Positions 1-37,616 are shown, counted from the stretch's first letter. The stretch is 37,616 bases of DNA from Candidatus Thorarchaeota archaeon (GCA_016839605.1 JAEOTX010000106.1:1-37616); one strand, 5' to 3'. Translations and numbers: made by a program. The notes: generated by a model from the sequence alone, not told the origin.

Positions 1-2
1 GG

Positions 3-605
3 TCACGTTACTTTTGCTTTTGGACAAGGCCTCATTATCATATGGAAGTCATGGATCCAAATCACTTCCAGAGGTCATCTCAGTCATTCCCACTTGATCT
101 TAGATTTGGAGCAGCTCAAGTTATTTCCGGAGAGGACACGAACAAGTTTGAATGTGAAGTGATTAGTTGTACAAGAGATACAATCGTTGTTGTACCAAGA
201 AACAACGCGTTCGCAAAAGCTGGCGACATCTACGGTCATCTTGCTGTATTGGGTGATGATCGCAATATAGGACTCATTGATGCAGGCATTCCGCACTATG
301 GGCATGGAGGAGTAATCGGAGATAGCATAATTCAAACTGGTGAAGCAATTAGAGTTTGGAACACTGATGTTGGACAAGCTACTGATTCAAGAGAGGGAAT
401 GACTGTGTTCTCAACCTATTCGAACGTTAGTGTGTTTCTAGGTCAAAACAGAATGCGGGGAATTTCGCATCATCTTTATTCAAAACATCAGCTGGCAAAT
501 AAGCATCCACCAATCTTCTTGATACCCGCTCTTTACGGACAGTATGAGGGCAGATTGAATGAAGGTGATTGGTTCGTGCTATCACTTTCTATTCAGGAAA
601 CATAA
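3..605 (+). CDS. M23-like (HxH) peptidase-family protein, archaeal type; 5'-truncated by window edge
   Basis: Frame is open from position 3 (SRYFCFWTRPHYHMEV...). PHYHMEV resembles the M23 PHLHFEV zinc motif; later DAGIPHYGHGG motif. The ATG at 42 is probably internal. Confidence 0.5.
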   Translation, partial: SRYFCFWTRPHYHMEVMDPNHFQRSSQSFPLDLRFGAAQVISGEDTNKFECEVISCTRDTIVVVPRNNAFAKAGDIYGHLAVLGDDRNIGLIDAGIPHYGHGGVIGDSIIQTGEAIRVWNTDVGQATDSREGMTVFSTYSNVSVFLGQNRMRGISHHLYSKHQLANKHPPIFLIPALYGQYEGRLNEGDWFVLSLSIQET

Positions 606-662
606 TTGAATAGCGGACGGCGGAGGTCTTTCATTCTTGTCTATGGAAAAATAGAAAAAGAT

Positions 663-688
663 AGAGAGGAGCGGCTAAACTCCTCTCT
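663..688 (-). terminator. Hairpin plus U-rich tract downstream of the 87-aa secreted-peptide gene
   Basis: 9-bp perfect inverted repeat AGAGAGGAG-N8-CTCCTCTCT, followed on the minus strand by ATCTTTTTCTATTTTT. Second hairpin GGGTGT...ACACCC at 695-727. Confidence 0.65.
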
Positions 689-727
689 GCTAAGGGGTGT
701 CCCTAAAAAACGGGATGTCATACACCC

Positions 728-991
728 TCACTTGAAATCATATGCGGAGAAACCGAGGCCGCCAGCCCCATCTACAACATCGTATGAGCCAGGATCTTCA
801 TGGATTTCAATTGGAACTCTACGATGGATCTCCTTTGGCACTGGTTCTCGGTCCACAGTAGTATCATCCCCGCCTGAATCGTCTAGGCATGGTGTCGCAG
901 ACATAGTGTACTTTGCACTAGCGAACACAGCCATAGCTGACAGAGCAAGAAGGAAGACTACTCCCGCTGCAAATATAGTCTTTTTATTCAA
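728..991 (-). CDS. Small secreted protein/prepropeptide (87 aa) with Sec-type signal peptide
   Basis: MNKK n-region, hydrophobic h-region and ASA cleavage site. TTG start preceded by purine-rich GAGGAGAGTAGGT; hairpin terminator after the stop. Confidence 0.7.
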   Translation of the reverse strand: MNKKTIFAAGVVFLLALSAMAVFASAKYTMSATPCLDDSGGDDTTVDREPVPKEIHRRVPIEIHEDPGSYDVVDGAGGLGFSAYDFK

Positions 992-1142
992 GATTACCTA
1001 CTCTCCTCTATTGGATGCTTTGCGGTCAAATTCGTGCCGCTGCCAACAACGCTGACAGTTGTCCTGAGGTCTGCGAAGAGCGATCCCTTCCAAAAACAAA
1101 GGGTCCGTGCAATCCGAGCTTCCGAAGACATTGAATTTAACC

Positions 1143-1173
1143 ACGTAATAGTATTACGTAAACTACTATATAT
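1143..1173. promoter_or_regulatory. Operator palindrome 1 plus TATA-like element
   Basis: Perfect 8-1-8 palindrome ACGTAATA-G-TATTACGT (1143-1159), ATATAT at 1168-1173. Confidence 0.75.
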
Positions 1174-1323
1174 GTATTTTGCTGCCATGTTACAGATAGA
1201 CAAAAGCCTTGTATGACTTGAAAGCGATGGCGAAAACAGAGAGAAGGAGGGCGGAACCTTCAAGCCCGGCACTTCGAGAACGCAAGGAAGGCAAGAACTT
1301 TGTCCTTTACACTTGAAGATTCC

Positions 1324-1351
1324 ACGTGATAGTATTACAAATTACATATAT
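1324..1351. promoter_or_regulatory. Operator palindrome 2 plus TATA-like element
   Basis: ACGTGATA-G-TATTACAA (1324-1340), ATATAT at 1346-1351; flanks also resemble copy 1. Confidence 0.7.
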
Positions 1352-1501
1352 GTCTTGTGGCTGGGCCTTAATACGAAGAGAATCGTTAACTAGCCTGTGT
1401 TTTGCAACTAAGGCCATTGATAGTTATCAGAACACGGTGATCCATTCCGTATGGTAAATCCAATTTAGTAAATCCTCATGAAGGACTAATAGCAACTTAG
1501 A

Positions 1502-1530
1502 TTGTAATAGTGTTACGTAGAAAGATATAT
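1502..1530. promoter_or_regulatory. Operator palindrome 3 plus BRE/TATA upstream of the RHH gene
   Basis: TTGTAATA-G-TGTTACGT (1502-1518), then AGAAAG-ATATAT (1519-1530), ~40 nt before the ATG at 1571. Confidence 0.7.
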
Positions 1531-1570
1531 TAGAATCCAATTCAATGAATATACGAACACTGGTGATTAT

Positions 1571-1903
1571 ATGGCCGATAAGAAACGTACATCGAAAGGC
1601 GCTGCACAGCTCAGCTTAAGAGAAGAACTCCTTGGGCAACTATCAGCAGAGGAATTTGGTCTAAAGAAACGAGAGATATCGGTGATGACCCGAATGAGCT
1701 CGGATATTGTTGAGATTCTTGACGCTCTTGTCGAACTTGAGATTTTCAAGAGTCGATCTGAAGCGGTTGCTGCTTTCGTTGAAAAGGCAATAACATCTCG
1801 TCACGATCTATTTGGTGAGATAAAGGTACAGGCTAAAGAGATTACTCGCATGCGCGAAACCGCAAAGCGTCTCGCCTTCAAAGCAATGCAGGACAAGGGC
1901 TAA
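1571..1903 (+). CDS. Ribbon-helix-helix (CopG/Arc/MetJ-type) transcriptional regulator with C-terminal coiled coil
   Basis: ISVMTRMSSDIVEILDALVELEIFKSRSEAVAAFVEKAI fits the beta-strand, helix, (SRSE) helix RHH pattern. Confidence 0.8.
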   Translation: MADKKRTSKGAAQLSLREELLGQLSAEEFGLKKREISVMTRMSSDIVEILDALVELEIFKSRSEAVAAFVEKAITSRHDLFGEIKVQAKEITRMRETAKRLAFKAMQDKG

Positions 1904-2045
1904 TTCAAGACATGCACTTCGGTGCAGCAGGATTCGTGGCGGAATGGTGGCGGGCCCTAAGTAGTTAGTAGCTGATTTTTCGTTCGCCCTAAAGCATCAG
2001 TTCGATTTTTGACACTCGACTTGATTCCAATGATATGAAACTGAC

Positions 2046-2726
2046 TCATTCCCAGACTTGAGATGACTGAACCCAGTCAGTATCAACTAGTACGATTGGC
2101 CCTCTTTGATGCTCATTGAGAAACAGGATTATCGCAAGAATTCCCGCGATTAATCCAATCGCCTGAGCAAGAATGAATGCTTGAAGTATGGCGAAGAGAG
2201 CAATCAGAAAATAGGAAACTGGCCAAATTGCTTCTATGAGACCATATGCCGTGAAGACAGTTGGTTGAGGGGCTCTATAACGAAGTCGCAAGAGGGTGAT
2301 GCCAAAAATAATTGACACCGCAGCACTAAGAGCGAAGAATCCTAAGCTGAATAGCACCAGAGTTTCGAGAGGCATCATGGCAATGAAATAGGTATTGGCG
2401 GCTTCATCAAGAATCAGAAGAACACCTTCTAGAATGGCTACCAGAACTAGGATCGATGACCTATACTGGATTGAAAGCCCGTATACCCCTAGAATCACAA
2501 GAACCGCAGCGGTTGTCCTAGCCAAAATCATTATGCTAGATATGACCACAACGAGTTCAGTAAAGGGCATGGGACCAATAGGCCGAACGAAAATCAGAGA
2601 GGAAATTGTGCCAAATAGCCCTATGATACTACCAAGCAGTCCAGCAAGAATGAAGAGTCTGGGATTTCGCCCAGTATCAGATAGACTGTCGTCTATAGTC
2701 TGGTAATAGCGTTCTTCGCCCATCAA
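2046..2726 (-). CDS. Multi-pass membrane protein, unknown function
   Basis: 226 aa with about 6 hydrophobic segments. Confidence 0.75.
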   Translation of the reverse strand: MMGEERYYQTIDDSLSDTGRNPRLFILAGLLGSIIGLFGTISSLIFVRPIGPMPFTELVVVISSIMILARTTAAVLVILGVYGLSIQYRSSILVLVAILEGVLLILDEAANTYFIAMMPLETLVLFSLGFFALSAAVSIIFGITLLRLRYRAPQPTVFTAYGLIEAIWPVSYFLIALFAILQAFILAQAIGLIAGILAIILFLNEHQRGPIVLVDTDWVQSSQVWE

Positions 2727-2839
2727 TAGACCCTCAACTGAATCTCAATCTCCATGAATAAGATTACAAGAAAAGGAATAAACCTTTGCCGCCAAGGATA
2801 TGGCGATATGGTTAAAGCGGAAGGAAATCACCTTCGACA

Positions 2840-3829
2840 ATGGTAGCATTGGTCGAGAGAATTCGTCTTTCTATCGGAACAGCAATTCAGATGGGATTAG
2901 AATCTGGCAAGATGGACGACTTCTTCTCAACAGCTTTCCTCATGACCTATGCTGAGGGGAAGTGTTCTGCGAATTGCGCCTTTTGCCCACAAGCTAGAGA
3001 AAGCAAATCATCGTCAGATCGATTATCCAGAATCGCTTGGCCAGAATACAATTGGAACGAAGTGGCTGGACGGCTCTCAGATGATACTTCCTTCAAACGT
3101 GTATGCATCCAGGTTCTGAATACACCTGATGTAGTAGATGAGGTAGAAAAGATAATCGAGCTTCTCAGAACTGAAACATCAATTCCAATCTCAGTTTCCA
3201 TTCATCCTTTAACAATAGGTCAGATGAAACGAATTCATGACGCGGGCGCTGACAGTATCGGCATCGCATTTGATGCCTGTACAGAGTCACTCTTTGAATC
3301 TGTTAAGGGAAACGGCCGAGGATCAACTTACAGATGGCAAAGTCACATCGAAGCCTTATCCAATGCCATTGAGGTGTTTGGTGAAGGAAATGTGGCTACG
3401 CATCTAATAATAGGGTTAGGTGAGTCTGAGGCAGAAATTGTAGAGTTCTTGAAGATGATGAAGGCTCGCAATATCCGGGTTGGCCTATTTGCTTTCACTA
3501 ACATTCGTGGAACCGCCATGGAGAATAGGAAACAACCCGACCTCTCGAAGTACAGACGGGTTCAGGTTACTCATTATCTACTTTCAAATGAAATCATTAC
3601 CGAAGACCAAATCGGAGTGACGGAAGCTGGTGCTATTCAGCTCGCTCTACCACCGTCACATTTGAAGCAAATCTTATCATCAGGGGCTGCATTTCAGACA
3701 TCTGGCTGCAAAGACTGCAACCGCCCCTACTATAATGAACGTCCTAGTGGCCCACTTTATAATTATCCGCGACCACTTACACAAGAAGAGGCTATTGAAG
3801 CCATTGCAGCGACTGGACTGGTGACCTGA
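2840..3829 (+). CDS. lipS2: Radical SAM enzyme, archaeal lipoyl synthase subunit LipS2-like (biotin-synthase-related)
   Basis: CxxxCxxC (CSANCAFC). C-terminal TSGCKDCNRP matches the LipS2 TxGCPxC(N/D)RP motif except P->K. Directly upstream of lipoate ligase genes. Confidence 0.75.
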   Translation: MVALVERIRLSIGTAIQMGLESGKMDDFFSTAFLMTYAEGKCSANCAFCPQARESKSSSDRLSRIAWPEYNWNEVAGRLSDDTSFKRVCIQVLNTPDVVDEVEKIIELLRTETSIPISVSIHPLTIGQMKRIHDAGADSIGIAFDACTESLFESVKGNGRGSTYRWQSHIEALSNAIEVFGEGNVATHLIIGLGESEAEIVEFLKMMKARNIRVGLFAFTNIRGTAMENRKQPDLSKYRRVQVTHYLLSNEIITEDQIGVTEAGAIQLALPPSHLKQILSSGAAFQTSGCKDCNRPYYNERPSGPLYNYPRPLTQEEAIEAIAATGLVT

Positions 3830-3830
3830 G

Positions 3831-4598
3831 ATGGAAGAAATTCGCTTCCTCGACCTTGATACAAACAATGCACACACGAATATGGCAATTGATGAATCGA
3901 TTATGTTGGCCTTGAAGGATGGTCTTGTTCCTCCAACTCTTCGTCTATATCGATGGAACCCTTCTGCTGTTTCTATTGGGACCTTTCAAGGGATGACCGA
4001 GGAGGTGGATCTGGACTTCTGCAGGAGCCGTGAAATCGATTACATCAGGCGAATCACAGGAGGAGGGGCTGTCTATCATGACTATGAGGGTGAAATCACT
4101 TACAGCATTATCTTGCCTAGGGGGCACAAGCTAGCTCCAGACGATATTCTTGAGTCTTACCGCGTTCTTTGTGGGGGAGTGGTCAAGGGCCTCGAACATC
4201 TGGGTATTGAAGCTGAATTCAAACCCATAAACGACGTAATTGCAGGAGGAAAGAAGGTTTCAGGAAACGCCCAAACAAGAAGGCATTCATGTGTACTCCA
4301 ACATGGTACCACCTTGCTTGATCTTGATGTTGAAACAATGTTCTCAGTCTTGAAGGTGCCTCAAGAGAAGATTTCTGACAAGATGATTGCAGACGTGAAG
4401 GAACGTGTGACCTCCGTCAGAGACCTCTTAGAACGGGAAGTCAAATTTGACGAGCTTAGAGAGGCACTGGCAGTTGGTTTCGCTGAAGCATTAGATGTCA
4501 GACTTGTGCCAGGGAGCATGACGGTGTCTGAGATTGAATCTGCAGAACGAATTGCATCTGAGAGATATAGTCGAGATGAGTGGAACCTCAAGAGGTGA
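3831..4598 (+). CDS. lplA: Lipoate-protein ligase A, catalytic subunit
   Basis: NMAIDE, RRITGGGAVYHD, KKVSGNAQ and QHGT motifs. Confidence 0.92.
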   Translation: MEEIRFLDLDTNNAHTNMAIDESIMLALKDGLVPPTLRLYRWNPSAVSIGTFQGMTEEVDLDFCRSREIDYIRRITGGGAVYHDYEGEITYSIILPRGHKLAPDDILESYRVLCGGVVKGLEHLGIEAEFKPINDVIAGGKKVSGNAQTRRHSCVLQHGTTLLDLDVETMFSVLKVPQEKISDKMIADVKERVTSVRDLLEREVKFDELREALAVGFAEALDVRLVPGSMTVSEIESAERIASERYSRDEWNLKR

Positions 4599-4600
4599 TC

Positions 4601-4897
4601 ATGATGAGCTACTACAGTCACAAAGTTCCTGGGGGGAAGCTCATCAAAGTCAGAATTGAGTCAAAGGATGATTTCATTCAAGCAATCACTCTCCTCGGAG
4701 ATTTCTTCTTACATCCCGAGGACATATTGGAGGAATTGGAGGAGTCTCTTTTGGGTGTTCAGCTTACTGAGGATTCCATTGTTGAAAAGCTCCAGACAGT
4801 TTTGAAAAACAACAAAGCAATACTAATCGGTGCAAATGCAACCGACTTCGCTCAAGCTATTATATCAGCATGGAGAGCGTCAGACCGTAACTCATAA
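4601..4897 (+). CDS. lplB: Lipoate-protein ligase accessory (C-terminal domain) subunit
   Basis: HKVPGGKLI and GDFFLHPED motifs; ATG at 4601 follows a GAGGTGA RBS. Confidence 0.85.
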   Translation: MMSYYSHKVPGGKLIKVRIESKDDFIQAITLLGDFFLHPEDILEELEESLLGVQLTEDSIVEKLQTVLKNNKAILIGANATDFAQAIISAWRASDRNS

Positions 4898-4932
4898 CAA
4901 TCGGCAACGCGCCAGAAAGTTAGTGACTTGCA

Positions 4933-5802
4933 TTGAAGCTAGCTAGATTTGTAGAAGGATCAAGAGTCGTCGTCGGACTTGTGATTGATGACCATGTCGA
5001 CGTATATGAGGCTCTGGGATCTGACCCATTCGGTGACTACATTGAGCAATTTCAACCAGATGAAATTGAACTGAGTGATTTTATAAAAGCGCAAATAGAA
5101 GGGCAGGAGTCGTTGTCCTATGATTTGTCATGGGTGGAGCCCCGATTCATTATGCCTATGGTCCCTTCTGAAGTATGGGCCGCAGGAGTGACGTACAAGC
5201 GTAGTGTGGAGGCTCGTGAGGATGAAACCGGTGTAAAGGGAATATACGACATGGTTTACGAATCCGAGCGTCCAGAGATTCTAATCAAGGGACTTGGTTA
5301 CAGAACTGTAGGTCCAAATGATATCATATGTATTAGGAGCGATGCCACTTGGAACGTTCCTGAACCAGAATTTACTCTTGTCTACGGAGAGAAGAATGTT
5401 GTAGCATATATGATTGGAAATGATGTCAGCTCTAGAGATATAGAAGGGGAGAATCCCCTATATCTACCCCAGGCCAAAGTGTGGCGTAACTCTTGTGCAA
5501 TTGGTCCATATCTCGTCACAGCTGATGAAGTGAAAGATCCGCGAAACGTAGGCATATCCTTGGTCATCCATCGCGATGGTGAGGTAGTATTCTCAGGTGA
5601 AACAAGCACCGCAAACATGAAGCGCAAGTTCGAAGAGCTGACAACGCATCTCTTCAGAGACAATCCAGTCCCCAGAGGTGCTATTATGTTGACTGGCGTA
5701 GGAGTCGTTCCTCCTGACGACTTCTCGCTCAAACATGGTGACCTAGTAGAAATCACCATGGAAGGACTAGGAACCATGCGTAACTACGTGCAGCAGCTCT
5801 AA
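4933..5802 (+). CDS. Fumarylacetoacetate hydrolase family protein, 2-keto-3-deoxy-pentonate dehydratase-like (KdaD/XylX type)
   Basis: EVWAAGVTYKRS, YDMVYESERPE, VPEPE and GNDVSSRDIEGENPLYLPQAK motifs. Confidence 0.85.
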   Translation: MKLARFVEGSRVVVGLVIDDHVDVYEALGSDPFGDYIEQFQPDEIELSDFIKAQIEGQESLSYDLSWVEPRFIMPMVPSEVWAAGVTYKRSVEAREDETGVKGIYDMVYESERPEILIKGLGYRTVGPNDIICIRSDATWNVPEPEFTLVYGEKNVVAYMIGNDVSSRDIEGENPLYLPQAKVWRNSCAIGPYLVTADEVKDPRNVGISLVIHRDGEVVFSGETSTANMKRKFEELTTHLFRDNPVPRGAIMLTGVGVVPPDDFSLKHGDLVEITMEGLGTMRNYVQQL

Positions 5803-5861
5803 TGCATCTTCCATTCCTGCAAAGAGTGAAATACTCAAACACATTGCACAGCATGATAGCA

Positions 5862-6286
5862 ATGTCTGTGTATGATGATGACAAGAAGATAAAGAAGATT
5901 GACGATGACATTGACAAGTTCAAGGATGAGCTTCGTCTAGCAGAATCGCAGCTACAAGGATTAGACTCTCGCCTCGATGCGGACATTGAACGGTTCCGCA
6001 GTATCGTTAAGGCACGACGAGATGAGTACAAGGCAGCTGAGGACGCTTGGAGGTCTGCAGACAAGGATTACGAGTTTGCCAAGAAGCAAAAAGACAAGCA
6101 GGTTTCAGACCTTAGGAAGCGTGTTGACCGGCTGAGAAAGCGAATCAAGGATGCAGCCAAGACTCGAGATAAGAGAATTCGCGAGATAGAGAAGGAGCGG
6201 CAAAAGCAACGATAAGGGTGAAGAAAGAAAAGGCTAAAGAGAAGGAACGACTGAAGAACGAGCTTAGTAATGAAATGAGCCGCTAA
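5862..6286 (+). CDS. Highly charged coiled-coil protein with a probable frameshift near 6203 (0-frame stop 6215, -1-frame stop 6286)
   Basis: K/R/D/E heptad-rich ORF from MSVYDD. The -1 frame continues KATIRVKKEKAKEKERLKNELSNEMSR* with the same composition. Confidence 0.65.
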
Positions 6287-6309
6287 GGGATTATGTTGGA
6301 GGATTCTCT

Positions 6310-7287
6310 ATGAATGCATACTTCATGATAGTGCTGCTGTCTTTCATTTTGTTTTTTGTAGTGTGGGGTCTCGGTTGGCTGCTTGAAACTCTCTCTAGCT
6401 ATGTTCTGAGCACGACCCGAAATCCAGGTTCAAGAGCATGGTACATGCTTGTTGGCCCTGGAGTTGCGCTACACGAGTCGTCTCATGCGCTAGGATGTGT
6501 CTTCACTAGGACTAAGGTGGTTGAGTTCAAGCCAATCAATGTGACAGTTCAGGATGATCGAATCATCCTGGGATATGTGCGCTATGTGAATCCAACAAGT
6601 TCACTCAAGAGAGCTGTCATAAACCTAGCACCTGTTGCAGTATCTCTTGTGCTTCTCACGTTCTTCGCTCTTGCTGCGACCTACTTGGTTCCAGGTTCGC
6701 ATCTTGGAGGAGAGGCTATTGATCTGTGGCAGACTCTTATTGCTATCAAGAGCGATCCTATAGCACTCAGCAATTGGATGCTTCCAGCGGAGCAGATTGG
6801 AGGATTTGTCTACGATTTCCTCTATGCATTCTCAGGGCTTACAGTCATCAATCCGCTTTTTTGGCTAGTGTCATTTCTAGCAATGACAATAATGTTCAGC
6901 AACGCACCCTCTGATGTTGATATCAGGAATGCCAAGACAGGTCTGATATTCATTGTAGTCTTCAATCTAATTTGGTTGGGTGTGGCATATGCTTTGCCTG
7001 CTGCTGGTTTTGCACTTTATGGCGTATATGAGCTTCTTGCTGTGATGTTTGCTCTTGCTATCGCGTTTGCAGCTCTCGGGTATGGATTCTTCATTCTAGT
7101 TGCTGGCCTTGCAAGGATAAAGACGCCTCTCCAGCTGATACCATTGCTTGGCTGCCTTGGATCTGGTATTGCACTCTCCTATCTTGCGATAGGAACCGCT
7201 GCATTTCAGACAGTTGTGGCAATCGGAGTCCTCGTCGTTCTAATGCTTATCCTCCTTATGGTGAAGAGTACAAGGGCAGAAGGGTAG
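6310..7287 (+). CDS. Membrane-embedded zinc metalloprotease, M50-like
   Basis: HESSH (HExxH) next to a TM segment, NLAP and NAPSDVD motifs, many TM helices; GGAGG RBS. Confidence 0.75.
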   Translation: MNAYFMIVLLSFILFFVVWGLGWLLETLSSYVLSTTRNPGSRAWYMLVGPGVALHESSHALGCVFTRTKVVEFKPINVTVQDDRIILGYVRYVNPTSSLKRAVINLAPVAVSLVLLTFFALAATYLVPGSHLGGEAIDLWQTLIAIKSDPIALSNWMLPAEQIGGFVYDFLYAFSGLTVINPLFWLVSFLAMTIMFSNAPSDVDIRNAKTGLIFIVVFNLIWLGVAYALPAAGFALYGVYELLAVMFALAIAFAALGYGFFILVAGLARIKTPLQLIPLLGCLGSGIALSYLAIGTAAFQTVVAIGVLVVLMLILLMVKSTRAEG

Positions 7288-7300
7288 TCAGTTGCACCAA

Positions 7301-7520
7301 ACTTGGACAGGTGGTTATATAGTTCAAATTGGACAGTATGATATAGAGTTGATCAATGGCAAGAACCACGTCAATGAACTAACTCTACAGTCGCCGCGAG
7401 TTGCACGGAGACAGAAAACGCCTGTTGGAGAGGTCGTTAGACATCAAAAGGTCCTGCACCTATGATGCAGTCCCGATGAATCAGGAACCGAACATCGATC
7501 ATGGAATGTTATGTCCAAGT
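7301..7520. promoter_or_regulatory. Repeated TTGGACA boxes upstream of the wHTH gene
   Basis: ACTTGGACAG (7301-7310), AATTGGACAG (7327-7336) and an inverted copy TGTCCAAGT (7512-7520). Confidence 0.4.
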
Positions 7521-7593
7521 CTGTATAAGTTTCGGGCAACGGTAATACCTACTTCCATATTTCAAGGGGCCCTCCTATACTTGGGTATAGAGT

Positions 7594-7941
7594 ATGACAA
7601 AGATACAGATTGTCAGGAGACCTTCTTTGATCAGTCCCCGGCACCTCCTAAGATACGTATTCACAACAGAGATGCAGGTTGAGCAAGCAGCAAAGATTCT
7701 CAATGAGATTGTGCAAAGCGATGGTGTAGTGATTGATTCAGACTGGCGACGCTTCGTTCTCTCTAGTCGAGGTCTCTATGTCAAAGTTATGAGGAAACTT
7801 AGAGACACAGGACTTGTTGAAAAACGAATGGGCGAGTTTAGGCTGGCAAATGATTTCTCCAGCTCACTTGGAAAGATGGCGGACTTTTGGACTCAGATTG
7901 TTGGCTCTTTTCAAGGTGGGGACCGGGCTATCGCATTCTAA
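7594..7941 (+). CDS. Winged-helix domain protein
   Basis: LYVKVMRKLRDTGLVEKRMGEFRL fits a recognition helix plus wing. Confidence 0.7.
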   Translation: MTKIQIVRRPSLISPRHLLRYVFTTEMQVEQAAKILNEIVQSDGVVIDSDWRRFVLSSRGLYVKVMRKLRDTGLVEKRMGEFRLANDFSSSLGKMADFWTQIVGSFQGGDRAIAF

Positions 7942-9527
7942 GACTTATCTACCTCAACCTCGCCTTCCTTGGTCTTCATTTCACGTAGAGTGGAGACCGC
8001 CTTGTCTCCCTTCTTCTTCAAGACACCAAGCTTGTCATATTGACGAATCCATTTTGTCACGAGACCCACTGGCTGTGCAAGTGTCTTAGCCAGATCAGCA
8101 ATAGCTATTGACCCGACTTCATCAACGAGAATAAGCACTTTGGTATTAGACTCCATGCTCAAGACCTGGATGTACCTCTTTACCCTTTCATCAGAGATAT
8201 CTCTCTCTTCCAGGGCTATGTCCCGTTCCTTTTCCATGAGTCGTGTAGATTTCTCATAGGCTTCCTTTTGCATCTCAACTAGTGGAATCTTATCTTGAGT
8301 TGTCTTCAATTCCCCTTCTAAATCGTAAATCTGCTGTTCCATATCCTTGATGCCCTTAATTTTGTCTTGGACTGCAGTGAGTTCATCTAGTCTGGACTGA
8401 CTTTCAGCATCTGCAGCTTCTTTCTCTTTTGTCAAGCTCTCTGCCTGCCTCTCCAATTCCACAATCTGCGCTTGACTCTTATCTGCTTCTGCACGCTTCT
8501 CCTCAAGTGCCTTCTCGACAAGAGCTATTTTCGCCTCTATTGCTTCGTACTCAGCATCAGACTTAGTACTAGCTGTTTTAGCTGCTTCTGCTTCAGATTT
8601 GTAGACATCAAGCTGGCTCTCAGATTCCTTGTACTTCAAACGAAGGTCATTCGCCTCTGCTCTGACATTGTCAAGTTCCTCAGTACGTGCTTTGATTGAG
8701 GCGTCCTTCTTTGCAATATCTTGCTTCAGGGCTTCTACCTTATCGTCATATTCCTTGAGTTTTCGAACCATCTCCTCAGTAGCAGCATCAGTTGTCATTG
8801 ATTTGTCCACGACAGATTGAAGGGCCTTGATATCAAGTTCGAGCTTGGCTATCGCTGAATCTTTTTCAGATAGACCAGTCTGCAAGGACATTCCATCTTC
8901 TTCCAGAGTTGACATGAATGATCTAACAATATCCTGTTGCTCTACTATTGTGGTTCTAAGGTCGAGTTCCGATTCTCGCACTCTTTGAGCGAATTCCTTG
9001 AATCGCTCTTGTGTTTGCTCCACGATTTTATCAACCAGATCTCTTTCAAGTGCAGCAAACTCATTGTCAACAATATCTACGAAGGTAGCTTCGATGAAGC
9101 TCTTGAAGAACTTCATTCTAAGCCGCTCAACCATCTCTTCTGAAATTCGTGACTTGAGCTCGACAACCTTTCCTCTGAAGGTCAGTAGCTGGGCTGCAAA
9201 TACTCCCACTACACCTCTCTGCAATGATGAGATATCGGAACGAAGATTCTCCAGTTTTCGAAGAAGTGCATCAAATCCTGCTACAGCTTCACCAGCATCA
9301 AGGGGACTTTCTCGTCCTTCTGGGATTTCCATACCCTCAACAAACTCCAACGCCACCGCTGCAGCTGATAGCAGATCATCGCTGGAATCAACGGGCATCA
9401 TGACTGGATCAGATTCATCTAGACCTTGTGCCATTCCCTGTATGTGAACTTCATCTAGTGATGCTTCTTTGAGCGATTCTTGGAGTTTCGCCTTTTCTTC
9501 GTCGGTTAACTTCTCATCAGGAGCCAT
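7938..9527 (-). CDS. Long coiled-coil protein with acidic N-terminus and C-terminal winged helix
   Basis: Roughly 350 aa of heptad repeats; no Walker motifs; C-terminal IAIADLAKTLAQPVGLVTKWIRQYDKLGVLKKKG is HTH plus wing. Confidence 0.75.
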   Translation of the reverse strand: MAPDEKLTDEEKAKLQESLKEASLDEVHIQGMAQGLDESDPVMMPVDSSDDLLSAAAVALEFVEGMEIPEGRESPLDAGEAVAGFDALLRKLENLRSDISSLQRGVVGVFAAQLLTFRGKVVELKSRISEEMVERLRMKFFKSFIEATFVDIVDNEFAALERDLVDKIVEQTQERFKEFAQRVRESELDLRTTIVEQQDIVRSFMSTLEEDGMSLQTGLSEKDSAIAKLELDIKALQSVVDKSMTTDAATEEMVRKLKEYDDKVEALKQDIAKKDASIKARTEELDNVRAEANDLRLKYKESESQLDVYKSEAEAAKTASTKSDAEYEAIEAKIALVEKALEEKRAEADKSQAQIVELERQAESLTKEKEAADAESQSRLDELTAVQDKIKGIKDMEQQIYDLEGELKTTQDKIPLVEMQKEAYEKSTRLMEKERDIALEERDISDERVKRYIQVLSMESNTKVLILVDEVGSIAIADLAKTLAQPVGLVTKWIRQYDKLGVLKKKGDKAVSTLREMKTKEGEVEVDKS

Positions 9528-9733
9528 GTCTATCCCTCAGTGGCCGAGCAAATGATAAGAGCAATACGTTAGGTATAAGGTTTGTGAGAATGTCCCCCTA
9601 GACCTTATACTTAATCTCTAAGGCCCTATGCCGGCTTTCATGCTGGCCGAGTAAAGCTGGATGGAGCGGTTATAATCTATTTTGCTTGTGGAATGAAAGC
9701 GCTTATGAGAGTCCTTTGAATCACCATGCATCG

Positions 9734-10957
9734 ATGACAGCAAACTCTTCTCTCCTCAGAGGAAAGACGGTAGCAGTGCTAGGTTTCAATGCCAGACCGA
9801 TTGCTTGTTCAGCTAAAAGAGCAGGGGCACGCGTCATTGTTTCTGATTATTGGGGTGATGAAGATCTCGATGCATGCTCATCAAAGTGGACGGCAATTTT
9901 GACACCGATTCCTGGGAAGCGACAAAGGGCGCCCTTAGAGAAACGAGTTCATGTTGGTTTGGTTGAAAACCTAATAGAAACCATAGAGCAGGAGGATATA
10001 GACCATCTGTTTGTGGGGAGTGGGTTCGATGATAATACTCATTCACTAGCGAAATTGGAGAAGAGGACTGCAATCACTGGTAACTCGACAGTCCAGATGC
10101 AAAAAGCTCGAGATCGATTGACTATTGAAAAGCTGGTTGAAAGTCAGGGTCTACATATTCCCACAAGCTTGATCGCAAGAACACTCGATGAGGCATATGC
10201 AAACTGCGATGAACTTGGCTACCCCTGTGTTATACGCCCTCCCTTATCTGGTGGTGGAAGTGGAATCTCTCTTGTTAGTGACCCGAGTCAGGTGGAAGCA
10301 GCCTGCTGGCGATTACAGGCTGAAATAGAATCCCCCGAGGTGATTGTCCAGCAATACATTGCAGGCTCTGATGGATCTTCCTGTGTGCTTTCAACAGGTA
10401 CCGAGTCTGTAGTTCTATCCGTTCAAGGCCAGCTTATTGGCATGCCATCAGCAGGGAGGAATTGTGACTTCGTCTATTCTGGTAATTATACACCTATGCA
10501 TTTGTCTAATTCTGTGAAACAACTGATTGTGGATAGTAGCGAATTGATATGCACAACTCTCGAACTTCAAGGTACAAATGGGATTGATTTTGTTGTCGAC
10601 AAGCAGGAGAGAGTGTGGTTTCTAGAGATTAATCCTAGATTTCAAGGGACGTTGGAAATGCTTGAGCGAGGTGGAGGCATATCGGTAACTGAATTACACA
10701 CTGCTGTGTGCAATGGAATTCTTCCTACAGACATTCCTCCATTCTCACCTTCGATAAAGCTTGTAGTCTTTTCTAGACGAAATGGAAAGGTTCCTGATTT
10801 GAGTAAATATGAAAACACAGTGGACCGTACACCAAAGGGTGTTGTTGTGAATAGAGGTGATCCTGTGTGTACTGTGATAAAGACCTCTGCAACACTCTCA
10901 GACTGCTATGATAGTGCCCTGTCTGTTTCAAACGCTATACAACTTGCTATCAAATGA
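9734..10957 (+). CDS. ATP-grasp superfamily ligase (archaeal type often linked to C1-cofactor synthesis)
   Basis: RPPLSGGGSG, QQYIAG, GIDF and LEINPRFQGT motifs; ATG at 9734 is the likely start. Confidence 0.8.
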   Translation: MTANSSLLRGKTVAVLGFNARPIACSAKRAGARVIVSDYWGDEDLDACSSKWTAILTPIPGKRQRAPLEKRVHVGLVENLIETIEQEDIDHLFVGSGFDDNTHSLAKLEKRTAITGNSTVQMQKARDRLTIEKLVESQGLHIPTSLIARTLDEAYANCDELGYPCVIRPPLSGGGSGISLVSDPSQVEAACWRLQAEIESPEVIVQQYIAGSDGSSCVLSTGTESVVLSVQGQLIGMPSAGRNCDFVYSGNYTPMHLSNSVKQLIVDSSELICTTLELQGTNGIDFVVDKQERVWFLEINPRFQGTLEMLERGGGISVTELHTAVCNGILPTDIPPFSPSIKLVVFSRRNGKVPDLSKYENTVDRTPKGVVVNRGDPVCTVIKTSATLSDCYDSALSVSNAIQLAIK

Positions 10958-11053
10958 ATCTAATGCATTAGACTGGCAGAAGGAGATTCAGCAAATGTAT
11001 ATCTGGACCCATGCATATTGAATAGGTTGTAGAGGAGCCAGAAGGTGTGACCC

Positions 11054-12121
11054 ATGAGGGTTTGCCCAAAATGCAACAAATCAAATCTGCCCACTAGAAA
11101 GTATTGTATCCGCTGCGCTGCGTCACTAATTGTCCCGCCTAAGAAGAGGGCTGCCGTAGATGAAGCACCAAAGCCTGAAGTTCCCGAGATTGGTCGTGTA
11201 ACCACCGCAGCGTCTATGGCTCGCCAAGCTGCTGAGTCAGCTGCACCACCTCCGACTACCGACGATCAATGGGTGAAACCGAGTGAGGTCTCTCGTGATC
11301 GAGTACGCACAGCATCAGGAGGAGCGCGGAAGACAGAACTGGAGAAAGCTCAAGAGGCTTTTGCTAGAGCAGAGGATGTCGGAATTGACGAGGATGGTAC
11401 AGGGATTATAGAGACCCGTATGTTGCGTGCCAGCGAGGTCAGAGAACTGCTGGAAAGCGCTTCCACTCATGCTACTCCCGAAGTTCCAGCACCTATGATG
11501 ATGGAGGGTTCAGAGCCCTTAACTCCCGAAGAAATGGAACTCATGCAACCGACAATGCCTCAGCCTCAAGCATTAGAAGAACAGATTCTAGGTACAAAAT
11601 CGGCTTTTGTTGCACCAGATGAAGAAGTGACTCCTCAACCGGAAAAGCAACTGGACACAGACGTTTCCGCCGGATTCAGTTCAGCAAGATATGAAGAAGC
11701 AGATGAAGAACCCGGGATAAGGATGCCTGACACTTTGCCCACAGTGACTGCGGAAACTCTGGCACCTCAGCCCACTCCAACGGCAACTCCTCAGCCCATT
11801 CCAACAACAGTGCCTCAGCCTTCCACTTCCGAAGAAACGATAACTCCAGTATCGACAGTAAAGGATGAACTAGATCATGTCACTATTTGTCACAATTGCG
11901 GAGAAGCGACCAATATCGACCAGTTTGAGTATCCGGTTGAGGTCTATAGCGCAATGGGTGCAGCCCGCCTCAAACAGGCTCGATTCTTGGTTGTGCAGGG
12001 AAAATCAGACCGTGCCAATGAGAGTCTTCGGATTGCAAGGAGTCTATACAAGAAAGCTGGTGATGAAACCGGACTCAATGAAACCAAGAGGCTTATCGAT
12101 TCTCTTGCACGAGGCGGCTAA
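11054..12121 (+). CDS. Zinc-ribbon protein with long Pro/Thr/Glu-rich linker and C-terminal CxxC plus TPR-like helices
   Basis: CPKC...CIRC at the N-terminus, low-complexity middle, CHNC, helical C-terminus; GGTG RBS. Confidence 0.75.
   Translation: MRVCPKCNKSNLPTRKYCIRCAASLIVPPKKRAAVDEAPKPEVPEIGRVTTAASMARQAAESAAPPPTTDDQWVKPSEVSRDRVRTASGGARKTELEKAQEAFARAEDVGIDEDGTGIIETRMLRASEVRELLESASTHATPEVPAPMMMEGSEPLTPEEMELMQPTMPQPQALEEQILGTKSAFVAPDEEVTPQPEKQLDTDVSAGFSSARYEEADEEPGIRMPDTLPTVTAETLAPQPTPTATPQPIPTTVPQPSTSEETITPVSTVKDELDHVTICHNCGEATNIDQFEYPVEVYSAMGAARLKQARFLVVQGKSDRANESLRIARSLYKKAGDETGLNETKRLIDSLARGG
11765..11821 (+). repeat. 24-nt tandem coding repeat (PQPTPTAT-PQPIPTTV-PQP)
   Basis: CCTCAGCC recurs at 11765, 11789 and 11813. 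Confidence 0.7.
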
Positions 12122-12909
12122 GCTTCCAGCCAGATTTTCATGAACTTGTCACGTTCATCACGGAATTTCTCCGGGTCCTTGCACATCATTAGGAACTTGC
12201 CTGAGTACCCATTTTCCTTTAACTCTCTGAAGATTGGTTCGAATTCTATTTCTCCCTCTCCGATGGGGAGATGCTCGTCGTATTCTCTTGCAATGACCAA
12301 TAGCTCTTCATGAGCAACTTCCCTCTCGCGTCTGAGGTCTCTGACCTTGCTTACCATTTGTGCTCCATGATTGTCATGCACATTTACGACGGCAATGTGA
12401 TCGTAGAATGATTGAATCACATCCAACGCTCTGTTCCTTGTGGCCATAATTTGTCCGTGCCCAATGTCAAGCGCTATTTTCATGTCAGGGCATCGCTCAA
12501 ACAAAAGAGTCAGCTCTGTGTAGTATAAGCCAAGTGTTTCTACCGCGAGCTGAATGCCGCTCTCTTTTGCGGTATCGCACAAAAGTGGTACCCACTCAAG
12601 AAATGAATCAATCTCATCATCACTGTAGAATAGCGTTGAGAGTGCGGTATGCGTGGTGACTAATTCAGCACCGACCTCTGCACCTACGTCGATATATGGC
12701 ACGATCTCTCTGGGAAAGTCCATTGGCCTCCAGCAGGGGTCACTGGGCAGATGCAGAGTTGGTGTGATGCTGGAATCCTCTAGAATCCTTCTGACTTCCC
12801 GGAAATCCAGGCTGTAGTTTAAGTCCATTCGTAGATCAATAAATTCTGGGTTGAAAGAAATACCCCTCTTCACCTGATCTATGTGTCTTGCGAATGTTCC
12901 TATCTCCAT
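12118..12909 (-). CDS. Sugar-phosphate isomerase/epimerase (AP endonuclease 2 / xylose-isomerase-like TIM barrel)
   Basis: LAVET, LDIGHG, VHDNHG and DEHLPIGEGEIEF motifs; the last metal Glu appears to be replaced (FLMMC). Confidence 0.8.
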   Translation of the reverse strand: MEIGTFARHIDQVKRGISFNPEFIDLRMDLNYSLDFREVRRILEDSSITPTLHLPSDPCWRPMDFPREIVPYIDVGAEVGAELVTTHTALSTLFYSDDEIDSFLEWVPLLCDTAKESGIQLAVETLGLYYTELTLLFERCPDMKIALDIGHGQIMATRNRALDVIQSFYDHIAVVNVHDNHGAQMVSKVRDLRREREVAHEELLVIAREYDEHLPIGEGEIEFEPIFRELKENGYSGKFLMMCKDPEKFRDERDKFMKIWLEA

Positions 12910-13100
12910 GGAAGACCACACAAACGGTTCAAATTGGCTGGCTTTTGTTAGTTTTGGTCCGACGTTGCGGAAGCTCTCTCTCGAACCAAATCAGGCATAT
13001 TTATTGCTTGGAAAAGCATAACCCCATCGAGCTGCGTAAGCATTATATGACTCAAATGAAGTCGTTTCGTAAATAGGCCTAATCGTGGAGCGTATCAGAC

Positions 13101-13637
13101 CTGCCGGATAGTATCTCATACCTGTTCAAATTGGTCTTCCTTGGTGAGGGGGCAGTTGGCAAAACAAGTCTCGTTGGTAGGTATGTGTATGATTCATTCG
13201 AAGGTGACTATCTAGCGACCATTGGCACGGACATACATGTTAAGACCGTTCAGTTAGAAGATACGATGGTTAAGCTCGTCGTGTGGGACATTGCAGGCCA
13301 AGATGACTTCGCCCAGCTGCGAAAGGCTTACTACCAGAATGCCAGTGGTGCATTCTTCGTCTTTGACTGCACGCGACCGGATACTATTGCGAGAATCGAA
13401 GAATGGGTCGAGGCACTCTACGGTGTGACCAAGCAAATCCCGCTGGTACTCGTCGAGAACAAGATTGACTTGAAGAGTAAGATTGAATCCGGGCAGATAG
13501 AGAAGCTTGTCAAGAAGCACGGTTTCACGCATGTCCAAACAAGTGCAAAAGAGGACACAAATGTCGAAGAGGCATTCAAACAGATGACTCGAGAAATCCT
13601 CGAGAAGACTAGAGGAAAAGGTACCGCTACAATGTGA
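13101..13637 (+). CDS. Rab-like small GTPase 1 (probable CTG start at 13101)
   Basis: G1 GEGAVGKT, G2 TIG, G3 WDIAGQ, G4 NKID, G5 TSAK. Conserved YLFKLVFLG extends upstream of the TTG at 13131. Confidence 0.9.
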   Translation: MPDSISYLFKLVFLGEGAVGKTSLVGRYVYDSFEGDYLATIGTDIHVKTVQLEDTMVKLVVWDIAGQDDFAQLRKAYYQNASGAFFVFDCTRPDTIARIEEWVEALYGVTKQIPLVLVENKIDLKSKIESGQIEKLVKKHGFTHVQTSAKEDTNVEEAFKQMTREILEKTRGKGTATM

Positions 13638-13698
13638 CACCAGAGGTAAGCGGAAGGTTAACATGTGAAATATACAATATGGCGAGGGGAGTGCCGCC

Positions 13699-14211
13699 AT
13701 GAGTGAACCCGACTTTGTCTACAAAATCGTCTTTCTAGGGGAGTCTGGAGTTGGTAAGACTTCACTAGTGCAGAGATTCGTATACGACAGTCTGAGTCCC
13801 GAGATGGCGCAGACCATTGGCGCCGTTTTACATGTGAAGACAATCGAACTCGAAGATACGAACTACAAGCTGATAATTTGGGACCTTGGTGGTCAAGAAT
13901 CTTTCAGGCAATTGCGTCAGCAGTTTTGCACTAACGCGAGTGGTGCATTCTTTGTTTTTGATCGTGGGCGTCCAGAAACACTTGGCACCATCGATACGTG
14001 GCTACAATCACTTTATGCCTCTGCTGGGAATGTTCCCACTGCGGTCATAGAGAACAAGATAGACCTTGACCCAGTCTTTGACCAGAAAGCTGTCCAAGCT
14101 GAGATCGACAAACGCAGTCTGAAACTGATGCAGACAAGTGCCACTGAAAGCCTGAACGTGGATAAGACCTTCCAGGATCTTGTACGGACCATCCGTGCTC
14201 GTAAGTCCTAG
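13699..14211 (+). CDS. Rab-like small GTPase 2
   Basis: G1 GESGVGKT, TIG, WDLGGQ, NKID, TSA; GAGGGGAG RBS. Confidence 0.92.
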   Translation: MSEPDFVYKIVFLGESGVGKTSLVQRFVYDSLSPEMAQTIGAVLHVKTIELEDTNYKLIIWDLGGQESFRQLRQQFCTNASGAFFVFDRGRPETLGTIDTWLQSLYASAGNVPTAVIENKIDLDPVFDQKAVQAEIDKRSLKLMQTSATESLNVDKTFQDLVRTIRARKS

Positions 14212-14903
14212 TGTGGAGCATCTGCCGAGCTCCCTTTGTAGGCCAGGCCCAGTTTCTTCTTTTCCCCAGTGACCATGTATACAGCCCTCTCAGCTATGGC
14301 AAAAGCTTGGTCTGCCGCACGCTCACAATATCTTCCAACAATGACATAAAACATCGCCATGGTCGTGATGTCTTTTCTTTTTCTCAGGTATTCGATAATT
14401 TCCTCAAACATCTCTGAGGTTTCCCGATCGCTGTCAGCTTCCATCTTTTCAAGATCATCGAGGTGTGAGAGGTCATTGTCCAGAACTCCTTTCATTGCTA
14501 TTTCAAGCGTCTTTTTCGCCAACTTAGCTACATAGGGCAAGGACTGCAGTTCCTTGAAATGCTCCAAGTCTTTACATAGCTTGACGATATGTGCTATCTT
14601 GTAGGCGTATCTGCCGACACGGTGAAGATGATGTGCAACCTGCAGATAGGTCGCGAGTCTTCGGAGGTCAGATGCAACTGGCTGTCTTCTTGCAATGGTC
14701 TCGAATACCTTGGCTTCGACCTTCATGGACAACTCCTCTATCTGCTGGGAATTCCTTTTGACCTCTGCTGCCACTTCCTGATCCAGAAGCTCGAATGCCT
14801 TCATAGCTTTCATGAAAGCTCCAGATGAGAGTGCATGGAGTTCCTTCAATCGATTGCCAATTTCTTCAATGTGAATCTCTAACTGTGTTCGCATAGCGCT
14901 CAC
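14208..14903 (-). CDS. phoU: Phosphate signalling protein PhoU
   Basis: RRQPVASDLR and ERAADQA motifs; last gene of the pst operon. Confidence 0.9.
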   Translation of the reverse strand: MSAMRTQLEIHIEEIGNRLKELHALSSGAFMKAMKAFELLDQEVAAEVKRNSQQIEELSMKVEAKVFETIARRQPVASDLRRLATYLQVAHHLHRVGRYAYKIAHIVKLCKDLEHFKELQSLPYVAKLAKKTLEIAMKGVLDNDLSHLDDLEKMEADSDRETSEMFEEIIEYLRKRKDITTMAMFYVIVGRYCERAADQAFAIAERAVYMVTGEKKKLGLAYKGSSADAPH

Positions 14904-15665
14904 CTATCCTATTCTCCCTGTGATAAATGCCTCCGTTCGGTCATCTGAGGGTGCTTCTGCAATTCTCTTTGTCTTGTCAAACTCCACTAGCTCTCCAAGA
15001 TATAGAAAAGCTGCTTGGTCTGAAACTCTAAACGCCTGCTGAACGTTGTGAGTGACCATTATGATGGTGTATTCCTTTTTCAGCTCAGTGATGAGCTCTT
15101 CTATCTTCCCGGCGCTTATTGGATCAAGTGAAGAAACAGGCTCATCCATGAGAAGCACTGGAGGATCCACTGCAAGAGCTCTAGCAATGCAGAGCCTTTG
15201 CTGTTGACCCCCAGAGAGATTGGGAGCTGGATCCTCGAGGCTATCTTTGACTTCATCCCACAGGGCTGCTTTCTTCAAGGACTGCTCTGCCAAGTTGTCA
15301 AGCTCATCTATGTCCTTCATACCGTGAAGTTTGGGTCCATATGTGATATTATCGCGGACACTCATAGGGAACGGGTTGGGCCGTTGAAAGACCATCCCTA
15401 CACGTCTTCTTAGGTCATAAACATCGGAATCGGGTGCGTAGATGTTCTCACCTTCAAGCAAGACCTCACCGCTCATCCTGAAACTCCCAATAGTGTCATT
15501 CAATCGATTGAGACTTCTGAGCAACGTCGACTTACCACACCCTGAAGGACCCATTACTGCGGTCACGGAGTTGTCTTCAAAGTAGCAGCTGATTTCCTTC
15601 AGAATCTTCTTCTTACCAAACCATGTTGACAGGTCTCTGACTTCTATCTTGTAATCATAGGACAT
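14904..15665 (-). CDS. pstB: Phosphate ABC transporter ATPase
   Basis: GPSGCGKST, GMVFQRPNPFP, LSGGQQQRLCIARA, LMDEP and ITGRIG motifs. Confidence 0.96.
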   Translation of the reverse strand: MSYDYKIEVRDLSTWFGKKKILKEISCYFEDNSVTAVMGPSGCGKSTLLRSLNRLNDTIGSFRMSGEVLLEGENIYAPDSDVYDLRRRVGMVFQRPNPFPMSVRDNITYGPKLHGMKDIDELDNLAEQSLKKAALWDEVKDSLEDPAPNLSGGQQQRLCIARALAVDPPVLLMDEPVSSLDPISAGKIEELITELKKEYTIIMVTHNVQQAFRVSDQAAFLYLGELVEFDKTKRIAEAPSDDRTEAFITGRIG

Positions 15666-15669
15666 TGGT

Positions 15670-16647
15670 CTAGACCACCCTCCGTGTCAGTTTTCGAAGT
15701 ATGATGTTAGCTATGATGTCGACCGCTAAGACCATGAGTAGAAGGACCAAAGCCGCACCATGCGCTTTGGCTTGCAGATACTCTCTGGGATCAGTAATGT
15801 AGGACCAGACAGTGTATGGAAGAGATGCCACCCATGATCCTCCACCGGTAACGCTTGTTGGGACACCAAGAGTGTTTCCAGCAGTGAAAATCAGAGGAGC
15901 TGTTTCTCCCATTACTCTGCCAACAGCTAAGAGAATCCCGGTGATTATTCCTGGAATTGCGGCTCGGATCGTGATGTTCCATGTCGTGGTCCATTTGGTT
16001 GCTCCAAGTGCGAGTGAAGCTTCTCTCAATGCCATGGGAACTTGCTTGAGTGCTTCTTGTGTCGTTCGAAGGACAGTTGGAATCATCATGAAGGCAAGAG
16101 TGAATCCTCCTGCTATCAGTCCCATGCCTATGTGAAGAAAGTCGACAAAGAAGGCAAATCCAAAAGCACCGAAAACAATCGAAGGAATTCCCGCCATTAC
16201 GTCTGCTGCGAATTCAATAGCACTAGTCACCGTCCCGGGTTTTGCATACTCTGTGATATATACAGCACCACACACACTGAGGGGAATGCCAATCATGCAA
16301 GCAACTACCATAAGCAGGATTGTGCCAACAATAGCATTTCTGATACCCCCCTCTAATCCTGGTCCAGGAAATGTTCCAAAGAACTCCAAGCCCTGACCGG
16401 GGCCAGATCCAAATACTTCTGGTATCCCTACTGACAGAACTTGTACTAGGACCATGAAGAAGGGAGCCACGATTACCAAGATGCATATTGCAAGGAGTAT
16501 CTTGAACAGGAAATCTGACAACGTTCTCTTGGTTCGTGCCTGCATTTTGAGGTAGCGGATTATAAGGGCAAGCCTTCCATCTTCTGGAGGTGGAATCTCC
16601 TCTTTGAATACCTGGTCCTGCTCTAACTGTCGCGTTTGGCTACTCAT
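15670..16647 (-). CDS. pstA: Phosphate ABC transporter permease
   Basis: GIPSIVFGAFG, REASLALGATKW and RVMGETAPL motifs. Confidence 0.93.
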   Translation of the reverse strand: MSSQTRQLEQDQVFKEEIPPPEDGRLALIIRYLKMQARTKRTLSDFLFKILLAICILVIVAPFFMVLVQVLSVGIPEVFGSGPGQGLEFFGTFPGPGLEGGIRNAIVGTILLMVVACMIGIPLSVCGAVYITEYAKPGTVTSAIEFAADVMAGIPSIVFGAFGFAFFVDFLHIGMGLIAGGFTLAFMMIPTVLRTTQEALKQVPMALREASLALGATKWTTTWNITIRAAIPGIITGILLAVGRVMGETAPLIFTAGNTLGVPTSVTGGGSWVASLPYTVWSYITDPREYLQAKAHGAALVLLLMVLAVDIIANIILRKLTRRVV

Positions 16648-16656
16648 GAGACCATC

Positions 16657-17610
16657 TCACCTCAACCCCCGTGTTTTCATTCCCCAACGGATGAATAGCT
16701 TCGCCATAATTGTGAATGAAATGGACATAAGGAGCAGTACGAGTGCCACAGCAAAAAGCGCAGACCGCCAGAGTGGGAAGACAAATGCGTACCCTAGTTG
16801 ATTTGTTATGATTGACGTCATGACGTAAGTGGGATCGAAAAGTGAGAATGGTATTTGCAGAGCGTTGCCAGTAACCATCAGGACCGCCATTGTTTCGCCT
16901 ACCGCTCTTCCTAATGATAGGACTACAGCAGCACCAATCCCTGGCATTGCTGCCCCCATGACGACTTTCCTAGCGGTCTCCGTACTGGTTGCGCCAAGGG
17001 CCAGTGAGGCCTCTCTGAGTGTCCTAGGAACCGATTGAAGTGCATCGTCTGAAACAGTCACTATGGTTGGAAGGAGCATGATTGCGAGAATAATGCCGCC
17101 TGCGAGAAGACTGAGTCCATTAGACTCGACTCCAAATGCCGGTGCAAGGACTGAACCAATCCACGGTGTTACTACAAGATACGCCCATAGTCCATAGACG
17201 ATAGATGGAATTGCAGCCATCATCTCGATGACCATCCTAATTGGCCCTCTAAGTCTGTGAGGACAGAATTCACTGAGAAAAAGGGCGCCAGCCATCCCCA
17301 ATGGAACTGCTATTCCAATAGCTAATATGGTGCACATGAAGGAACCAGCGATGAAGATGGCGATACCGTACAAGTCCCGATTTGGATTCCATGTGGGATT
17401 GACTATGATTCCCATTCCTCCCTCAGGACTCGCAAATATGAGTGCGGATTCATACCAAAGGAAAGTCAGAATGAGCACTATGACGGCGGAACTAGCGAGT
17501 GCTGGAATGAGCAAGCCAAAGCGACCAAGGAGGTCTATGCGCGCTGACCCCTTAGCTGACCTGAGCTCTCGGATGAATTGTGAGAGGTCCTCTTTGATTT
17601 GCTGACTCAT
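16657..17610 (-). CDS. pstC: Phosphate ABC transporter permease
   Basis: AIPSIVYGLW and GRAVGETMAVLMVTGN motifs; ATG at 17610 follows GAGGAGG. Confidence 0.93.
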   Translation of the reverse strand: MSQQIKEDLSQFIRELRSAKGSARIDLLGRFGLLIPALASSAVIVLILTFLWYESALIFASPEGGMGIIVNPTWNPNRDLYGIAIFIAGSFMCTILAIGIAVPLGMAGALFLSEFCPHRLRGPIRMVIEMMAAIPSIVYGLWAYLVVTPWIGSVLAPAFGVESNGLSLLAGGIILAIMLLPTIVTVSDDALQSVPRTLREASLALGATSTETARKVVMGAAMPGIGAAVVLSLGRAVGETMAVLMVTGNALQIPFSLFDPTYVMTSIITNQLGYAFVFPLWRSALFAVALVLLLMSISFTIMAKLFIRWGMKTRGLR

Positions 17611-17624
17611 CGTCAATCCTCCTC

Positions 17625-18677
17625 TCAAGAGTCTGTTGGCTCCAACAAGCTGACCAAGTTGAGTGAATAGATAATTGCAGAGGTTCCATTAATGGGAACA
17701 TAGCCCACATCAGAGATGAAAGTCTGTCCTCGAGTGAGAACCCAATTCAGGTAGACTAATGCATACCATGCGACGTTTCCTTCATGAACGAGATAGTAGA
17801 GAAGCCTTGCTATTGGATAAGAGCCCTCGAGATCGGAGTTCATTAGATTGGCTCCAGGATCCGACAAAACTGAAGGAAGAGCTTTCAAGGCATTCCCGAG
17901 TGAGGGTTTGATATATTCATCGATTGAAGGATTATACAAATCCGCAGAAATCAATCCCGACATGAATGCCAGTCCAACATAGCCAATTCCCTGTGCATCA
18001 TTAAGAACTCCTGCTGCAACTCCGGGGTTGCCATCAACCGAACTTATCTCAGGAGCCCAGGACAGAGTTTCACTATGTCCCAACGCCCACGTATAGTTCG
18101 CGTGAGGATTCGCAGTTTCATCCGAAGTTTCTAGCCATCGTGCAAAAGTGGCTGTCGTTCCGCTCGCATCTGATCTAACATATACATTGATGGAACCACT
18201 CTGTGCGATGGCCACACCAAAAGTGGATTCCAGCTCCTCCCAAGTTGAGATGTTCCTCTGAAAAATAGCTACGGCCATATCACAATCAAGATTCAATGTT
18301 GAACCGTTGACATCAGGATTAGCCACAATACCTAATGCATCAGCAGAGACTGGAATTACCTTGACTGCGGGATTAGCAAGTACATAGTCATTATCGGGGA
18401 ATGAACTTGTGGCTCCGATATCAATAAGCTGTTGGGCAACCTGTGACTGACCGAGACCCGAACCTCCTGTGCTTGGATTCACAACAAATGCGGGGTAATC
18501 AAATTGAAAGCGTGTGGCCCATTCTTGAGAAAGAGTGAATACAGTTGTTGAACCGGCTGTAGTTATTGTGTAAGGCCCTCCACCATATTCACTGGGTGGA
18601 GTCAGGATGACAACGAATCCGAGAGTAATAAGCATCCCAAGAATAAACACCATGAGTTGTCTTTTGATGCTGGCCAT
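17625..18677 (-). CDS. pstS: Phosphate-binding protein with N-terminal hydrophobic anchor/signal
   Basis: AGSTTV, GGSGLG, RSDASGTT and YPIARLLY motifs. Confidence 0.9.
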   Translation of the reverse strand: MASIKRQLMVFILGMLITLGFVVILTPPSEYGGGPYTITTAGSTTVFTLSQEWATRFQFDYPAFVVNPSTGGSGLGQSQVAQQLIDIGATSSFPDNDYVLANPAVKVIPVSADALGIVANPDVNGSTLNLDCDMAVAIFQRNISTWEELESTFGVAIAQSGSINVYVRSDASGTTATFARWLETSDETANPHANYTWALGHSETLSWAPEISSVDGNPGVAAGVLNDAQGIGYVGLAFMSGLISADLYNPSIDEYIKPSLGNALKALPSVLSDPGANLMNSDLEGSYPIARLLYYLVHEGNVAWYALVYLNWVLTRGQTFISDVGYVPINGTSAIIYSLNLVSLLEPTDS

Positions 18678-18729
18678 TCTTTTGCATCTCCTTCGCTATT
18701 TGCCTACCCGCTAAACCCATAGTTAAGCA

Positions 18730-18814
18730 ATGTGCATTTGCACATCAGTGCTTCTGTAGTGGGAATCAAATATGGATATTCGAAAGCGATTTGATGATTT
18801 CGAATCTTTATATA
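18730..18814. promoter_or_regulatory. Divergent pstS / Na-Pi transporter control region with palindromes and TATA
   Basis: ATGTGCA-TT-TGCACAT (18730-18745); ATTCGAAA-N12-TTTCGAAT (18778-18805); TTTATATA (18807-18814). Confidence 0.5.
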
Positions 18815-18835
18815 CGGGTTACCTACGTTGTGCCT

Positions 18836-20443
18836 ATGCAAGTGGTGGAGATTACCTTCAACATTGTTGGTGGCCTTGCACTCTTTATGTTCGCTATTAC
18901 TATGTTGAGAGAAACCTTGGGGAAGATGTCTGGCGCCAGGGTTGTTAGGATTCTGGAGAGAGTGAGTAGCAATCCGATAAAGGGCATGGCTGCGGGCACC
19001 GCCACCACTTTCATGACTCAGAGCTCGAGCATCACAGTATTGACTCTGATTGGTTTTGTAAATGCTGGGATGATGACCTTCAGGCAATCGGTCAATGTCA
19101 TGCTTGGTTCAGAGATTGGCACAACAGTTACAGCGCAACTTGTTTCATTTGATATCGGCGTCGCATTCTGGCCTCTTGTAGCCATTGGTTTTTTCATGGG
19201 CTTCTTCTCAAAGAATGAGAGAATCAAGCTCCTTGGAAGGGTAATCTTCAGTCTAGGCTTGCTGTTTCTAGCCATGGATTTCATGAAAAAGGGAGCAGCT
19301 CCACTTACAACTGATTACCCCTTCTTCAGAGACCTCATTAATGACTACGGGGCAATTCCAATATTCGGCATCCTGATTGGTGCGTTCATAGCTGGCGTCA
19401 CTCAGAGCAGTTCGGCAACAACAAGCCTGGTGATCGCCATGGGTGCTGCGGGTGTCATAGATCTGGGGCCAGGAATCGCACTTGTTATGGGTGCCAACAT
19501 CGGTACTTGCTTTCTTGAGCTATTCGCTGCTATTGGTGCCACTACTCCAGCAAAGAGGACCGCTATTGCTCAGACACTCATCAACATCATTGGTGTAACA
19601 ATATTCCTCCCGTTTCTTGCGCCCTTCACAGCTTTGTCACAGACTACTGCCGTTGAGCTACCTAGGCAGTTGGCTAATGCTCACACGATTTTCAACTTGA
19701 TTGTAAGTTTCATGTTTGTACCACTTGTGGGTCCCCTCGTTAGGCTATGTGAGCGCCTCATTCCCGACAAGGAGGGCGAGGTGATTGGTCGCTACCATTT
19801 TGACGAACAGATGCTAAATCTGCCGCAGGCTGCCCTTATCGAGGCTGAGAGAGAGATTGTACGCACCGCAGAGATTACTATGCAGATGATACAAAGCAGT
19901 AGAATTTCACTGCTTGAGCACGAGAAGAAAGAGGGAGAAAAAGTCATACAGCTAGAGGATGAAGTCGATGACCGATGTAGAACTACAGAGGAGTTCATTG
20001 ACAAGATACGCGAAGAAGAGCTTGGAGAGTTTGACATCATTTGGCGAATGAAACTGCTTGCAGTCTTGACTGATGTAGAACGTGTTGGAGACCTCTCTCA
20101 GAACATAGCTGAGTTTGCTCTGCACCGCATGAAGAATGGTGTCTTCTTTTCCGAAGCGGCAGTTAATGATCTTCTAAAGATGTTTGAGATGGTTGAGGAG
20201 ACGTATTCCACATCTATTGAAGCTTTGAGAACACGAAACAAGGAGTTAGCCCGAGTAGCAGTGGAACTAGAAGATGAAGTCGATGTGTTTGAACGCAAGA
20301 TAAGAGAATCTCATGAGCAGCGGCTTCGAGATGGAATCTGCCTAGCTGAAGCAGATACGGTCTTTGTGGAAACTCTCAGGAACCTTGAGAGAATCAGTGA
20401 TCATGCAGACAATATAGCTTTAGATGTGATAATGGAACACTGA
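18836..20443 (+). CDS. Na+/phosphate cotransporter (NptA/YjbB family) with C-terminal PhoU domains
   Basis: Duplicated QSSS repeats, GANIGT, ANAHTIFN, ERVGD and ERISDHADNIA motifs; ATG at 18836 lies ~22 nt after the TATA. Confidence 0.92.
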   Translation: MQVVEITFNIVGGLALFMFAITMLRETLGKMSGARVVRILERVSSNPIKGMAAGTATTFMTQSSSITVLTLIGFVNAGMMTFRQSVNVMLGSEIGTTVTAQLVSFDIGVAFWPLVAIGFFMGFFSKNERIKLLGRVIFSLGLLFLAMDFMKKGAAPLTTDYPFFRDLINDYGAIPIFGILIGAFIAGVTQSSSATTSLVIAMGAAGVIDLGPGIALVMGANIGTCFLELFAAIGATTPAKRTAIAQTLINIIGVTIFLPFLAPFTALSQTTAVELPRQLANAHTIFNLIVSFMFVPLVGPLVRLCERLIPDKEGEVIGRYHFDEQMLNLPQAALIEAEREIVRTAEITMQMIQSSRISLLEHEKKEGEKVIQLEDEVDDRCRTTEEFIDKIREEELGEFDIIWRMKLLAVLTDVERVGDLSQNIAEFALHRMKNGVFFSEAAVNDLLKMFEMVEETYSTSIEALRTRNKELARVAVELEDEVDVFERKIRESHEQRLRDGICLAEADTVFVETLRNLERISDHADNIALDVIMEH

Positions 20444-20509
20444 GCGTTCCGAAGCGATTCTGCGTATGTTGGATTTCCAAAATACTCATGTCCATTTCTA
20501 TACATTTAT

Positions 20510-20554
20510 TATGAATATTGATTCATATTACTTGAGGATGACTTCACGTCATCC
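20510..20554. promoter_or_regulatory. Two adjacent inverted repeats upstream of the OsmC gene
   Basis: TATGAAT-ATTG-ATTCATA (20510-20527) and GGATGAC-TTCAC-GTCATCC (20536-20554). Confidence 0.5.
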
Positions 20555-20569
20555 AAACTCATGTAAGAG

Positions 20570-21025
20570 ATGAAAACCTTGAGTAACTCAACTTTCACTG
20601 CACACCTCACAGCTACTGATGTAGCTAAGATCCATACCATAACTCTTGGCGGCTATCAAACAGCTGCCGTTTGCCCTCCCCCTATGGCAAAGGAGAATCC
20701 GGGGACAACTAGTCCTCATCAATTATTCCTTGCATCGGTTGCCGCATGTGTCAATCTTGTTTTTGAGATAGCTCTCGAAAAAGCGAGAATCTCTCTTATC
20801 GACCTCCATTCAGATATATCTGGAGATTATGAGACCGATGAGAAATCTGGACAGAGCCGATTCACAACGATTCAAATCGACACAAAGGTGACTGTACCAA
20901 AAGGGGTCAATGATAGAAAGCTTGAGAGACTATTTGATGTTGCTCACGATAACTGCCCGATTGGAAATTGCTTGATAGGGTCATGTGTCAAACTTGTTAC
21001 AAATCTAACAATCGCTCATCGATGA
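20570..21025 (+). CDS. OsmC/Ohr family protein
   Basis: SPHQLFLASVAAC and AHDNCPI two-cysteine pattern. Confidence 0.85.
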   Translation: MKTLSNSTFTAHLTATDVAKIHTITLGGYQTAAVCPPPMAKENPGTTSPHQLFLASVAACVNLVFEIALEKARISLIDLHSDISGDYETDEKSGQSRFTTIQIDTKVTVPKGVNDRKLERLFDVAHDNCPIGNCLIGSCVKLVTNLTIAHR

Positions 21026-21168
21026 GTTGCAGCTTCTGATTTTGGAATTCATATTGATACTTTGAGTGGAGCTGGGCAGAGCTCCACTGCCGATTATTTT
21101 TCATTAGCAAGAGTTTATGATGACATCCTGCAGAGCTTGCATAGTTATCCCAAGCGGGAGACTGACGC

Positions 21169-22002
21169 ATGGCCGGAAAGAAGCTCAATGATTTAGATGG
21201 GAAGGAATGGGTCAAGAGCACTAAATCCTGGTTCGTGGTCAATCCACGTGCAAGAACCAAAAACCAAATGACGCATCCCGCAAAGTTTCCTGAGGAGCTA
21301 GTCACTCGTTTTGTGGAGTATTTCACCAAAGCAGGCGGGTGGGTCATTGACCCTTTTGCTGGCGTAGCTAGTACTATAGTGGCATGCAAGACATTGAATC
21401 GCAGCTCGGTTGGAGTTGAGCTCAATCCTGAGTTTATCGACATAGGGCAAACAGAATTGAATGAAGCAACTGGATCAGGTTCTCACCACATCTTAGCGGG
21501 TGACTCATTAGATATCGCCGCTGTCTTGGAAACGCAGTTTGGAGAGGATGTTCCCAAGTTTGATTACTTGATCACTTCGCCACCATACTATAACATGCTC
21601 AGGAAATCCAGAGGTGGAAATGAAACCGTTCACAAAGAGAGAGGAGAGAAAGGTCTCAAGCAGTACTATAGCGGGTCATCATCAGACCTGGGAAACATAG
21701 AGTACTATGAAGAATATCTAGAGTGTGTTGGTCTAGTTCTCGATGCAGTCTTCCCTTACATGACTAATGGTGCTTATCTGACAATAGTAGTTCAAAACAT
21801 GAGAGATGAAGGAAACATCTTTCGACCTATCGCCTGGGACTTAGCGAGTCGCTTCTCTGAGACCTATGAATTGCGTCAGGAACAGGTCTGGTGTCAGGAC
21901 AACAAAAGATTAGGGTGCTGGGGTTTTCCTTCGACCTATGTTTCGAATGTACACCATCATTACTGCTTGATTCTCCAGAAACAGGTCAAGAGCGACGACT
22001 GA
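21169..22002 (+). CDS. Orphan amino-methyltransferase (N4-C/N6-A DNA methylase family, SPPY)
   Basis: HPAKFP, motif I DPFAGVAS preceding motif IV TSPPY; no restriction endonuclease adjacent. Confidence 0.85.
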   Translation: MAGKKLNDLDGKEWVKSTKSWFVVNPRARTKNQMTHPAKFPEELVTRFVEYFTKAGGWVIDPFAGVASTIVACKTLNRSSVGVELNPEFIDIGQTELNEATGSGSHHILAGDSLDIAAVLETQFGEDVPKFDYLITSPPYYNMLRKSRGGNETVHKERGEKGLKQYYSGSSSDLGNIEYYEEYLECVGLVLDAVFPYMTNGAYLTIVVQNMRDEGNIFRPIAWDLASRFSETYELRQEQVWCQDNKRLGCWGFPSTYVSNVHHHYCLILQKQVKSDD

Positions 22003-22072
22003 CGACTACCGAACAGGGAAGAATACCAGTTCTTGCAATAGGGTTCGAGAGCTAATGGTGCCAATCTGAGTC

Positions 22073-23701
22073 TTACCAATGAAAGTCGAATTCATCGCTA
22101 GCAAACATCTCAATCGTTTCATAGGCAGAGCAAGCTTCAATCAGACCTTGCTCAGAATCATATGGAGAGGTGGCAGTAGCAACAGCCATCACTCCAATGG
22201 TATACTCACTTGGGAGGGCTGATTCGAGTGAGTTCATGTCTTCTCCTTCTGGAGCCCATTCAAGATTTATGAAGACGTATAATTTGCCGCCTGCAGGAAG
22301 CCATGGAACAGAGAGTTTGTTGTCCCCGAAAGTAGTCTCCATTTCATCCATGAAGTTGTACATCCTTGGCCAACCATCTGAACTGCACCAGTCTAGGAAT
22401 AGAAATACAGGTCTGGGCCAGCGTCCTGATTCCTTAAACCAGACGAAAAGCTGTCTTATTCTGAAGTCCTCCGGTATATCAAGGTCCATTTCCAGTTCAC
22501 ATATTTCTATGGGCAAGTTGTTCTCCAACAGAAAATTGAACCTGATCCTGTCTGAGAAGAATCGAGATTTGGAGATCGATGATTTTAGACTTACGCTAGT
22601 CAATACGACCTGAATACTCTGCATTTCCTCAGTATTCCCAATCTCATCAGCGCTATAGAATGAAATATTCCGAACTCCATCTTGACCTGAAAGGTAGAAT
22701 GGCTCACAGAATTCTAACCAAGATTCTTCATTGATTCTGTACATGGTTGTGATATCCGATGCCAATTCACCTGAAGATATGAGGGTGAACTCTGTCATAG
22801 AGGTGACATATATTGTCCCGTTCACATCCAAATAATGCGTCCCTATTTCTAGTGTAGTCATTGGCGATGCTATTTCTAGTGTATTCATTGGTGACGATTC
22901 AGGTTCTATGACCTCAACCGAGAAATTCCACACAGCACTCCAATCACAGGGATTTCCAGTGTAGTCGAAAGCCTGACACTTCCAGAAGTATGTGCCCGTT
23001 TCAAGAGATGTCAAAGTCAAGTTCATCTTGGGAGCAAATACAGTTTCTTCATGGGTAAGATTCTCAGGAGCGAGAATACTGGAATTAAAGACCTGTACAA
23101 CTGTGTACTGTGTTCCACTGATGTCTGAAGGCACTTCCCATTGGAGAGTAACGGGTCCCTGAGTGAAGGTTTCGCCGTTCAAAGGTGTAATCAATGAAGG
23201 TTGCCCATCATATAATGTGTCTATCTGAAATGTCCAGAGCGCACTGAAATCCCCAAGTTCATCGTCCTCATCATCCCCATCTTCATCGAGTGTCCTCACT
23301 GCCCAGGAATAGTCACCATCAGTTTCACCTGGAATGCCTGATGCGGAGTTTAGCCAGAGCTGAAACGATGTTCCAGTCACTCGGATATATATCGGCACAG
23401 TCCGGGTGGGTGTCATGAGCATCAATTCGTACCCCTGTGCATCATCAACAGCGTTCCAATCAAACAAAACTGGTTCTGTATCAATCGTACTCTGACCAAA
23501 GATCTCTCCGTCAACTGGTGAAATCAACTGTGGTGCTGGAAGGTCCGCTAGAGTCAGTGGTATGGATGACTTTGTTGGGACTAGCGCACTTGATTCATTT
23601 TCTCTAAATTCGGCTGCATGTCCTGTCGAAATAGCGGTGCTTAGTACTAAGAGAAACGCACATGAGACTATCAGGCATATCAACCGGTTTCGGTTATGCA
23701 G
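22073..23701 (-). CDS. Secreted/surface protein with two FN3/Ig-like modules and further beta-rich domains (probable CTG start at 23701)
   Basis: Signal peptide; repeated P-x-LIxPx(D/N)GE...W...Y-x-W...WxF modules; FYSADEIGNTEE motif. Confidence 0.75.
   Translation of the reverse strand: MHNRNRLICLIVSCAFLLVLSTAISTGHAAEFRENESSALVPTKSSIPLTLADLPAPQLISPVDGEIFGQSTIDTEPVLFDWNAVDDAQGYELMLMTPTRTVPIYIRVTGTSFQLWLNSASGIPGETDGDYSWAVRTLDEDGDDEDDELGDFSALWTFQIDTLYDGQPSLITPLNGETFTQGPVTLQWEVPSDISGTQYTVVQVFNSSILAPENLTHEETVFAPKMNLTLTSLETGTYFWKCQAFDYTGNPCDWSAVWNFSVEVIEPESSPMNTLEIASPMTTLEIGTHYLDVNGTIYVTSMTEFTLISSGELASDITTMYRINEESWLEFCEPFYLSGQDGVRNISFYSADEIGNTEEMQSIQVVLTSVSLKSSISKSRFFSDRIRFNFLLENNLPIEICELEMDLDIPEDFRIRQLFVWFKESGRWPRPVFLFLDWCSSDGWPRMYNFMDEMETTFGDNKLSVPWLPAGGKLYVFINLEWAPEGEDMNSLESALPSEYTIGVMAVATATSPYDSEQGLIEACSAYETIEMFASDEFDFHW
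22843..22896. repeat. 27-nt tandem duplication within the surface protein (SPMNTLEIA/SPMTTLEIG)
   Basis: CTATTTCTAGTGTAGTCATTGGCGATG vs CTATTTCTAGTGTATTCATTGGTGACG, 24/27 identical. Confidence 0.8.
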
Positions 23702-23890
23702 TAAATTCCTCTCCTATCCACGAAGTCTAATAGTCAGTCACACACACCTGATATCAAACTCAACAGCCAATTGCATGTAAAAACCCGTTTTAAAGCTTAT
23801 AACAAAAATAATCGTCTTATCATTTTGCGCATTTTGAAACGAAAATTCGATTCGGATGGTTCATAAAGACCACTTTGATGCGATGAAGTC

Positions 23891-24763
23891 ATGTCTGGAG
23901 AACTCAGAGATCTCGTTTTGTCAGATCATCCCGCGGTCAAGGAACTTTGCATTGGTGTATGGGGCGGCAAAGATTATATCCCTCATAGATTCCCGAAATG
24001 GTTTGGTGATGATCTCAACCATCCCTTTGGCGTCTTTCAAGGTGATGCTCTTCAGGCTATCGGCAATCTCGAAATCAAGCCCAGCAACAAGACTGGATGG
24101 GTCAAGGGACTACGAGTACGTGAAACGCAGAGAAGGAAAGGATATGCTTCCAGAGTCATCGATCATATGATTCTGAGAGCTAAGAAGATTGGGCTGGAGA
24201 CTCTACGATATGCCACCAGTTCTAAGAATGTCGCATCAATGAAAGTGGCAGAGAATCTCGGTTTTACACTTGTGAGCGATGTCCGCTACTTCAGACTTGA
24301 GCCACCCTTTCCCCCACACCCCCAACCAAGCCCTACTATTCACCCTCTTCGAATTGATGCTGAGCGCTTGCATGGAATACTAGAAACCAACGACATCATC
24401 CCAGGTGATAACTTCGCCATAAGATGGGAATTCCATAAGAAAGATATCGTGAGCGTCAAGGCAATCCTAGAACGAGAAGAAGCCCAAGTGGTTTTTGGGG
24501 ATACTGGCAATGCGGAATCCCTCACCTTCTTCTCAAGTTTCGATAGAGATGGTCAAAAGATAACTGTGTTCTCGATTTTCTCAACAAATCGAAGCGTGTT
24601 CGTTGATATATTCTCTAGAGCTTTGGATTATCTTGAAACTGAGAAGACCGAGCGGGCTGCATTCTTTCTTGGACCTAGAGTTGAGCAATGGGTGGATTAC
24701 ATCATTGATATCCCCAAGGAATTCGTTGGACGACGATTTCTACTGTATGAGAAAGAGCTTTAG
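23891..24763 (+). CDS. GNAT family N-acetyltransferase
   Basis: LRVRETQRRKGYAS acetyl-CoA motif; NVASMKVAENLGF. Confidence 0.88.
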   Translation: MSGELRDLVLSDHPAVKELCIGVWGGKDYIPHRFPKWFGDDLNHPFGVFQGDALQAIGNLEIKPSNKTGWVKGLRVRETQRRKGYASRVIDHMILRAKKIGLETLRYATSSKNVASMKVAENLGFTLVSDVRYFRLEPPFPPHPQPSPTIHPLRIDAERLHGILETNDIIPGDNFAIRWEFHKKDIVSVKAILEREEAQVVFGDTGNAESLTFFSSFDRDGQKITVFSIFSTNRSVFVDIFSRALDYLETEKTERAAFFLGPRVEQWVDYIIDIPKEFVGRRFLLYEKEL

Positions 24764-24816
24764 AAAAACCAGGGAAAGGCTGATAGATCAGCCTATTCCT
24801 CGATAATTCCTTGTAT

Positions 24817-25176
24817 CTAGGTGAAATGCTGACTGGTGGTCGGAAGTATATAATAGACTATAGTGATGGCGGTTAGCCCCACCCCTGCCCAGTTCTCACC
24901 ATATGCATACAAAAGAGCTCCAGCAATGAGGAAGACTACAGCTAGCGTCCAAGACATCCGGTCCTGCTTTAAAACCTGGAAATACAAGAATATCGCAATC
25001 ACACCGAGAATGAGACCTGCGCCAGAAGCAACGTCCTCCCAATAGGCAAATCCCAGTCCCCCGACAATGATTCCTGCAATCGCATTGAGGATCATTAGAT
25101 AGCCTGCCATAGTGACCTCTTTGGGCCTTGCACCTCTCTGAGCGTCACTATCGTCAGCCATTGGAATTTCGGTCAT
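24817..25176 (-). CDS. Small 4-TM membrane protein
   Basis: RP motif followed by four hydrophobic segments. Confidence 0.7.
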   Translation of the reverse strand: MTEIPMADDSDAQRGARPKEVTMAGYLMILNAIAGIIVGGLGFAYWEDVASGAGLILGVIAIFLYFQVLKQDRMSWTLAVVFLIAGALLYAYGENWAGVGLTAITIVYYILPTTSQHFT

Positions 25177-25230
25177 ATCGCAAAATAGTGTTTCCGTGAC
25201 TGATTATTCTTTCGACTCCTCAAAACTAAG

Positions 25231-25704
25231 CTAGTCTTGTTCTTCCTCATACTCCTCAAGCACAGACCAATGTGGCGCATATGTGATTGGCTCGAGGTCT
25301 CTCTGCTGTAGTTCAAGCTCCTCGATTTCGGCAACTCTCTTTCGGAGAGTGTACGACTTGGCACCCTCCCACCAGAGATAGGCGCTAAGGTCTCTTGAGA
25401 ACTCGCCCTGATATCTCTCACAAGGCCCCTCACAGAACACCTTTTCCTCCCTTATCTCAAGTTCACCCCCACACCACTTGCAGACTGCTTCTCGCCCGTG
25501 AGTATGAATTCGTCCTTCAACTATGCGTACAAAGAGAACAGTTCCATCGAAGTTGCAGACACCCCACTCTTTTCTCTTGGAGATGGTCTTCTCCCACAGT
25601 TCTCCTGTGGGGAGGCGTAGATTGTCTGACAAGTCCTGTTTCTTCTTCTTGTCCTTGGTGGACTCATCAAAGTCGGTCAGTCTCGTCTGCACAGTACGCC
25701 TCAT
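25231..25704 (-). CDS. Zinc-finger protein with N-terminal PIP-box-like motif
   Basis: QTRLTDF at residues 6-12; CKWC...CEGPC; acidic C-terminus. Confidence 0.65.
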   Translation of the reverse strand: MRRTVQTRLTDFDESTKDKKKKQDLSDNLRLPTGELWEKTISKRKEWGVCNFDGTVLFVRIVEGRIHTHGREAVCKWCGGELEIREEKVFCEGPCERYQGEFSRDLSAYLWWEGAKSYTLRKRVAEIEELELQQRDLEPITYAPHWSVLEEYEEEQD

Positions 25705-25748
25705 AACTCATTGTGCCGATGGCATGTTGATAAGCACGTATCTTGCGA

Positions 25749-26714
25749 TTACCCTGAGAGCTCATCAACTAGGCCCATCATCCATTCATCAAACGGCTTG
25801 GGCTTGGACCAAGTTTCTTCAAAAGGAGTCAAGACCAGCTTTCCCCCAATCTCTCCGACCAATCCTCCATCTCTTCCCCCAAGGAGACATTCTACCGCAA
25901 ATGCTCCCAGTCTGGTGCCTAGAATCCTGTCAAAGTGAGATGGAGATCCACCTCGTTGGATGTAGCCTAGCACAGAAACTCTACACTTCTCTCCCAATCG
26001 GTCCGAAAGTTCCTTCCCTATAACACTGGCATCACCAAGCTCATCACCCTCTGCAACAACGATCAAAACGCTCGATTTCGCCTTTTCCCGAGCCTCGATC
26101 ACTCTCTGAGCAAGTTCATCAATCTTTGTCGGCGTTTCTGGAATCAGTATTGCTGACGCACCAGTGGCAATTCCGACATGGACTGCAATGAATCCAGAGT
26201 GGCGTCCCATAACTTCCACGAGAAAAATACGCTGAAATGCTTGAGCTGTGTCTCTAATCTTATCGAGTGCTTCCAGAGCATTGTTCACAGCGGTGTCAAA
26301 TCCGATTGTATAATCAGTTCCATAGAGATCATTGTCAATAGTACCGGGTAGCCCGATCAGTTTGCCTTTCCAGTGCTTGCTCAGTGCAGCAAGTCCACGC
26401 ATCGTGCCATCACCACCAATTGCCAGCAGCGCGTCTATCTTCCGTTCATCGAGTATCTTTGCAGCTTTAATCTGACCCTCATCTGTCCGGAACTCTTCCG
26501 ACCTTCCAGTTGTCAAAAAGGTTCCACCCCGGTGAAGTATCCTAGAAACAGAACGAGAATTCAATTCGTGCATCTGTTCGTCAAGGATTCCCTGAAAACC
26601 GCCGAATATACCATAGATTTGGCAGTTCCGTCTTATTCCAACTCTGGTGATAGCTCGAATTGCGGCATTCATGCCAGGCGAATCGCCGCCACTCGTCAGG
26701 ACTGCAACTCTCAT
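25749..26714 (-). CDS. pfkA: ATP-dependent 6-phosphofructokinase (PfkA family)
   Basis: LTSGGDSPGMNA, IGGDGT, PGTIDND, EVMGR and LGYIQRGG motifs; Gly in GGDG and PGTIDND indicates ATP type; start ATG at 26714. Confidence 0.93.
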   Translation of the reverse strand: MRVAVLTSGGDSPGMNAAIRAITRVGIRRNCQIYGIFGGFQGILDEQMHELNSRSVSRILHRGGTFLTTGRSEEFRTDEGQIKAAKILDERKIDALLAIGGDGTMRGLAALSKHWKGKLIGLPGTIDNDLYGTDYTIGFDTAVNNALEALDKIRDTAQAFQRIFLVEVMGRHSGFIAVHVGIATGASAILIPETPTKIDELAQRVIEAREKAKSSVLIVVAEGDELGDASVIGKELSDRLGEKCRVSVLGYIQRGGSPSHFDRILGTRLGAFAVECLLGGRDGGLVGEIGGKLVLTPFEETWSKPKPFDEWMMGLVDELSG

Positions 26715-26773
26715 ACGGGAACGGAGTGCATTCTGAAATAAAAACAGTTGTGCGTCAATATCGAAATGACTTC

Positions 26774-27259
26774 TCAATGTCCCGCTTTTTCTCTGAAGAA
26801 CATCAGATAATCTGTTCCTGGTACATCCTTTCCAAGCAGCCTTAAAGCTAAAGCAAGTTGCCCCCGATGATGAGTTGTGTGAAGGACATATTGCATGAAG
26901 AAGTCCATCGCCTCAATCTCAAACGGCACATCGGATATATGTGGGACTTCAATGGTACCCTGTGGTATCTCTCTCACAACATCAGCTAGTCGAGAGTCAT
27001 ATTCATTCCATTTGGTCATCATCTCAAGTTTCGATGCCTGAGAGATCCATTTGTAGACACTTTCATCCCGCTTATCGTCAGCTAAGTTGAAGCAAGTGAC
27101 TAGTGCCATGAGTATGTGCTCACATATCGACCGAACGCTATGACTTCCAAGTACTTTCTTGGTGAACTCTTTGTCCTTAAGACGTTCAACAACTGCTCGC
27201 ATTCTATTTCCGGACCACATGTGGTATTCTGCGAGGTACTTGAAGGTCAGGCCAATCAC
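26774..27259 (-). CDS. DinB/YfiT four-helix family protein
   Basis: YHMWSG, SVRSICEHI and HTTHHRGQL motifs. Confidence 0.88.
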   Translation of the reverse strand: MIGLTFKYLAEYHMWSGNRMRAVVERLKDKEFTKKVLGSHSVRSICEHILMALVTCFNLADDKRDESVYKWISQASKLEMMTKWNEYDSRLADVVREIPQGTIEVPHISDVPFEIEAMDFFMQYVLHTTHHRGQLALALRLLGKDVPGTDYLMFFREKAGH

Positions 27260-27317
27260 TCCAGAAGGGGTTGCCTATATCATACGCACATCGGGTTTAT
27301 CTTTCCTTTGCATTAAC

Positions 27318-30290
27318 TCATCTGATTCCGTTTAGCACATCGGTGAGTACTTTGGGTATTTCATGAAGAGATCCCAGCGTAATGACCTCTCCACGAGTCA
27401 GCTCAGCCATCTCCTCTGCCCTCTCAGTATTTGCCATCTTCTCATTGAGGGCAACGATGAACCGAGACTGAAGATCGTTGAATCTTTCCAGCTGCGGTTC
27501 TAAAACTGAGATGTCCTCAACGAAGGCGTCAGTGAGCACCATCAGGAGTCTCTTTTCGGATTCAGTCATCATCTCTAGCTGGTCTGCGCCCCAACGTAGA
27601 GCTGCGTCAGCGCTAGTACCTCTCCTTCCTCTGAGGTCAAGTATTTGATCTGCTACCTCATCGATATCCCGCTTTTCCTGAAATCCCTTCACCGCGTGCG
27701 TGCTCTCTTCAAAGAATGCAATAGCTATCTCTTCAGGTAAGAGATTAGCCAGCAGCATCACGACAGCAATGGCACACATTGCGAGCTTTTCTCCACTCAT
27801 TGAACCACTTATGTCAAGAAGAAAGCATGCGGCAACTCTTCCACGTACCGTATCCCAGACTACTAAGTCGTCACTTGTCAGTAGGTTTAGGTCTTTTCCA
27901 GACATCAAAATGCTCTCTATCGAACTCTCAATATCTATCTGGTCTATGTCATCTCCATCTCGAAATGGTCGGACCTTAGTGCTAGGAGCAAGACCCTTCT
28001 CTCCTGACCCGATTTTCCCTGTGGGCCAACTCATCGCGACCTCAATAAGTGCCTGCTTAGCTAGTTCCTTGACCTTTTCCTTAGCATCTTTCGGGAGGTC
28101 TTTGCGATGATTGAACCATTGGAGAACTAAGTTCTCCCCCGGACCCCGAGTCATTGAACCGAATGTACGTTCGATTGATTTCGCACTGCCGTCTTTTGTC
28201 ACTTTCTCAATTTTATCAGCAATATCTTTAGCTGAGTGTTCGTCAATTGGAGGCGGAGAACCGGTAATGGACCTAATTGCTTCCATCAAGGCAGTTGGGT
28301 CAATGCTCATCAAGGGATCTGGTCTGTCAGGCATTCGCCAGGAATCAGTTCTTTTCAATGTTTTAATTCTCTCAATGTGGTCTTCAAGCTCTCTTGTTAG
28401 GTCTCGTTTCCTGGACTTGTGAATCTTTTCTGCGAGCTTGCTTAGACCTTCTTCTCCGACTGAACCAAATGCAGGATGGTCAGACATGAACTCCTCTATT
28501 GCATCAATTTCGCCATGAGTTTTAGCAGTCTTCAGAGTACTTGTGAGATCTGCGTGGGCCATTGCAGCAAGGGCTTCTGTATGTCCTGCTTTGAGAGCAG
28601 ACCGAGTTAGTTCCTTGAATAGTTCTTCTTTTCGTCCCCTCATGCTACTGCCTTTAGTAGTGGTGAATCCCTTCCCCATTCTAAGTGAAGTCCCACCGAA
28701 TCCAAGTCTCTTCATCATGCTGCCAAGGGTATCTGCAGTGCCAGCACCCGCGTCAACGAGATGCTTGAGTGTTTCATAGGTGTCTCCTATGCGCTCGAGT
28801 ATTCTCTCATCTGAGAATCCTTTGTCAAGACCTGTTTTCATCACGTCAGTCGGAGAGAGGCCGATTTCACTGTCCATGAACGAATCAAGAAGATCAAGAA
28901 AAGCAGCTTCTCCCTTTGTTTCTTCGATGGCTTTTACAGCTGCACTACTAGAGAACTTCTCGAATTTGCCAGCATGAGAATGGCTGGACTCCCTGAAACT
29001 CTCAGCGTACTCTTTCATCCTCTCAGCTAGCTCTGCAAAACTTCGAGTCGAGCCGCCTTCTTTTTTCATGGATTTCAATGTGTGTTCAAAAGCCTTCTCT
29101 GCTAATTCAGCCCACTCTGGAGATTCCACAGCACTCAGAGCTATGTCATCTAGTGTGGGAGTTTTTCCTTCCTTTCGAACATGTTCTTCATAGGCGTCAA
29201 AAAGCTCCTCACGATGTTTTGTGCCAAACTTCTCATCCATTTTCGAAGCAGTTCGAAAAGCTCGTCCTAAATCCTCTAGGCTATCTTCAAAGACTCGTTC
29301 TTTATCAAACTCAGGCACTTCCTCCAGCATATCTGAAACTTCGGAGATTTCCCAAAGCTTGTCGAGTTTCTTCACTAGACTCTTGGTTTCTTTATCGAGC
29401 TCTGTTTTCGGAAAACCTGCATCTTTGAGATATTTCAGACTCCGAGCAGCGGTCTCCATATCCCCTGCCAAAATCTTCTCCATTTCATCTTTGAATGATT
29501 CTAGCTCCATTGCATACTCTGTAGCAAGCTTTTCCCATGGTGAGCTTGTCCTGGATAGAACTTCCTCGCCCCAACCAAGTTCTGCCGCGGGCTTGATATC
29601 TTCTGGAGGCAGACTATCGATCTCGCTTAGGACTTCATCCCTCAAGAACCGTTCCAGTTTCTCTTTGTCTGAGAGTCCCATTCTGAGTGCAGTCTCATCT
29701 CCTCCCCTTGATGTCAGTAGACTCCTGAATGCCTCCATTTCTGCAGTTTCCGCACTGGATAGCGTTTCAAGGAAATCTAGTAGCTCAGACATCGCGTCAA
29801 GCTCATGTTCAATCATAGACTCTACATCATCGAGATCAACGCTGCTCTCTCCTAAGACAGATAGTTCTGACATGATTTGGTCAAGAACTGATGGTGGCCC
29901 CCTATCGACCTCTTCCATTTCATCATCCTTATCGGCTACCTCGCCATCAGGTGCTTTGAGAGGTGCTTCCTCTGGTTTTGTCTTCTTCTTTTTCTTCTTC
30001 TTCTTTTTCTTCCTCCTTTCAGGGAATAGAATTTGGAAGGCGATGTCTCTAGCATGAGATTGGTCTAGGATAGGAGTTGTGAAGACTGCAGCTTGAATAT
30101 AGTCCTCGGGTATCAGATCCCTCTTCCTATGGAATCGTGCTGTGAGAAGTCTCGGGATTGCTATAGCTTGTCTAGTACTTGGAGTTCCCCCTAGCAGTTT
30201 CTCATCGATCGCACGCATTCTATGGATAAACTCGGCAGAGAACGTTATTGGATTCCATGCCTCTCCAAGTCCCCATATGTCATGCGCCAT
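27318..30290 (-). CDS. Large vWA-domain protein (990 aa), MoxR partner
   Basis: C-terminal MIDAS DISGSMS...GT...LTD; pre-vWA motif IDIESSIE; long helical middle; K10 tract. Confidence 0.88.
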   Translation of the reverse strand: MAHDIWGLGEAWNPITFSAEFIHRMRAIDEKLLGGTPSTRQAIAIPRLLTARFHRKRDLIPEDYIQAAVFTTPILDQSHARDIAFQILFPERRKKKKKKKKKKTKPEEAPLKAPDGEVADKDDEMEEVDRGPPSVLDQIMSELSVLGESSVDLDDVESMIEHELDAMSELLDFLETLSSAETAEMEAFRSLLTSRGGDETALRMGLSDKEKLERFLRDEVLSEIDSLPPEDIKPAAELGWGEEVLSRTSSPWEKLATEYAMELESFKDEMEKILAGDMETAARSLKYLKDAGFPKTELDKETKSLVKKLDKLWEISEVSDMLEEVPEFDKERVFEDSLEDLGRAFRTASKMDEKFGTKHREELFDAYEEHVRKEGKTPTLDDIALSAVESPEWAELAEKAFEHTLKSMKKEGGSTRSFAELAERMKEYAESFRESSHSHAGKFEKFSSSAAVKAIEETKGEAAFLDLLDSFMDSEIGLSPTDVMKTGLDKGFSDERILERIGDTYETLKHLVDAGAGTADTLGSMMKRLGFGGTSLRMGKGFTTTKGSSMRGRKEELFKELTRSALKAGHTEALAAMAHADLTSTLKTAKTHGEIDAIEEFMSDHPAFGSVGEEGLSKLAEKIHKSRKRDLTRELEDHIERIKTLKRTDSWRMPDRPDPLMSIDPTALMEAIRSITGSPPPIDEHSAKDIADKIEKVTKDGSAKSIERTFGSMTRGPGENLVLQWFNHRKDLPKDAKEKVKELAKQALIEVAMSWPTGKIGSGEKGLAPSTKVRPFRDGDDIDQIDIESSIESILMSGKDLNLLTSDDLVVWDTVRGRVAACFLLDISGSMSGEKLAMCAIAVVMLLANLLPEEIAIAFFEESTHAVKGFQEKRDIDEVADQILDLRGRRGTSADAALRWGADQLEMMTESEKRLLMVLTDAFVEDISVLEPQLERFNDLQSRFIVALNEKMANTERAEEMAELTRGEVITLGSLHEIPKVLTDVLNGIR
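29982..30011 (-). repeat. (AAG AAA AAG AAG AAG)x2 encoding ten lysines
   Basis: Exact 15-nt tandem duplication. Confidence 0.85.
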
Positions 30291-31246
30291 TATGATGCAC
30301 CCAGAGTGTCCCGCACAATTCGTGCAACAACTTGTTCAGGTTTCTTTCCAGGCTTGAATTGACATGAGTCTGGAAGAATCAAATTTGCGACCTCTGCAAT
30401 GATTTTGTTGTCTAGTTTAGATTTAGTTCGTGCTGCTCTTTCTGATGCGAGTCTAGCCATCCCAATACTGGAACGCAAGCTTGGGGGCGACTCAACCTGT
30501 GCATCTCCACGAAATTGCTCCAGCAATTCCAATATCTTCTCATAAGCGATAGCTGGGATTTTGTACTCTGGACAATTCGCTTCCACTATCTTCCGCTCAA
30601 GAGACCTCGGTGGATAATCAAGATGAATCCAGACCTTTATCCTATCCTTAATGGCTTCAGGCAACTTTCTTGTACCTCTCATCTCAGCTGGGTTCATAGC
30701 ACTCACTACGTAGAAGTCCTCATCAACTTTGATCCAACTCCTGAGTTGGGGAATGTAAAGACGTCCTTCTTCCATCGCGTCAAGCATTGAGTTAAGGACA
30801 TATTCGTCACCACGATTTATCTCATTGGCGAGGAATAATCCTCCTTGAAGTGCCGCGAGAGTAAATGGTCCTGGCACATATGACTCAGCAGCGAATCCAA
30901 ACTTGAAAACCAAAGTAGGGTCAAAACTCCCAATCAAGGTGGCAGGCCTGACCAAATCAGAGAATGTCACCCAATAGAACTCACGTCCAAGGTCATACGC
31001 GAACTTGCGACAGAGGGCTGTCTTCCCGCAACCCACAGGTCCCACGAGTCCAACATACAAGCCTGCTGCATGTGCATCAAGCATAGCTTCGTACGCCTCT
31101 TTATACTGGCCCTCAAGAACCAGCTTGACATCCTCTCTAATGTCTTCAACGCGTTTCATCTCAAGCAGCTTGGCAAAGTCCTTCTCTGCGCCTGCTTCTT
31201 TCCTTGTTGTTTTCTCTGTACTTTTTTGTTTACTCACTTTATTCAT
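30290..31246 (-). CDS. MoxR-family AAA+ ATPase
   Basis: Walker A GPVGCGKT, Walker B LFLANEINR, AMNPAE, LPEAIKDR, LDYP and SLRSSI motifs; ATG at 31246 follows AGGAG and overlaps the upstream stop. Confidence 0.9.
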   Translation of the reverse strand: MNKVSKQKSTEKTTRKEAGAEKDFAKLLEMKRVEDIREDVKLVLEGQYKEAYEAMLDAHAAGLYVGLVGPVGCGKTALCRKFAYDLGREFYWVTFSDLVRPATLIGSFDPTLVFKFGFAAESYVPGPFTLAALQGGLFLANEINRGDEYVLNSMLDAMEEGRLYIPQLRSWIKVDEDFYVVSAMNPAEMRGTRKLPEAIKDRIKVWIHLDYPPRSLERKIVEANCPEYKIPAIAYEKILELLEQFRGDAQVESPPSLRSSIGMARLASERAARTKSKLDNKIIAEVANLILPDSCQFKPGKKPEQVVARIVRDTLGAS

Positions 31247-31835
31247 CTCCTGAACTGCTCTCAAAATACAATTCTGCTGTAGTTGGTGATACTTCTTCAG
31301 GGAGTTCGAATCCCATCTCATTCACCTTGGATGAGAAGATATCATACTCAGATTTGTCCAAAACGGATCTATTACCAAAACCCAACGCTTCTAACACCAA
31401 TTTGCCATAGAATGTCTGCTTAATCTCTGAAAGATCGTACTTTCTTCTTCGATACAGTACTTTTGATGATTGGAGTTCTCGAGCACGAGCGGCAACAACC
31501 ACCTTGTAAAGAGGTACCCATCTGTCAAGCTTTGCTAGTTTCTCTGCTTTGAATTTGTAGTGTTCCTTAGGTGAATTCTTTAGCATAACGCCCAGTGAAC
31601 GCATTAGTCCTCCAAAGAACTCGCCCTTTGCTTTCTTCTTGTCTTTCTGGCTTACGAAATCGATTGCATCTACTATGACTGAATTGATTTGCTCATCAGA
31701 GGCATCAAAGAACTTCTTTAGCTCCTCTACTTCTTTCGGGAATAAGGAGGAAGCACGATTCACTACCTTTAGCTCTATCTGCTTCTTAGTTGAGAGAGCT
31801 TCGCTGAGGCTACCAAATGCGTCATTGTAGCTCAT
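31239..31835 (-). CDS. Hypothetical protein (198 aa), operon member
   Basis: ATGA overlap with the SMC gene, GAGGAGG RBS, 8-nt overlap with the MoxR gene. Confidence 0.8.
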   Translation of the reverse strand: MSYNDAFGSLSEALSTKKQIELKVVNRASSLFPKEVEELKKFFDASDEQINSVIVDAIDFVSQKDKKKAKGEFFGGLMRSLGVMLKNSPKEHYKFKAEKLAKLDRWVPLYKVVVAARARELQSSKVLYRRRKYDLSEIKQTFYGKLVLEALGFGNRSVLDKSEYDIFSSKVNEMGFELPEEVSPTTAELYFESSSGDE

Positions 31836-34408
31836 GATGATCCCTCCTCCTCTCTTCCAAGATGAATCTCTAATTCGTCTTCATCTAGTTCCTCGCCATC
31901 GAGTCTTAATTGCACTGTCTGATCTGCCTCTTCAGGATCAGACATAGTGACCTCATCTTCCGACTCATCTGAAGTTTCGAGCTTCTTCTTCATGGTTGCC
32001 CTGCTTAACATACCATCTCTATACACAGTGATCTCATTCGCTGGCGAGAACTGCATTGCGTCTGATTGATGAGTCACTAGGAGTGTTTGATTACTAATGG
32101 AGATGTCCTCGAAACTTGATATAACTCGCTTCCGATTCTCACTATCCGCCCCATACGTAGGTTCATCAGCGAAAAGGAAGGGGACACCATTGAGAAAATC
32201 TCCAATTGCTAATCGGTAGGAGAGTCCCAACAGAAGCTGCATTCCTCCTCCTTGATATACAGTCACAGGGACTGTTTCATCCCAACCTGCCGGAGCTATC
32301 TCCATCGAGTAATCTTCAGGACGAATCTTTAGGCGCTCAACCTCTGTTTCAGGGAACATCTGTTTATGGAATGCAAGTGATGACTCAGACAAATTCTTTG
32401 AAGCATTCTCTCGAATGCTTTCTTGTACTGCCTTAAAGCCATCAGCAAGCTCATTATACTTCTCAGTGTGCTTCTTTGCTTGGACTAATCTGTCTAGTTT
32501 TATCGATGTCTCCGTTATGTCCGCATCTAGAGTCATGGACCTATCTTTGAGATCTTCCTCTCGACTTGCAAGCTCAGATATTCTAGAGGAACTCTGGTCA
32601 AGTTTGACTCGAAATTCAGTCTGCATCTCACGAACGAACTGATCGATTTCACGTAGCTCTGATGGGAACTCTTTGCACTCCTTCTTGACAATAAGTGCTA
32701 ATCTCTCGCCGATTGATTGCATAAGTTCTGACTTGGATTTTGATTTCACTAGCTTGTCTAACTTTCCAAGAAGTTTAACCAGCTCTGCTTTGGAGCCATC
32801 TAGCTTAGCTATAGCTTGACCATGGTCTTTTCCTAACTTAGATTCCCTCTTTGCTAGGTCTTGAATATCATCCAAGGATTTTTGGTTTTCATCAACTTGT
32901 GTTTTAGCTTCCGACTCCATTCGAATCAAAGATTCGAGGCTTGATTGAATTTCATCATTCTCAACCTGCGCACTCTTCAGTAATTCTTTTGCTTCTGATA
33001 CCTCTTCAACTGTAGCCTTAGCTTCTGAAAGCGCTCTCTTCTTCTCTATTTGTACAACTCTCTTCTCTAGTCTTGAAATTGCTGTACTAGTTTTCTTCTC
33101 TTTCTTATCTAGTTCAGATAGACTGGTCTCAAGTTCTTTCAGTTCCTGAGCCACCTTCGCAGGATCCAACTCTGCTCCACAGTATTCGCAGTTGTGCTCA
33201 CCTACAACACTCTTCCTGCGTGATGCTCGTCCTTCAAGATCTCCCCTTTCGTGCCGTAGCTTCTTCAAATCGTTCTCTTGGACCTTTAGCTCATTCTTTG
33301 CATCCTTCATTTCCTTCTCGATGTCTTCAAGTAATTCGGCAGACTTAGCTTGCTCGAAGAGTTCATCTAGTCCGATGGATAGTGCCTTAGTATAGGTTTG
33401 AAGCTGGCCCACCAGATTGCCAAGCTTTTGTTGCTTATCTGCAACCTTCTTGGAAGCTCTTCCTCCTTTGGTACGGGTTGCTCTCAAGTCAGTCTTACTA
33501 ACGCTAAATGCCTCTTTCGCGTCATCTAGATCCTTAACCCATGGTGTGATGTCACCCTTGTAGCGTTTGGCCTTAAGCTGTACTTTGATGTCATCAAGTG
33601 ATGTCTTAGTCACCAAGATGTCCTTTTCAGCACGGTCCCAATCATCTCGTACTTTGTCTAGCTTTGCGAAGGTCCTAGCTGTAGTATCTGCTTCTGCCAA
33701 ACTCTTCTTCAATGCCTTTTGCTCTGCAGAGACCTTCTTCTTTTCTTCAGATACTTTCTGAATTTCATCTCCCAACTGCTTCTGCTCTTGCTCCAGCTTC
33801 TCAAGAAGTGCCTCAAGAATGGGCATCTGACTCAGGTCTTTCTCCAGTGTTCTCTTGCGGTCCTTGAATGCTTGACTGAGAGCTTCTGCAGCTGTAGCGC
33901 CAAGAACAATATCCAATGAGCTAGAACCTCGCAGAATATCAGGCATTCCACCTTGTCGTGCACTAACTGTTACTTCAAACAGTCTGCGGGATATACCCGT
34001 TATTTCGCGGACCTTCAAAGCAAGTTGTTCTTCAGTATTTCCGAAATCACTTGAGAGGATGTACTCCTCTCCTTCTTCCTCCTCAGATCCTATTCGCTTC
34101 AAAGTGAAATGACTCGAACTGACCCTGTTATTCTTCTTGGAGAGTTTGTGAACTCTAAGCAAGCGATAGTGGTTCTCGTCTCGACCCTTAATGATGAGCT
34201 CTACACCTGCGTCTTTCTCTCCACGTCGGGTGTAGGATGACTTAGTCTTAAACCCCCTGACATGGCCAAAGAGAGCGTATTCAATAGCATAGAGTATTGT
34301 GCTCTTCCCTGCGTTGTTGACGCCTTCGATGAGATTCACACCTGGCCTGAAATTCAAGGTCTGGTCATCAAATCGTCTGAAATTGCGGAGGCGAATACTC
34401 TCAATCAA
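31832..34408 (-). CDS. Rad50/SbcC-like SMC ATPase with zinc hook
   Basis: IRLRNFRRF, Walker A GVNNAGKST, Q-loop RQG, central CEYC hook (33179-33190), signature YQGGG, Walker B FADEPT, H-loop VTH, acidic tail. Confidence 0.9.
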   Translation of the reverse strand: MIESIRLRNFRRFDDQTLNFRPGVNLIEGVNNAGKSTILYAIEYALFGHVRGFKTKSSYTRRGEKDAGVELIIKGRDENHYRLLRVHKLSKKNNRVSSSHFTLKRIGSEEEEGEEYILSSDFGNTEEQLALKVREITGISRRLFEVTVSARQGGMPDILRGSSSLDIVLGATAAEALSQAFKDRKRTLEKDLSQMPILEALLEKLEQEQKQLGDEIQKVSEEKKKVSAEQKALKKSLAEADTTARTFAKLDKVRDDWDRAEKDILVTKTSLDDIKVQLKAKRYKGDITPWVKDLDDAKEAFSVSKTDLRATRTKGGRASKKVADKQQKLGNLVGQLQTYTKALSIGLDELFEQAKSAELLEDIEKEMKDAKNELKVQENDLKKLRHERGDLEGRASRRKSVVGEHNCEYCGAELDPAKVAQELKELETSLSELDKKEKKTSTAISRLEKRVVQIEKKRALSEAKATVEEVSEAKELLKSAQVENDEIQSSLESLIRMESEAKTQVDENQKSLDDIQDLAKRESKLGKDHGQAIAKLDGSKAELVKLLGKLDKLVKSKSKSELMQSIGERLALIVKKECKEFPSELREIDQFVREMQTEFRVKLDQSSSRISELASREEDLKDRSMTLDADITETSIKLDRLVQAKKHTEKYNELADGFKAVQESIRENASKNLSESSLAFHKQMFPETEVERLKIRPEDYSMEIAPAGWDETVPVTVYQGGGMQLLLGLSYRLAIGDFLNGVPFLFADEPTYGADSENRKRVISSFEDISISNQTLLVTHQSDAMQFSPANEITVYRDGMLSRATMKKKLETSDESEDEVTMSDPEEADQTVQLRLDGEELDEDELEIHLGREEEGSS

Positions 34409-34676
34409 GATTATCGACCTCCAAAGCTAGCCTACCCTCGAACACCTCCTTGATCCGTGCCTCAAGTTGGTCTCTAGAAGCTTTGTTAAGCCCAAAAGAC
34501 TTGGTCATATTTGCGTCATCATCAAGTAGGTACTGGACAAAGTCAAGCACTTGAGACGCATTCTGTATGTCCTTTATTGTTAAATCGAATCCACTCAGCA
34601 CGTCAATTACTGAAGAAGCCTTCTTAGGAGTGGTTTCAGTTCCCGCCCCATTTACCTCTGAGTCATTCCCTGACAA
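34401..34676 (-). CDS. Small acidic helical protein (91 aa), first gene of the SMC-MoxR-vWA operon
   Basis: TTG start after GGAGGG; stop overlaps the SMC start (TTGATTGA). Confidence 0.75.
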   Translation of the reverse strand: MSGNDSEVNGAGTETTPKKASSVIDVLSGFDLTIKDIQNASQVLDFVQYLLDDDANMTKSFGLNKASRDQLEARIKEVFEGRLALEVDNLD

Positions 34677-34690
34677 GGAATATGCCCTCC

Positions 34691-34722
34691 AGCTGAAATT
34701 TCAGCTTACCCACCTTATATTT
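34691..34722 (-). promoter_or_regulatory. Perfect 16-bp palindrome and TATA-like element heading the SMC operon
   Basis: AGCTGAAATTTCAGCT (34691-34706), between AAATATAA (minus strand, 34715-34722) and the RBS. Confidence 0.6.
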
Positions 34723-34758
34723 CCAGTGAGAGCATATATGAAAGCCACGGTATTTTCT

Positions 34759-35727
34759 TTAGACTACTCCTTTGAGTCTGAGGAAGAGTAGCAATGGTGC
34801 CGTGATGACAAGGCTGGCTAAAACCACCACTATGAAAGCTAGTGGGTCCTGTTCTAATGGCAAATCGACATTCATTCCGTAGATTGAAGCAATAAGTGTG
34901 GGAACGCTCACCAATAGCGAGATTGACGTGAGAGTTTTCATAACTCTGTTCAAATTATGTCCCACAATGGAATCATATTGGTCCATCGCATTGGCAATGA
35001 GAGTTCTATAGATTGCACTCAGCTCCATCTGCTGCTGTAGATCGACTTCTAGCTCCTCAAGGCGGTCTTCATCAAGTACAAGTCTTCCAAAGCTCTGGAG
35101 CCTTTTCATCCGACGCAGCACTTTCATGTTAGATTTCAGTGCAGCCTCCATATAGATCGCATCTCGTGAGAGTTGGAAGAAACGGTCTAGTTGAGAAGGG
35201 TAAAGCTCCTTGAGGATTTGATCTTCAGTGTCATGTATTGTAGCTTCGATAATATCAAGCATCGTTTCAAAACTATGGATGACTATCTCCCAAGTATTGT
35301 AAATCGCGCCACTTACTGTTGTTGTACGACGCAGGACTCCCTTGAGACGCCTTTTGCGCAGAGGAATTTCCGCGTTCTGCACTATAATGATGTCACGTCC
35401 ATTCGTGAAGAGACCTATAGGATTCGTAGAGTACTCCCTCTCTAATCCCTCCAAGTCTACCGGTACGCGGAGCACTACCATGACGAATTTGTCCTCAATC
35501 TGAAGTCTAGGTCGTTCGTCAAGGTCTTGTAAGTCTTGCAGGTCTTCTAAGTCGACCTCAAATTTGACAGACAGCTCAGCGAGAATATCAGGCCAGATCC
35601 CAACTACTTGAATTAGCAGAGGTTCGTCTGGTGCGCTCTCTAGGTCGGGATACTCGATCCCACTCTCTAGTGCAGTGATAGTAAGTACGCTGGTCTCTGG
35701 TTTTTCCGCCGTCGTCATCGAGCTCAC
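34759..35727 (-). CDS. corA: CorA-family Mg2+ transporter
   Basis: DLDERPR, NLNRVMKTLT, YGMNV signature and two C-terminal TM helices. Confidence 0.93.
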   Translation of the reverse strand: MSSMTTAEKPETSVLTITALESGIEYPDLESAPDEPLLIQVVGIWPDILAELSVKFEVDLEDLQDLQDLDERPRLQIEDKFVMVVLRVPVDLEGLEREYSTNPIGLFTNGRDIIIVQNAEIPLRKRRLKGVLRRTTTVSGAIYNTWEIVIHSFETMLDIIEATIHDTEDQILKELYPSQLDRFFQLSRDAIYMEAALKSNMKVLRRMKRLQSFGRLVLDEDRLEELEVDLQQQMELSAIYRTLIANAMDQYDSIVGHNLNRVMKTLTSISLLVSVPTLIASIYGMNVDLPLEQDPLAFIVVVLASLVITAPLLLFLRLKGVV

Positions 35728-35887
35728 CTCTATCCATTTTGTGTCACCTTCTTTTCTAGTGTGTGTGTTACGTTTGAGTGGTTCGAGTCTCTTGGAACCT
35801 AGAATGCAATTGGGTTTCGCACCCTTAAGGAAGCAATACTGATTTTCTCTCCAACACTTTTAGGTCTTCCCGCAAGAGTAGGACTGA

Positions 35888-37204
35888 CTAAATAACAACG
35901 CTTTCGACTTCGACCTTTCGTTCCTTCTGACTCAAAGTCTGTGCTGGTATCTTCTTTTCCCCAAATAGCTCTGCCTCATCTTCTCCGCGGTAGAGAGCAT
36001 CAGCAATCCTAGCCATTGCATCAGCCTTCATAATGCCTGACCCACTTGCCCCAGTTAGAACTAGTACTCCACAGTCATAGTAAACGAATGGTATTGCATC
36101 TGGACTATAGCTGTATCCGCCTGCCCAGCTGCCAACTGGCCTAGCACCCTCAAATCCGGGGAAGTATTTCGATAGAACTGGATAGACACTGTTTTCGTAG
36201 TAGGCACTCTCAGGGTTGTCGTATTCTGGAGGTTGAATGTAATCGTATCTCCTTCCAACCTTGTCCCCACATCCTATCCAAAAGCCACGCTCTTGAACTT
36301 GGGGTCTAAAGTATACACCTGCTGAAGGTAGAATCGTGAACGGGATAGTGTTCATGTCACTGAATCCCTTTGTGTCCAAGAGTTCCTCCATGCCTGGCTT
36401 ACCTTCTGCATGAAGGACATAGATGTGTCTCTTCTTAGCTTTAGTCCTGCTGTCCATTCCTATTGGATCAAGCAATTCATTCGTCCACGCACCAGTGGCT
36501 AGGACTACTACATCAGCTCTGATTATGCCGTCCTTTGTCTTTACACCTGTCACTCTCTTTTTCTGCCATACGTAAGGTTCTCCAGGAAGATCTAGTTTGG
36601 GGTCTGCTTCAAGGAGTAGGCTCTCCACGTTAACATTGAATCTTGGTTTTATGTCACAAATCTTCTTGAACTCCTCGAAGTACCACTCAACGAGGCGTGT
36701 GGGATCAAGCACACCACAATCTCCGCCAAATAAGCCGTAGTCTGCTTCTTGAAGATTCATCAGCTCTGCTTCTTCATCGTCCGAGAAGTCTACATTGAGT
36801 CCAGGAATCATCTCTTTGAGTTGTTTCTTGTCATAGACCTCGTGATGGATACCGGACTTCTTCATCCGCTTCATCCAGTTCTGAACACTCTCATGCTTGA
36901 ACTGGGTTTCACTGAGAAGCCAGAGATAGCCCGTCTTCTCGAAAAGCAATTCATACCCAATATCATTCTGGACATGTTCGAAGTATTTGATAGACGTGTC
37001 AGTCAGCATCTGATTTGTAGATGACGCAAACATGTTTCTGACAGCTGCTGCACTCATCGCGGTGTTCGCCTGACCTGCCATAGCCATTCTATCCAGAAGC
37101 AGGATCTTCTTCTCTGGACTATTCTTTTGGAGATAATATGCTGCAGCTACTCCAATGACGCCCGCGCCTACTATGATGATGTCAAATGATTCCTCGGCTG
37201 ACAC
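35888..37204 (-). CDS. FAD-dependent oxidoreductase, DAO/sarcosine oxidase beta-like family
   Basis: GAGVIG Rossmann motif, LATGAWT, SPDAIP and GASGSGIM motifs. Confidence 0.88.
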   Translation of the reverse strand: MSAEESFDIIIVGAGVIGVAAAYYLQKNSPEKKILLLDRMAMAGQANTAMSAAAVRNMFASSTNQMLTDTSIKYFEHVQNDIGYELLFEKTGYLWLLSETQFKHESVQNWMKRMKKSGIHHEVYDKKQLKEMIPGLNVDFSDDEEAELMNLQEADYGLFGGDCGVLDPTRLVEWYFEEFKKICDIKPRFNVNVESLLLEADPKLDLPGEPYVWQKKRVTGVKTKDGIIRADVVVLATGAWTNELLDPIGMDSRTKAKKRHIYVLHAEGKPGMEELLDTKGFSDMNTIPFTILPSAGVYFRPQVQERGFWIGCGDKVGRRYDYIQPPEYDNPESAYYENSVYPVLSKYFPGFEGARPVGSWAGGYSYSPDAIPFVYYDCGVLVLTGASGSGIMKADAMARIADALYRGEDEAELFGEKKIPAQTLSQKERKVEVESVVI

Positions 37205-37267
37205 TTCAGCTTCCTCCGGGTCACGGCCGCGGTGGATGTATGCGCCCCTAAAACATTTTGCCCTCTG

Positions 37268-37615
37268 TCATTTGGGCAAGTTCAGAATTACCGCCTTGAT
37301 TGCATCAGCGATTGCACCCAGTGGCATCGTTGGCAGATTAGGATTTTCTTTTTCTATCGCTTGCGCAGGTAGGGGTGGTACATGAATGAAGGTTGCCAAG
37401 AGATTCAATCTATTGGTATTGATCCACTCCATAACCTTGTAGATGATCCAGTTGCATCCAAAGATACCTGCATGGTAGCTGACAAATGCTGGGATATTTT
37501 CTTTCTCAATCGCCTCAACCAAGTGATGTGGATTGATGTTGGTGAAAAATGCTGGAGGACCTTGTTCTGAAATCACATCGGTGTCAGGGATGTTTTCATA
37601 GTTGTCAGGTTTCTT
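37268..37615 (-). CDS. pcp: Pyroglutamyl-peptidase I, 5'-truncated by window edge
   Basis: Frame is open to the edge (KPDNYENIPDTDVISEQGPPAFF); catalytic Cys in AGIFGCN and His in FIHVP. Confidence 0.85.
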   Translation of the reverse strand, partial: KKPDNYENIPDTDVISEQGPPAFFTNINPHHLVEAIEKENIPAFVSYHAGIFGCNWIIYKVMEWINTNRLNLLATFIHVPPLPAQAIEKENPNLPTMPLGAIADAIKAVILNLPK

Positions 37616-37616
37616 A

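Follow-up and report, generated by a model that had tools for sequence, protein, structure and literature searches.

The locus described here raises the question of what a Rad50-like ATPase does in an operon that holds a MoxR-type AAA+ ATPase and a giant vWA protein, but no nuclease. It lies in a stretch of 37,616 nucleotides from a Candidatus Thorarchaeota archaeon (GCA_016839605.1, JAEOTX010000106.1:1-37616; the window), in which a first-pass annotation had noticed five minus-strand genes, here called g1 to g5, with overlapping stops and starts. All five open reading frames were found (27318-34676) and the four junctions read TTGATTGA, ATGA, ATGAATAA and TAATG, exactly as annotated; as read from these overlaps, all five genes are translationally coupled. 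The identities given to the products (Rad50-like, MoxR, vWA and unknowns) were borne out concordantly by Pfam, NCBIfam and PADLOC.

A five-gene operon and its promoter region

In each of the 24 related loci, the genes follow the order g1-g5 as far as the contig extends, and this co-location supports the proposal that the SMC and MoxR-vWA halves belong together. Neither a PADLOC system model nor a paper describing the cassette was found, which agrees with the claim that its architecture is not that of a named system. The genes g1-g5 form a real, rare five-gene operon that combines an additional Rad50-like ATPase, with a putative zinc hook, and an AAA+/vWA motor and has no nuclease. Homologs of Mre11, HerA and NurA were not found within the window, as had been noted before, and neither the cassette nor the window holds a Metallophos gene. 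Pfam, NCBIfam, PADLOC and AF2 models of g3 and g5 revealed no enzyme-like domain (nuclease, protease or other) in g1, g3 or the all-helical N-terminal region of g5, and an effector domain was not found in the cassette. The description "nuclease-less" is correct for the cassette itself but does not extend to its surroundings, since in several Asgard genomes the cassette directly adjoins mre11-rad50.

A putative promoter region, read from the sequence, precedes g1 (34686..34720, minus strand). It comprises a TATA-like ATATAAGG (34713-34720), the perfect 16-bp palindrome AGCTGAAATTTCAGCT (34691-34706) and a GGAGG (34686-34690) 9 nt ahead of the TTG start of g1. The palindrome is indeed present as annotated, but it argues only weakly for an operator, because two perfect 16-mer palindromes were observed in the window versus 0.54 expected and because it is kept only in part in the orthologous promoters of two genomes (G152 and G386).

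The Rad50-like half

By profiles, alignment and tree, g2 (31832..34408, minus strand) encodes an 858-aa Rad50/SbcC-like ATPase of the SMC/Rad50 ABC type with a long coiled coil (Pfam AAA_23, 1.7e-22). The Walker A motif GVNNAGKST (residues 29-37; 34298..34324) has the invariant residues G29, N31, N32, A33, G34, K35 and T37, and Walker B (D748-E749 in FADEPT; 32162..32167) has the invariant residues D748, E749, P750 and T751. A zinc-hook-like CEYC (C407-C410; 33179..33190) lies in the middle of the coiled coil; C407, E408, C410 and G411 do not vary among archaeal and bacterial members, and the Pfam Rad50_zn_hook model gave no match. The ABC signature YQGGGM (32240..32257) is deviant: G720-G722 are invariant and the family consensus is [YQE]GGG[HM]. 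In all, the family keeps Walker A, Q-loop, CxxC, signature, Walker B and H-loop, all invariant, with the signature in the deviant form QGGG[HM]. An acidic C-terminal tail was observed in the Thor forms alone.

As in Rad50-Mre11/SbcCD, the ABC head of g2 is bipartite, its coiled coil is long and antiparallel with a CxxC in the centre, and a small gene (g1) stands ahead of it at the usual place of mre11/sbcD. Unlike in these systems, the cassette has no phosphoesterase. The canonical genes are located elsewhere in the same metagenome-assembled genome (MAG): herA-mre11-rad50 on contig C22, herA-nurA on C205 and an SMC on C61. A search for a separate mre11-rad50 locus, suggested by the first-pass annotation, was thus positive. 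Because rad50 and SMC are encoded on other contigs of the same genome, g2 is an additional Rad50 paralog, as had been claimed. In contrast to canonical Rad50, with which it coexists, g2 carries QGGG[HM] and not S-GG as signature, scored 66-98 bits against NCBIfam Rad50 families with cut-offs of 700-1087 (for example 97.7, 88 and 84 versus 847, 1000 and 700), and, in a tree with five Asgard Rad50s, fell into a clade of its own (SH-aLRT 92), apart from the canonical Rad50 proteins that the same genomes encode.

The g1 gene (34401..34676, minus strand), defined by its ORF and alignment, has a TTG start and encodes a 91-aa acidic helical protein with the conserved core F.F.QYLLDD.ENLT.T.NL, in which or around which L50, D52, T58, L63, L71, R74 and E77 are invariant in archaea and bacteria. 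It matched nothing in Pfam, PADLOC, NCBIfam or PHROG and had no detectable similarity to Mre11, including profile comparison with Mre11 C-termini. In the related loci g1 is always directly upstream of g2, and in one variant locus the g1-g2 pair occurs without g3-g5, beside an LRR protein, a PNK3P kinase/phosphatase and a DNA ligase; therefore, g1-g2 can be regarded as one unit.

Could g2, instead of being a DNA enzyme, serve as a long coiled-coil scaffold or as a tether of the cytoskeleton, in the manner of arcadin-4 or of the archaea-specific SMC-related proteins, which the AAA+-vWA motor assembles or disassembles? NCBIfam matches to ASRP (1.7e-21) and arcadin-4 Rkd4 (2e-17), both far under the cut-offs, point in this direction, as do the deviant signature and a cassette without any nucleic-acid enzyme. 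However, the ATPase motifs and the hook are all invariant, the best solved relatives of g2 are archaeal Rad50 heads (3aux, 2.6e-33), and the informative neighbourhoods contain DNA-end genes (mre11-rad50, herA, PNK3P, ligase), whereas crenactin, other arcadins or further cytoskeletal genes are not nearby. A scaffold function is, therefore, very improbable.

The MoxR-vWA half and the candidate adaptor

The longest open reading frame of g4 starts at 31321 and would encode 343 aa with an 83-nt overlap with g3, but the ATG inside ATGAATAA (31246) leads to a 318-aa protein (30290..31246, minus strand) that agrees with homologs of 298-312 aa; judged from these lengths, g4 is probably 318 aa and not 343 aa long. 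It is a MoxR-class AAA+ ATPase, with matches to Pfam AAA_5 (6.3e-19) and AAA_3 (7.3e-15) and to GvpN (1.7e-19), a Walker A motif GPVGCGKT (31019..31042; ORF, alignment), the catalytic Glu and an Arg finger. In Walker B (FLANE; 30821..30826) Asp is replaced by Asn, as in all aligned cassette-type and paralogous Asgard AAA+ proteins. In the tree, g4 forms its own clade with short branches. Given this replacement and the g2 signature without the usual Ser, either ATPase, g2 or g4, could be slow or regulatory. A bpMoxR-type ternary conflict system was considered and rejected: the bpMoxR match had an E-value of 0.035 and 13.6 bits versus a cut-off of 27, and the cassette has no beta-propeller, peptidase or iSTAND as third component.

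The g5 product (27318..30290, minus strand; ORF, Pfam, alignment) comprises 990 aa, is all-helical from residue 1 to 755 and ends in a vWA domain (VWA_2, 7.1e-6; AF2 model with pLDDT 77). Residues 14-90 (30021..30251) form a four-helix domain with a PSxR sensor-2-like motif and the invariant residues F17, R26, P37, S38, R40 and Q77, which resembles the lid of g4 with a hhalign probability of 88.4% (E 2.8e-6) over 41 columns. This domain is followed by a charged, disordered, low-confidence insert (residues 93-153) with the poly-lysine run RRKKKKKKKKKKKTK (29976..30014). In chelatase D-subunits, an AAA-derived N-domain and an acidic linker precede the vWA domain, and g5 may have a comparable layout. 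The vWA domain (residues ~770-990; 27321..27983) has an intact, invariant MIDAS (D826-x-S828-x-S830, T892, D921), and its best Foldseek matches were the Rea1 MIDAS (6qt8, E 1.7e-6) and NorD in NorQD (9qhe_G, 3e-6).

The arrangement, an AAA_5 ATPase of ~300 aa before a long protein whose C-terminal vWA domain has an intact MIDAS, is that of NorQ-NorD and CbbQ-CbbO, and g4 matched NorQ (2.7e-10) and CbbQ (1e-7) in sequence. The high full-length score to midasin merely adds up six weak domain matches, the best of which had 30.7 bits versus 49.9 bits for the MoxR 2r44. MoxR-vWA pairs remodel their targets via the vWA domain, and for NorQD the mechanism by which the vWA partner engages the AAA+ ring (pore finger, C-terminus) and the client is remodelled is known (PMC13036017). 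Different from NorQD, CbbQO and related remodellers, Rea1/midasin included, are the presumed client, which would be an SMC/Rad50-like ATPase instead of a metalloenzyme, Rubisco or pre-ribosome, the extra candidate adaptor g3, the ANE in Walker B of g4 and the lid-like N-terminal domain of g5.

The g3 gene (31239..31835, minus strand; ORF, alignment, AF2 model) encodes 198 aa, predicted to form a helical bundle (~1-123) and a small alpha/beta C-domain (~124-195) that ends in LPEEVSPTTAELYF (pLDDT 87, pTM 0.73). Fold searches gave no significant match, and, like g1, g3 matched no Pfam, NCBIfam or PADLOC family. A clue came from a paralogous AAA+-vWA module of Asgard archaea. Its AAA+ and vWA proteins are about 40% and 25-35% identical to g4 and g5; such homologs occurred in 168 of the 201 Asgard genomes sampled, and contig C100 of the window's genome carries a second copy. 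The module consists of two genes, or of three with a ~780-aa protein with a SWIM-like motif (H-x-C...C-x-H). Unlike the cassette, this module has no g1, no g2 and no short g3, and its AAA+ sequences evolve much faster than g4. However, its third protein shares with g3 the C-terminal domain (g3 residues ~113-195; 31251..31499; hhalign probability 96.4%, E 1.2e-9), and the g3 profile also weakly matched C-termini of 763-797-aa proteins. Since this C-terminus is homologous to that of the partner of the paralogous pair, g3 is likely an adaptor between the cassette halves. A predicted complex of g3 with the g5 vWA domain and Mg scored 0.59 (runs 0.63, 0.18 and 0.59; best control 0.00) with a contact agreement of at least 76% and a partner pLDDT of at least 79; in the calibration, 58 of the 80 solved complexes passed this mark, as did 2 of the 110 mismatched pairs, but few passes were at or below 0.60 (7 of the 80 solved complexes, plus both mismatched passes). 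This weakly suggests that g3 may bind the vWA domain.

The same half could have a different task, in that g4-g5, with g3, would be needed only once to assemble or metallate g2 (the Zn hook or g1-g2), which would then work alone, after the model of NorQD, CbbQO, CoxDE and the chelatase motors. Target remodelling and metal insertion are typical jobs of MoxR-vWA pairs (PMC13036017, PMC9976466). In addition, both partner types have Cys/His metal-site motifs (the CxxC hook of g2, the SWIM-like motif of the ~780-aa protein), and NorD is among the closest fold matches of the g5 vWA domain. On the other hand, a metal-handling motif was not seen in g3 or the g5 N-region, and a one-off helper has no obvious need for a conserved g3, a scaffold of 850-990 aa and 1:1 operonic coupling. 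The hooks of canonical Rad50 are not known to need a chaperone of this kind for assembly. We consider a maturation function improbable.

Distribution, neighbourhood and possible role

The cassette was found in Thorarchaeota and Promethearchaeota, including Ca. Lokiarchaeum ossiferum, but also in Myxococcota (Sandaracinaceae, Kofleriaceae, Myxococcales), a Gemmatales MAG and MAGs labelled Alphaproteobacteria or Rickettsiales. Therefore, it is not Asgard-specific, in contrast to the first-pass annotation, which called it a candidate Asgard system. It is present in ~20 of the 400 Asgard genomes and, within the genus, in 1 of the 15 other genomes, and g3 (E <= 1e-10) is represented by 64 clusters among 1.84 billion representatives. 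The cassette is dispensable, since in another genome of the genus a scar at the corresponding site marks its deletion. The patchy, cross-domain distribution is also compatible with a defence system.

Like Lamassu and Wadjet, the cassette is a compact accessory operon of an orphan SMC/Rad50-like ATPase and small partners, and g1-g2 might, in the manner of LmuB (Lamassu) or JetC (Wadjet), be a sensor of replication intermediates or of the ends of foreign DNA, with the MoxR-vWA half relaying or amplifying the signal and a host nuclease (e.g. the neighbouring Mre11) or an unrecognised activity doing the killing or cutting. Such a defence against mobile elements would fit the rarity and patchiness of the cassette, its deletion in a sister genome, its occurrence in several bacterial phyla as well as in Asgard archaea, where g4 shares 62-64% identity between the domains, and its varied genomic neighbours, hipBA in one locus. 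LmuB is, indeed, the best PADLOC match of g2 (PDLC03859, 1.7e-26, residues 2-527), although generic SMC/Rad50 similarity could give the same result; JetC matched only the g2 N-terminus (6.9e-9). However, PADLOC revealed neither a LmuA-type effector nor LmuC, neither the kleisin/KITE proteins JetA/JetB of Wadjet/MksBEF(G) nor JetD, and no match beyond noise for g1, g3 and g5, and those systems have no MoxR-vWA pair. Most flanking genes have metabolic or housekeeping functions; where defence-like families matched any of the 86 flanking ORFs from 8 loci, they matched single members only, and neither a recurrent defence neighbourhood nor a defence island was found. Copies were not found among 72,556 plasmids and 50,697 phages, and g4 evolves very slowly, unlike the fast-evolving parts typical of conflict systems. 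With no effector, no such neighbourhood and no plasmid or phage copy, the analogy to Lamassu and Wadjet gains little, and we regard defence as rather unlikely. Of the earlier interpretation, the extra paralog, the co-location and the unnamed architecture stand; the Asgard-specificity does not, the defence analogy has little behind it, and the sensor/loader mechanism is an inference.

We favour, tentatively and with a probability of about 0.4, that the five genes encode a self-contained accessory machine of two halves for an optional handling of DNA ends or double-strand breaks beside Mre11-Rad50, and not a suicide-type defence. In this machine, g2, with g1 as its small obligate partner, would dimerise through heads and hook and would most likely bind DNA (ends or tethered duplexes) ATP-dependently, as its relatives do. 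The second half would be a remodeller of the NorQ-NorD/CbbQ-CbbO type, in which the MoxR-class ring of g4 acts on the long helical adaptor g5 that grips the client by its C-terminal MIDAS/vWA domain. The C-domain of g3 may dock on the AAA+-vWA pair while its helical N-terminal half holds g1-g2, and g4, by hydrolysing ATP, would remodel the g1-g2 complex, which might be loaded, reset or removed from DNA. The sequences show the gene content, the motifs, the strict synteny, the paralogy to Rad50, the g3 domain homology and the rarity with loss; from DNA binding and binding partners to the direction of remodelling and the cellular role, the rest is inferred. In the window, the cassette is flanked by corA, DAO, a DinB-family gene and PFK, with no repair genes adjoining. 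In support of a role beside Mre11-Rad50, in one Promethearchaeota subclade (L064/L087, L074, L075, L092), mre11-rad50 directly adjoins the cassette on the same strand, and independently, in L065, the cassette is divergent from an operon of a 440-aa protein, herA, mre11 and rad50; this adjacency thus occurs in at least two, about 2-3, independent Asgard lineages only.

Organization, conservation and carriers of the cassette

The cassette occupies 27318-34676 on the minus strand and consists of five ORFs, g1 to g5, in which every start overlaps the preceding stop. The junctions were found as the first-pass annotation had described them: TTGATTGA (g1/g2), ATGA (g2/g3), ATGAATAA (g3/g4) and TAATG (g4/g5). 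The first gene, g1 (34401-34676), starts with TTG and encodes a protein of 91 aa for which no family was matched in Pfam, NCBIfam, PADLOC or PHROGs. It is followed by g2 (31832-34408), encoding an SMC/Rad50-type ABC ATPase of 858 aa (AAA_23, 1.7e-22; SMC_N), and g3 (31239-31835), encoding 198 aa without a family match. The product of g4 is a MoxR-class AAA+ protein (AAA_5, 6.3e-19; AAA_3, 7.3e-15; GvpN, 1.7e-19) and that of g5 (27318-30290) a protein of 990 aa with a vWA domain at the C-terminus. The longest g4 ORF, from 31321, has 343 codons and overlaps g3 by 83 nt; read from the ATG within ATGAATAA (31246), the protein has 318 aa, and its homologs have 298-312 aa. PHROGs returned only generic SbcC and AAA matches to the cassette proteins, and a nuclease-, protease- or other enzyme-like domain was not seen in g1, g3 or the helical part of g5.

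The 5' region of g1 contains a TATA-like box (ATATAAGG), a perfect 16-bp palindrome (34691-34706) and GGAGG. The proposed promoter elements are present, but the palindrome carries little weight as an operator since the orthologous promoters of two same-genus genomes retain it only in part and since two perfect 16-bp palindromes in the window, compared to 0.54 expected from shuffling, are not statistically exceptional; this candidate was dropped. The only other such palindrome (14805-14820, AGCTTTCATGAAAGCT) has the AGCT ends in common with the one at the promoter. The cassette is flanked by corA and a DAO oxidoreductase gene on one side and by a DinB-family gene and a phosphofructokinase gene (pfk) on the other. 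Some 4 kb away (21169-23683), two ORFs of 277 and 536 aa are convergent; the shorter aligns with the N6_N4 DNA methylase model only over the C-terminal part of the model, and the longer has no Pfam match. This pair may be a remnant of a restriction-modification system.

Homologs of g2 in public proteins and contigs were accompanied by the same five genes in identical order. In a pattern scan with one genome per species, all 24 loci with a full-length g2 relative had the order g1-g2-g3-g4-g5, genes being absent only at contig ends; the ATPase and the MoxR-vWA halves are co-located at these loci. The nearest g2 ortholog carries the label Candidatus Thorarchaeota. Besides Thorarchaeota, the cassette is carried by many Promethearchaeota, among them Ca. 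Lokiarchaeum ossiferum with its complete genome (CP104013.1), and it was also found in the bacteria Sandaracinus amylolyticus (CP070225.1), Sandaracinaceae, Kofleriaceae, Myxococcales, a Gemmatales MAG and MAGs labelled Alphaproteobacteria or Rickettsiales. Therefore, the candidate Asgard system of the first-pass annotation is not specific to Asgard archaea but common to them and bacteria, and its occurrence on both sides adds a further documented case of genes exchanged between Asgard archaea and Myxococcota. The g1 core F.F.QYLLDD.ENLT.T.NL and the g3 terminus LP..VEPTT.E.FF are conserved across both domains of life. The best-conserved protein is g4, whose thorarchaeal and bacterial forms are 62-64% identical; cassette-type g4 proteins form a fully supported, short-branched clade of their own, to which the paralogous Asgard AAA+ proteins do not belong, and have ANE as Walker B in all sequences aligned. 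At two loci (L044, G186:C68, and L059, G028:C284), cassette-type g4-g5 genes were found with no g2 or g3 detected upstream, g4 of the former being cut short to 220 aa and lying behind a radical SAM gene. Such loci may be cassettes that have decayed or recombined.

Much is known about Rad50/SMC ATPases on the one hand and about MoxR-vWA remodellers on the other. PADLOC gave only generic SMC matches and has no model of the cassette, and in the searchable literature, with one key ABC ATPase survey outside its scope, no description was found of a Rad50/SbcC-like ATPase operonically joined to MoxR-vWA, in line with the first-pass annotation, which did not recognise the architecture as a named system. 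New here are the paralogy test in the genome under study, the scar of a deletion in a sister genome, the homology between the g3 C-domain and the partner of the widespread Asgard module, a variant with g1-g2 only and the negative plasmid, phage and defence-island tests.

g2 and the canonical Rad50

The window, contig C28, belongs to a 3.08-Mb MAG which is 80% complete. As claimed before, no homolog of Mre11, HerA or NurA was found in the window. The genome encodes, in tandem on contig C22, HerA (586 aa), a Metallophos/Mre11 protein (463 aa) and a Rad50-like ATPase (692 aa); further, herA-nurA are located on contig C205 and a 1122-aa SMC protein with hinge is encoded on contig C61. Since the canonical herA-mre11-rad50 genes are separate from the cassette, g2 is an additional Rad50-like paralog and not the only Rad50 of this genome. 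g1, g2 and g3 are each present there in a single copy. g2 scored 66-98 bits on Rad50 equivalog models with cut-offs of 700-1087, and in a head-domain tree from a quick search, whose support values are not starred, the g2 family (13 sequences, SH-aLRT 92) was separated from five canonical Asgard Rad50 proteins including that of the same genome. Walker A (NNAGK[ST]T), Q-loop, Walker B (DEPT) and H-loop are invariant in the g2 alignment, as are CE.CG in the middle of the coiled coil and a deviant ABC signature, [YQE]GGG[HM]. Rad50 without Mre11 is the closest working analogy for g1-g2. The idea that g1 is a free-standing Rad50-binding module of Mre11 was dropped for want of support at the sequence level, since hhalign of the g1 alignment against six Asgard Mre11 C-termini gave a probability of 0.2%.

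At several Asgard loci, the cassette is located next to genes for DNA-end enzymes. In one Promethearchaeota subclade (L064/L087, L074, L075 and L092), genes for a large SF1 helicase, Mre11 (524 aa) and Rad50 (917 aa) precede the cassette on the same strand, and at L065 it is divergent from a 440-aa/herA/mre11/rad50 operon. The variant L067 (7775-13183, Promethearchaeota, JGI 3300033144) has g1-like and g2-family genes, followed by genes encoding an LRR protein and a PNK3P polynucleotide kinase/phosphatase and, further downstream, a DNA ligase, with no g3-g5. The events are few, and kin do not count as independent, but two or three separate juxtapositions exceed what we would expect from chance. 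Recurrence beside mre11-rad50 bears on the organization of break repair in the closest archaeal relatives of eukaryotes. One of the main rival readings is that g2 serves as a scaffold that does not act on DNA.

The MoxR-vWA motor and the putative adaptor g3

Lower-identity g4-g5 homologs were paired in 168 of 201 sampled Asgard genomes, and the genome under study has a second g4-g5-like pair on contig C100 (L054). Paralogous pairs were also noted at L049, L050, L052 and L060. In several families, the next gene after the pair encodes a protein of ~780 aa in which an H-x-C...C-x-H motif is conserved, and one member gave a SWIM match below threshold. Since tblastn did not find this partner in the genome under study or beside the paralogous pair of G134, the three-gene form is not universal. 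At L060, the paralogous pair directly follows a 424-aa/rad50/herA/387-aa cluster.

In the g5 model (pLDDT 77), helices interrupted by disordered charged inserts make up the chain as far as residue 755, and the vWA domain follows, with invariant MIDAS residues; its closest solved folds are the Rea1 MIDAS domain and NorD in NorQD complexes. At its N-terminus, g5 resembles the g4 lid over ~60 residues, including the PSxR motif (profile-profile 88.4%, E 2.8e-6). A feature search of the ESM Atlas with residues 150-760 gave nothing usable. At residues 93-105 (29976-30014), AAG/AAA repeats encode a lysine run of 11 residues (RRKKKKKKKKKKKTK), which precedes an acidic stretch; the run lies in a low-confidence insert that accounts for most of the extra length of the thorarchaeal g5 (990 aa) over its ~850-aa homologs. 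A special kinship of g4 to midasin (best PDB E 2.5e-27) was rejected because this value is a sum of up to seven weak per-domain matches, the best with 30.7 bits; the MoxR protein 2r44 matched g4 with 49.9 bits in one stretch. The closest working analogy for g4-g5 is NorQD/CbbQO; the AAA+ ring of NorQD is coupled through the vWA protein to the client that it remodels (PMC13036017). Another of the main rival readings is that the motor is a maturation chaperone.

Profile-profile comparison revealed homology between the last ~70 residues of g3 and the C-terminus of the ~780-aa partner (96.4%, E 1.2e-9), and a large g3 profile search gave weak matches to the C-termini of 763-797-aa proteins. Because g3 and the ~780-aa partner accompany the same type of AAA+-vWA pair and share only this domain, we infer from the sequences that it is a docking domain for the pair and g3 the adaptor of the cassette. 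A predicted complex of g3 with the g5 vWA domain and Mg scored 0.59 (runs 0.63, 0.18 and 0.59), compared to 0.00 for the best control, which weakly suggests that the two may be in contact. The AF2 model of g3 (pLDDT 87, pTM 0.73) is a helical bundle with a small alpha/beta domain. Foldseek found no match to it in the PDB (best E 0.49), and the ESM Atlas feature search gave nothing usable. Candidates from VIA-align wide, DUF61 SSO0941 (best Z 5.2, 61 residues, rmsd 3.8), the UvsW N-domain (Z 4.8) and MutS domain I (Z 3.9), were too weak for a fold to be assigned, as was a MutS_I-like match in the ESM Atlas (TM 0.47 by target over 68 residues).

In the reading we favour, with a probability of about 0.4, g1-g2 would be a Rad50-like DNA-binding complex which the AAA+-vWA motor, acting through g3, loads, resets or removes, and the cassette would have an optional function at DNA ends, next to that of Mre11-Rad50. 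Should the Rad50-like complex indeed be the substrate of the motor, an SMC-type DNA machine would be controlled in a new way. The cassette would also provide a first tractable client for the widespread Asgard AAA+-vWA modules. A wider reading, which we consider rather unlikely, is that of an unrecognised class of SMC/Rad50-type machine that Asgard archaea share with myxobacteria-like bacteria through horizontal transfer. A dedicated AAA+/MIDAS extraction motor would establish or clear the DNA-bound state of this machine, which would set a precedent in prokaryotes for the unloading of an SMC-like complex driven by ATP and would be an optional partner of Mre11-Rad50 in break repair. Since carriers such as Ca. 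Lokiarchaeum ossiferum and Sandaracinus amylolyticus are in culture, these proposals are testable.

Rarity, genomic surroundings and loss

The cassette is dispensable, rare and chromosomal. With g3 as marker, a stand-alone ortholog was found in about 20 of 400 Asgard genomes, including only one of 15 other genomes of the same genus, and the g3 profile matched 64 clusters (E <= 1e-10) among 1.84 billion representative proteins. Cassette-type g4 was not found in 72,556 plasmids or 50,697 phage records. A defence system, as considered in the first-pass annotation, is one of the main rival readings: it would fit with a cassette that is rare, gets lost, is common to both domains and encodes a g2 resembling LmuB. 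However, no effector was found, and the surroundings do not look like a defence island. The genes that flank the cassette vary between loci, most of them having housekeeping or metabolic functions; at eight further loci, the 86 flanking ORFs revealed no recurrent PADLOC family but single-member matches only, and hipBA adjoins the cassette at one locus.

How the cassette was lost is seen within the genus. In four same-genus genomes without it, corA and pfk are 600-735 nt apart, compared to ~8 kb in the window. In one of these, G386, the short corA-pfk interval (L149, G386:C1:341450-342450) retains the cassette promoter and the first ~26 codons of g1; a short DVL.G. similarity marks the junction with the final seven g5 codons. 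Therefore, the ancestor had the cassette at the corA/pfk site and it was deleted there in G386. The scar left a remnant ORF of ~30 codons between corA and the DinB-family gene.
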